Source of the DNA: Chara braunii
Taxonomy: Eukaryota; Plantae; Charophyceae
DNA: 64,000 nucleotides
NCBI GenBank assembly: GCA_003427395.1
Contig: BFEA01000026.1
Span: 1,562,295-1,626,294, forward strand
Reading direction: 5' to 3'
The notes beneath the pieces are model-generated. The model saw only the letters and a program-made list of their open reading frames with translations. It had not been told where the DNA came from and did not search any database. The position numbers and the translations under genes were made by a program. Position 1 is the first letter of the stretch. Each line of letters starts with the position of its first letter. This document shows, in pieces, positions 1 to 64,000 of the stretch.

Positions 1-432
1 TTAGATTTATTTTTCAATTTCTCTTCTCAACCTTTTAAGTTTTTTATTTTTTTAATTCTTTAACATGATCTTTTTCCAAAAACAAAAATGGGGTTGCAGG
101 GCTTAAAAATCCCTACAACCCCATAAGTTTTTTTTTTTTTGCCTATTAAATAAATTAGGAAAAATACGGAAAATTCACGTCCGCGGCGCGGACGCGGCCA
201 TATATGTGGCCGCCCTCCGAGGGCGACCCCGCGGACGCGTCTGCGGGTGTTTCATAGATGCACAGGCTCAAGTCCGCCATTTTCCTCACCAACGGCCATT
301 GGAAGCCGTCCGGTGGCGGGGAGAGATGGACCTTGGTTCGTCCGCCAACCACGTTGGATATCCGTCCTCCGCGCCAATCTCACCACCTTCTTCAAAAGTC
401 ACTTTCGAGCACACCCCGACAAAAATGGCGGT

Positions 433-1352
433 TGTCAGGGTAGCGACGCTGACAGATGGTCTTCGTGATGACCCATTTTCACAAGACCCTATAACGTGCA
501 ATATTTGTGTCTGTTCGTACATAATGTGTGTCTGTTCGGGCAATAGGTGTGCCTCTTCAAACAGAAGTCAAAAGGTTAAGTCCCAGTCACGAATTAAGTC
601 AGCAGGAGAGTCTAGATACAGGCCCCAAGTCCGGAATTCAGGCCTGAAGGCCGCAGCAGCAGCAGACCTTGAGGGAAAGGTACTGGGACACACTCTACAC
701 AGCCTGGGACAGGGAAAAGAGTCCCAAGGGAGGCTAATTCAGGCCTCGCAAGGCCATGCCATTAGTATAAAGGAGCATACCAGCCTCCCACATGACAGAT
801 CTCCAGAAGCATGGATGCATGGAAGTGTTGAAGGCACTTGTGCGCTAGCATGCAGCGGGAAAGCGCTTGCTTGATGCTGCGCAAGGGAGAGAGATATTGG
901 GCGCTGGCTTGCTGAAGCAGCCATAGCTGCTCCAACCTGTGTTAGTAGTAGAAGAGTTAGTGTTAGTTTATCAGTGAGTAGTAATCAGAGTAGATCCTCA
1001 TGTGTGAGGGAGTGTGCATGCATGATGTGAAGTAGAGAGAAGACCAGGGATATGGCATTGGGATAAGGAGAGAGAGAGAAGACATACAGGGGGAAAGTAG
1101 GAGCTATGTGGATACTTACCTTCTGTGCGCTGGTTCTGAAGAAGGAGGAAGACTTGTGATCCTGTTACGGCGTTGTACATTATGAACTTGTGACAATCTC
1201 TCTTAATCTTGTTGTTATAATTGAGTTGAGTTCCTTGGTCTCGGTCATCTCTCATTGGAGCTTTGTGTGAGCTATTGCGACTCTGTGAAGCGTGTGTAAA
1301 TGCTTGGTATCTGGCGCACTCCAGCAAGTGATAAACAATCGGGTTCCTTGCA
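433..1352 (+). repeat. 5' LTR of the Gypsy element (~920 bp)
   Basis: Begins TGTCAGG and ends CCTTGCA (TG...CA, imperfect inverted ends), 4 nt before the PBS. The 5' boundary is inferred because no second LTR is in the window. Confidence 0.65.
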
Positions 1353-1356
1353 AATT

Positions 1357-1368
1357 TGGTATCAGAGC
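1357..1368 (+). promoter_or_regulatory. Primer-binding site, initiator tRNA-Met
   Basis: TGGTATCAGAGC is the canonical tRNA-iMet PBS. Confidence 0.9.
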
Positions 1369-1552
1369 GGAACTCGTTACTCTCACTGAGGCGCTGGCAT
1401 GAGTAAGGCTGGCGAAGAGAGATATGCTGGCTCGAAGAATGCTGGCTACGGTGGAGAACTAAGAGGTGTGCGTTGTGGCCCTCTCGGTGTTGATGGGCCC
1501 ACTCTTCAAACTCTTCTTTTCCTTGGGCTTCGGGAGAGTGTGTAGCTTCCGT

Positions 1553-3614
1553 ATGATGATGAGGTCAGGTACTGTGAAGCCAGGGCCTACGCCTGCAGAA
1601 CAGGCTGAAGTGGAACGGCGACAGGCCGAAAAGAAAAAAGAGAAAGAAACAAAAAGGTTACAAAAGTAAGAAGAGATGAAGAAAATAAAAGAGGAAAGAG
1701 AGAAGCTAGAGAAAGAGATAAAGGATAAAGAAAGAAAGCTCCAGGCAGAGCTAAAGGCAGTTGAAGAAGAAGAAGAAGAAGAAGAAGAAGAAGAAGAAGA
1801 AGAAGAAAAAGAAGAAAAGGAGAATGGTGAAGGATTGCACAGGCGTCATACAGAAAGAGGGAAAACCAGCAGTGTCGGTGGTATTACAATTGAGCTCGAC
1901 CCCATGAACTGGCTCGAACAATTCGGATACAAAACTGTCATGGTGGTTGAGTCGGAGGAGGAGAGAAGTGCATTTATTGCAGAGCTAGCTACCATAACAG
2001 ATCCTAAAGAAAGAGATCTCTTGATAGCGGAACGAAAAGCAGAACTGGATAATAGGATGGTGACAGCAAAGAGATAGGAATTTGAAGAGAAAAAGAGATT
2101 AAAAGAGGAGGGGGAAAAGTTGCAGAGACAGTTACAGAAACAGAAATAGCAGCAAGCGGCTACGGGTGACCGCCTTACCCTCCTCACAGATACTCTCCTT
2201 CACACCAATGAATAATTTGCTGCGTTGACCAAGTCCGTGCAAAAGTTAGAGAATCACCAATTCGAATTTGAGGGAGTGTGGAACAACTTTCTGCAGCGAT
2301 CAGCGTAGGAAGTTGACTAGCACATGTTCAGCTGCATACAAAAGTTGGATGAGAAGTTGGCCAAGAAATTGGCAGATTCTCTCGTGCTAAAGAAGGTGCT
2401 AGGAGGCGGCAGAGGAGACGGAGGAGACGGAGGAGACGGAGATGGAGACGGGGGAGATGGAGACAAAGAAAGAAAACAAAAGGGGGTGCTGCCAAATGAA
2501 GTAGGTCAGATCAATAAAATTAAATTCAAAATCCCATGGACATATAATGGTAAGAAAGAGCAAAGTGTGCTACACTGGATTGTAGCAGTCGAATCGTATG
2601 TCTACGGAGTGCATTCTGTACTGGGACAGGGTGCTAATGGCAAGTTCGTGTATGGAGGGAGATGCCATGAGCTTCGCCATCTGCTTGTAGAAGGAGGCAG
2701 GTTGCAGCTCCATGGTAGAATACTCCCAGCAAACCCGAATTAAGGACTTTTTCAAAGTCATCCGAGAACGGTTTGAAGACAAAAACTTAGCCAAGAGTAC
2801 AAAAATGTTAGTCCTAAACCTCCCAAATAGAAAATGGAAGAGCACCTCTGCGCTTAAAGCCACCATGGACGAACTATTGCAATGCAATGAACATGGACGG
2901 ACCCCTACTCAGATACTGAACAGTTTTGCACGTGCACTACCCGACCCCCTTCGTACTCAGTTGTATCCCCGTACAACGGAAGAGGGGATGACCTACGAGA
3001 AGTTCAGCAAGATCGTCATAGATCACGCTGCTTTCTTGGCTGAGGCCAATTATTGCCATTATTGGAAAGATCTGCAAGCGGGGAAGAAATGGCAAAATCG
3101 CATTATCTCAGGGTCGATACCTGGGAAAAACAACCTTCTTCTGACCTTTGAAGAAGGAGGTGTCGAAACACTTTCTTTGGACCAAGTAGACTATGGTCTT
3201 GAGGAAGGACCCATCGGTTCGGTAGCTCAGGAGGGGAGTTACGCGGCCGTTGCAGCCCACGGGGGAGGGCGACAAGGAAGAGGAGGCCGCGGACGTGGTG
3301 GAAAAGGATCCGACACCCTGAGGAATGGTGGCGAAGGTAGCTACTACGCGGGAGGAAGGGGTAACGGTCCCTCGCAAGGTGACCGCGGTTCTAATTTCAC
3401 CTGGGGTAGAGGAAGAGGCGCTTGATACGGGAACTGAGATAAACCCTATCCGCCCCATCTGGGTCTTCCAGAAGGGGAGTCTCGGAAAAAGTTGGGGATA
3501 ACTGAGCAAGTTTGGCAAGACAGGAAGAAAGCTTACTAGTGCCTCAAGTGTGGGGACCCCGACCACATTGTCCCTTATTGCCCTGACTACAAGGTAGCAA
3601 AAGGGAACAACTAG
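1553..3614 (+). pseudogene. gag: Gag pseudogene (coiled-coil/poly-Glu N-terminus, capsid-like region, RGG tract, CCHC knuckle)
   Basis: Fragmented ORFs (1676-2077, 2324-2743, 2712-3425) with several stops. CLKCGDPDHIVPYC (CX2CX4HX4C) at 3540-3581. Confidence 0.8.
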
Positions 3615-3673
3615 TAGATGTCTCAGTTGCCTCTGCAGGGACTTCGGATGTTGAAAAACAAAAATCCTCCCAT

Positions 3674-5302
3674 TTGAAGGTCCCAATGGCAGAAACTGAA
3701 GACGTAGACAGTCCCCATTTAATACACTGTCCAGAGGTGGCAAACATATGCATCTCTCTAGATGGTTCCCTCGCTGGCGTAGGTGATGAGTTGGCCGCTC
3801 GTCGCCAAGCCTGGACTGAAATGAAGAAATGCAAAGGACAACTAATAATTGCAGATCTTAAAATTAATAAAGTAAGAGTAGGAGGATTGATTGACAGCGG
3901 GTCTACACGCAATTATATTAGTAAGAAAGGTTTGCAGAAACTGCGTCTTGGGCTGAAAGTAAAGCGATTGGATGAGCCCATTATAAGTAAGATAGCAAAT
4001 AGTTCAAAGATGGTCGTGGATCGATACGTCGAGGGGGTACAGACATACTTTCGGCTCGAGGCAGAGGGGAAGGTGGAACGTGTTCTCCACTCTCTGACAA
4101 TCTTGATGGAAGATAGTCTGCCCCTTGATGTGTTGCTAGGCATGGATTGGGGTGAAGCTGCTAATGCGGATATCAAGTTAAGGGACCATGAGTGTTGGCT
4201 CCCAAGTCCGCAGGGTGGAAAGAAGAAAATCCGCCTATTCCATGAATCTGGTAAGGAAACTAGCTTAGCTCATTGTTGTATGAGTGCCCCCGCGTTCGCC
4301 CGCCATGTAAGAAGATATAACTTGTATGATCAAGTGTTTGTTGTATTTGTGCGCCCAATGAAAGAGGGTGAAATAAAGGAAGAGGCCAAGTACCCAGAAA
4401 TTGAAAAGATCCTGAAAGAATTCACAGATGTGGCTGAGGCCCCGAGCGGTGTAGTGGAGAGACTCATCAAACATCGCATAGAGATTATCCCAGGAAGTGA
4501 GATTCCTAAGGGACCCATTTACCGAATGTCCCCAAAAGAATTGGATGAACTGCGATCCCAACTTGACGGATTGATGGAAAAGGGATGGATAAGGCCTAGT
4601 TCCTCGCCCTATGGTGTGCCTGTGCTGTTTGTGCCTAAGAAGGATGGCGGGGTACGCATGTGCATAGATTATAGAAGATTAAACGGGATAACTATAAAAA
4701 ACGCAGAGCCGTTACCGCGAATAGATGATTTGCTGGATCGTGTGCAGGGTTGCAAATACTTCACGAAGATTGATCTGAAGTCTGGCTACCATCAGATTGA
4801 GGTAGAGTCGGAAGACCAATATAAAATTGCCTTCAGAACGAGGTACGGGCACTATGAGTTCGTAGATATGCCCTTTGGTCGTACTAACGCCCCTGCGACC
4901 TTCCAAAGAACGATGAATGAACTCTTTCGCGAGTGGCTTGATAAATTTGTCATTGTTTATTTGGATGATATTTTGATTTTCAGTAAAGATTTGAAAGAAC
5001 ATTCTGAGCACCTTCGACTTGTGCTAAGTAAGTTGGGTGAAGCAAATCTAAAGATTAACCCAAAGAAGTACGATTGGGCCAAGCGTCAGGTTTCGTATTT
5101 AGGGCATGTGCTTGATGGCGATGGAATCAAACCGCAAGACTCAAAAATTGCAGCAATTCGAGATTGGCCAAACCCCCGCACTTTGACTGAGTTACGGTCG
5201 TTCCTTGGGCTAGCCAACTACTATCGGAAGTTCGTTAAACACTTCACGATAATAGCTACACCCCTTTCGAAGGCATTCGGACTGACACCTTTTGAAACAT
5301 GA
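3674..5302 (+). CDS. pol: Pol fragment: aspartic protease plus reverse transcriptase, truncated
   Basis: LIDSGSTRNYIS (protease); PKKDGGVRMCIDYRRLN, KIDLKSGYHQI, MPFG, VYLDDILIFS and LRSFLGLANYYRKF (Gypsy RT). Confidence 0.93.
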   Translation: MKVPMAETEDVDSPHLIHCPEVANICISLDGSLAGVGDELAARRQAWTEMKKCKGQLIIADLKINKVRVGGLIDSGSTRNYISKKGLQKLRLGLKVKRLDEPIISKIANSSKMVVDRYVEGVQTYFRLEAEGKVERVLHSLTILMEDSLPLDVLLGMDWGEAANADIKLRDHECWLPSPQGGKKKIRLFHESGKETSLAHCCMSAPAFARHVRRYNLYDQVFVVFVRPMKEGEIKEEAKYPEIEKILKEFTDVAEAPSGVVERLIKHRIEIIPGSEIPKGPIYRMSPKELDELRSQLDGLMEKGWIRPSSSPYGVPVLFVPKKDGGVRMCIDYRRLNGITIKNAEPLPRIDDLLDRVQGCKYFTKIDLKSGYHQIEVESEDQYKIAFRTRYGHYEFVDMPFGRTNAPATFQRTMNELFREWLDKFVIVYLDDILIFSKDLKEHSEHLRLVLSKLGEANLKINPKKYDWAKRQVSYLGHVLDGDGIKPQDSKIAAIRDWPNPRTLTELRSFLGLANYYRKFVKHFTIIATPLSKAFGLTPFET

Positions 5303-5372
5303 AAAATGGGAATTGGTTCGAAAGGCTGTGCGGCGAAGATGGGGTGTCCATTTTTCGTGTTTCGAAAGGCTG
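5287..5372. repeat. Short foldback (MITE-like) at the Gypsy truncation point
   Basis: CACCTTTTGAAACATGAAAAATGG is a near-perfect inverted match to CCATTTTTCGTGTTTCGAAAGGCTG. Confidence 0.55.
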
Positions 5373-5409
5373 TGTTGTGAGCCCCGTAGCTGGCTTGCTC
5401 CCCCTGTTT

Positions 5410-5438
5410 GGTATTGGTAGGGTCCTTGGCCATCACAG

Positions 5439-5513
<75 letters not shown>

Positions 5514-5800
5514 TTCTGTGTGGTGTGTGGGAGAGTGCTGGCNNNNNNNNNNNNNNNNNNNNNNNNNNNNNNNNNNNNNNNNNNNNNNNNNNNNNNNNNN
5601 NNNNNNNNNNNNNNNNNNNNNNNNNNNNNNNNNNNNNNTCCCCCCTCCCCCTGCGGTGCCCCCCCCCTACTCCCTGACCACCACCGATTAGGGCAGAACA
5701 CTGAGAAGTAGCTATGCTAGCAGGGGTCCCCTATATAGGCTTAGTTGTAGTCGTAGGTAGGTAGTGAAAGGTGAAATTGAGAGAAGAATTCAGCTTAGTT
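5410..5800 (+). repeat. Dispersed repeat with (GT)n microsatellite
   Basis: 5415-5680 resembles 56995-57190 (TTGGCCA.CAC..GTGTG...GTGTGGTGTGTGGGAGAGTGC, CCTACTCCCTGAC). 5718-5800 resembles 60060-60165 on the minus strand. Confidence 0.6.
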
Positions 5801-5899
5801 TTTTTAAACAAAAAGAAAGGACGAAAGGAGGAAACAGAAAAAGTAACGTTTCCAAAGGTGGCGTTCCCTCCTCCCCCCCCGCTCCCCCTCCCCTCCCAA

Positions 5900-7205
5900 C
5901 TTTTGTCCATACAAAAACGACGGAGTCCCCAATAGCAGCAGTTCCTGGCAGTGTGAAAAGACTGCCACTGTTCCCTTCCGAAACTGGTCCGCTCAGTTCT
6001 ATGGCAAGTCGTAGGCCTGGAACTCAGGGGAGGTACCAAAGTGCTGACCTGGACAAAAGGAAGGGGGAGTGAAGAGGTCCTCACAGTCAGTGGAGAGGAG
6101 ACGGTGATGACCACAGTGGAGGCTAAAGAACTCAAGAGTCTGGGAACGGAAGAAGAACAAGAAGGCCGCAGCCTATTTACTTCCTCGCAAGGTTACACTT
6201 GGGGGTATTGAACCACTGGTACTAGGCTGGTCCCCCCCTGTGGAACAAGGTCGAGTGACTGCTCTGTATCAGTACAAGACCAAGGTGGGAGTAAGGGTAC
6301 ATCGAGCCGAAGTTGCAAAAAAGCCAATAGTGACTGTCACATCCATGAACAGACTGCTGTTCGAGTTCTGCGGGGCCCTGAAAAAAGTGCCTTCACAGAA
6401 ACAGGCGGCCTTGATGTGGTTGCAGTCCTTGCAGGTAATGGTGTCCGCTACATGGTTGATTTCCAAAGGGATGAACTTGCCGCCTACCTGTGTAAGATGC
6501 TCATGGGGTTGGGAAAACAGCGCTCACCTGTGGTTACTCTGTCCATTCTCTGACACGGTCTGGGAATGGTGGAAAGAAAACTGGAAGGGTCTGTGGTCAG
6601 TAGAGGAGGTATGGTCTGACAAGTTTATATTATATGGTCTAAGCCCGACAAGGGGCGTGCTGTCCACAGGAATATGGTATATGGCTTTTAGTTTGCAGAG
6701 GGATAGTAATGGAAGCACTTTGGGTAATGCGGAATGCAAGAGTGTTCAAAGGAGAAACAGTAACCTACCAACAGACATTTAATCGAATTAAGCAGAGTAT
6801 TAGATTAGTGTTAGGAGTGGATTGGCAGAGAAAAGGTTCGGGATGGTTCACAAAGACGTGGGCCAAAGATTCCCATTTTGCGAGGATATCACCGGAAGGG
6901 AAACTGAGAACTGCAGAGTGGCTGTTATAGACCAAGGCGGTTCAGAGCATTTGAGAGACCCGCAGTTAAAATGAGCGGTCTTAAATTTTTGCGTGCTTCA
7001 AGGTTTAATTTTTGGAAGGTCTGTTAGTTTGGATGGTTTTATAGGGGACGCTGGACCCGGTTTCCAGCATCAGCCGAATCTGGGTAATGGCCCCAGCATT
7101 TCATCTGGGTCGAACTGTGAGGTCCCCGGCCTCCCTTTCCATTCATATTGCAATATATTGAGTATTTTACTATTTTCCCCCAAAAAAAAAAAAAAAAAAA
7201 AAAAA
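5900..7205 (+). mobile_element. 5'-truncated L1/Tx1-type LINE (zf-RVT C-terminus, 3' UTR, poly-A)
   Basis: PPTCVRCSWGWENSAHLWLLCPFS (CX2CX8HX4C) and ALWVMRNARVFKG motifs, frameshifted. A-run at 7182-7205. The 5' boundary is approximate. Confidence 0.8.
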
Positions 7206-8075
7206 GAGGTTCGGCTGCGGTGGGATCCAAAAACGTTTCCTGTCCGCCCCCCCCCCCCCCCCAAAAAAAAAAAAAACGATTTTCTGGCAGAAAGGGAACA
7301 GTGACCGTCAGGCCACAGGATCCAGCTCTAAGTTCACGTGTTTTCCTTGTACAACTTGGGGGCTCGTTAGACACTCCTCGGGTGTGTAAATCCCCCGAGG
7401 AATTCATCGTTCCACTTATCCTCGGGGAAGAAATTGAAAAAAAAAATTGAAAACATTTCCTCGGGCTACAGCCATTTCGACGTGTTTCCCATGGGACCTC
7501 CCGAGGTCCCTCGGAGGTCGAGCATCCGGAAGAATCGGGGCGTCGACGGCAGGCCTCTCGACGACAAATCTCAAACTAGCTGGTCCATTTCTGTTCCGGG
7601 CGGCCTGTCGACGGACATCTTCGGTCGGCAACGTTCAGCGTCATGGAATTGTCCGCCAACGGTCACCGTTGGCGGCCCGCCGGCCTCCAAGACGTAGAGA
7701 AGGGGCTGTATCGCGTCGGTGCCCTTGGCCCCGAGCGGGAAGACGCCCAACGGTCGGCAGATTCGAATACTTCAGCCAGCCCCCACTCTCCCGATCGCGC
7801 AGTGTCTTCCTCGACGGGATACGTTACCCTTCGTTTGTCGATATCTGCGATCGGCCGTTTGGAGCACTGTTCGTCGCCGTTTCCTCGGCATCCACCGTTG
7901 TCTTCTAGCTGCTGCCATCGTCCACGTGCCTTTCATGGCCGACGTCTTCCGGAGGCCGCCGTTGCTGGTGCTGCTCGTCCTTTTGCTCGTCGTTGTAGTT
8001 GTGTTCCACATGTGCATCCTCGGTAGCGTTCCACAATGTGCGCGCAAAAGGCGGCAATCATTGAAGGACGTTAGG

Positions 8076-9095
8076 ATGGAGGGGCGCTAGGCGACCTGCA
8101 GGTCTGCGGGGGAGCAGGGCGGTGGCCAGCGGGCTGGGCAAACCCCGTCGAGGAGTTCAGGGCCGTTGGAGCGGTCTGGATACGCGCACTTGCCGTCGCA
8201 CTTGCAACCTCTGCCTGATACGTCGAACGAGGAGGCGAATGACACACGGTCTCGGACAGTGCCGCTGGGAAGTGGGTCCACCTAGGAGTGGGCGGCCACA
8301 GAGCTATGCGGGAGCCGCGACGGCGCGTATCGGCAGTTGTACACGGAACTCCTCCACCAGGGGCTCAGCGGAGACGAAGGCGATGACGGCGTGAATCTGT
8401 CATTCGGGCTGTGTAGTGGGAGGTCGTCGGCCACCTCGCAAAACGTTGTCGTGTGTCCCCACCCTGATGACGACAGCGGCCAGCAATTCTGGTCGCTGTC
8501 TGTGTTGAGGGGTGCCTCTGCTCGGCCCCCGTGGATGCAGTCTCCGTCTCCCCTGTACGCCAGTTCGACTGCGGCCCGCCGTCGTGGCGAATGCGGGGAG
8601 AAGGATGCTGGCTTCGCCGATATCGGTGACGAACGTGACGGGAGGGAGGTGTGGGAAGAACACCGGCGAGAGCTCCGGTCGGGGCGCGAGGAATCCATAA
8701 TTCGAGGGCTGCAGCGACTGCGTATGGGGGAGCAAGAAAAGGAAAAGGAGGCACCGGTTCTGGACGCGGACGATCACAACGACGACGACAACGACGGAGA
8801 GGGTGGGGAGGAAGACGAAGGCTACGTTTAGCCGTTGAGGCAAGACAACATGGCAGGCAATGGAGGGAAGACGAAGACGTATGCCCGCAATGGTCGTCGG
8901 TGCAAAAAAATGGCGGGGAAGGGGAGCGATGTCGTGGGGGACGGTGACGCGGAAGGAGGTAGACACTTCTGGTCCATCGAACACATTGTAGCTCTCATCA
9001 GGGCCAAACGTGACCAGGATGCACACATGCAGGGGATGGGTCACTCCTACGCTCGGATGAAGCCACGAGAATGGAAGTGGTTAGATGTGGTGCAA
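8076..9095 (+). pseudogene. Harbinger Myb/SANT-trihelix protein, N-terminal half
   Basis: FWSIEHIVALIRAKRDQDAHMQGMGHSYARMKPREWKWLDVVQ; in-frame stops; cut by the hAT insertion. Confidence 0.85.
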
Positions 9096-10227
9096 CTGTG
9101 TAACCGGTTGAACGCCGTGAACGCACGTTCACATTCAAACGCGCATGTTCAACCCCCCGAGCCCCGCGTTCAATCGCGTTTAAACGCGCTGCACGCGCGC
9201 GCACGCGAAAAAAATGAATGCAGTCCCGCGGGGGGTGCGCACGCGACTGGGGCTACGGGGTGGTGGTCCGAGTTCAACAAACCACCAAAGTGCGAAAATC
9301 CCCGGGACCACCCTATACCCCCCCCCCNNNNNNNNNNNNNNNNNNNNNNNNNNNNNNNNNNNNNNNNNNNNNNNNNNNNNNNNNNNNNNNNNNNNNNNNN
9401 NNNNNNNNNNNNNNNNNNNNNNNNNNNNNNNNNNNNNNNNNNNNNNNNNNNNNNNNNNNNNCACCGCGGCGTGATCTGAGTCGCTAGGCACAGAAGCTGC
9501 TTGGCCTTTTCTCTGTTTGTTTCGTCCCTTTTTTTTTTTTCATTTTTTTTTTTTTCGTTTTTTTTTTTTTTTCCCCCCGCCCACAATTACAACCCCCCAA
9601 ACCACGCCACCCATTTACACACACACACATTGACACACCCACACATACGCGCACATGCACACACAAATTCACACCGTCGCACACACACGGGCACTTTTTT
9701 TTTCGCCAACACGCACAACCCCCCAAACTGAGCCACCCATTTACACAAACAAATACACACACACATAATCACATTCACACACACACACACAAACTGCGAC
9801 CTTTCTTTTATTTTATTTTTCCAAAATTTCTTTTTTGTTTTTTTTTATTATTTAAAAGCGCAAAACAAGCGTTTAGAGAAATTTTAAAAAAAGGGTTGCA
9901 AGGGAAAAAAAAAAAAAGGTGGTTTGGCATGGGTTCGGGCGCAGGGGTGGGGCCGGGGGGGCAGGGGGGGCTACGGGAGGGTTTGGGTTGTGAGGGGCCT
10001 GGAAGCAAAAAAAACACTCGTCGTCTGAAAATAGAAACATCGCAAATGCCAAGATGTAATGATCGAAGCAAAACGCAAACCAATGTAGCATGGATAATAG
10101 CAAAAATCTGACACATCGTGTCGAAGCCCCGCCAGTCTGTGGAAAGAAGTACCAACCCGAAAATGCCGACGAAAAAGCACACTAAAATACACTGGAAAGC
10201 AACAATCTCCGAAGTAGCAAACTGTAG

Positions 10228-10343
10228 AAAAGTGCCTACTGGAAAGTACACTATAATACAACATCACGAAACACTACGTCTGTGCAAAAAAGTACCCAGT
10301 GGAAAGTACACTATAATACAACCTCACGAGACACTACGTCTGT
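10228..10343. repeat. ~60-bp tandem duplication in the hAT 3' region
   Basis: TGGAAAGTACACTATAATACAAC.TCACGA.ACACTACGTCTGT occurs twice. Confidence 0.8.
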
Positions 10344-10404
10344 CATGGATAACAAAAAACTAAAGTACACTGAGGAAGTCACGAAAATGCAAGTCCGTAA
10401 TCCA

Positions 10405-12645
10405 TCAACGATCGTCGTGCGCACACGGATCTCGCTCGGACCGATGAGAAACTCCTCCGTGGGACTGACCCCTGCCACCTCCTCGATCCCTCTGACGCTG
10501 GCCGCCTCGTCCGCCAGCGGAAGGCTTGGGAGCGACGGGAAGCTCGTCGGGATCGTCATCCATAATGACTCTCCTGCCTCTCACCGTCCTGATGGCTGTT
10601 GCTGCTAGGTCATCACGTCGGCGTGACTCGCGTGCCATAGGTAGACCGTCAGTCCCTGAAGTCTCCCCCTCCTGGCGTCGATCTAAGGGCACGTGTCGGG
10701 CCTGCCTCAGTCGTGTAACAACATCAGGCTCCTCCAAAATAATCGACGCCTCTCTCAAACCGTACGTTTGCGGCGGATCCACTACGCTCGCCGTGGCACC
10801 GCCTGCGCCCTCACGTCTGCCGTCACCGTCGCCACCACTGCCACCGCCGCCACCCCCTTTACCGCCAAACCCTGCAGCTACAACATCTCGACGTCTCGCA
10901 CTCGTGGAAACCCCTCTCAATCCTGGCTGACGACCGACACTCGCCGTCGTCACCCGTCTCGTCTCACGCCATGGTCGGTCTGTGCGACCGAACAACATGT
11001 TGTCCAGCAACTCCCGCGCACGCTGGGTAGTGTCTCTCCGTCTACGGGCAACCGACCTCGGGGTGACGCTGCCGCACTCCCTCGGAGCTGCGCTCAAGGG
11101 TGACGAAGGGCCTGCGGCGCCTCCAGATGGCGCTGCGACCGAACCTCCAGAAGGTAAGTCCCCTGCGGCCCCGCCCGATGCCGCTGCGACGGAACCTCCA
11201 GAAGGTAAGCCGCCTGCAGCGCCGCCAGATGGCGCTGCGATGGAACACCCAGAAGGTAAGCTGGGGCTGGCTGACCCCCAAGATAAGTCCTGCACGTGAG
11301 GCAGCTTCCCCTCCTCCGGGACTGACCTCAAAATGCGCTGGTCAATCTCCGTCAAATCCCTCCTGCCGTGGTCCTCAAACTCCTCAGCGGTCATAAAACC
11401 AAAAGGGAGGCTGCCTCGAGGCGTAGCCACATGCCTAATCTCCGGCCTCGTCCGTGACGGCGCAAAAGTAGGGACCGGGGGTATGCACGCGCCCCTGCCT
11501 ACACTTCGCTCCTCGACCGGGTCACTGCCATGTGCAGAACGCCTATAACCCTCAAAAAATGGTGCCTGATGTGGCACCACTGGCCCCACAACAGTGCGAA
11601 CCACCAAAGTCTGTGGCATCTCCTGTCCGTCCGCGTCACGCCTGTCCACCTGTGCGGGGTCTCCCCCGCCGGACGCGAAAATCAGATCGGCCGCGGACGG
11701 CACCCCCCACCCACCAGCACCAACGGCCCCCGCTACGGCCCCGTCCCCCCCCGTGGTCGGCGCTATCCCCTCCGCCTGTGCCGATGGGCGAATATCATCA
11801 ACGCCCACTGAATGCCCCGTTTGTATGACCTCCAGACCCGGGGACATATGCACGGCACCCTCAACTGAACCCGCGGGCAGAGGCACGCCCGCGACCTCCT
11901 GCAATGTCTCCTCTGGCCTCAGTTGCACGGCAGGAGGCTGCGCCGACTCCGAACGTGGCTCCTCTGTCGGTGCCAACCCGCTCTCGTGCGTTCCCTGCTG
12001 AACATCTACTCCGGTACTCGAAACCTCTGCCGAAGTCGCCTCCCGCGGCGTCGTGTCGTGAACCTCTGCCGGAGTATCCGTGTGGGCAGCTGGCCCCACG
12101 TCAACAGACGTCGGCGTATATGTCCCCAGTTGCCTTTGTCAGTCCTTGGCCGCAAGACGGGCGAGCTCTTGCGTCCTGGGGTCCCTCTGTGCCTTGAGGC
12201 ACGCTCGACGACTATCAAGCCTATCCAGCCTCTCTGCAGATGTCTCTCCAAGGGGTGTCCGGTCCTCATCCCCCTCTGCCCCCAACATCACCTCTGCGTG
12301 CATGGCACGGGAGAAACTACTCGGGTCCGCAAAGCCGATCTGTCCCAGTAAGTCCTGCATACCCACACTGATGTCCCCACGGGACTCGCTCTCTCCTCGG
12401 GTCAGACCCACACTTTCTCTCGGGGGCATACCCATATCGCCAAACTCGTTGAAACCGCCACCGCCGCCCATCGGTATCCCCTCAACCGCCGCATCAACCT
12501 CGGCACCGCCTCCACCTCCGGCCAGCGCACCACCATCTCCACCAACCAACCCCTGTCTGTCTCCGTCGTCACCCTGCACTGGCATAGGACCGCCCTCCAA
12601 TCTGTCCTCCAATCGCTGTCTCGGGCCCCTCACCAATCTCTGCAA
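10405..12645 (-). pseudogene. Gly/Ala/Pro-rich, probably disordered C-terminal extension of the hAT transposase (or a second ORF)
   Basis: Consecutive minus-strand ORFs of 168 aa and 564 aa directly follow the transposase. Three 51-bp repeats (LPSGGSVAAPSGGAAG) at ~11110-11260. Confidence 0.5.
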
Positions 12646-15259
12646 TCGATCTGCACCGGCTGGCTGTCGATGAAGCTGCTTCGTCGAAGTGGGAAGAGCG
12701 GAGGATGATGTCGTGCCAAAGCGACCCAGAGGACGATGGCCAATCCCCGACTATGCACCCCTCGAAGGTGCAGACCCAGGATCTGTCTCCCGCTCAGCAG
12801 GAAGCGGGGCACTGGACGCTCTAAAGGGCTCCCATGACGACCCCCAGACTCCTCCTCCAAATCAACTCGAACGAAAAGGTCATCTCCGCCACTCCGTCTA
12901 CAGATGTCCTCAGGGTCACTCCACTCATCACGCTCATCCGCCGCAGGAGTGGCGCTAGCGAGGCCCGCCGGCTCGTCCTCGTACTCGTGACCCTCGGAAT
13001 CACTGTCGTCTCGAGGGTACGGGTGCAATGTGGCGGCTTGAGTCCCAAAAACATCGCCCACATCACCTGGAGGAGCTCTGGATCCACATGGGTCTCGCTG
13101 CCATGAACGTCTCTGATCCTCGACCTCCTCCCGCGTCCTGCTCTCGTCCGTCCCCTTCCACGAGGGGCGAATCCCGATACCTCTCTCCACGTCCAACAAC
13201 GACTCATCTAGAGTCCACGGCAGCGCGAACCCGCGGCCTGCCCGCTGATGAGAGAGAAGGCGGACGTTGGCTGAGATCTCAACCAACTTCGCGACCTTCT
13301 CGAACTCAAGCCGGTTACGCTTCTTCGTTTGTACACCCTCGTGGACGGCCCAATTCCTCTCCGCAGGAGAGGAGCACGTCCACATGTACATCACACGAAG
13401 AGCGATAACCTGCAACTGCGGGGCGCACTGCCCGTACCTCGACCACCAACACCCGGACTCATACGTCTCCGCATCGCCACTGCATCTCTGTGCATCTATA
13501 TCCCTATCTCTCCCCCCCCAATCAATCGCCCCCCTCCGTGTATAGAAGTCGCGCAACTGTGCACACGCGGTCTCATAGTCGCGGTTCGCCACAGTGAACC
13601 CTATCTGCGACAAGATGTAAGTCTCCGCCTCCCTCACCAAGCTCGCGTCGTAGTCGCTGACCACGCCCTCGAAGTACCGCAAGTCCCGCCGGCTGGGACA
13701 AAGAAGGTGAGCAGCGACGTGCGCCGGCTCCAGCATGTGAGCGCATCGAGCCTGCACCCTCTGCACAATGTAGTGTGCAAGATCTCCCGGGAGTGCACAA
13801 ACCTCCTCTGCTACCTGGCGGGCCAGATCCTGTGTCCACTCAACCACCCGCGACATGTGCAGCCCTCTACGGTCCAACCTGCGCAGCAGGTCGTACACAG
13901 GCTCCATGATTCGGAACAAGATGCCCATGGAATCCCACCAACTGCCATGTCGCACCTGCCACCTGACCCACCTAGCCAACTGACGAACGGAATGGTCCCA
14001 AGGGACCATACCCCAAGTATCACCATCCACCGTCCTCTCCAAAGCTGACCTCACTGCCAGCAAATGCTCCACCATCGCGAACACGGATGCGAAACGTGTC
14101 TCGCAAGGATAGATGAGGCCCATCTGACTGCTCTCCCCCCGGAAGATATGGAGAGCGGCGTCGTGCTCCTTAATGAAGCGCACCACCGCTCTCCCCCTCA
14201 CGATGATGTCCTTGGACCACAGGCCCGAACAGCCAATGTCTGACAACATCTTGTTGCAGACATGCACTGCGCATGGGAGCCACGTGATCCGTCGCTGCTC
14301 CGGCCTCTGCTGGGGCCCCTGGAGCATGTTCGCCGCGGCGATGTACGCCGAGGCAACGTACGCCGAGGCGGAGTCGGTGCAGATGGCGTTCACCCACTTG
14401 GGGGAGAAGTCATCGAACACCTTGTTCCAGCGCACCAACACATCAGGCGCCCGATCCCGCTCACCCTCCCTGTTCATCGTCCGGACGAGCATCACCCCAC
14501 ACGACCCGCCGGCAAGGAAGTTAACGATGGGTCTAGCATCGCGTGACTTCCTTCCGTCTGACATAATGGTGGCCCCCGTGACATAGAAAGGAGCCCTGAC
14601 CTCCGCGAGATCAGCTCCCACATCGTCCGCCGTGTGGACAATGGTCTCTTTGTCCGCGATCTCATTCTCTGAAGGCCACAACACCTTCACTGGCCCCGGC
14701 AAGTCCCTGAAGTGCCGGACGACGTCCAACCATGGCTCGCTCCGGAAGACGCTGAACGCCAGGCGCTGACTGTACACAAACCGCAACCACTTCTTCTTGA
14801 ACTCCATCTGCCACTTTGAAGTGAATGACTCCGTGATTGTCTTCTGTCTCATCCTCTTCTTTGTTGTGGCTGCTGCCGTCGGTCTGTCCCCCTCCTCTCT
14901 CTCCTTCCTCTTCCCCGCAGACGCACCCGCCTCAGCCGTATCCGCACCTGCCGGTGTACGAGCCGACACGTGCGCCGACGCAAAGTACTGGCCCTGATGC
15001 CCCCCCGGCTCGCTGACAATGCCCTTCCCTCGCTCCCTCCCTGACGACCCCGCCCGTGCAACCTCCTCGACGTCGTCGTCCACGTCGATCTACTCCCCCG
15101 CGTTGTCAGGCGCATCGGTCCGGCACCGCGCGGGGGCAGCGCGGGACCCTCCCGGCCGCGTCACGCAGGAGTTGGTTTTGAGAACCCTTCGTCGCAATAT
15201 ACATGGAGCTTCCACAAGCCGCTCCGGCTGGGTGCGCCAGCCATACCTCTCGTGAGCCC
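12630..15259 (-). pseudogene. hAT transposase exon 2 (DUF659 catalytic core plus dimerisation domain)
   Basis: TIMSDGRK, AICTDSAS, WLPCAVHVCN, CETRFAS, WWSRYG..P.LQ..A, SSPAERNW and KKRNRL motifs. Acceptor TGTCGTAG at 15260. One TAG at 15090-15092 and a probable frameshift near 12780. Confidence 0.9.
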
Positions 15260-16914
15260 CTACGACAGGATAGGGCCTACGCGAGGCACGACTTACGTAC
15301 ACCTTACGAGAGCTGTCACCTCCCTTCGGTGGGCGTATCCCCGCCGAGCTACCAGTCCACAGTACGAAAGCTAATCAGTTGCAATCGCAGAGGTGGACCA
15401 GCCGAGGGTGTTTCTCGTTCGCTGTAGCATAGGGGGTACGCGCGGTAATACGCCTCTATCGGACCCGCACGCGAACCGACATCTTGGGGGGGCTGAGGTC
15501 CCAAGAGCGATTCATCGTCGGTCGACTAGGACGCATCCCACACACCACGCGCACTCCACTTTACGAACACTCATACACACAAAACAACATATATAGGAAA
15601 CGACACAATACCAACAACGCGACAACGCTCCTAGCCCCTCGGTAGCCAACCCATAACTTTCCAGTGCGGAAATCGGATAGGCGTCGCGCGCTGAACTTAG
15701 TATAAAACCGCGCGGACGCAGGGCATACTCACATCGACTTGCAATGCAGGCGTACACAAGCAGTCGCAACGATGGCGTACTATCTAGTGCCCATAATCAA
15801 GCGGTCCCTCGTGGATCCGAGTACCGCTTATGACACTCAAGTGTCAGACTTGAAGTGTCGTGAGGGCCTACCCCTTCACGACATTGCACGGCTGAAGGAA
15901 TAGTCGTGCAACCGCCACTGCGCCTTAGGCTCTCGACCTGAGTGTCTCGATAGGCAATTCAAATAGGCTCTTCGCGAGAGAAAACCCCTCCCCTGCAGAG
16001 CCTAGGGCTTGGGATGTCCTGGACAAGGATCTCGAATTCCGGCCCAGGACCAAACGTCCGACTAAGAAAATCATAAAAAAGCAAGAGACAAGAATAAAAG
16101 GAGAGACCTCCCCTAAGTCCCTCAGTCTCAGCTTCTGAGTGGGCTTCAATGTGGGGGCTCTTCAACCCATGCAAACATTCATCCCAAGTATACCCATGTA
16201 TACATATATAAGAGTTTAATATGTGACGATCATTTTTCATGGTCTCACTGGGGTCTCTCACGATAATACGTATATGTGTGATCGCAGGCAACCAAATCCA
16301 GAATCTGATTCACAACACATACCTGCCATCACATCAACAAACCAAATCAACAGCCCACACACTACACGGAGTCAACCCCAACCACCTTCGACATTCATAC
16401 CCCTTGCTTTAGCCATGCAAGCCCCAAAACCTCCTGTCCAACCAATCTTAATTAAATACTCAGCACCTTTGTCAAATGGCCATTCAATAAAAGTCCGGGT
16501 GAAACCTTAATAAAACAACGAAATCACAAGAACGAAAGCCTCTTAGGTTGAGTATAGAGGGAGAGTTGAAATTGAGTCGTAGACCGACGAATCGACAACC
16601 GACCTGTTATCAGTGATAACAGTAAGTGATCCTCAAGGGATCAAGCTGGATCTATCCCTGAACTTTGATCAAATGATCAAAAGGACCTGTAACACACGGC
16701 AGACCAATCCCCAAGCTAAGATCATAAGTGTATGCAGAATACAACTCCATAATACATCCTTACTCAAAACCTCCTTATAAGTTAAACCTAAGTCTACTTT
16801 TAAGTCAGTGCTTAAGCCAAAGGTAGACCAACTGCAAAAATCTCCCCTATTCTGGGTGGATCGCCTAAATCTCCTATCAAAATATAATCTATCTTCTTTA
16901 AACTAAAAAAAAAT

Positions 16915-18190
16915 TGGCAGCGCTTCCCATAGGAAAAATGTCTTTTCATAATTTATATAAGCCCAGATATGGGAGCAGAAATAATCTCTAACTCCTGGAA
17001 AGTCAAATTCTATCTAACTCTTTGAATTAGTAGAAATTTGGGTAGCACTTCCTTTAGAAAGGGATACTTCCCAGATTTATACTAAGTCAGATATGAAAGC
17101 AGAAATTAATCTCTAACTCTGGAAAGTCAAATTTTGTCTAACTCTCTGAATTAGTAAAAATTTAGGCAGCACTTCCTTTAGAAAGGGAGACTTCCCAGAT
17201 TTATACTAGGTCAGATATAAAAGCAGAAATTAATCTCTAACTCTGGAAAGTCAAATTNNNNNNNNNNNNNNNNNNNNNNNNNNNNNNNNNNNNNNNNNNN
17301 NNNNNNNNNNNNNNNNNNNNNNNNNNNNNNNNNNNNNNNNNNNNNNNNNNNNNNNNNNNNNNNNNNNNNNNNNNNNNNNNNNNNNNNNNNNNNNNNNNNN
17401 NNNNNNNNNNNNNNNNNNNNNNNNNNNNNNNNNNNNNNNNNNNNNNNNNNNNNNNNNNNNNNNNNNNNNNNNNNNNNNNNNNNNNNNNNNNNNNNNNNNN
17501 NNNNNNNNNNNNNNNNNNNNNNNNNNNNNNNNNNNNNNNNNNNNNNNNNNNNNNNNNNNNNNNNNNNNNNNNNNNNNNNNNNNNNNNNNNNNNNNNNNNN
17601 NNNNNNNNNNNNNNNNNNNNNNNNNNNNNNNNNNNNNNNNNNNNNNNNNNNNNNNNNNNNNNNNNNNNNNNNNNNNNNNNNNNNNNNNNNNNNNNNNNNN
17701 NNNNNNNNNNNNNNNNNNNNNNNNNNNNNNNNNNNNNNNNNNNNNNNNNNNNNNNNNNNNNNNNNNNNNNNNNNNNNNNNNNNCCTTTAGAAAGGGAGAC
17801 TTCCCAGATTTATACTAAGTCAGATATGAACTCGAACAATAGCTCGAGCTCAACTGTAGACTCAATTTAACTAACTCCTTAATTTTGTAGAAATTTCGGC
17901 AGCACACCCTCTAGAAAAGTGTTATTCCAAAATTTATACAAGGCTAAGTTCAGAATTTTGAGAATAACTTTAACCTCTCAAAGTCCAATTTTGTCTAACT
18001 CCTTGAATTAGTAAAAATTTGGGCAGCACTCCCTCTAGAAAATGAGATTTTTCAGATTTATACTAATCCATATATGAAAAAGACAAGCTGAACTCTGGCA
18101 AGTCAAAAGTTGATTAACTTCTTGGATTTGTAGAAATTTCGGTAGCGCTTCCCGTAGGAAAAGTAGCTTGCCAAGATTTATACAAAGCCA
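16915..18190. repeat. ~124-bp AT-rich tandem satellite spanning a gap
   Basis: Units (AGCACTTCCTTTAGAAAGGGAGACTTCCCAGATTTATACT...) start at ~16918, 17043, 17167, 17900, 18024 and 18143. Confidence 0.85.
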
Positions 18191-18469
18191 AGAATAAGAA
18201 AAGATCTCAGAAAATGCAAGAATTGACCTAAGTAAAAAAAACGTTATTACAGAAAATGCAGGAATCAACACTTACTCCTATGGCTCTAGCACGTGGCGAG
18301 CAACTACAGCAACTACCCATAGTAATGAAACCCAAACAAAACTAGTCATCCCATCCAGTCACATGCAAATCAAACCACGAACGTAAGTACTATCACCCTC
18401 CCAAGTTCATTCCATATAAATAGTTCGTGAATCTTCAAGTTCTTGAATCCTTATACCCATCTTACATAA

Positions 18470-19166
18470 GACATAGAGATGGACCATTCGCCATGGAAAC
18501 AATGCCCAACTTGTCTTTATGATATACACGAACAGGTTGCACAACTACTTCTTTCTTCTTTTGGGCGGATGACTAGGTCATTCACCATGGAAACAATGCC
18601 TAGTCACCCTGAGCTGTTTAATATCTAAAGATTTTAATATTTATCTGATTTTGATAGAAAGAAGAGACAAATATGGGCAGGGGACTGAATGATTCACAGT
18701 AGAAACGATGTTCAGCTTGCCCCAAACTATTTCCATTTATACTCTGCATTTTCCCTTCTTTCTTCTTAATGATATGGCTTAACGCTGGACCATTCACAGT
18801 AGAAACAATGCCCAGCTGCCAGTTCACATGCAAATATACATAAAGTACTTTCCTTTATACTTAGTTTAATTTATGTGCGTGGTTTTCAGGCTAAGCCATT
18901 CACCATGGAAACAATGCTTAGCCTTAGACAAAAAATCCTCCCTCAGAATAAAACAAGAATTTAAACCCCTTTCAATCAGGCAAAACCCTCAGAGTTAACT
19001 AGAGTAGCCAGACCATTCACAGTAGAAACAACGCCTGGTTCCCTAGAAAACAATAAAATAAACATAGCAACCAGACCATTCACAGTAGAAACAATGTTTG
19101 GTCCTTCAGAAAACAGTCAAATAAACATAGCCCTGAGCNATTCACAGTAGAAACAATGCTCAGGCT
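18470..19166 (-). repeat. Array of 8 hairpins with a conserved 20-nt core and variable stems and spacers
   Basis: Core CATTCAC(AGTA/CATG)GAAACAATG at 18485, 18579, 18691, 18791, 18897, 19014, 19077 and 19139, each flanked by its own inverted repeat. Confidence 0.88.
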
Positions 19167-19359
19167 TTGGTTGACCCTGTCAATCACAAACAGTCTGCCT
19201 TCCTCCCACCTTCCCCCAATTTATCCCTTTGTCTGCTTTCAGTCGGAATAAAGAAGGAACTTGAACTTCACTCTCACACATTCCTTCCTTCTGATCTGAT
19301 TGGGTCCTGAAGAGAAAACAATAATCATAGGGATAAACTCACGCATACATCAGCCATAT

Positions 19360-20275
19360 TGTAGGGGGATAAACAAACATTGGTGGTAGTAGGTTGTACA
19401 AGTGGAAATGGTTTACCTGACGATTCCCTGCCTCCAGAACTCCTCTTGAGTTCCGGCAGAGCTCCCGCAATCGGTGGGTGGACTCCCCACAGAGTCTTGA
19501 CGCGGACCTACGGGTTGCAATCCCGCCTGCCGCCTTCCTCTCGTAACCAACAGACTAGACTTAGAGTTAGAAAGATAGAAGTAGAAAGATGCGAGACCCT
19601 CAGATCCCAGAATGATGCTCTCAGTCTCGCAAGAAAGGGCCTTGTAATCTTCAACTCCTGAGGGCCCCGCAATGGCAGCCAATGTGGCAGCTTGGTCGAT
19701 TCAACAGCCAATCGTCAAAATTCATTCTTTGCCGACCTCTTGAATCACAGCCCTAACCTCCTTCGCCACTATTCTACTGAGCGGCAGCCGCAACCACCTT
19801 TCCCTAAGTCCAGCTGCCGTCGTACAGCAGATCGCAACAGTCAGCCGCGGCCGCAGGGGTACTCAATGGTATGCATTAGTCAACAGGGGCAGCCGTTGTG
19901 CGCGATCCTTAGTCGCAGCAGCAACGCTCAGCAGTGATCAACAGCAAAAGGTGACCATGCCTGTTCAGTTCACAACAACAACCAGTGCGTAATAGCGGCT
20001 AACAACGATTAATAGTGCATGGCATGCAGCAGCAGACCGCGCGCCGTACACAGTAGCATATGCGCTAAGTGGTGCGTCCGGGCACGAACTGTTGCTGCTG
20101 CCAACAGCCGCTGTAGGCTGAGGGCAGGATACCACTGTACTAGCCGTATTACGNGAAAACTCANAAAAAANTACCCTATGGAGCACGTTGAGAACTCAGC
20201 ATGCCTAGCTGAGGCCCGGTGTTTGCACTATGAGACTGTGTTGGCCAGTCCGTACATGGTCGCAACCCAGTAACA
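19360..20275 (-). mobile_element. Putative 5' LTR (~915 bp) of a non-coding LTR element nested in the hAT intron
   Basis: Minus strand begins TGTTACTGGG and ends CCCCCTACA, followed after 3 nt by TGGCTGATG (PBS-like). Abuts a gap. No partner LTR is visible. Confidence 0.55.
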
Positions 20276-21657
20276 NNNNNNNNNNNNNNNNNNNNNNNNN
20301 NNNNNNNNNNNNNNNNNNNNNNNNNNNNNNNNNNNNNNNNNNNNNNNNNNNNNNNNNNNNNNNNNNNNNNNNNNNNNNNNNNNNNNNNNNNNNNNNNNNN
20401 NNNNNNNNNNNNNNNNNNNNNNNNNNNNNNNNNNNNNNNNNNNNNNNNNNNNNNNNNNNNNNNNNNNNNNNNNNNNNNNNNNNNNNNNNNNNNNNNNNNN
20501 NNNNNNNNNNNNNNNNNNNNNNNNNNNNNNNNNNNNNNNNNNNNNNNNNNNNNNNNNNNNNNNNNNNNNNNNNNNNNNNNNNNNNNNNNNNNNNNNNNNN
20601 NNNNNNNNNNNNNNNNNNNNNNNNNNNNNNNNNNNNNNNNNNNNNNNNNNNNNNNNNNNNNNNNNNNNNNNNNNNNNNNNNNNNNNNNNNNNNNNNNNNN
20701 NNNNNNNNNNNNNNNNNNNNNNNNNNNNNNNNNNNNNNNNNNNNNNNNNNNNNNNNNNNNNNNNNNNNNNNNNNNNNNNNNNNNNNNNNNNNNNNNNNNN
20801 NNNNNNNNNNNNNNNNNNNNNNNNNNNNNNNNNNNNNNNNNNNNNNNNNNNNNNNNNNNNNNNNNNNNNNNNNNNNNNNNNNNNNNNNNNNNNNNNNNNN
20901 CGCGCGGAGGTTTCCTTACTAACTCTTATCCTACTGACTGTCTTCTAAATCTAACCTTCCTATTCAACTCGCCCTACATAAAAACGCCTATATAGGCCCT
21001 TCCCCCGCCCAAATCCATGAAGTATCGCGTTCACCACTATTTCTTTTCTGCGCCCGAATCTTTCTTCCGCCATCCCATTTTCCCACATGCACCTGGTGCA
21101 ATACCCAGCCAGGTTCATTTCACTATTTTCCCTTCCTCCGTGCACCTATTCTCTTTATTAACCCACTATTCTACTAATCCCTTACTAGAACTAACTTCAC
21201 AGTCCACCTCGCCTACACCGATAACCCCCACCCATCACCTTTCCTTGCTTATTTCCGTTAGGAACGGCCGAGCTCGACTAACTCTCCTTCTCACTTTCGC
21301 CCCCTCCCCGCCATCGCTCTTCTACCCGTCTCAGTCTCGCAATAGACCCGGGCGCGGATCGCGTCTGGGTGCATTCACCTTTTCTCTTCGCTGTTCCTGC
21401 TTAGTTCATTGTTGCTCTCCCTTCAATCGGCCCCTGCCTTGGCCCCCGTCTAGGTTCAGCCTCTCTCTTCGTGGCCTCACCTTAGTGCCCCGTCGCTCCT
21501 CTGCCTTTGCCCGTGATACTCCATACTGTAGTGGCCAGCCCGACAACCGCAGCGCTCCGCTATCCGTCTCTCTACCTCGCCTTCCCTTGCCTAGCACTCG
21601 TCACCCCGGTCCCCAGATGCTGCGCAGTCCGACGAAAACTTGGGTGTCAGAAACAGG

Positions 21658-21762
21658 AAACGTTTGGCCGTCGGCCCTTTTCCTGATTTATGCACGTCAC
21701 CCTGGGCGCGAGCCATGCTACTTCTCTGTATCGCTCCAATTCTGACGGATGTCCCGAGGGTC
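21658..21762 (-). pseudogene. U6: Degenerate U6 snRNA copy B
   Basis: GACCCTCGGGACATCCGTCAGAATTGGAGCGATACAGAGAAGTAGCATGG...GCATAAATCAGGAAA; ACAGAGA box and AGC retained. Confidence 0.8.
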
Positions 21763-21917
21763 CTGCCCGGGGTAATGCCCTGCGGCGGCACCAAATGGCC
21801 GCTCGGCCTATTGCACGGGGAGGGTGGGCCAGACACCGTCCTCCTAGCCACTCCGCACGCACCCCGCTGGTCTGTACGTACCCGGCGCGGTCTGCGTCCG
21901 GGTTCGTTCCGGACCCT

Positions 21918-21992
21918 TGCGCACCATCCTTGTTCAGGGGCCATGCTAATCTCCTCGGTATCGTTCCAATTTTAACAGATGTCCTAAAGGAC
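21918..21992 (-). pseudogene. U6: Degenerate U6 snRNA copy A (3' end missing)
   Basis: GTCCTTTAGGACATCTGTTAAAATTGGAACGATACCGAGGAGATTAGCATGGCCCCTGAACAAGGATGGTGCGCA; ACAGAGA box altered to ACCGAGG. Confidence 0.85.
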
Positions 21993-22905
21993 TTTGGCCG
22001 GAACAGTGCCCCCACGGAAGTGCATGGGCCACTCGCCTTGTGGCTTGACCGTTCGTGGGTGCGCCCACTACGGCAGGCTCTCGGCCATATCCCGAAAGAA
22101 AACGGGACCCAAAAAAAAGAAAAATACAACTAAAAAAAATAATAATAAAAAGACAAAAATATTAAAAAAAACCGTTTTACTACAAGATCTAAAACGGGAA
22201 CTGGGAGCTACTGGCACCTCGCTAGTCCCTTAGGTCGGGCCCGTCACTACGCATGTCACCAAAACTGAGGGGGGGGATAGCCCCGTCGGGCCCTCAATCC
22301 ATCGGTTTTCTCCTCGATGCTCCGCTGCCACCGCGCCGACGTCTGCCGGCCTCGATCCCCGAACCTCCGTTGTAATAGTCCGATGCCATAACCTATAGCC
22401 CAAGCCTGAGACCAAAACACGCCGAGTGCCATATAAGACGGTGCGGCGCGGCGCTTTGGGCCAACAAAAACGGCTGCGCGGCTCTCAGTGCCCACGCCGG
22501 CTTGCTTATACCATGCCATATTTGCCCCGCGCGCCATCCTACGACATCCCGCTCACGACACGAAATCACGCCATTATTTCCGATGTCGTCGTCGGGGTCG
22601 TTCTCCGCACGCGCGCTTGACCTACTAATCAAAAAGAAAGTATCCTTAATCCCTGCTTAATAAATAATAATAATATCACCAACCGAAACGACCGAGGTCC
22701 GGGTTGGCTTTACGATAAAATAACAGAAAATAATCACGAGCGCCTTGAACCTGCGCGCCCACGCACTCGCTATTGCGGTCAACCACCCAGTCAAAGCAAT
22801 TACTGACGCAGCCGCGCTTAGCGCGGTATACTTAGACTCTAGACCAAAACTATTTTCTGTCACTTGCAAAAACCAGGGCGGATACCCTTGTAAGGGTATT
22901 CGCAC

Positions 22906-23290
22906 CGACAGCGTCCCTCATCTCTCCCTCCCCCCCCTCGTCCCGTCGCGGATCCATCGCAGGCGCCGCACCGTGAAGCTCCTCAAATCGCTGTATCCGC
23001 TCTAGGAACTTGTCGGACATCTTGTACTCACTGTTATAGTGGATGTGGACAAGTGCCTCGTCTGTCACTTCCGGACATCCCTTGCCCTGGCGGAAATGGC
23101 GCGCCGCCACGAACTGGTTGCCCTGGAACTCGTGGCCGCAGAAAATGCACTTCAACATGCGATTGCCGTGGAATCTCTCGCCGAGATTCTGTCCCACGCG
23201 GATGTACTTGTACACGCAGCACTTCTTCTGCGCCTTCCGATTCTCGTCCTCCCCCCCATCCTCAAACACCCGAGATTGCCTTCGCGGCAT
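22906..23290 (-). CDS. hAT transposase exon 1, BED zinc finger
   Basis: VYKYIRVG...LKCIFCGHEFQGNQFVAARHFRQGKGC (C-x2-C...H...C). Donor GTGCGA at 22905. Confidence 0.75.
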
Positions 23291-23421
23291 CGTGCCCGCT
23301 CGCCGACGGGTTCACCGAAGCGGTCTGCCCCCAGCCTGTCCCACGGAGCTCCAACTCCCGCCGGCGTCCCTCCCCGCACCAGGCCTCGTCGGGCGCACCC
23401 CTAGCTGCCTCTCTCGTGTCG

Positions 23422-23463
<42 letters not shown>

Positions 23464-23530
23464 CGGCCTCGAAACCCCGCACTGCGCCGCAAAAGCGACG
23501 CGGGCCGCGCACAGGTCCCTCCTCCAGCCC

Positions 23531-23620
23531 CCGTTCAAAAACTTTGAACGCGCGTTCAAAAAGTTGAACGCGTGTTCAAAGAATTGAACGCGCGTTCAAA
23601 AAACTGAACGCGGGTTCAAT
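23531..23620. repeat. hAT subterminal palindrome array (likely transposase-binding sites)
   Basis: Four copies of TTGAACGCG(C/T/G)GTTCAA at ~20-bp period. Related motifs at 9108-9190 and 24365-24420. Confidence 0.75.
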
Positions 23621-24439
23621 TTTTAGTCGCGCTGCGCGCCGAAAACATCCTCGTCGCCCGTCTGCTGCCGCGCTGTGTCGTCGACGTCGCTCTCTCNNNN
23701 NNNNNNNNNNNNNNNNNNNNNNNNNNNNNNNNNNNNNNNNNNNNNNNNNNNNNNNNNNNNNNNNNNNNNNNNNNNNNNNNNNNNNNNNNNNNNNNNNNNN
23801 NNNNNNNNNNNNNNNNNNNNNNNNNNNNNNNNNNNNNNNNNNNNNNNNNNNNNNNNNNNNNNNNNNNNNNNNNNNNNNNNNNNNNNNNNNNNNNNNNNNN
23901 NNNNNNNNNNNNNNNNNNNNNNNNNNNNNNNNNNNNNNNNNNNNNNNNNNNNNNNNNNNNNNNNNNNNNNNNNNNNNNNNNNNNNNNNNNNNNNNNNNNN
24001 NNNNNNNNNNNNNNNNNNNNNNNNNNNNNNNNNNNNNNNNNNNNNNNNNNNNNNNNNNNNNNNNNNNNNNNNNNNNNNNNNNNNNNNNNNNNNNNNNNNN
24101 NNNNNNNNNNNNNNNNNNNNNNNNNNNNNNNNNNNNNNNNNNNNNNNNNNNNNNNNNNNNNNNNNNNNNNNNNNNNNNNNNNNNNNNNNNNNNNNNNNNN
24201 NNNNNNNNNNNNNNNNNNNNNNNNNNNNNNNNNNNNNNNNNNNNNNNNNNNNNNNNNNNNNNNNNNNNNNNNNNNNNNNNNNNNNNNNNNNNNNNNNNNN
24301 NNNNNNNNNNNNNNNNNNNNNNGGCACCCCCCCAGCCCCGACAGACCCCTGCGCAAACGCGTCAACTGCGTTCAGGGGCGTTCAGTGAACGCGCGTTCAC
24401 AGCGTTCAAAAACTGAACACGAAACACGCGGTCACATAG

Positions 24440-25101
24440 TGGTGCAAAGGTTGAGGAAGTTGGGCGTTAGCAGAGACGCGGATAAGTGTGGGAAGAAGTG
24501 GGACAATTTGATGCAGCAATTCAAGAAGGTGCATCACTTCAGTTGCTTGTCCGGGAAACAAAACTTCTTTCAATTGTCGGTGAAGCAGAGGACTTCCAAG
24601 GGCTTCAATTTCAACATGGATCGTGTGGTTTACGACAAGAGAGTGGGGTCCACGCCCAAGAACCACACCATACACCCCAAGAACGTCGCCGACACCGGTG
24701 CTCCGGCTGGTTTGCGCCTTTCGTCCACCTCTTCTGCGGATCCTGAATCTGTGGGCAATGGGGACGTTGCTGCAGGGCAGGACCAGGACGATGACGGGTC
24801 GACGAAAGGTTCTTCTCAAACGACGGGTGGCCCAGGTGGTTTCGGGAAGAGGAAGAGCACAAGGCAGCAAACTTTTGAAGCGATGATAGAATGTATGGAG
24901 AAGCACGGGGCGCTAATGGCGTCGACGATGGAGAGCGCCAGCAAGCGCCAATGCTCCATCCAAATCTGGCAGTGCGAGGCGTTGGAAGCGGAGGTTGAAG
25001 TGCAGAAAAAGCACTGGTTGCACTACGCAGCATCGGACGAAGTCGGCAAACTGATGTGCCATGCTCTGTTAGAGATAGTGAAGGTCATTCGTGAGCGTTA
25101 G
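24440..25101 (+). pseudogene. Harbinger Myb/SANT-trihelix protein, C-terminal half
   Basis: Removing 9096-24447 restores ...WKWLDVVQRLRKLGVSRDADKCGKKWDNLMQQFKKV..., a trihelix motif in frame. Confidence 0.88.
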
Positions 25102-25430
25102 AGTTGGTGCCGCCTTCGTTGTGAGCATTGTGGCATCCATGGATGTCGATGGCGAGTAAGTGTGGGCCTTTCCGTCGTATAATCAACCGTGTGCGGGCCG
25201 TCGTCGACGCGCCATGTCTCGATTCCCCATCGTGGCGACGGAAGTGGGTGGTGATCCAATTGGGTCAATAAGTCGTCGTGTGTACATTGCCATTTTCTTT
25301 TTTGTTTGCCATAGATGGTTTTCGGTTGGTGGGACGGATTATTCCGTCATTGTATGATTTCAATTGGTGCCGTTTAAGTGCACAATGCACTTCCCTTTTT
25401 TAATGACTCTATGGATTCTTTCTCTGTCTC

Positions 25431-25461
<31 letters not shown>

Positions 25462-25468
25462 CTCTCTC

Positions 25469-25520
<52 letters not shown>

Positions 25521-27163
25521 TCACTCACACACACACACACACACACACACAACAACATGTGTTTTGGTGTCATCTCCCGAAATGGAATGCAGACGTGTAT
25601 TAAAGGTGTTGTCTTGAATGCCTGGTATGGAATGTTGTTGTTGTTTTCACAAACGAAATTTGCAGAAATATGAAATGGTGAATACACTCACACAATCGTC
25701 GATGCAGATGTGTTCATTGTGTTCATTGTTAATCGTCCCAGAAAGTGGTTGTCGATTCATTGCAAATGCAGATGTGGAAATTTGTTCTTTTTTTTTTTTA
25801 ATTATTTCATGCCCGCGTAACTCCTCCGGTTGGGGTGGCGGTTGCCGGAANNNNNNNNNNNNNNNNNNNNNNNNNNNNNNNNNNNNNNNNNNNNNNNNNN
25901 NNNNNNNNNNNNNNNNNNNNNNNNNNNNNNNNNNNNNNNNNNNNNNNNNNNNNNNNNNNNNNNNNNNNNNNNNNNNNNNNNNNNNNNNNNNNNNNNNNNN
26001 NNNNNNNNNNNNNNNNNNNNNNNNNNNNNNNNNNNNNNNNNNNNNNNNNNNNNNNNNNNNNNNNNNNNNNNNNNNNNNNNNNNNNNNNNNNNNNNNNNNN
26101 NNNNNNNNNNNNNNNNNNNNNNNNNNNNNNNNNNNNNNNNNNNNNNNNNNNNNNNNNNNNNNNNNNNNNNNNNNNNNNNNNNNNNNNNNNNNNNNNNNNN
26201 NNNNNNNNNNNNNNNNNNNNNNNNNNNNNNNNNNNNNNNNNNNNNNNNNNNNNNNNNNNNNNNNNNNNNNNNNNNNNNNNNNNNNNNNNNNNNNNNNNNN
26301 NNNNNNNNNNNNNNNNNNNNNNNNNNNNNNNNNNNNNNNNNNNGGTTTGGAATAGGCAGATCGGGGTGGTGTGGGAGGGGGTGTCCATTCGCGTCGCATG
26401 GCTTAGCGTTTGGTGTCCTGTCGTGGTGTCACGCGGGGTCCATCCCTCTCCACCGTTCACCAAGGGCAGCAACAAGAAAGGTGGCGGTCGACGGATGCAC
26501 ACCGCTGCGTGCTTATTTGAGAGGATGCAAGTGTCCTCATCAAATCCACGACGAGACTCCAGACGCCCGCTTCAAACTCCGCACGCCAGCCTTCTCGCCA
26601 TCTCTCACTCGCGTTCGCCTGCTCCTGCCTCCTGCCCACGCATCGCTTTTTCCATGAAACGAAAGTAGTCACGCGTTGCACTCCACCACCCTCGACTATC
26701 CAAGCCTTCCAGCGGGGTCGCCGCCTGCGCGGGCAGTTCACTGATCTAATCTCGCTGCGAAATGTTCAAGTGGTCGTCGTCGAGTCGACAACACGACATC
26801 GCCATCGCTGCCATCGTCGTCATCTTGCCTTTCCTTCTGCAGCACCTTGATCATCATCTTCGTCGCCATCATCGACATCGTCAACGACATCATGGCCATC
26901 ATCTTCGTCGCCATCATCGTCGTCATCAGCGCGTTCGTAGCCGTCATCCGCATCGCGTGCTTCTCTTCTACATCGCCCTCATCGCCCTCGTCGCCGTCGT
27001 TGCCTTTTATGCCAGCGTCGCCGTCGTCGTCGTCATCGTCATCACCGCCGTCGTCGTCATCGTCGTCGTCGTCATCGTCGTCGTTATCGTTGTCGACGTG
27101 GACTGCAAACTGTGCTTTTCAGATTTGCGATTGCTCAGCCAGCGAGCGGTTGTGTTGTGCGCC

Positions 27164-27838
27164 ATGTCGTCCCGCGGCGCTGGACGTGGCAAGAACACCA
27201 CCAACCAGGCAATGGAAGCGGCGGTGCGGGAGAAAAAGGGCCGACACAGCGCCAACAAAAACAGGAAGGTCGTCCAAGGAGGGCCCTCGGGTGCAGGAAG
27301 CACCGCAAATGACGAATGGGTTGGGGAGGAGGTTGCGCCACAGGAGGAGAGCGACTTCGAGGGAGAGGAGGAAGCGTCGTTGACGAGGAGGACGCTGAGG
27401 CGGATGGGGGGAGGCATCCAAATTGAAGAGGGGGGAATTGAAGCTCCTGCAGAAAGACGACGTGGAGGAGGCCATACAGGAGTCGGCGACGTTATGGACG
27501 TGGAAGCCGCGGCGACATCGAGGGAGGGCTTGGCAGTTGGCGTCGTGCAACCACATCGTGTGGCCGTTCCACGTCTCAACGATGCCCCGGACGCACACGC
27601 GCCTGCGGTCCGGCCACGAATACCAGCAACCCCACGATAGCGGACGGCTGCAGACGTTGCAGGTGGTTCAGAAGCGGTCGCTCAAAGGAACAGGAACCGT
27701 TCTCCTGCACAGGAGGCGCAAGGGGCCGCTCTGGGGGGGGCTTCACATGCGAGGGATGTTGCGAGGGCAGGGGATGTCATCGGAGAGGGAGAGGACGATG
27801 AAGCGCTGGTGAGCAGGGTGCGGCGGCAGGATACGCGA
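27164..27838 (+). pseudogene. Harbinger copy 1 extra ORF, N-terminal part, unknown function
   Basis: MSSRGAGRGKN...EDDEALVSRVRR resembles EYDEPLVNRVRK in copy 2. Truncated by the Gypsy fragment. Confidence 0.5.
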
Positions 27839-30217
27839 GATCGAATCATATCCGACCATGACCCGCACTTTACCAGTCAATTCTGATGACGACTCCACGA
27901 GGTGTACGACACCCAGCTTGCTTCTCCTCGTCTTACCATCCCCAGACTGATGGTCAGACTGAGGTCACGAACATCACTCTCGGAGATATTCTCCGAAAAA
28001 TTGCTCGTAACGACCAGCAGTGCGATCTCCATCTTGCCCACGCGGAGATAGCCTACAACCACACCGTCTCGCCAGCCACGGGGATATCGCCTTATTATTG
28101 AGACGTCGGTTATCACCCTCGTGTTCCCGCGGACTTCCTTCGACCGTCACAGATGCACCCCGACACGAGTTGTCCCGCGTTGGATGATTGGGTTGCACAC
28201 ATGACGTCGATCATGAAGACTGCGCATAAGCACAAAACCGCTTCCCAGACTCGCATGGCCGCACATGCGAGCCGATCGAGGATGGATCATACATTCAAAG
28301 TCGGTGATGATGTGTTTGTCGACGCCCGCCACTTACAGCTCGAACCGGACACGGTTCGCAAGTTCCGACATCGCTTTTTTGGCCCATGCTGCATTCTCCA
28401 GGCAATCGGTTCTGATATGGCATCTAGCTCGGTCAGTTTCCGTGTGAAGCTGCCCGACTACCTACACCAGACTCGTGTGCACGATGTCTACCACGTCTCA
28501 TTACTGCGTCCCTACCGCAAACCGTCAGAGCGTTTCGTTGGACGACCATAGGAGCGACCTCCACCCATCATGGTGGACGACCGTGAGGAGTTCCTCGTTT
28601 CATACATTATTGGTTGTCGAGTCACTGACGACAACCCTCCTCACGTCGAGTATCTTGTATGCTGGAAGGGTTACCTTGATGAGGAGGCTACCTAGGAGCC
28701 CCTCGAGCACTTGCAGCACACTCCCATGTTGGTGCGTGCCTATGATCGTGCTCGTCGTGCTGGGTTGATTGGTTCTCCTCAGCCCATTGACCCTCCTCCT
28801 TCTCCCTCGACTGAGGAGACCGTTGAAGTCGAGCCTACTCCATCTGATGCAGACCTTCAGCAGCAGTGGGATGCTTCTGAGCGTCCATATTGCACTTGTC
28901 GTCGTCTTGCTCGATACGATGATTGACTCTGACTTATCTTTGACTTCTCAGTACTCCATCCACTCCAGTTTTTCCACTTCAGCTAGTCGACGTTGCGACT
29001 TTTCCTCGACGACATTCCGTACTTCTCATCATGGATGTCGTCGGCAGCTTCACGACCTTCGTCACAATCAGCTCTGCCTACTTCAGACGTTGTCACTCTC
29101 TTACCACCTTACCCTGTACAGTACCCTGGTTGTGTTGCATGATGATCTCCCTTCGCCAGGTTCCTCTGAGTTGGGCTCTCCCTTAGTATACGCATAGGCA
29201 TCGGGACTGTAGTGTTGCCCTGGCTTCCCAGCTTACGGATCCAGCTCCGACTTTACCTTAGGAGTCATTTGTATGATTCCCTTACCCATCACTTTTTCTA
29301 CCCTTTGCTGGCCCTCACGCCCTAGTTAGGCAGCCTTGCATGGTTCATCTAGCTGCGCCCAATATACCAGGCTCCCTTATTCCTTGCATGGTCGACCCTC
29401 CATAGTTGTCACCCCTTTAGTCTAGTATTACCCGCCCTGATGGTCTATCTGTTAGGGTCATTGGTTCTGTTCGCTGCCAGTTCCCTACCCTCATTGAACC
29501 TGATGCCATGTGTCTCCCTATTATTATGTGTGGATGCCGTTAGGAGTTTATCGACCCCTGGGCTGCATTCGCCATCCTTAGAGACCATCCCACCCTGTGG
29601 TTTGCGATACACTCCTCTTGTGACATATGGTTGTCTTGTTGTTGCTTTGTTGCTCTCAGACTGAGACTACTGCCTCTAACATTTCTAGGATTTAGTTGTT
29701 TCTGCTTTTGTTGTTCTTAGGACTTATATACTAGTCAGTTGACTGAGTTGTTTCTAGACTCAGGCTACTGCCTCCAACATTCTAGGATTTAGTTGTCATT
29801 ACTTCTTGTTTTCCTAGGACATGTATACTAGTTAGTTGCTTCTGCTTTAACTTAGGCTGGTAGTTGTGACGTTGCTGTTTTTTGTGACATGTTCTATCCT
29901 AGGTTGCATCGCATGGACTCAGCATGGAGCTTGCTCCGCATCGTAGACTACTCGGGTTTTCTTTTTCTTTGGTAGAGTTCCGCTTCTTGGCGGAAGCGTG
30001 CTTGTATCTAGGTGATCCATCATAGGTCGAGGATCGTGTAGCAGACCTCTGGTTGGCCTGTGAGACCAGCCACTTGGCCTGTTCTCACAGGCTTGTGTTG
30101 TATTCAGGGTAGTCCAGTCCAGGCCGGTACCTCTGTCGGTACGAGTCGGTCCAGTCCAATCCAGTCAGTCCGCTAGGGTATACCCTAGCCAGAGTCTATA
30201 CTTTAGGTCATTCTACA
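27839..30217 (+). mobile_element. 5'-truncated chromovirus (Gypsy) fragment: integrase C-terminus, chromodomain, 3' UTR and candidate short LTR
   Basis: RIISDHDPHFTSQF, SSSYHPQTDGQTE, FKVGDDV, RFFGP and HDVYHVSLLRPY (integrase). EYLVCWKGY..EEAT*EPLEHL (chromodomain, ~28585-28745). Several stops. TGTA...TACA segment at 30003-30217. Confidence 0.85.
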
Positions 30218-30328
30218 TTCACACAATTTGGAGTACGTGCGTTGGAGTCTGCTTGGGAGTTGCGCTGTGCCATCTTGCTCCCCCCCCATCCTCCATCTCC
30301 ATCTCTATCCCAGGCGGAGCACCTCACC

Positions 30329-30332
30329 CAAT

Positions 30333-30395
<63 letters not shown>

Positions 30396-30432
30396 CCAAT
30401 CAATCAACCAATCAATCAATAAAAAAAAAAAA
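30329..30432 (+). repeat. (CAAT)n microsatellite plus A-run
   Basis: About 23 CAAT units followed by A12. Confidence 0.95.
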
Positions 30433-30599
30433 TTCTATTTTTTTATATTTTCTTTTTCACACACCAAAAACCACCCCCCCGAAATATTTTTTTTGAACTT
30501 TCTTTTGTTCAAGGGGGTGGGGTTGGAGTTCCAGAACCCCAATCCGTAACCCCCTTCCACAACCCCCTCTCCTCTCGGCCGTGGTGGGCCACCGAAGAC

Positions 30600-31460
30600 T
30601 GTGACCGCGGGGGATTCATAGTTACAGGCTGCCATTGCCGGTGGAGCGGGTGATTGCATTTGCATTGTAGAGGTGGACATCTTGGGAGACTTACGAGATT
30701 GACACATCATCCTTCGACGTTGGTAGGGTTACTGGACTGCTGGCCGTCCGCGACGTCACCTCGGTGTTGTTGAAGGCGTATCCGACCACCATCAAGTGGC
30801 CGACGGGGCGGAGACGTGTGCAGATTATGGGCGCTTTCAAGGAGAAGGGTTTCCCGAACTGCTATATTGCAATCGACTGCACGCGCATCTATATCGACAA
30901 GCCCATTGGCGCGCCATCAGATAACTTCTACGACCACAAACAAAAGTTTTCAGTCCAAGCCCAGGTGGTCGTGGATTTGGACTTGCGTATCCTGGATGTC
31001 CATGTCGAATACTCGGGCATTGTGCACGACGTCCGTGTCATGCGCAACTCCCATTTGTGGAGGCGTGTAGAAAGGGGCGAGTTGTTCGATGCCCCGCCGC
31101 AGAATCAACCGCACGGCACCGTCATGTGAGGTTACCTTCTCGACGACAACGACTACCCCGTTGCCTGTCCATGGATCGTGCAGCCGTACAGAGGAATCAA
31201 CCAACCTCCTGACGAGGAGCGCTTTGACACGAAGCACAAGGTGGCGCGCGATTGTGTAGAGAAAGTTTTCGGGCGGTTGAAGTGCATGTGGCGTTGTTCC
31301 TATGCACCCACAAAACGAACTTGGAAACCTTGCCTGAACAGTTTGTCGTCGTTTGCACTGTCCACGACATCCTCCCAGGCGTGAGGATTGAGTTCAACGA
31401 AAACCTATTCTGGGAGCTCGACGACAACAGCACCCGGCGTAAAGTGGACTTGGGTAATGT
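30600..31460 (+). pseudogene. Harbinger (HARBI1-like, DDE_Tnp_4) transposase pseudogene
   Basis: GFPNCYIAIDCTRI, KFSVQAQVVVD, GIVHDVRV, YLLDDNDYP and HKVARDCVEKVFGRLKCMWR motifs; stops and a frameshift. Confidence 0.92.
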
Positions 31461-32386
31461 GGGGAACGCCATGCAAGGTCGCCAACGATGCGCGAACGTC
31501 GACGGGAACCTCTTGTGGGATCCACTCTTCAACCAATTGTCATTGATGTAGGACTGTTTGGGGAATCGTGGTAGAGCTATATTAGCAGGGGTGGGTGTTG
31601 ATGTTTGTTCTTTTCATGTCACGATCAGTCGTCCATTAGATAGTTTGTCGCCGGCACGTTCACACGCCATGTTCGCAGGGAGACGGGGATGGTAGGTACG
31701 ACCATGTTCAACGACGTTTGTGACGTTATTTGTCGTGACTCCGGAGGAGTTTTTTTTTCGACTTTTTTTATCGCAGCCCTCCCCCAACTTTAACTATCTT
31801 TAGCGCCGGAGTTGTTTTGAGCGCTTTTAGTAGAAAGGAGACGGCGAAACAGACGACTTTCATCAAATTTCGTGTCTTTTGAAGGTTACATAATTATCTG
31901 TCATCGTCTCATTTTGTCTATTTCGTTGCTCATTTCGAAAGTTGTGGATGTGAAAGGCGTTGTCAGGTGTGTGTGTAAGATTGTGAAGTCACCATTCAAT
32001 TTAACGTGTCTTCATTTTCATGGTTGTCCTTTGTGTTTGTGAAATTGAGAAATTTCTCGACAATTATCCGCACTTGAGTTGTCGTGAATTTATGTCGCTC
32101 GTTGTATTCTGTTGAACACAATTCGTGTTTTTTTTTTCCTTCCATTCAACATCCAATCACGCAATGCCATTGCGAGGAGGATGTTGATTGCAGTTGGCTC
32201 ATAAATATGTCATTCTCCATATACAGTATCGAACCTTTGCAGGGACTTCAAATACAAAAATACTAAAACACTCAATTACGTGACACACATTTGAATATTT
32301 GAACACTCAATGTCATCAGACAACACACAAACCAACGACAGAAAACCGATTTTATTTGTTACACTTGGAGGAAAAAATCGTTAGAT

Positions 32387-32421
<35 letters not shown>

Positions 32422-32639
32422 GATCCATCATTATCGACCATTCCCGGAAAGCAAATACAAAGCTCACCACACGACCATTAGTATCATTACCACGAAGAAA
32501 AAACAGACACACCACACCCACCCGATCGCAGCCTAACCAGCAAGTAATCCTACAAGCAACACTTACGAAAGTTCCACCATCACCCAATACCAACCCCCCC
32601 CCCAACGTATTACCGTCCCCGCATCATCATCGCCGCACC

Positions 32640-34430
32640 ATCGTCTACACCACGTTCAACCATCATCCTCCCCCGCATCATCATCGGCGCCCCCCGAGGG
32701 GCCTGTCCCCAACCACTGTAGCCGCCTTGCATCGTCTTGACCTGATATGTTGGCGTCGTGGTTGAAGGCAATGCCGCAAGATGCCCACTCGGGAATGCAG
32801 TTGGGGAAGTGCCCCAAGGTTATGTTCCCCTTCCCCAACCACTCTGTCACAACGTTAATTGAAGAGAAGATGTGTCGCCGATGATCGAATACCCGATGCA
32901 TGGAGGCAAGGAGCACGGCTTCGCGAATCTCAGAATGTTTGCGAAGTGGAATGCCTCATAATGCGATCGCAGATCGTCTCCCTCCATTCGCATTATCGAC
33001 ATGCACGTGGCGAGCAGCAGCCTGAAGTTGTCGGCTACACATGAGAGACAGTCGTGTGTGATGCATCCATCGCCGATGGTCTGCCCTGTCTCAGCTGCTG
33101 TGCTGAAAGCCCTGACCAGTCACAGGACAGTAGCCTCCTGGTATGCCGTCATGTCATCGTCTTCCAGTTTGTCTTCGACGTGCGCCCCTGTGAACGAGAG
33201 TGGCAGGTCCATCCCCATGTCCAGCGTATGCGAGCATATGGTGGGGCTGATGACGTCGCTCCAATCCTCACCATGCTACATCGCGCAGGCGATGTTTGTC
33301 GCAACAGACTCCAGGGCCGCAGGGCGTATTTGAAGGCAACAATTTAACCTCTAGCTCTCGACCTCGATTTAAAGACCCATCCGTGCAATACATGCAACGC
33401 CACATTCTCAAGTTTCGATGCGTGGCTCAACGCTTTTTGTAGCTGCCCTGGATCCGTGAGCCTGATCTGCGACATGTTCGATTTTGGCATGGCGACGCTT
33501 CTGGGGAGCTCCGGGAGAGGAAGGCCACTGGCGATGGTGACGAAGTATTCACGTGTCTCGTGGATGATGTTGTACAACCTGCACCTCTCCCCTGATGTCC
33601 AAAATGCTTTCTCATCTACCCACAATTTCGCCCACCCTGCCAAATCTTTCGCCAGGCCTCCCTTTCGTACCCTGTTCACAAGAGGTTCATCATATTCGCC
33701 CACGTTCCCTTTCTCCAACTGCGCGCCCTCCGACTGGCGGTTCACTTCCTCTCTCCCTCGACCTTCCGCCGCCGCCCCTGATGTTCCTGCTACTGCCGTG
33801 ACGTTCGCCTCGCCCAGGTGCGGCTGCGCCGCTTGCATTGTCGCACCAACCACGGCCACAGAGCGTGGTCCACCACCTTCACTTGCATGTTTCTAACGTG
33901 GCGTCGTCAATGTGGCTGGTTGACGTGGTGTCGTTCCCCCGGCTGCCTGCGAAGTGCGTGTCCTCAATTGCGTCGATCCCCCACGATGGACAGCGGCACC
34001 AACTGGCGCTTCCTCCATTTGCTCGTCTTCATTGTGCTCCAAATCCATGACTCGTTCCTCCCGTGTTCGTGCCTGCATTGTTGATCAGCCACCCTGTGAA
34101 TGAACATTGGACGGGGAAGGCGGCGGTGGGTCAATCTGTATGCTCCCCCCCCCTGCCGCAGTTGTCGGCGACGCCCGCCTTGAGCCACGACAATATGTGC
34201 CCCTTCAAGAGCATCCTCTGTCGCGAACACATCATCGTTGACCCTCCTGCTCGGTCTTCCCCACCCATCCAACGCCATTTGCGCTACACTACTTGACGCG
34301 GCATCTTGACGGCCCGTTTTCGTTCTTGAGACTTGCCGCCCTTCTCTATCAGATCCCCTTGTCTCTTCCTCGATGCCATCGTGTTTCCTGCCGCGCACAC
34401 GACCACTTAATTCGGCTTGTGACGACATGG
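32640..34430 (-). pseudogene. Harbinger copy 2 extra ORF, unknown function
   Basis: Broken minus-strand frames including AKLWVDEKAFWTSGERCRLYNIIHETREYFVTIASG...ALHVLHGWVFKS. Homologous start in copy 1. Confidence 0.55.
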
Positions 34431-35763
34431 GCTTCTTCTGCACCACTCTCCCACTTCTCACCGCTGTCTGTCGTATGCCACCCACACAATCGCGATGATT
34501 ATCGCGATGGCAAAGAACGCGACGACATTGAAGACAATGCACTTGACGCTCACGAAAATGCTCCTAAAGACAAGGCGATGGCGAACCACAATGGAGAAAA
34601 TCGATGGCGACAACCAGATGAGCGGCGAAGGGCCCACTTACTATGATTCCCCACCAAGATGGTGATGAAGACAGTTGAAGGCCAACGGGGGTGTTACGAG
34701 GCGAGTACTTCTGTGCACAGACAGCGGGGTAAGTGAGGACACAATGTAACGGCAAGGGAGGACTGGGCTGGCAGGATCTGCTATGGCGACGAGTCCGGCG
34801 CACTTGCGCGTAGCGGGAGCTTTCGACAACGAAGGACCCAGAGGCGGAGTGCTATGCTCTCCTCTAGACCGTGATTTATTCTGCGGACAAACATGTCCTT
34901 TCAGCGGTCGAAGAGCGACGATGACTGCGCCTAACGATCACCCGAACATTCCGAAGAGCGACGATGACTGCGCCTAACGATCACCTGAACGATCACCCGA
35001 ACATTCCGGTGACCAAACGACGAAGCTAAAAAAAATAATTTTGTTTTGCATGATTCCATCCAGCCCCCTCCCCCCCCTTCCCAACGCTAACACCCCTTCC
35101 CCCCACCCTAAACCCCCCACCCACCTCCCCCTTCACTTTACGATGCGAAACACAATGTGGGAATCACCCCTCTTATCCCTCCTTCGCCTTTATTTGTTGC
35201 CCTGCGCCCTCCGCTGAAATATGCGGGGACGCATCAAGCACTTCCCTGGGGAGGAGCGGACGACGTGGACGGCGAACAGCTTCCACGAAAAGACCGGGGC
35301 ATGGGACCTCTAATGTGATCCCTACCAATGACAGGCGGGATGGCCCGTATGATGTACTCCGCATCATGTGCAATGAGAAATCGAATTCACGGGCGATGGC
35401 AGTGACGTACAAGTGTGCAATGTCCCACATTGGATCGTATTCCCCCACAACGTCATTGGGCAGGCGATCACCAACGTCACAAACGAAGATGAGTCTTAGA
35501 TGACCAGCCACCGCAGCAGGTGACGTGTCATGCCTAATCATGCACAAAAATAAAGCTTCGGTTTGCGCCCCCACCAGACGTCCACATGCCGTACCTGATA
35601 TCTATCCACGTCGTAGTCAAACTCTGCCTCCCAACAAAAATCGTAAGGATCCATGTTCCGATGGTGTGCCCATTCGTGCTCTCCTCCCGTACACCACCCC
35701 CTCGAACACCGGATTGGATTCGTGCTCAAGTCGACCAGGCACCGACGACCACTGGCAAGAAAG

Positions 35764-36596
<833 letters not shown>

Positions 36597-36821
36597 AGGC
36601 CACACAGTCCGTCAGGGAAGCGCATAGGAGGCCGGGAGTACAAACAGGAATCTGGTAAGCATATAGTAGACGAAACACTCAGAAGTCACAAAAAGCTGAA
36701 AAAAATCAGAATCTCCGACTTCAGAGTTCAAAAATCATCAAAAATAGCGCAGCCTCAGCGTGTCCTCAACTCCATAACCACCATAGCTGTCGTCTTCCCC
36801 AGGTAGTATGCAAAGTGAAGT

Positions 36822-36867
36822 CCTTCAACCGGTTTCGTCCGCCCGCTTAGAAAACTCATCAGGAAGG
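36822..36867 (-). ncRNA. Minimal type-I hammerhead ribozyme (Penelope-like-element type)
   Basis: CCUUC-CUGAUGA-GUUU(UCUAAGCGGGC)GGAC-GAA-ACCGGU-U-GAAGG. Stem I CCUUC/GAAGG, intact core, palindromic loop-less stem III, GUU cleavage triplet. Confidence 0.85.
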
Positions 36868-37957
36868 TGTACCAAATTGGTACTTCTGCCAAAAAGAGAG
36901 ACTCAAGGTCTTGTCTCCCAAGGATTTTATTGTATCCTTTGAGCTGAGAGCTCCAAACAATCTCTATGAACTAGCTAAGTCCCTTCATCACCATATTCGG
37001 TCAATATTCGAACCGCTTAACTAGTACGAGAAAAACTTGTTCGTGTGGAGGAAAATAAGTAAAACAAAACAAAAGTCGGGCATTCAAAAGCCAAAATTCA
37101 GGTAGACCAGAAAAACGATAAAAAACGGGCACACAAAATCCAAAAAAAGTAGGTAGACCAGAAAAACGAAGGAAAACTAAAGGTGGAAAACAACCGTCGA
37201 AAACGATGTACTTTCCACTGTTTCCAGGGAAAAAGGGGCCGGAAACATCTCCCACACTCCCCTGGCTGTGTCAACCCGTGTGGTGCTGTATGTTTACCGG
37301 GCGACAGTCAGATATAAAGGCACAGGGGACCAAAAGATATCTGAAGGCGCAGTGGAGAAAAACTAATGATACAATCGTTCCTTGTGCCTCTTCTGACTGT
37401 TCGAGGAAGATGCCTCAATCTGCCAAGTGCCAGTTCTGCCAAGGGCAGTTTAGTTCCCATGAACTTCCAAAAGAGTGTCCTTCGTCCCGTAGTTACCCGT
37501 TGCTGACTGACACTGGACTAACCTCTGTCGGCAGGTACTGTGTTCCAAATTCCTGAGATCGAACCCCACTCCTCTTCGTTTTTGATGTATCAGTTGGAAG
37601 TTTTTCAGTAACCCACATAGTAGTATATCTTCCGTACCCCTAGCCAATTTGGTTAGGGCCCCGAGAGAAAATAAAAGGATAATCTTTTGTTAACACAAAG
37701 TAGTGTCGAATATAAGAAACAAACCACCGAATAACTTCTTTGGAGACAACGGCGGCGAAGCCGCCAGACCACATGGGCAGAAATAGAACAACCTTGCGGC
37801 CCAAAAAACAACCCATCCCGGGGTGTTCATCTAAACATCTCACAAATCCTACAAATCTTAAAATATACTTAAAAAAAGGAAGAAGAATCTTCGAGAACAA
37901 AGGAAGACGCAAAGAAGCGTGACAGTCACACGACTGGCTGACGCACGAGGGAAGCGC

Positions 37958-39656
37958 CTACGACGACGACCGACCATGGATGGCAGCAGCGATCTCCAGC
38001 AGCGCCCAACACATCATCTTCTGCGTTTCATCTAAATCCTCGTAATGTGCTTTTTGGACTGCAACCTCGTGGTCCAGGATTTCGCATTGCCTTGTCAAGA
38101 TGCTGCATTGCCGCTTGCTTGACGAATCAATCATCGATGACATGAGCTGTCCATGGCGGTCCATCACATATGCGATTCCCTTGAACGTCTGCTGACGTGC
38201 ATTCTATCGCTTTCCGCCCACGCCACCCCTTCCTACATTTTGATCAGAATCCTTGGGTGACGACTGGTCATCGGTGAAGGCATCACCGCCACCTTTGCTC
38301 CCTATGGACTCCCCACCTCCCGCTCCTCGCCTCGGCAACTACGCCGCTTCAGGAGAGCAAGTATCGGCCACATTGGGAGGAAAAATTGTGTGATTACCCA
38401 CCATGCTCGCATGGATGTCGGCATACAATGTCCTCTCCATTCGGAACTTGAAGTTATGCTCCTTACATTCCTCCTTCGTCAACCTGAAAAATTCCTTCTC
38501 GTCGCTCTTTCCCTGGAATCTCAATATCTTCTTGTAGTTCTAGAAGAGATTGTCCCACTTTCGGAAGCAATCGTCGGCATCTTTTACCGTCCCCAGCGTA
38601 GCCAACCGTTTCGCTATATCCTCCCACTTCCACTCCCTCGTCTGCATCCGGCCGTAATTGTGACCCAGTCCAGCCATGTGCATGCCCTGCTCCCACTTGC
38701 ATCTGACGAGGAGCATCTGCTCTTCTGTTGTCCAATATGTTGCTAATTTGCCACCGTCCTCGGAAGCGCCAGCTCTGCCGCCACGACCACCGACTCGTTC
38801 AAGACCACTGCCTCTCATGCATCCTTTCGCCCTCCGAGGACGGCAGAGGACGAATATCAACGTCCTCTTCGTCATCCCCTGCTTCGATGTCCTTCGTGCT
38901 TCTGTCGTCATCGTCATCGAGGTGTGCCACATCGTCACGACCACCATTGCTGCCTGCCCGCATGTTCGACACTCCACGAGTGATGTTCTCCACGCTTGCT
39001 TGCTGCGACGGTGGTGGTCTACAATCGTTGTCGTCTCTCGCGTCGGCCTGCGTTGTCCTTGTCTGAGTACATGGCATCGAAAGACGACCACCACCAATGC
39101 CCACGGGGCCTGGTGCAACTCCGGCAGCGGGAGGGCAGCCGTCTCTGCTACGTTGCACGATAATCACATTCCTGCCATGATGTCGGTCACAGGATGACGT
39201 CCCGACACCAACAATGACGGATGAAGCGCGTGCAAGTGGCGACTCCTCAGTGTGCACACTTTGAGGACGGTGAACGCTACTCGACGAAGGTTCCAGTATA
39301 ATGATGAAGGTGTGGGTCCTTGGCGTCGCACCGCCAAACGACAAGTCGAACCTCAGATCGACCTGCCCATCGTCGTCATCCTTCAACCCTTGACGCAAGA
39401 GGGATGTGAACTCGCCACCTTGATTTGTCCCACATCCACCACCTACCAACGTCTGCGACCACTTCTTCGTCGACCTAGTACCCAAAGGTAGTGTTGCCAG
39501 CTCCTCCGCTTCTTCTTCGTCGTCCGACGGGGGCAGAGACTGCTTGTGCAGAGGCACATGGCTGTACAAGGGCGGGTCATACCGCCGGTGACGGAGCACC
39601 CTAGCTGAGCCCCCTTCACTCGCGGCCGCTACTTGTCTGCTGACGTTGAAGTTCGC
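37958..39656 (-). pseudogene. Harbinger copy 2 Myb/SANT-trihelix protein
   Basis: YWTTEEQMLLVRCK...QTREWKWEDIAKRLATLGTVKDADDCFRKWDNL. C-terminus parallels 24440-25101 (SKRQCSI, ALLEI). Stops and frameshifts. Confidence 0.88.
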
Positions 39657-40399
39657 CATTGCCCGTTCAACAAAAGTCCATTTCGTGGATGTGCGTCGTT
39701 TGTGGAGTTGCTTCCACGACCGGAACGCCAAGCACACGTGGAGGAAGACGACAAACAAGAAGACAACGACAACGAGTACCAGGGAAGGCAACCTCCGATA
39801 TACGTCTGCCATGAATCTGCGCTTTGGAGGGAGCGTTCTGCGCACACAAAGGACACAGACTCCGGCCTGCCGACAGATTCGACTGCAGGTCCTTCTACTG
39901 CCCGTAGATCGTCGGTACCATGATGGCGCAACGCCTTGTCCTCCTCCACGTTTCGTTTCAAAGGCAACGGTCGACTACGGAGAAAAGGGCACCCCCGCTT
40001 GACATTCCCGGTCTGTTTTGCCCGCCAATGGCTACCGATGGTGGCCATTGCCTTCATCCCGCCACTGGAGGCCTCCAATGTCCGACCCTTGGCCCGACGG
40101 ACAACTTATGCACCACGGACTCGGAGACAACGGTGCGCTGCGCGCGTTGCCAAGCCTCCCTGAAACGCAGCTTCCTAAAAATTTTAGATGCTTGGGAGGA
40201 GCTTAATTTTTTAGGAACTTTTGCCTGCGGAATCCTAAATTTTAAAGGACAAGTCCTAACGCCGTTTTCACATTTTCTTTCGTGAATTCGGTTTTAGGAA
40301 TGCGTGTAACCACACTGCATTCCTGAAAATCGGCATTTTTAGGAGTGTCTAACGAGACCCTGAACGAGACATTGTGATCAATTTACACTTACTCGATAA

Positions 40400-40739
40400 A
40401 TTTTATGGTTCCATGTACACTTGAGGAAACCCTTGAACAGGCTGCACTTGAAACCGAACTCCATGGCTTGACCAATCCTGGACCAGGATCGCCTGCTGGA
40501 AAAAAAGAAAAACAAAAAAAAGCCCCACTTGAGTGCTGGCAGTATCCCCTCACACTTGAACTCAAGGCTCCCCAGAGAGGTACCTCGAGTTCAAGTGCGA
40601 TTTGCCCCGGTCGCACTTGAGTTTCAAGGGCGGGCACTTGAGAGCCGGAAAGTAGAAACAACTCCGCGGCAACGTTAGGGAGGGTAGAAAGAAGAATTTC
40701 CCTCCAACCCTTGAGTTCAAGTGGTGTCGAACGAGGCCC
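40400..40739 (-). mobile_element. End of a Harbinger/Tourist-type non-autonomous element
   Basis: Ends GTGTCGAACGAGGCCC followed by TTA, a TIR similar to those at 7359 and 40360. Many CACTTGA subterminal motifs. Confidence 0.55.
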
Positions 40740-41149
40740 TTAGCCTACTAAAAAACTTAGGTTGTTAGCCTACTAAAAAACTTAGCTATAACAACCTATG
40801 CCTTTGTGCTGCTACGGTCCTAAGTACAGTTCCTGAGTAACAGACACTACTCAATACAGAGACCTATAGCCAGCCGGTTGTACCCCTTGGGGTCCTGTGA
40901 GCACATGACACTCTCCACCCTCCACCCCTTTTGGCCTACTGCAGTGTAACCCTGTGCAAAACAACCAAGTGCCCTGGTTGTGAAGAACGGTCCTAACTAA
41001 GCTACCTACCTGACGGGCTCCGCTTGCTGACTGCAGCTGGAGGCCTCGTGGCACCTGAACTTGAAATTTGTGGACACTGTATTTTTTGCCTTGGGCACTG
41101 GGCCCTTACAAAAACAGGAAATTTTGACCAAAAAGAAAACAAAAAGAAA

Positions 41150-41308
41150 GGGATATGTAGCGAAATACCCCTATAAGTTGATATATGTGCCAAAATGGCC
41201 CTAAAAGATCTAGGTAGAGCGGAATACCCCTCTGACACAAAAAAATGTTTTGCAAAGTGCCCCTGGCAGCGGGAGTGGTACATGGCAAGGGGGGCGGGGG
41301 GGAGGGAG

Positions 41309-41390
<82 letters not shown>

Positions 41391-41569
41391 ACAGTAACTT
41401 CCATCGATAGGATGAGCAACCCACTGGCCAACAGGTAAGTCTCCAACCCCGCGGCTGGACTCACACTACTTCCATGGATAGGATGAGCAAAATCGAATGA
41501 ATCTACCGCCGGAACATGAAAATATACACTGCCATACTTTTGTGTGTGTGTGCATGTGTGTGTGTGTGC

Positions 41570-41600
<31 letters not shown>

Positions 41601-41603
41601 AGC

Positions 41604-41639
<36 letters not shown>

Positions 41640-42036
41640 GAGAGAGAGACAGAGAGACAGAGAGACAGAGAGTTCTCAGAGTGGCAAGCAGGAGGATTTC
41701 AGAGATGGTGACGTGGCATAGGAGGAGCCCGAGATGGGGAACCTCACCAGGGAGGACGATGAATGACGCTGCCAAACATGGAGGGAAACTGCACCGGGCC
41801 TGGGTATTGCGCAAAGTTGCCCACCTGGTATGGAGGGCAAACCGGGTAAAACAGCGTGCAGGCCCAGGCCCAGGCCCAGGCCCCAACAACGAGGTCCAGA
41901 TTGCAAATTTGCACATGGGCCTGACAGGGGCGAAACGCAAAGACTTAGGCCCAAAAGGGTATTCCGCTCTATCCACATCTTTTAGGGGCATTTTGGCATA
42001 TTGCTCAGCTTATAGGGGTATTTCACAAATTATCCC
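41150..42036. mobile_element. Non-autonomous Mutator-like element with ~80-bp TIRs
   Basis: GGGATA...GAAATACCCCTATAAG...GCCAAAATG.CCCTAAAAGAT...AGAGCGGAATACCC (41150-41230) is inverted at ~41957-42036. A-rich flanks (AAAAAGAAA / AAAAAAAAA). Confidence 0.7.
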
Positions 42037-42653
42037 AAAAAAAAACAAAAAAGAAAAAGGGAAACATAAGCAATCGCGTCCCACACATTCTGGCCAGATA
42101 CATTCCTCAAAGCACTGGTGTCACGCATCCCGCCTTCCCCCATGAAAACAAATGATGAAGAAAACGAAAAACGATACTTCCCTTATGCTTCTATCTCGGT
42201 CCGATACAGGAGCTACAGTGCTGTTGTGAGCTAGGCTACCAGAGTGGCCCGGGGTCACTTGCCCGGCCGGGCCAAAATAATGAAAAAAAATATAATATTT
42301 TTGAATTTTATTTTTTATTTAAAATTTGGTGAAGAATTTCGATGTGACCCTCAGGCAAAAGTTGTTCAGTTTATTTTTCTGCATAACATATTTTGTTTTC
42401 GGATTTTTCTGTTCTTTGTTTTTTTTTTTTTTTTTTTGCTGGGACCTTCCCTGGTCCTTGCACGGGCTGGCCACCCGGGACCCCCCGGCTGGTAGCCTAG
42501 GTTGTGAGTAGGACATGTGTGACGCAGCTACTGTTGGTGTCCCCCGGGGCCAAGTCCACAGGCACCGTTGAACTAGTTCAATGCAACGGTGTGACACGGA
42601 ACTCGAAAGAAAGGCAAAAAAGAAGAATCAACTGGTACTTAAAGTTTTTTTCC

Positions 42654-42805
42654 CTGTTTTAGTATCTGATCTGTGGTCCATCGGACCACACGATATTAAA
42701 TTAGTTTTGCTGGGCTACAGAGGGGTCATATGGGTAGGCTTGCCTGCTCTACTCCTCCAGTGTTGCCTCTGTATTGCACTGCAGCGGAGTGTGGCGCAGC
42801 CCTCT
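42654..42805 (+). pseudogene. U2: 5'-truncated retroposed U2 snRNA
   Basis: TTTAGTATCTGAT, stem IIb TGTGGTCC-ATC-GGACCACA, CGATATTAA, stem III GTAGG-CTTG-CCTGC and loop IV GTATTGCACTGC. Followed by an A-rich tail and a degenerate flanking direct repeat. Confidence 0.85.
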
Positions 42806-43551
42806 AAATACAAAAAATAATAATAAAAAAAAATGAAGAACCAAATGTTGCTCAAAGCTTTTGTCCATATTTCCCTGAAAAATAAAATGAAGAAATACAG
42901 CAACCCTCAGTGAAAGCCTCCACATACTATGCAAAGTCGGAGGCAGTGACTCACTAGAAAGTGAAATGAACATGGACAGTACACTGGCGTGGTGCATTTA
43001 CAGAAACGAGTTTGGAGCTGCACGGCCAATGAGAGCATGAACACCTTCTGCCAGACTGTCCTCCCACGGCTGTCAGAGAGTCCTCCCACGAGGAGGTAAT
43101 GATGGCACAAGCACCGTTGAACCCATACCCCACCCCAAGTGGGGTATGTAGTCCAACGGAAGACGGGCAGGGTAAGGGGCGTTGTATTAGGGTGGAGGGA
43201 TTTTTTAGCACTTTTCTTCCCAAAAGAAAGAAACAAAAGTCTTTTCATTTCTGCTACCTAAAAACAACCACTAGATGCGCAGCTCCACATGCATCTCCAA
43301 CGTCGTGCGAGGTCACACGCGTTGGACTAGTTCAACCGTGTATGTGGGACTTGGCCCCCGTGGAAACCGCCCCTCCTCACAAAAACGAAAACATCAGAAA
43401 TCATGTTCCTCACATGCTACCCAGATACATTCCTCAAAGCACTAGTGTGACTTCCACCCCCCTGAGGGCCTTCTTCAATGTCTGGATTCAACGTTGTTAG
43501 TTTTTTTTTTTTNNNNNNNNNNNNNNNNNNNNNNNNNNNNNNNNNNNNNNN

Positions 43552-43712
43552 NTTTTTTTTTTTTTCTGGAAAACAGCCCTTGCGTAAGTCCTCTATCCTG
43601 GTGGTGATAAGAGAACCGCCAGAATTGAGGGCTTATCTGTCGGGCTGCTCCATCTATTGGTGGGGAGCAGCACCTGCTGGAAAGCAGGTCCAGTGTCCCA
43701 TTGATACATCTG
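43552..43712 (-). mobile_element. SINE-like poly(A) retroposon (representative copy of about 9)
   Basis: GGGACRCTGGACC...TTTCCAGCAGGTGCTGCTCCCCACCAATAGATGGAGC...CTCTTATCA...poly-A. Other copies at 53018, 53942, 56487, 56619, 58012, 61020 and 63277. Confidence 0.7.
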
Positions 43713-45672
43713 GTAACAGAGTTTGCTGTTTGTTGTTTCCCGGGGTAATGATCGTTTCTGACTCAGCCCGGGGCTCTGTTGTCCCATAAAGGTGCTAGTA
43801 TTACCCATCCCTTTTTCGGGAGCACCGTGTCTTATTAGCCCAGGTCTGGTCAGCAGCCCCCTTGTTTGCTATTGCTATGACTGTCCCTTCAAACCCTTTA
43901 AACCCTATACCCTCTCTAGAGCCATACATTATGTGCATCACACATGCAATATAGACCCGTTCCCTGGCCGGGGCTCACTCTTATCATCTACACTCCTATT
44001 GTCCTGCCCTGCCCACTCCCGGAAGTTACCTGTTACTCTTTCTCGCCCTGAAGTCTCTCATTCACCTGCTAGACCCAGTCTGCTTCCAGGTGTCTACAGT
44101 CCACTTGTTTGTCATTGCTATGACTGTCCCTACTAACCCTTTAAACCCTATACCCTCTGTAAAACCCTGCAACACGCATTCACACACTCGTGAAGCCTGA
44201 GGATCTGCTGTGAAACGGAATGTGATGCAAAGTGATGCAGTGCAATATGGTCTCATTGAATTTCCCTGGCCGGGGCTCTCTCCTGACATCTTGCCCTGTC
44301 CGCACCCAGTAGGTGTCCGACCCTACGCCGGACTCCCGAGCTTTTCGGATGAGGTCATTTTCCCAAATGGGACTACAGCTTGGAAAGGTAGTGGTGGTTT
44401 AAGCCCAACAAATCCAAGTGCCTGTCAAATCTGGACAGGATGGCCGTCCGGGCCCTTTTTATTTATCATTTTAGATTACGGGGAACCCCGTAGCAGCCAG
44501 CCCGAGCGCAAGCATCCGATGAGGGACATGTGGAGGTGCAACCGACCTGCAGGTGGGCGATACTGGCCAGGGGTCAGCCGGTAGCATGAGGACCAAAATT
44601 CTTCGATGGGTGGTTGTGCCTGCCCTCCTGTCCCCTCCCCCTTTGAACGTCAGTTGTCTCCGTCCATCAGGATGGTTTTTTACAAAATTGATTTCCTTTG
44701 TTTGTTGGAAGTTATCAATGACCGGAACCTACTGCTGCTATACAAACACTAAAACTTTCCTGAATGTATGAGACCTAGAGGAACATGATTGTAATCATTT
44801 CCAGAGCTCTGCCGCCCCGAAGTAGTAATCTGATCATTGAACTGGTACAGAAAAGCTGTCCCTGGTGAGCAGTGGCTGTGGTTTTCACTGCACTAACGGG
44901 GAGAGGCGTGAGTATGTTTGTGTATAATATTGGCCTCACACCACCCCACAACATTCTAAATTTATGCACTGGATTCCCACGTGGTCCTGATGCATTCCTG
45001 CAGTCTCCAGACCTTACGTTCTGCATGTATCTGGATGTTTTTCGCACCCAGATACACTGAATTTTGCAGAGTGGTGTACTGGAGAGCAAGGCCCTATGTT
45101 TGTGCTTTCCTTCTGCCAGTGGTGGCCAGCCAGACTGCTACTCCCCACAGGGTCCCCAGAATGGAAGGGGCATTCATTTAAACAACCAGTACTTCCTAGA
45201 GTCGTGCCCGTAAACAAGCCACGATTTTAAGAAACATACGGGCCACTACAGGAGTGCCCAAATTCATCCAACTAGAAACGTATCTACTCTATTTTTTTCC
45301 GCGGCCAATAGCTGGGCCAAGTACTGGTGGTTTAAAAACAACGGGAAACTACACAGGAGTCACAAAAACGAGTTATAATTGCACTATGGCCCAAGATACA
45401 GTTTGCGATTGCGGTTCGGGCAATGTATACAACCCAGCTTTCTGGCCAGGTAGGACGTCTCAATTTGCAATTTCTAAATAGTGTATTCCTGATTTTAAAT
45501 TTGGAAATTCCTATCTTCTTCTTCTTCTTTTTTTTTTTTTTTTTAAATAGACGGGCCCAGTGCTCAAGGCTGACATTACCAGTAAGAAGATTGAGGTCGA
45601 AGTCCTCACAGTTCATTCCCAGTGACCGAACCTAACATGCTGAGAATCGGGCTCAGCTTCCCTCACATTATT

Positions 45673-45709
<37 letters not shown>

Positions 45710-46856
45710 CGATGATGAACTTCTGCTGATTCTATGAAAACTGTGAGAGATAACGATACTAATGATGATGATGATGTAATGATAATGGTGATTAGTATGT
45801 AAAACATATAGAAGACTATGCTGTATAAGCAAATCTGGCCTCCTAATCCTAGAACTACTCCTAGCCCTCCTTGTGCCAGGACATTACATCTCAGAGACAA
45901 TGCCATCCTAGCCAACGTCAAGCATAGCTGACTTGTTCTCGCCACCTAGACTGTCCCGGGACCCATAGGTTGTCAAGGCACCCCCCCCCAGTTTGCCACT
46001 GGATTGCCTGCCTTCGTCAGCAAATCCCCAGATCTCTCTACAAGGCCTCACACTCCTGCCATTTGCAGGTTTTTTTTGAATGGGTGATTAATCTGATGAT
46101 CCCTCTCTTTTTTTTTTTTTAAATCGGTGAATGGTAATGCTGATGATAATGATGCTAATGAAGATGATAGAGATTAAAACTATGGAAAACAATACTACAA
46201 CAGCAATCCGGATTTCCCAATCCCTAAGCAACTCATAGGCATTCCTGTAACAGGCACAAAATCCCAGAGACAATGCCATCCTAGCCATATCAGCCATAGA
46301 CATCATGTTCTCGCCACCTAGACTATACCTTGACCCTTAGGCTGTCCTGGCGGCTCCCCCCAGTACACCACTGGATTGCCTTCCTCCCTCGACATCCCCC
46401 AGTTCTCTCTACAAGGCCTAGTGCTTCTTCTATTGCAGGGGACAGGGCGGCGGCCCAGCATTGGCCAGCATCGTTCTGCCATCAGCATACCAGGGGCACA
46501 CAACCTGATAACTCCCCTGACGCCAGCCTGGGTTCTACCATCTCCTGGAATCCTGTACCTCATAACATAGATGAAACCAGATGTCACCGAGGAGCGCACA
46601 AAGAACAGGAAGTTTGATGTAGCACTCTTGGTTAGTAAGCTCAGAGAAACTGTAGCGGTACCCCCGCGGCCCGGCAGTGAGACCGGACCAGTCTCAGGCC
46701 GTCGGCCTGACCCTGGTCCAGTACCGGGTTATCCCGGACCTGGACCTAGGCTGACATATAACTTTGGCCTAGGCCCAGGTCGGCAGTTTTGGTTCAGTTC
46801 ATTCTTGGCTGTTCGTTCATTCATTCGGTCGGATCAGCTGCTGCTTCTCGTGTGTG

Positions 46857-46940
<84 letters not shown>

Positions 46941-47112
46941 CATGTGCCACAGACCCCCCCCCCTTCTCTCCACCTCCCCCCCCTGTCTGTCGCTGCCTCC
47001 ACCGAAGAAGGTGTCCCAAATGTAGGCAATCCTTGTCGGCCCCAGCTAGGAACAGACAACACTATCCCTCACAATCTGCCCGTACTCCCTCCAGGGCATT
47101 CACTATCCACCT

Positions 47113-48178
47113 TGTGAAGCCCCTGCAGAGCAGAGCTCTCCCCTTTTGTTACATGCTGCACCTGCACACGAGGGCCATTTTCCAGGCCTTGCGTCCCTCA
47201 GGCTGAAAGCCTGAAATTCAGGCTGAAAGCCTGAAAACCAGGGCCTACAGGCCCCGTGACCATTCAGCTCGAAAGCCTGAAAAAACAGGGGCCTACAGAC
47301 CCTGTGTCATTTCAGACTAAAAATGGCAGTAGCCTTTTTAGCCTGAAATGAAGGGTCATTTCCGGTCTGTCATTAGACCGGCCTGCCCTGAAACTCAGGC
47401 ACCGAACCAGGGTTTTAGGAACATGCTACTTTTGGCCTGTTCCCACGACAGCTGCAGCGCCAGCCCCTGGCTCAGTTCGGCATTGGCAAGAGCAGCCTCC
47501 TGGACTGCCCGCCCTGCAACTGCAGTCTGCAGGCAGTCGGAGGCAGTCAGGAGGCAGGCCGAGATAGTACATAGGGACTTCCCATGCACTTCACGGGTAG
47601 GCAGGAGGCAGTAAGTAGTCTTCAGGATGCGGCAGCAGCATTCTGGAGGGAGCGCTGCAGGAGTAGTAGTATCGTTAGCATTAGTCTTCAGCGCTGGGCG
47701 CCAGTAGGTAGCTGTAGTCTTCAGCGCTGGGATCCATAGCTAGGATAGTACTAGAGAGAGACAGATGGGGCGGAGGCCAGGGATACTTACCTGCTGCGCC
47801 GTTGCTCCAGCTTCATCTTCGAGGTACCTGCATCACAGCGCCAACTTCACAGGTTAGTACCTGGCTCGTGAGAGAGAGAGAGTTCTTCTACTTCCTCTTC
47901 TCAGTCCACCATCTCCCTCTCACCCTCTCATTATCTGACTTCACTGCATCAGCAGACTACGAGAGAAAGAGAGAGAGAGAGCTTGGTGGCATTGGATCCA
48001 GACTCGACTTTTGGGCTTCGGACATTTCGACGAGGGATTATTTGGGACTTGTGACAAAGACTTGGTGTTGACGACATTCCCATCTCTCCCCCTCTTCTTC
48101 GTCTGATTCCCTCCTCTTCGTCTGTGTATGTCTGGACCTGGCGCTTCCTTCCTGTGTATAGCGCCAGGCTCCTTCACA
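47113..48178 (+). mobile_element. Solo LTR (~1.06 kb)
   Basis: TGTGAAG...CTTCACA ends. 5-bp TSD is CACCT if 47113-48176, or CCTTG if 47115-48178. Shares GGATACTTACCT.CTG.GC with the LTR at 433-1352. Confidence 0.8.
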
Positions 48179-49735
48179 CCTTGTGATGAGCATGATGTAT
48201 GTTTGGTCTGCGTTGAAACATTGATTGGGCTAGTCATGAGTATTCTAGCATTCTGCTTCGCTATCTTGTACAACGTGAAAGGGGTCAGTCCCGGTCAGGT
48301 CAGGATTTGTATCTAAATCTTCCATGCGCTATTTAGCACCATTTTGTATGCATCACATTGGTTGTTGAGATTCTACTTGCACTACATTGTCCATTCAGTC
48401 CTTTTCATCCCATTGCGGATCCTTGGTTATTATGTATATCGCGCGACTGGGCATGTAACACCCTTCCTGAATCATTGTACCTCACGCAAAATAATTACAA
48501 CATCGCACGAGGAGGGATGCGAAAAATATCTCAGGAATTTTGAGTGCACATTTTGACTAATAGAAATTAGACTTGGAGATCAGAAGTAGGAAAGTTGTGC
48601 GCTGGAGAAATGTATCCAGCCTCATTTAGCGAATTAAAAAATTTAAAAAATTAAGAAAACCAGTATGAAAATATTTCTTGAAATAGAGCAGTCTTGAACG
48701 GCTGATAATCACAATGAAGAAATCAAAAGTTAATTTAATTAGGAAATGATTAGGAATAATAGGAAATAATTGATTGGATGTTGGGGTACCAGAAAATACC
48801 ACTCAGGTTACTTAGATGAGAGAATCCGGGTTATGACTAAGAATGTAGTCAGGATTTTGGTTATGTTAGTAGTTGGAGATGATAATTGAGCTGATAATCC
48901 AAAAGGAAGTTAGATTAATAATCCATTGAAAACGTTGAGCAGATTTCCATTGTCCAAAGCAAATTAATACTAGAAAGCGAAGTGTAATAAGTGTATGAGA
49001 CTGTTGATGATTAGAACACAGACTAAACCAAGAACTTGGCAAGAAGTTTTAGAGACGTCCCCCCCCCCCNCCTCCTCCCCCCACCTTTCCCCCTCCCCCT
49101 CCCCCTCCCCGTCTATCTCTAATCACTCATGCTTCTTTTTCCCCATGAATCGCTCCCTTATTCCCCTCCCCTTCCCTGTTCCTCCTTTGATCCCAACCCC
49201 TTACCCCATCCTCGCAGCTCCGCATGCCAGTGCAGACCCTGCGACTCAGCGTGCAAGTCCACTTGCCAGCACATAGGCCCATTAGCCATCTAGCAACCCC
49301 CCAAGCCTACACGTAGCCACTCAAGCCAACTTACTGTACTACTAGCCAGCATCCAACACCATCGATCTTGCATCACACATCTTTGCGAGCAAGCACAAAG
49401 CAGCGTGAGGCAGGCAGCGGCATCGCGTGCCAGCGCATAGCACCATAGGCCAGCGAGCAAGCCTAGACCAGGCAGGAGCGTCAGTGACCAATTAGCGGTG
49501 TCGCGAGCCAACGAGTTGTTATACAAGCCATAGTCGGTCAGATCCAACAAAACATAGCAGCGAACAAACAAAGATGTGGAAGAAGGGAAACATGTCAGTA
49601 GGAGAAAAATAGGGAAGGAAAGGAAAAGTAGAGGTGAGGGAATAGAGGTAAGTCGAAGGAGAGTAGACTAGAATAAAAGAGAGACCTCCCTCCCAAAACA
49701 AAACCTAAACATGTCAAGGTGAAAATCTCCAAGTG

Positions 49736-49837
49736 GTCCTTCGGGACATCAGTTAAAATTGGAACGATACAGAGAAGCTTAGCATGGCCCCTGCGCAAGG
49801 ATGACACGCATAAATCAAGAAATGGTCCAAATGTTTT
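49736..49837 (+). pseudogene. U6: Near full-length retroposed U6 snRNA
   Basis: GTCCTTCGGGACATC...ATACAGAGAAGCTTAGCATGGCCCCTGCGCAAGGATGACACGCATAAATCAAGAAATGGTCCAAATGTTTT. A-rich tail. TSD TCTCCAAGTG(G) at 49726 and 49867. No USE/TATA promoter seen. Confidence 0.93.
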
Positions 49838-50689
49838 GCAAAAAAAAATAAAAAAAATATAAAAATTCTCCAAGTGGCGGTGTACTCGGGCGCAGCGCGG
49901 CCAGGAGCGCTGCGCCCCGCCCGCGCAGTCAGGCCGAGCGGCACTGAGCGGCGGAGCGGCGCAAAGTCGGACCGAGCGGCGCTGGACTGCAACAAGCGGC
50001 GGAGCAGCGCGATGCCGGGGGGAGTGGATTCGGGGTGGTGTGAGGGGGCGGTTGAGAGGTTTTGGGTGAATGGTTCATGATGGGAAGGATGGTGAGGAGG
50101 GTGATGCATAGTGCGTAGAGGATGAGGTTGATACGAAGAGGCTGCTTGTGAAGGGCTGCGAAGGGTATGGTTTGCCAACATCATCATCAGAGCTACGAAT
50201 TGCAGGGTGTCACGTGTCCAACGAAAGAATCAGGTGATGAAGGGCAACGAAGGGCATGGAAGGTCTGTTCCCCCCCGGACTACCAGTGAGGGGTCACCGA
50301 CAGGTTCGGTGTTTTTGTCTTGCTACGTAGCAAGTGAGGGGTAAAGTGAAACCACGGTTCGTAGTCCTTATTGTTCAGTCTTTTTTCGATGGCCGAGAGA
50401 GTGGCCACGTGATGGCTGAGTTGCCTTCAGGTCAATAACGGAGGGGGTGAAGGTTTGGGGGAGACAAACACATCATGATGAGAGGTCGGTTTATATGCTG
50501 CGATCCATAGTTTTGTGGGATGCTTGATGCTCTTCGTGGCTTGATTGACCTCTTTTTTTTCGTTTTGATCTCGTTTTTTAGGGAGATAGCTTCAAGATAG
50601 TAACTCGATTTTGATTTTCAGATGATTGTAAATTTGAGTTTTGATTCTAATCTCATGACAGGTAGCTTTAGGTTTTCAATTTGAATTTG

Positions 50690-51003
50690 ATTCAAGACAA
50701 CGGGCTCATGAATGATTTCAAAATTTTCCGAATAATTCTTGATTTGATTTTTTCATGTTGATGATCGTAAAACAGAGTTTCGTCTCTGATCTCGAATAAT
50801 GTTTTCTATTTTTTTAGATTCTCAATGAACTCGTGAAGAATAATCCACGTACCTGATTCCAGACAGTGGGCTTAGGAATGCTCTCAAAATTTTTCGAATA
50901 ATTCTCGATTTGTTCTTTTCATATTGACCATCGTAAATCAAAGCTTTGTCTCTGATCTCGAATAATGATTTCTAACCTTTTAGATTTCCAATGGTCTCGT
51001 GAA
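50690..51003. repeat. ~170-bp imperfect tandem duplication
   Basis: CAAAATTTT.CGAATAATTCT.GATTTG...GTCTCTGATCTCGAATAATG occurs twice. Confidence 0.7.
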
Positions 51004-54000
51004 TTTGCTGTGTTTTTTTTTTAATGTTTCGACTCGCTTGAGAGTGAAATTCTTAATTTGTCGTGTTTCCCTATTATCTTGAATTCGATATCTGATTCGA
51101 TATTAGAGTTTATCTGTTTGGGGGATCTTCAAAAAGTAGGTCATAATGAAGTCTCAGGCTGCGATACTGTAGGATTTGGGCTCATAGGTGCTGATTGAAC
51201 TCGCTCCTTCAGGGTTGAGCCCCACCCTGCGAGGGTTATACAAGGTGGGAGGTGTGATCCTTGAGAGGGTAGGGGTGGTTTGTGGGTTTGTTCTCTTTTG
51301 GGCCATGCTGATTTGGGTTGGATCAGCTAAGGCGGTTGGGAGAGAGGACAAAGGGTCGATGCTGGCTTCAGCAAGGTGAGAGGTTTGCGAGGTGTTTCAC
51401 TTGGAGGGGGTGGGACATGAGGGAAGGGTGATCTTCGGCTCTGCGGGGGCAAACTCTTGGAGGTATTGTATGCTGTTGAGGGAGCAGGAGGGATTTAGGG
51501 GGCTGCTCTGTACTGCGGCTGGAAGGTGAGGGGGCACCTTCCAGCGGAGGCAGTGAAAGGGCAGGAGGTCGTTTTGTGGTGGGGGGGGGGAGTAAGCCGC
51601 TCGGTTCTTGTGAGCCTTTACCTTCAACGAAGACGGGAATAGGCGTAGGAATTTCCATGGGGAGAGAAGAAGTTCACTTCAATCCTCTTTTCTTGTGGGA
51701 TGAATATGCCTTATATGACTGTTTGGTTTTCATAACCTTTGATTACTGAGTTGCTTGCCTACGTTTTATGAGCCAGGTGTTTCGAGGAGGTGTGGTGCTG
51801 CACTTATTAGGGTGAGGGTGTACACCTGATTTCTATCATTTCTCCTCTTGCGAATGTGTCGAGGAAGGTGTGTTGTTGTGGCTGCTATTCTCATCCCGCG
51901 AACTATGTGGTGGAGGAGGTCGGCTCATCGAGGGATGAAGAACAGTAGAGGGTTGAAGGGAAGTTCGTTCTCTTGATTGTTGCTGGCTCGTAAAATTTAC
52001 TCAAAAGTTTTTTTGGCGGACTACTTCTATTTTTCTTCTTCGAACTATGTGGTGGAGGAGGTCGGCTCGTCGAAGAAAGACGAATAGTTGAAGTCTGTTT
52101 CATCAAAAAAAAAAAAAATGGCTGATTGGGTTTTAAAAATGTTTTTGGACTCTGGGATCCTAGCAACTCTTCTTAGGTGGTTTCAATGCTTTTTTACTCA
52201 GTGACCTGCGGCTGTTCGATGCCAGAACGATGCTGGCCGGTGCTGGGGTGTTGCCTTGTAACCTGTTGATGCAGGAGCATGAGGCCTGGTAGAGAGATCT
52301 GGGGATGCTTTGGGGTGGGCATCCCATGGGACAACTAAGGGTTGCTGCTGGGACGACGCTGGTCGGAGCTGGGGTGAGTTGTGTTGCCCTGTAACCCAGC
52401 AGGATGTGGTGGTGTGAGACCTGGAAGAGCTCGGCAGGGAGTACGACAATGTTGGAGTGCTTCGGAAAGGTTTGTCAGGGATTTCAAGGGTTTTTGAGCA
52501 ATTGTAGGACCTATGAGGTCTATTCCCATGTTTTTCGTACTGCTCAGACATTTTCTCATGAGACCAAGGTGAGTTGGAGAAGGAGAAGGTGGGATATTAC
52601 GGGTCCTACTAGTAAGGGAGCTAGCTGGTAGGACGGGAATAGGGTACAGCAGGAGTGGAGATGGTGGCTCTGCTGCAGTGCCGGAGTGGGTACAGGGGAC
52701 GGATTGGGGGTGTTTGAGTCTTTTGGGTGAGTGGGAGAAATAGATGGTGGGATATCAAGCGTCCTACTAGTGCGGGGGCTAGCTGGTAGGATGGAAATAG
52801 GGTACAGCAGCAACGAAGATGGTGGCTCTGTTGCAGTAAGTCTTGTCGGAGTGAGGTAAAAGGGGATTGATGGGGGGCTCCTGAGTTGTTTTCTGAATTT
52901 TATCCAATTCTGAAGTTTGTCGTACTAATTTCTTAAGTAGCTCCAATTTTCCTTAGCCTAAGCCGGGTAATGGCCCCGGTATCTCAAATTTTCAAAATTC
53001 GATGTAAATCTCCATATGGGATGCTGGGCCCGGTTCCCAGCATGTGCTGCTCCCCACGAATAGATTGGAGCCTTGTTTCCGGAAAAAAAAAAANNNNNNN
53101 NNNNNNNNNNNNAAGCAGCATCCTCTTTTTTTTTTTTTTAACAATCCTCCTCCCAGACTGACAATAACTAATACACACCTGGATCTGCTCCCCCCCTCCC
53201 AATGCCGCCCCTCATGGACCTCTCCAAACCCTCCCACAAGCCCTCCCTCAACCCTACCCTGCTGTCCTCCTTCCCCGTCCACACCCGCTCCCCATTCTCT
53301 TTGCAGAAGGCCGGTCACGCAGGGACTTCCTACTGGAGGAGCAGCAGAAGGGATTACACACCAGAGACAGAAGATGAAGTCACCACCCACGCCCGGACAA
53401 CGGACCCAGACCACACCGGGATGAGCTTTAGATGGCAATATACATTGGTTCACGGACAAAAGACTGCTCCCCACAGCCGGAAGGTTGACACAACAATGGA
53501 GATATAGTTTAGAAGTGATAACAGATTGATAAGACAATGACAATTCAATGACACAATGTTATGGGTATTTGGGAGGGAGGGAACAGGGGGTAGCGGAAGC
53601 CACCCCACATTGACGAGTGGGTTTTCGGGAGGGTGGGAACATGGGGCGGCCAAGGCTGCTCCACACTGACACAATACACTCCACACTGTCAAAACACCGC
53701 ACAAGACTACAGCCCAGGCAATATGAGGAAGGACGACCACTAGGGTTTAAGGGTTTAACAGAACAGACACAACAGCATGATGCAACAAACAGATAGATAG
53801 TAATTGACGGTCAATAGGTTACAACAACAACATTATAATTCATAACTCGTAGGAAGAGAAGCCTGGGCTGCTCACCGCCCGGACCCCTCATGGATACTGA
53901 CATTTCATGCTCACAGATATTGTTTACATTGTACTCCACATGGACGCTGGACCCGATTTCCAGCAGGTGCTGCTCCCCACCAATAGATGGAGCCTCCCCG

Positions 54001-54089
54001 ACAGTGCTAGTGGTGCCTGCTCTTATCAGCAGCGCTAGCAGCCGCTCGGGCAGTTTCTTTATTTAAAAAAAAAAAAAAAAGGATAGTCA

Positions 54090-54540
54090 CCTAGACAGTC
54101 AGAACATATTCTCTTTGAGACCCCCATCACTGAAAGTGGGGCAGTGTCCTGTCAGCAGTGCTCTCCCATCCCATGGCCATAGCGAGCCTGAGTCTGTCTG
54201 CTGCCATGTTCTGCCGCACTAGCACCATGTCAGCACTGTGGTGGGGTACTGTAGGAATATATGTTCTATGGTTTCAGCCTTTTCTGACGCAAGAAGCTTT
54301 TCAGGCATCATTTGCACCATGGGAGTGCCCTCCCCTGCTGTTCCAGCCTCGTGTGGTCTATCAACCAATCGTTGGTGGGGAGGCAATGATGGGCAATCTG
54401 GTTTCCCAGTCCCACTCCCCGGGGACCTTTCTGGGGCAGTAAAGGTCATGTGCTTGGACCTGCCAGGATGCTAGTCGCCGCCTCAATCCCCTACGATGCA
54501 ACCATCTCCTTCAACTCCGCATTGCCCAAGCCATCCCCCT
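54090..54540 (-). pseudogene. Degenerate LINE C-terminal (zf-RVT) fragment
   Basis: AETIEHIFLQYPTTVLTW resembles the ETxxHxFxxCP motif; heavily disrupted. Confidence 0.5.
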
Positions 54541-56310
54541 CCCCCACCCCCCCCNNNNNNNNNNNNNNNNNNNNNNNNNNNNNNNNNNNNNNNNNNNNNN
54601 NNNNNNNNNNNNNNNNNNNNNNNNNNNNNNNNNNNNNNNNNNNNNNNNNNNNNNNNNNNNNNNNNNNNNNNNNNNNNNNNNNNNNNNNNNNNNNNNNNNN
54701 NNNNNNNNNNNNNNNNNNNNNNNNNNNNNNNNNNNNNNNNNNNNNNNNNNNNNNNNNNNNNNNNNNNNNNNNNNNNNNNNNNNNNNNNNNNNNNNNNNNN
54801 NNNNNNNNNNNNNNNNNNNNNNNNNNNNNNNNNNNNNNNNNNNNNNNNNNNNNNNNNNNNNNNNNNNNNNNNNNNNNNNNNNNNNNNNNNNNNNNNNNNN
54901 NNNNNNNNNNNNNNNNNNNNNNNNNNNNNNNNNNNNNNNNNNNNNNNNNNNNNNNNNNNNNNNNNNNNNNNNNNNNNNNNNNNNNNNNNNNNNNNNNNNN
55001 NNNNNNNNNNNNNNNNNNNNNNNNNNNNNNNNNNNNNNNNNNNNNNNNNNNNNNNNNNNNNNNNNNNNNNNNNNNNNNNNNNNNNNNNNNNNNNNNNNNN
55101 NNNNNNNNNNNNNNNNNNNNNNNNNNNNNNNNNNNNNNNNNNNNNNNNNNNNNNNNNNNNNNNNNNNNNNNNNNNNNNNNNNNNNNNNNNNNNNNNNNNN
55201 NNNNNNNNNNNNNNNNNNNNNNNNNNNNNNNNNNNNNNNNNNNNNNNNNNNNNNNNNNNNNNNNNNNNNNNNNNNNNNNNNNNNNNNNNNNNNNNNNNNN
55301 NNNNNNNNNNNNNNNNNNNNNNNNNNNNNNNNNNNNNNNNNNNNNNNNNNNNNNNNNNNNNNNNNNNNNNNNNNNNNNNNNNNNNNNNNNNNNNNNNNNN
55401 NNNNNNNNNNNNNNNNNNNNNNNNNNNNNNNNNNNNNTTTTTAATAACCGGGAACATTCTGAAAGATAGGCCATCTGCTTTTGTCCAATGGTTCAGTGCT
55501 CAATTAGTCTGTCTTCCAGCTGCACCAGGTGCACCCGTCCCACATGAATCATTGGGGAAATCTCGCAAATGCATCAACTTTGGACCCTTTTTGAGGGTCG
55601 GGTATTGTGTGAGAGGAAAGCTGTCAATCAGGGCCACGTTTGACACCACCTGAAACTACGGGTTTGTAAGGGTAGCGTCGTTCCACCCCTTCCTAATCAC
55701 CATGCAACTCAAGTTGGAGACGTTTGACATACGCGGCTGTAAGGGTGGCCCTACAAATGTAAGTGTGCCCCAGGCAAAACTGTCGTTAATACGATAATAA
55801 GGGTGGCCTTGGAGGTCACTTGAAAATGAGGGGTGGCACACTTACATCCAGTGGCACGTGAAAAAGAGGGATTTTTTGTTTTTTTCCCCGCAGGTGTTTC
55901 ACTGCCGTTCCTGGTCCAATGGCAGCATTGTCCGGTGCAGCTCGGGACAGCGGTCCCACGGGTAGCTTCAATGGCCATGTGGTACCGCCGTCCCAGGCAC
56001 TGCCCACTCCTACCCACTACTCCCCTCCATCCGTTGAATTGGCTGTTGGAGGTAAGCTTTCTAAGGCGGTGGGTGGAGGCGGGATGATTGTGCGTTCACG
56101 CTTCGAATATTTCAAACGTGCATTTTCAAACGTTCGTCCAACGGAGAGCTTCCACGCCGCCGCCTCCAATTTTTGGAAGTCGTTGGAGGGCGGCTGGCGG
56201 ACACATGTTGCCAGACTGCAGTGTGAATTTGCACGGATGGTCTTGAGCACGTTGTCATGTACGAAACATCCAATTCCAATCCTGCTGTGCTATCCTGTAT
56301 GAAAGACTCT

Positions 56311-56462
56311 TAGTTATAAATGCACTATAGTATGGGCCAAGATACAGTTCGCAATTGCAGTTCGGGCAATGTATACAACCTAGCTTTCTGGCCAGGTAGT
56401 GTGCCCAAAGTGCAATTGCGAACTGTATCTTGCCCCATAGGGCCATAGTGCAATTATAACTC
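56311..56462. mobile_element. ~150-bp foldback MITE
   Basis: ~55-bp inverted arms (AGTTATAA.TGCACTAT...CAAGATACAGTTCGCAATTGCA). A half copy lies at 45370-45452. Confidence 0.75.
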
Positions 56463-58140
56463 TTTTTTTTTTTTTTTTTTTTTTTTGCTGGAAACCGGGT
56501 CCAGCGTCCCATTGATACATCTTTGCTGAGAAACAGGCTCAGGCTCAGCCTCCTTTAGAAGTACACAGGTGAAAGTAAGAAAAGACATGATCATGCGACA
56601 GTCCGGGAAAGACCCCGTTGCTGGAAACCAGGTCCACAAGCGTCCTGCCCCTCTCCTGACATGCGGCCGAAAGACTCGCATGGCATATTTTGCGTCCATT
56701 CATTACCACACTAGCGGAGTCCCCATGGACAGTGGGGCTCTGCTCTGAGCATAAGTGACAGAATGAGCTTTTCTAGTGAAATGTGGCTTTAACCTACAGT
56801 CAATCTGAGGAAGTCCCCTTTTTTCCCCCACCAATGGAGCTTTCAAATTTTAATTCAATCCAGTGGTATATCTCAGTTGGTTAGGCAGACAAGTGACAAG
56901 TGGCGTTCAGGACTCAGGAGGTTGTGGGCTCAATCTCCACGGTCGTAATGCCAACCAGCTGTGATAGTTCGCTTGAAACTTCTGATGGTTAGAGGTAGAG
57001 TCTTTGGCCAACACCGGTGTGAGTGTGAGTGGGTTGGGTGTGGTGTGTGGGAGAGTGCCGGCCTTGGACACTGCTGCGATTTGACTGGGGGCGGGGGACC
57101 ACGAAAAGGCACACCCAGCTAATTGCAAAATGCTCATTCTCTGCCTGAGCCGGACCTCCACTGGCAACCCCACCCTACTCCCTGACTTCCACTGGCAACC
57201 CCACCCTACTCCCTGACTTCCACTTCAGGGCATGGGACAACATGCAATCCCTTCATTGTGTGAGGTACCTATGTTCGCACGGGTGCCCTTATACCCTTGG
57301 GAGGAGTAGTAGGTAGGTAGTGAAATGAGAAAAAGGAACTTGAGAGAAGAATATAGTGTAGTTAAATAACAATAATAATTCAAGTCCTAAGATAATGAGA
57401 TTGAGGCCAGAAACCTTGCAAACAAGTTGAAACAACCCATTACTGGCGGGAGGTCCCACCAGCAAAGAGGATTGGATTAAGCGCCTGAATCTGGATGTGT
57501 TTTCCATTGTTTTTAAGTTTTTAACTTAATTTATTTATTTTGAAAAGCTCGGCGGTCTTGAAATCGTACATTGAGGGCCCCCCCATGAAATGAGAGTGGT
57601 GTTTCTTTTGGCAGGGGAAAAAAGAAAAACAAATCGTACATTGTTAGGATGGTCGATTTGCACTTTTTGTGCATGTATGCTCTGGGGCATGTGACCCTTT
57701 TTCCCTTTTCAGAATTGGCACCCTAAAAAGGGCGATTTGCACTAGGCACTAGTGCATGTGACTCTTTTTACCCTTTACAGCGTTCTCACCCTAAAAAGGG
57801 GGATTTCCACTAATCAAGCCACGTGCTACCTGGCAGCTAATAAATGGAAGTCCCTCTTAAATCCAGAATTTGAACACTCGTCATCCTATGCACACCACGC
57901 ACCCAGGCACCCATGCTGGTTCTGCTGCACTAGTGTCCTCTCTTCTTTTCTTTTTGTCTTTTTTTTCTCTTTTGAAAGAGCATCCCCCCCGAGTATGCCC
58001 CTGATGTGAAGGGTCCATTTATTGGTGGGAGAAGCACCTGCTGGAAACCGAGTCCAGCATCCCAGTAACATGTGATCGGCTGTGCCAAAAAAGAGGAGAG
58101 AGAGAGAGGAGAGAGAAAAGACAGCTGGTCTTCTCCTTCT

Positions 58141-58221
<81 letters not shown>

Positions 58222-58345
58222 NNNNNNNNNNNNNNNNNNNNNNNNNNNNNNNNNNNNNNNNNNNNNNNNNNNNNNNNNNNNNNNNNNNNNNNNNNNNNNN
58301 NNNNNNNNNNNNNNNNNNNNNNNNNNNNNNNNNCACACATGCGTG

Positions 58346-58407
<62 letters not shown>

Positions 58408-58655
58408 CACACACACAAACATACGCACACACACACACACACACAAGGGGCAAGCTGTGTTCGTGTGTTTGGCGTGCGAGCTACTCTGTACATGTGGGCA
58501 TGACACAGTATCTTAGAGAGATAGAGAAGCTGTGGATTTTCTCTGTACGCGTGCCCGTTTGTGTGAGCTCCTCTGTGTGTCTACGTGTGCGTTGTCTGTG
58601 TCACAGTGTGTGTGTTCTATGTGTGTTTTCTTTTCAGAGTGTGTGTGTGTGTGTG

Positions 58656-58718
<63 letters not shown>

Positions 58719-58722
58719 GCGT

Positions 58723-58765
<43 letters not shown>

Positions 58766-59187
58766 TTCACCAGAACATCCCCTGTTCCACCCAGATGAGC
58801 AGATCCAAAATCGCAACAACTTCACCTCTATTGTCGACGATGAAGCATGCTTGAGATGAATCAATCGACCACGGAAACAGTGTTGCCTCCATAATCAGCA
58901 CGCAGCATAAAAACATTACCTTTATGCAAGTAATGCCTACATGAGCAGATCCAAAGTCGTAGGAACCTGACCTTCATGCAAACAATGCAGCACACTTGAG
59001 AGGGGCCTACCCAACAATGAGACAGTTAGCAATATGAAACACAACAGATCAATTATGTCGTTTTCCTGACTATATTCACCGTTATTATCGTTGGGAGACC
59101 TCCCAGTTTATTCGTTCTTACAACACCCCTGTTCGTGTGTCTGCTTTGTCATATTCTCTATACAGTCAAAAAAAGCATGACTGTGCC

Positions 59188-59242
59188 AGTCTGTTTCGTT
59201 TCACTTGCACTCACTCATCAGGAGGTTGAACCTCGGCAGTCT
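59188..59242 (-). ncRNA. Degenerate hammerhead-like motif
   Basis: CUGAUGA-GU...AC-GAAACAGACUGGCACAG. Same family as 60008-60047, but with a weak stem II and a mutated cleavage triplet. Confidence 0.45.
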
Positions 59243-59330
59243 TCTCCAAATGAATTTGACTGATGGATAAGGACTCACCACATCGCCCAGAGTTAGCAAT
59301 ACCCATTCCTGAGAGAGAAAAGTGGTCTAC

Positions 59331-59378
<48 letters not shown>

Positions 59379-59524
59379 GGTGGGTGTGCGTCCTGAACTT
59401 TTCAGATCCATCTGGTCCTCCTTCTGACAAGAATTATGGATGGGAAATACCTGAAGGTAGGCAGCATGAGCGTGTGCTGCAATCAATATATATGACACTT
59501 GCAACTTGCAAGGAAGGGTTTTTT

Positions 59525-59555
<31 letters not shown>

Positions 59556-59847
59556 ATGAATATTGACAAGATTCAAGACTGGGTAAAGAGAAATCCAGAT
59601 GCATCATGAGTTTTTGGTCAGAGGCTGCACTTGCAAGAAAGGTATACCGGCAAGAAAGGAGAGCCACCGACAGGAACACGTGACTGTCACAAAGGATTAT
59701 GCAATAGAGGCCGGGGACTGGTCTGCGTTCGTCTGCCATGACAGCAGGGCAGAGCAGCCCACGGGAGACCACCTTTGCAGATTTACCCGCTGGGTCAGCC
59801 ACTATATTCAGTGGAAGCTTTTTTTTGTTTGTTTTTTTGCAGTGGAA

Positions 59848-60017
59848 GATATATATATCGTCACAAACAGAACTGCCCGGTAAACCGTAGGCAGAGAGAG
59901 AGAAGAGGACAACAAACGAGGGGCTGTGACAAATATATATATATCACAAACAGAACTGCCCGGTAAAACCGTAGGCAGAGAGAGAGAAGAGGACAACAAA
60001 CGAGGGGCTGTGACAAA
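59848..60017. repeat. ~86-bp tandem duplication adjoining a hammerhead motif
   Basis: TCACAAACAGAACTGCCCGGTAAA.CCGTAGGCAGAGAGAGAGAAGAGGACAACAAACGAGGGGCTGTGACAAA occurs twice, separated by (TA)n. Confidence 0.9.
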
Positions 60018-60047
60018 CTGTTTCGTCGGAGTTTCACCGACTCATCA
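60008..60047 (-). ncRNA. 5'-truncated type-I hammerhead ribozyme
   Basis: UGAUGA-GUCGG(UGAAACU)CCGAC-GAA-ACA(GUU)UGU-C-ACAG. Perfect stem II, GUC triplet. The first core C and stem I 5' strand are replaced by (TA)n. Confidence 0.7.
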
Positions 60048-63000
60048 TATATATATATAGTTTTAACTAACCTAGATTGTTCTCTCAATTTCACCTTCCA
60101 CTATCTACCTACTACTCCTACTACTCCTACTACTCCTAAGCCTATACAGGGGACCCCTGCAAGCATAGGCAGTGGAAGAGAATTGAAAAGCTATGCGAAA
60201 AAGAAAAGAAATACAGAGGAATGAGCATGCACAACACAGAATGCAAAATGGAGAATGCAAAATGCCCCCCCCAAAAAAGGATTTTTAATCAAAATTTTGA
60301 AATTTATCTTTATATTCAAACTTCAAATTTCATTAAAAAAAAAAAAAAGGATTACCCAGGGCTTACTTTTTTTTTTCCTTTTCTTATCAGGGCCCAGTGC
60401 CCAAGGCAAAGTACATAAGCAGAATGTAAAGAAGGGACAGTCAGATAATCCTACCCTACTGAGGGCTCAGACCCCCGCCCGTCTACTCAAGTGTCACACT
60501 GTGATGGTACGCAGGTGGACAGAGGACAGAGAGCCCCTGATAGCAAGAAGCTCTCCCAAATTATCAGCAGATTCTCAATCCACCTAAGCCAGGTATTTGT
60601 CTGCATAACCTCAGTCCCTATTTACAAAAATGCCAGGCAGGCCCTTATAGAGAAAAGGGCCAAAAGACAAAGTATCAGTGGCTTTAATATCTACTTTTAC
60701 CAACGTAGGGTGCCAGGCCCATCGAGCTTGAAGCCACGGAACTGCAGCAGCACTGCTCAAGGCACCGACGCCTACGTTTCTTTGACGCCTACCTTTCTTT
60801 GACGCCTACCTTTCTTCGACCATCTATCTGTATCAGCTGTTGCAGATGTGCGCGAACCTGAACCTGAGCCATGAAAGTCATCAGACCTGAGGATTCATTC
60901 CTCCACACCTTGTGATTGCTGTTGGTTGCTTTTTTTTCGAGAAAGAACCGGAGAGCTGATGCTAGGGGTGCCTGGGGTGGTGATAGGAGCAGGCCCCGGC
61001 AAGCAACCCCAGTGAGGATCCATCAAGTTATTGGTGGGGAGCAGCACCTGGTGGAAAGCCGGTACAGTGGGCATCTGAACATGGTAGTTGTTTTGCTTGA
61101 ACACAACTTGTCATGTCTAGCCTTCAACAGCACCCATAAAATTAATCGCCCTCATGGCTTCAAACAGGTAATATGTGTCCGGTGCAGACAAATCACAGAC
61201 CACAGAGGCTAAGAGGACAGCGGCATCAGACCGGCAGCTGAGGATGGCAATGGCCCAGCAAAAGGGTTGTCTTCAGCCCACAAACCCAAAACTCCACAGC
61301 CCCACGGAGCAGGTCGCCCACAAATGAGGCAAGTCCTCAATCCTGAGTCCCCGATCACAGCATTGACAAAAAGGCGAACCATCTTTTTTCTTTTTTCTTT
61401 TTTCTTTTTTTTCTTTCTTTTCACACGCCGCTTGTCTAATCTTTTTGGGGGGAAATTTTCAAAAAAACACAAAGCAATGATGATGGTGTGGTCACAAGCT
61501 ACACGATTGTTGTCAGGGGCCCAATTCCTTCGTGTGTTATGTCATTTAACAAATAATAATCAGGCTGAGGCCCGGGCCTCAGCCACATGGGCGAGTGCCG
61601 AAGGTGACTCTCATACGTCTAGAATCCAGCCTCTACAACAACCTGGGCTTCGAAAAAAAAAAAAAAAAAAAAAAAAGAGTCAGGCCATAGTAGGCTATAC
61701 GGAGGGCATAAGCACAGTACCATACTTTCCTAAATCCATCTGACTGCAATTACGGATGAACCTGAATGCACCCCCTGACTATAATCACGTCCAGAGCTTA
61801 GTATAAAAAGTCNNNNNNNNNNNNNNNNNNNNNNNNNNNNNNNNNNNNNNNNNNNNNNNNNNNNNNNNNNNNNNNNNNNNNNNNNNNNNNNNNNNNNNNN
61901 NNNNNNNNNNNNNNNNNNNNNNNNNNNNNNNNCAGAGTCAGGCCATCGTACGCCATACGGAGGGCATAAGCACAATACCATACTTTCCTAAATCCATCTG
62001 ACTGCAATTACGGATGAACCTGAATGCCACCCCTGACTATAATCATGTCCAGAACTTAGCAGAAAAAGTCCTAGTGTGAATACACCCTCACACTTAGTCT
62101 GGGAACTCGTCCATTGAACTGATTGCCATCAGGTGCATCCATGTGCCGCCGTATAAGTGGTCAGATTCATCCAGGAAAGTCCTCGTATGAGTATGCCCTC
62201 GATATGCACGAGGCTCGAGGTGGACGTTGAACCATGTGCGCTGCAGCTGTTCGTTATGTCTTCCTCTCCATCCTCTCCCTCCTCTCCATTGCTCTCCACT
62301 CCTCCCCTGCCTCCTTCCCTCCTTACCTCCTTCCCTTTCTCTCTGACTGTCAGACGTTCACCGCCTTTTTTTTCACTTTCTCTCGGCTTTGAAAGTGCAA
62401 TGCCCTCGGGGCTTCATCATAGAATTGACATGCCCCAGGTAACGCAGAGTTATATTTTATTCATCTGATTCCACCAGGATTCCAACACAGGTCTGTTTCT
62501 CAGCTGTCCATGGGTGTGCCATTAGGGTAAAGGTCACATGGGGCAGGGTTAGGGCCGTTAGGCTTTGACCAAGGCCTGGTCCACCATATCCAGCTGACCC
62601 TGGCGGCCCACGACCACCATGTTCCAGCTAATGCGGGCATGGGGGGTCTGGCCCAGGCATGCACATTTGTGGGCCATGGGCGTTGCCTGGTGTAGTGGAT
62701 AGACAATTTCTTTCTGCTGCTGTTTGCATTCAGTACCCTTGATATGTAACCAATTAACACTGTACATCTGGTCCTATGGAACAGGGTCTGGCGGGATGGC
62801 AGGGGGATGGGAGATCCTGCCTATGCCCTGAAGAAGGAAGAGGGTGAAGGTGGAGATCGTGGTGGAGAAGGAAGGTTGTCAAGCATGGAGGAGAGCACAC
62901 AGCACACACCTCACACCTCACACTCACACTGTACACGAGATAATCCCCATACTCAGAATGAATGAAAAGGACAGCATGAGACTGCAGCTGGGGTATACCT

Positions 63001-64000
63001 CCAGTGAACGCACTGGACTGGATACAGGGAAAATTGCATCTGTAGATTCTGTATCCCATTTAAAGATAGGAATACCCGCTTTACCCAGTCCCAGCGCCCA
63101 ACGTGCATCCAGACCCGGGAAACAGCCAGTACAAATTATTTGCATACCCAACACTGAGGTGGACCCAGGTTTTTTTTTTTTTTCCCCTTTCTTTCTTTCT
63201 TTTCAATAACAGGCTAGACTAGGTCTATTAGGGGAGGTGATATGAGCAGCCTCCCCACGTAAGCCTGTTGCTAGCCGCTCCGTCTATTGGTGGGGAGCAT
63301 CACCTGCTGGAAATCGGCTCCAGCGTCCCTTGAGTATATGTAGTGAGTCTGCGAGAGTGTGAATGCCACATGGCCATAGTTGGCTGAGCTATTGTAAAAC
63401 TCTTGACGGCTCTGGAGTGCTCTAGAATGCTTCTGCACCTCTTCACCCTTCTGCCCGGCAGCAGGTATGTACTAAGAAATGCAAGTGCAATACATTCTAG
63501 GCAGGGAAGCAAACAAACTTCTGCCCTCTGCATTCATTGCATTGCTGCTATCAGCCGAGTTGGAAGTAAACAGACTCTCTTTTTTGTATGCCTCCAATTA
63601 TGGGCTCGTGGTGTCTGCTCCGTTCTTGCTGTATCTGTGCCCTGTGTATTCTGGGGACGGGAGATGTAGGCTTAAAGCACCAGTACACCACATATTTGCC
63701 TGCGGTGTGATGCCCAACCTCACGCCCAGCGCGACTTCCTGATCGGAGTGGAGTGTAGGCCTGGAAGTGCGAAAAGGGGTGTGCCAAGGATTTTTGGGGG
63801 AAGTGGGGGAGTCTTAAGGATATGAATGCAATTAGGCGAGCGAGGGGTGCGCACGCAAGGGTCTCACAGTCCCAAGGAACCGGGACACTGTGGACAACGG
63901 GTTACGGGAAAATTCCTCCGTGGTGGAGGTGGTCCCGGAAAGTTAGGCCGCCAGGGGCCGCCACGTGGCGCAGGCCGCCGCGTATTTGGGTTGGGCCTTC

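Follow-up and report, generated by a model that had tools for sequence, protein, structure and literature searches.

Retroviral packaging regions generally lie between the splice donor and the start of gag, and the account in PMC3247676 includes repeated GACG hairpins among their components. The SL-C and SL-D hairpins of Moloney murine leukemia virus resemble the locus reported here in several respects: in both cases, stem-loops recur with a conserved loop in a reverse-transcribing element, close to a splice donor (a likely one in Chara), and some of the loops are self-complementary (PMC3247676). The virus has two such hairpins (PMC3247676), whereas the array found in Chara comprises eight, is accompanied by a second array and presents a different and larger head of 20 nt. 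Unlike in the virus, neither a gag gene nor a primer-binding site was found in the Chara insertion, and the likeness is drawn from sequence. In coronaviruses, repetitive structural motifs (gUUYCGUc in SL5, and agc/guAAu) are present in two to eight copies and have been proposed to serve packaging, short structured RNA repeats being described there as typical of packaging signals (PMC8206606). The Chara motif likewise is short, structured and repeated, and its loop is conserved; the coronavirus motifs belong to an RNA virus and are unrelated in sequence, and the likeness is one of design only.

With regard to plants, the large Ty3/gypsy elements of the Ogre/Tat/Athila type carry tandem arrays in their non-coding regions, their LTRs reach about 5 kb, and 4-bp duplications occur (PMC6317226). 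The Chara element also has a large non-coding region with tandem arrays; as these elements are described in that source, a motif with a conserved loop and covarying stems is not mentioned. Maize Sirevirus LTRs (Ty1/copia) contain a GC-rich palindrome region whose sequence differs between loci, and thereby offer another case of a plant LTR retrotransposon that can form hairpins at several loci (PMC4728375). We rejected this region as a counterpart, as the Chara array has 39% GC and a fixed, asymmetric core shared by all units, and no copia domains were found. The ENE of Arabidopsis Evade, in which a U-rich internal loop binds the poly(A) tail, is similarly a cis-acting structure in the RNA of a plant retrotransposon, whereas the Chara motif is repeated (PMC12501189). 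The triple-helix element itself was not recognized in the array: in both folds inspected, a U run occurs on one side only, with none on the 3' side. Hairpin regions are already known in plant LTR elements (Sirevirus, Evade ENE), and the Chara array is different from these in its sequence make-up.

The array lies in a 64-kb stretch of Chara braunii DNA, all of which was analyzed and which we refer to as the window (Table 1). Our preferred reading, to which we assign a probability of about 0.45, is that the hairpins, formed on the minus strand, serve as multiple docking sites of a single protein, which is most likely the Gag or nucleocapsid of a coding partner, and that the non-coding RNA would in this way be packaged and then copied.

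Table 1. Position of the insertion, its surroundings and the repeated structures within the window
Feature	Position	Strand	Remarks
Whole insertion	15104..22910		TGTC...GACA termini; assembly gaps of 526 and 625 N
Target-site duplication GCGT, left	15100..15103	+	abuts the TGTC end
Target-site duplication GCGT, right	22911..22914	+	abuts the GACA end
Host: 3' part of hAT transposase gene	12630..15099	-	DUF659, hAT dimerisation domain; 5' part beyond 22914
Second array	16884..18200	-	124-bp units, 6 visible, assembly gap inside; predicted hairpin of ~72 nt per unit, tip C(UANN)G
Hairpin H1	18478..18510	-	core 18485-18504; C(CAUG)G tip
Hairpin H2	18572..18604	-	C(CAUG)G tip
Hairpin H3	18684..18716	-	C(UACU)G tip; 3 letters private to the window copy
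Hairpin H4	18784..18816	-	C(UACU)G tip
Hairpin H5	18890..18922	-	C(CAUG)G tip
Hairpin H6	19007..19039	-	C(UACU)G tip
Hairpin H7	19070..19102	-	C(UACU)G tip
Hairpin H8	19132..19164	-	C(UACU)G tip; contains one N
Module common to more subfamilies than the array	19417..19550	-	strong RNA coverage (top in two libraries); subfamily flanks differ; ends at candidate donor CAG|GTAAAC, 19417/19416

When up to two mismatches were allowed, exactly eight matches to the 20-nt core were found in the window, each with 0-2 mismatches, and none in any of 100 dinucleotide shuffles. The cores start at 18485, 18579, 18691, 18791, 18897, 19014, 19077 and 19139, at spacings of 94, 112, 100, 106, 117, 63 and 62 nt, as the initial annotation had reported. 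On the minus strand, the unit consists of a stem, CAUUGUUUC, UACU or CAUG, GYGAAUGG and the returning stem. Over the 24 hairpins of the window and of two further copies (L019 and L025, described below), the tip is C(UACU)G in 13, C(CAUG)G in nine and different in two. An AUG is present inside every core of the array. The spacers, the first five of which had been described as mutually unrelated, are mostly dissimilar; spacers 1 and 3 are nonetheless homologous, their likeness exceeding all 300 shuffles, as does that of spacers 6 and 7, and the likeness of spacers 3 and 4 exceeds all shuffles but two.

The palindrome CCAUGG was indeed found in three of the eight window loops, those of H1, H2 and H5, and the same three account for the nine occurrences among the 24 loops. 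Loop-loop kissing is established for the gammaretroviral GACG hairpins, as stated in PMC3247676, and the array could by the same principle serve mainly for RNA-RNA dimerization. Such kissing, which had been suggested earlier, is possible for H1, H2 and H5, but the other five window hairpins lack the palindrome; over the three copies, 15 of the 24 loops have no self-complementary tip and yet share the remainder of the core. We therefore consider dimerization very improbable as the main role of the array.

The structure was derived from the 24 hairpins of the three copies, which form 23 distinct rows. A fold with a CAUU/AAUG stem and one bulge pairs 95.2% of 229 cells, compared with 84.8 +/- 1.3% in shuffled controls, none of 500 of which reached the observed value, and 18-51% in slid controls. 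The core can alternatively be folded without a bulge, a UUC/GAA stem then closing a six-base loop; this arrangement pairs 94.8% of 230 cells. The two tip folds are equally supported, and the CAUU/AAUG stem with a single bulge that had been proposed earlier is only one of them. In the window, 41 of the 48 cells of the eight outer stems are Watson-Crick pairs; when the 3' arms are permuted, the mean is 25.9, and only 2 of 40,320 arrangements attain the observed number. This agrees with the earlier claim that the stems change in sequence and keep their pairing. All 23 distinct rows keep the pairs at columns 17-45 and 18-44, where both sides have changed 7 and 11 times, respectively; such two-sided changes were found at four pairs of the hairpin alignment, and RNAalifold recovered the same helix. 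The C-G pair at columns 16-46 is near-invariant among the units. As the eight units share ancestry, visible in this pair and in the homologous spacers 1/3 and 6/7, few of the two-sided changes are independent; by our own count, they number about 4-5. Single hairpins fold weakly, with z between -3.9 and -0.05 on the minus strand.

The second array also appears to be structured. In the minus-strand fold of its 124-bp units (16 units from three copies), 93.1% of 288 cells are paired, compared with 88.2 +/- 1.0% after shuffling (0 of 500 reached the observed value). The five-pair tip stem on the minus strand swaps U-G, C-G and U-A pairs, and the covariation term is -1.73 on the minus strand vs -0.43 on the plus strand, tallies that are biased to the minus strand by the derivation of the structure on that strand from these same sequences. 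The tips of the 16 units read CUAAAG in five, CUAGAG in four, CUACGG in four and otherwise in three, and both arrays keep an A at the second loop position. The model of the eight-hairpin motif (R1) does not pick up the 124-bp units, and the likeness of the tips is one of form, not shown as homology.

The array likely folds on minus-strand RNA, as far as pairing and predicted energies can indicate strand and folding in vivo. Among 240 cells, 15 are G-U on the minus strand against 5 on the plus strand, which bears out the G-U evidence on which the annotation had proposed a minus-strand RNA. The pair adjacent to the core is G-U, G-C or A-U on the minus strand in 22 of 23 rows, and at 18895, 95% of the genomic depth (X1, X2, X4) has the letter that makes the H5 pair G-U. 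The 676-nt array region gives z = -2.05 on the minus strand vs +0.19 on the plus strand (20 shuffles each), and five of the seven single hairpins tested have the lower z on the minus strand, H8 having been skipped owing to its N. DNA folding energies exhibit no clear strand preference.

Further copies were drawn solely from two metagenome contigs and from read tables. Among the metagenome contigs, 30 loci match the core, 28 of them as single matches without an array; the two others, L019 and L025, are true copies that hold all eight hairpins and are 88% (886/1004) and 91% (898/990) identical to the window. Viral contigs gave two single core matches, and none for two other patterns of the element. 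The core scan of genome contigs returned 0 matches, and one Streptomyces match there was to a different 21-mer. Single matches score 24.5-34 bits, far below the 51.9-69.6 bits of the 24 training hairpins (model R1), and were taken as chance rather than as real hairpins. At one of them, in a viral contig (L001 1496-1525; L031 has the same stretch), the flanks add five stem pairs, probably also by chance.

The content and order of the spacers are the same in all three copies. This speaks against the suggestion, prompted by a fixed core alternating with mostly dissimilar spacers, of a CRISPR-like repeat-spacer array or of one from which spacer RNAs or small RNAs are processed, as do the homologies of spacers 6/7 and 1/3. 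Moreover, the unit-skipping joints listed in the array have a depth of 7-199 vs tens of thousands, and RNA reads display a single pile-up of read starts (19004, 5 molecules). At about 10 bp, the stems are also short compared with Dicer substrates. We regard a reading of this kind as hardly credible.

Between the copies, core and stems behave differently. Ten of 159 core positions vary, vs 75 of 424 in the spacers (P = 3e-4), whereas stems vary at 16 of 96 positions, as often as the spacers (P = 0.88). The 17 copy-specific changes in paired cells comprise nine that keep pairing and eight that break it. All eight hairpins are kept in the two further copies, where their stems are no better conserved than the spacers. 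As aligned here, the three decaying copies show apparent constraint, or homogenization, on the head and none on the stems, and the covariation signal of the stems comes from differences between units, not between copies. The window copy departs from the motif by minority or private letters at 18578 (DNA reads) and at 18690, 18691, 18707 and 19032 (RNA reads), and its private letters in H3 and H6 are missing from the RNA reads that cover them.

These observations could also be accounted for by a repeat acting at the DNA level, either a transcription-factor site or a sequence homogenized by gene conversion, in which the paired flanks would stem from hairpin-templated correction and RNA structure would be unselected. 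The stems being no better conserved than the spacers and the 8 of 17 changes that break pairs would both fit, and tandem arrays are common in the non-coding parts of large plant Ty3/gypsy elements, according to the description in PMC6317226. Nevertheless, templated correction would yield Watson-Crick pairs on both strands rather than recurrent G-U pairs on one strand in two adjacent arrays, and the DNA folding energies, which do not clearly favor one strand, speak against it as well. We find this explanation distinctly unlikely.

With regard to the element that carries the arrays, the host is a hAT (DUF659) transposon at about 9117-23620, whose two ends carry subterminal repeats of the TTGAACGCG type (family D20) and which is split by the insertion. 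Across the empty site, the hAT frame runs from a methionine near 23290 into an 819-residue frame, with one internal stop. The insertion has the TG...CA termini and a duplication within the 4-6 bp expected of LTR retrotransposons; 12 TG/CA pairs passed the same end filter, and the choice among them rests on the hAT frame and on the depth step at 15104. The duplicated GCGT fits an NCGN target preference, as described for moss Phygy elements (PMC6317226). The insertion is of the integrase type; to judge from its letters, it probably represents either a long LTR, solo or collapsed, or an LTR element that is nested. Its ends show no similarity to each other (score 33 vs a shuffled maximum of 40), part of the insertion being hidden by the two gaps, and neither a primer-binding site nor a polypurine tract was found at any supported LTR end. 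A search of the insertion for an inner, nested element flanked by a duplication of its own identified none. No tblastn match from 120 pol-type relatives and no Gag or Pol was found in 15104-22910; the decayed frames at 19416-20150 and the frames at 20996-21742 were blank in Pfam and homolog searches, and those at 19416-20150 in Atlas as well. No tRNA genes were found.

The initial annotation had placed an LTR end and primer-binding site about 190 nt before the array, near 18290. The right end of the insertion, at 22910, reads CCGACA, unlike the letters before 18290, and the TGG proposed as primer-binding site at 18294 is replaced by TGACG in L019, follows a tandem array and lies where the family continues across the site. 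A plus-strand leader of this kind also conflicts with the minus-strand RNA. The element is probably a high-copy, non-coding, LTR-type retroelement of Chara, its class and orientation being deduced. Elsewhere in the window, a Ty3/gypsy protease-RT frame is located at 3587-5302 (+) and a separate, decayed 3' part of pol at 27925-28750 (+). For the neighboring gypsy pol frame, the best 46 of the 120 listed relatives are from Chara braunii, with a best identity of 67-68%. Two tandem U6 snRNA-like copies lie inside the insertion, both on the minus strand (21673-21763, by blastn; 21893-21992, Rfam 61.6 bits). Another U6 copy at 49736-49836 (+) is followed by an A-rich tail, has repeated CTCCAAGTG flanks and is likely a LINE-made retrocopy, and a U2-like sequence at 42635-42804 (+) has a decayed 5' end (48.5 bits).

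Between 61,806 and 70,400 contigs per DNA run align to 15000-20150, and the summed depth over the array amounts to 18,000-80,000 in X1 and 32,000-131,000 in X2, most of the listed single contigs having a depth of 5-20. As a rough estimate, the family would have at least a thousand copies, summed depth not being equal to copy number and the runs possibly being the window's own source. Depth peaks at 15172-15515 and drops about 40-fold past 19650, where the window copy therefore carries a segment that is uncommon. The highest-copy end of the insertion contains a plus-strand TATA-like box in the region 15701-15735, with an initiator-like site about 30 nt further on, together with a short inverted repeat, TGTCGTGA...TCACGACA, at 15857-15883. 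A weak self-priming match is found near 15884.

RNA data consisted of three oligo-dT libraries (X9, X10 and X11) from one study, 6-13% of each run being read, with strand assigned under the usual protocol and a stretch that offers no strand control gene. Most RNA reads are less than 95% identical to the window and therefore come from other copies. At 19300-19643, nearly all reads of X9 and X11 are first-mate-plus (28.5:1.6 and 65.6:0.16), which corresponds to minus-strand RNA. Over the array, X9 has about 7 reads and X11 about 4, almost exclusively minus, whereas X10, the deepest library, has about 120 minus vs about 250 plus. The family is likely transcribed on the minus strand, though not in that direction alone; the minus-strand transcription expected from the annotation is thus seen in X9 and X11, while in X10 plus reads are ahead by about 2:1.

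The reads raise the possibility that the element is plus-oriented and that the hairpins function in an antisense transcript made from an internal promoter near 19600-19700, or in the first cDNA strand while it is single-stranded. In X10, plus-strand reads lead by 2-4:1 over most of the element, the minus reads of X9 and X11 peak at 19300-19643, and the TATA-like box at 15701 is on the plus strand. On the other hand, X10 depth follows DNA depth on both strands (rho 0.89 and 0.93), as broad background transcription would, and no primer-binding site follows any plus-strand LTR end. Action of the hairpins in this manner is, in our assessment, quite improbable.

At 19424, DNA contigs and X10 reads run on into the minus-strand donor; the reads of X9 and X11 part from this sequence there, with a mixture of letters and an agreement of about 0.5. 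From these loose read ends, we infer splicing at the donor 19417/19416, no joint being among those listed. On the folding strand, the array is situated 250-950 nt past this likely donor, and a possible acceptor at 19307 could retain it in spliced RNA. In the same region, a small hairpin at 19512-19526 has the palindrome TTGCAA in its loop, a possible dimerization site, and paired +1/-1 indels in reads at 19424-19550 hint at coding constraint, protein searches there being blank.

The annotation had not recognized the motif as a described family, and this holds as far as Rfam is concerned: the array has no match at E up to 10, L019 and L025 have none at E up to 1, and weak hits occur only outside the array. 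A retrozyme or self-cleaving ribozyme was rejected on the same searches of the array (E up to 10) and of L019/L025 (E up to 1). The iron-responsive element is a CAGUGN loop located five pairs above a bulged C. Plus-strand CAGUAG occurs in five of the eight window cores without the 5-bp stem, with no Rfam match, and this candidate was discarded. The U1A/U2B'' hairpin was likewise dismissed, as AUUGCAC is absent and the U2 consensus loop reads AUUGCACUAC vs AUUGUUUCUAC here. In the literature, as represented by titles and the beginnings of abstracts, there is no account of the motif or of Chara LTR cis-elements; the supplements of the 2018 Chara genome may describe the family.

A host protein could bind the same hairpins and thereby export, localize or stabilize the unspliced RNA of the element. 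All of the structural evidence applies equally to such a protein, and the Evade ENE is reported to protect a plant retrotransposon RNA and to aid its mobility (PMC12501189). No described host-factor motif was matched, however, the array being without an Rfam match and its loop without the AUUGCAC of U2 stem-loop IV, and we judge this explanation unlikely.

Docking of a partner's Gag or nucleocapsid thus remains the reading that we favor. A fixed, asymmetric head, freely varying stems and an eightfold occurrence on one strand suggest a multivalent protein-binding signal, and Gag is proposed as its ligand because the partner's Gag is the protein that a non-coding element needs most. The array would have arisen by tandem duplication of one unit, after which the spacers drifted. 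The minus-strand RNA of the element would carry it folded into eight hairpins, in which the 20-nt head would be the recognized part and the variable stems would merely present it. By analogy with known packaging signals, the head may dock the Gag or nucleocapsid of a coding partner supplied in trans. Located past the splice donor, the array would mark unspliced RNA, the 124-bp units could add further sites with a related tip, and the docked non-coding RNA would then be packaged and copied. The earlier suggestion that a non-coding mobile element carries a structured, multivalent module is supported by the minus-strand fold and by the presence of the module in other copies. A bolder version, which we consider doubtful, is that the two successive arrays (eight 33-nt and at least six 72-nt units, with a shared C(YANN)G tip, on more than 2 kb of RNA) form a multivalent scaffold that out-competes the coding partner for Gag, and would exemplify a recurring, undescribed design of packaging signals.

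To our knowledge, it is poorly defined how plant and algal LTR retrotransposons select their own RNA and how non-coding parasites borrow the Gag of a partner. The 33-nt unit combines a fixed head with natural variants of the stem and two types of loop, and is a ready object for probing and binding assays. The array also suggests that some of the "tandem repeats" in large plant retroelements may be selected RNA structure.
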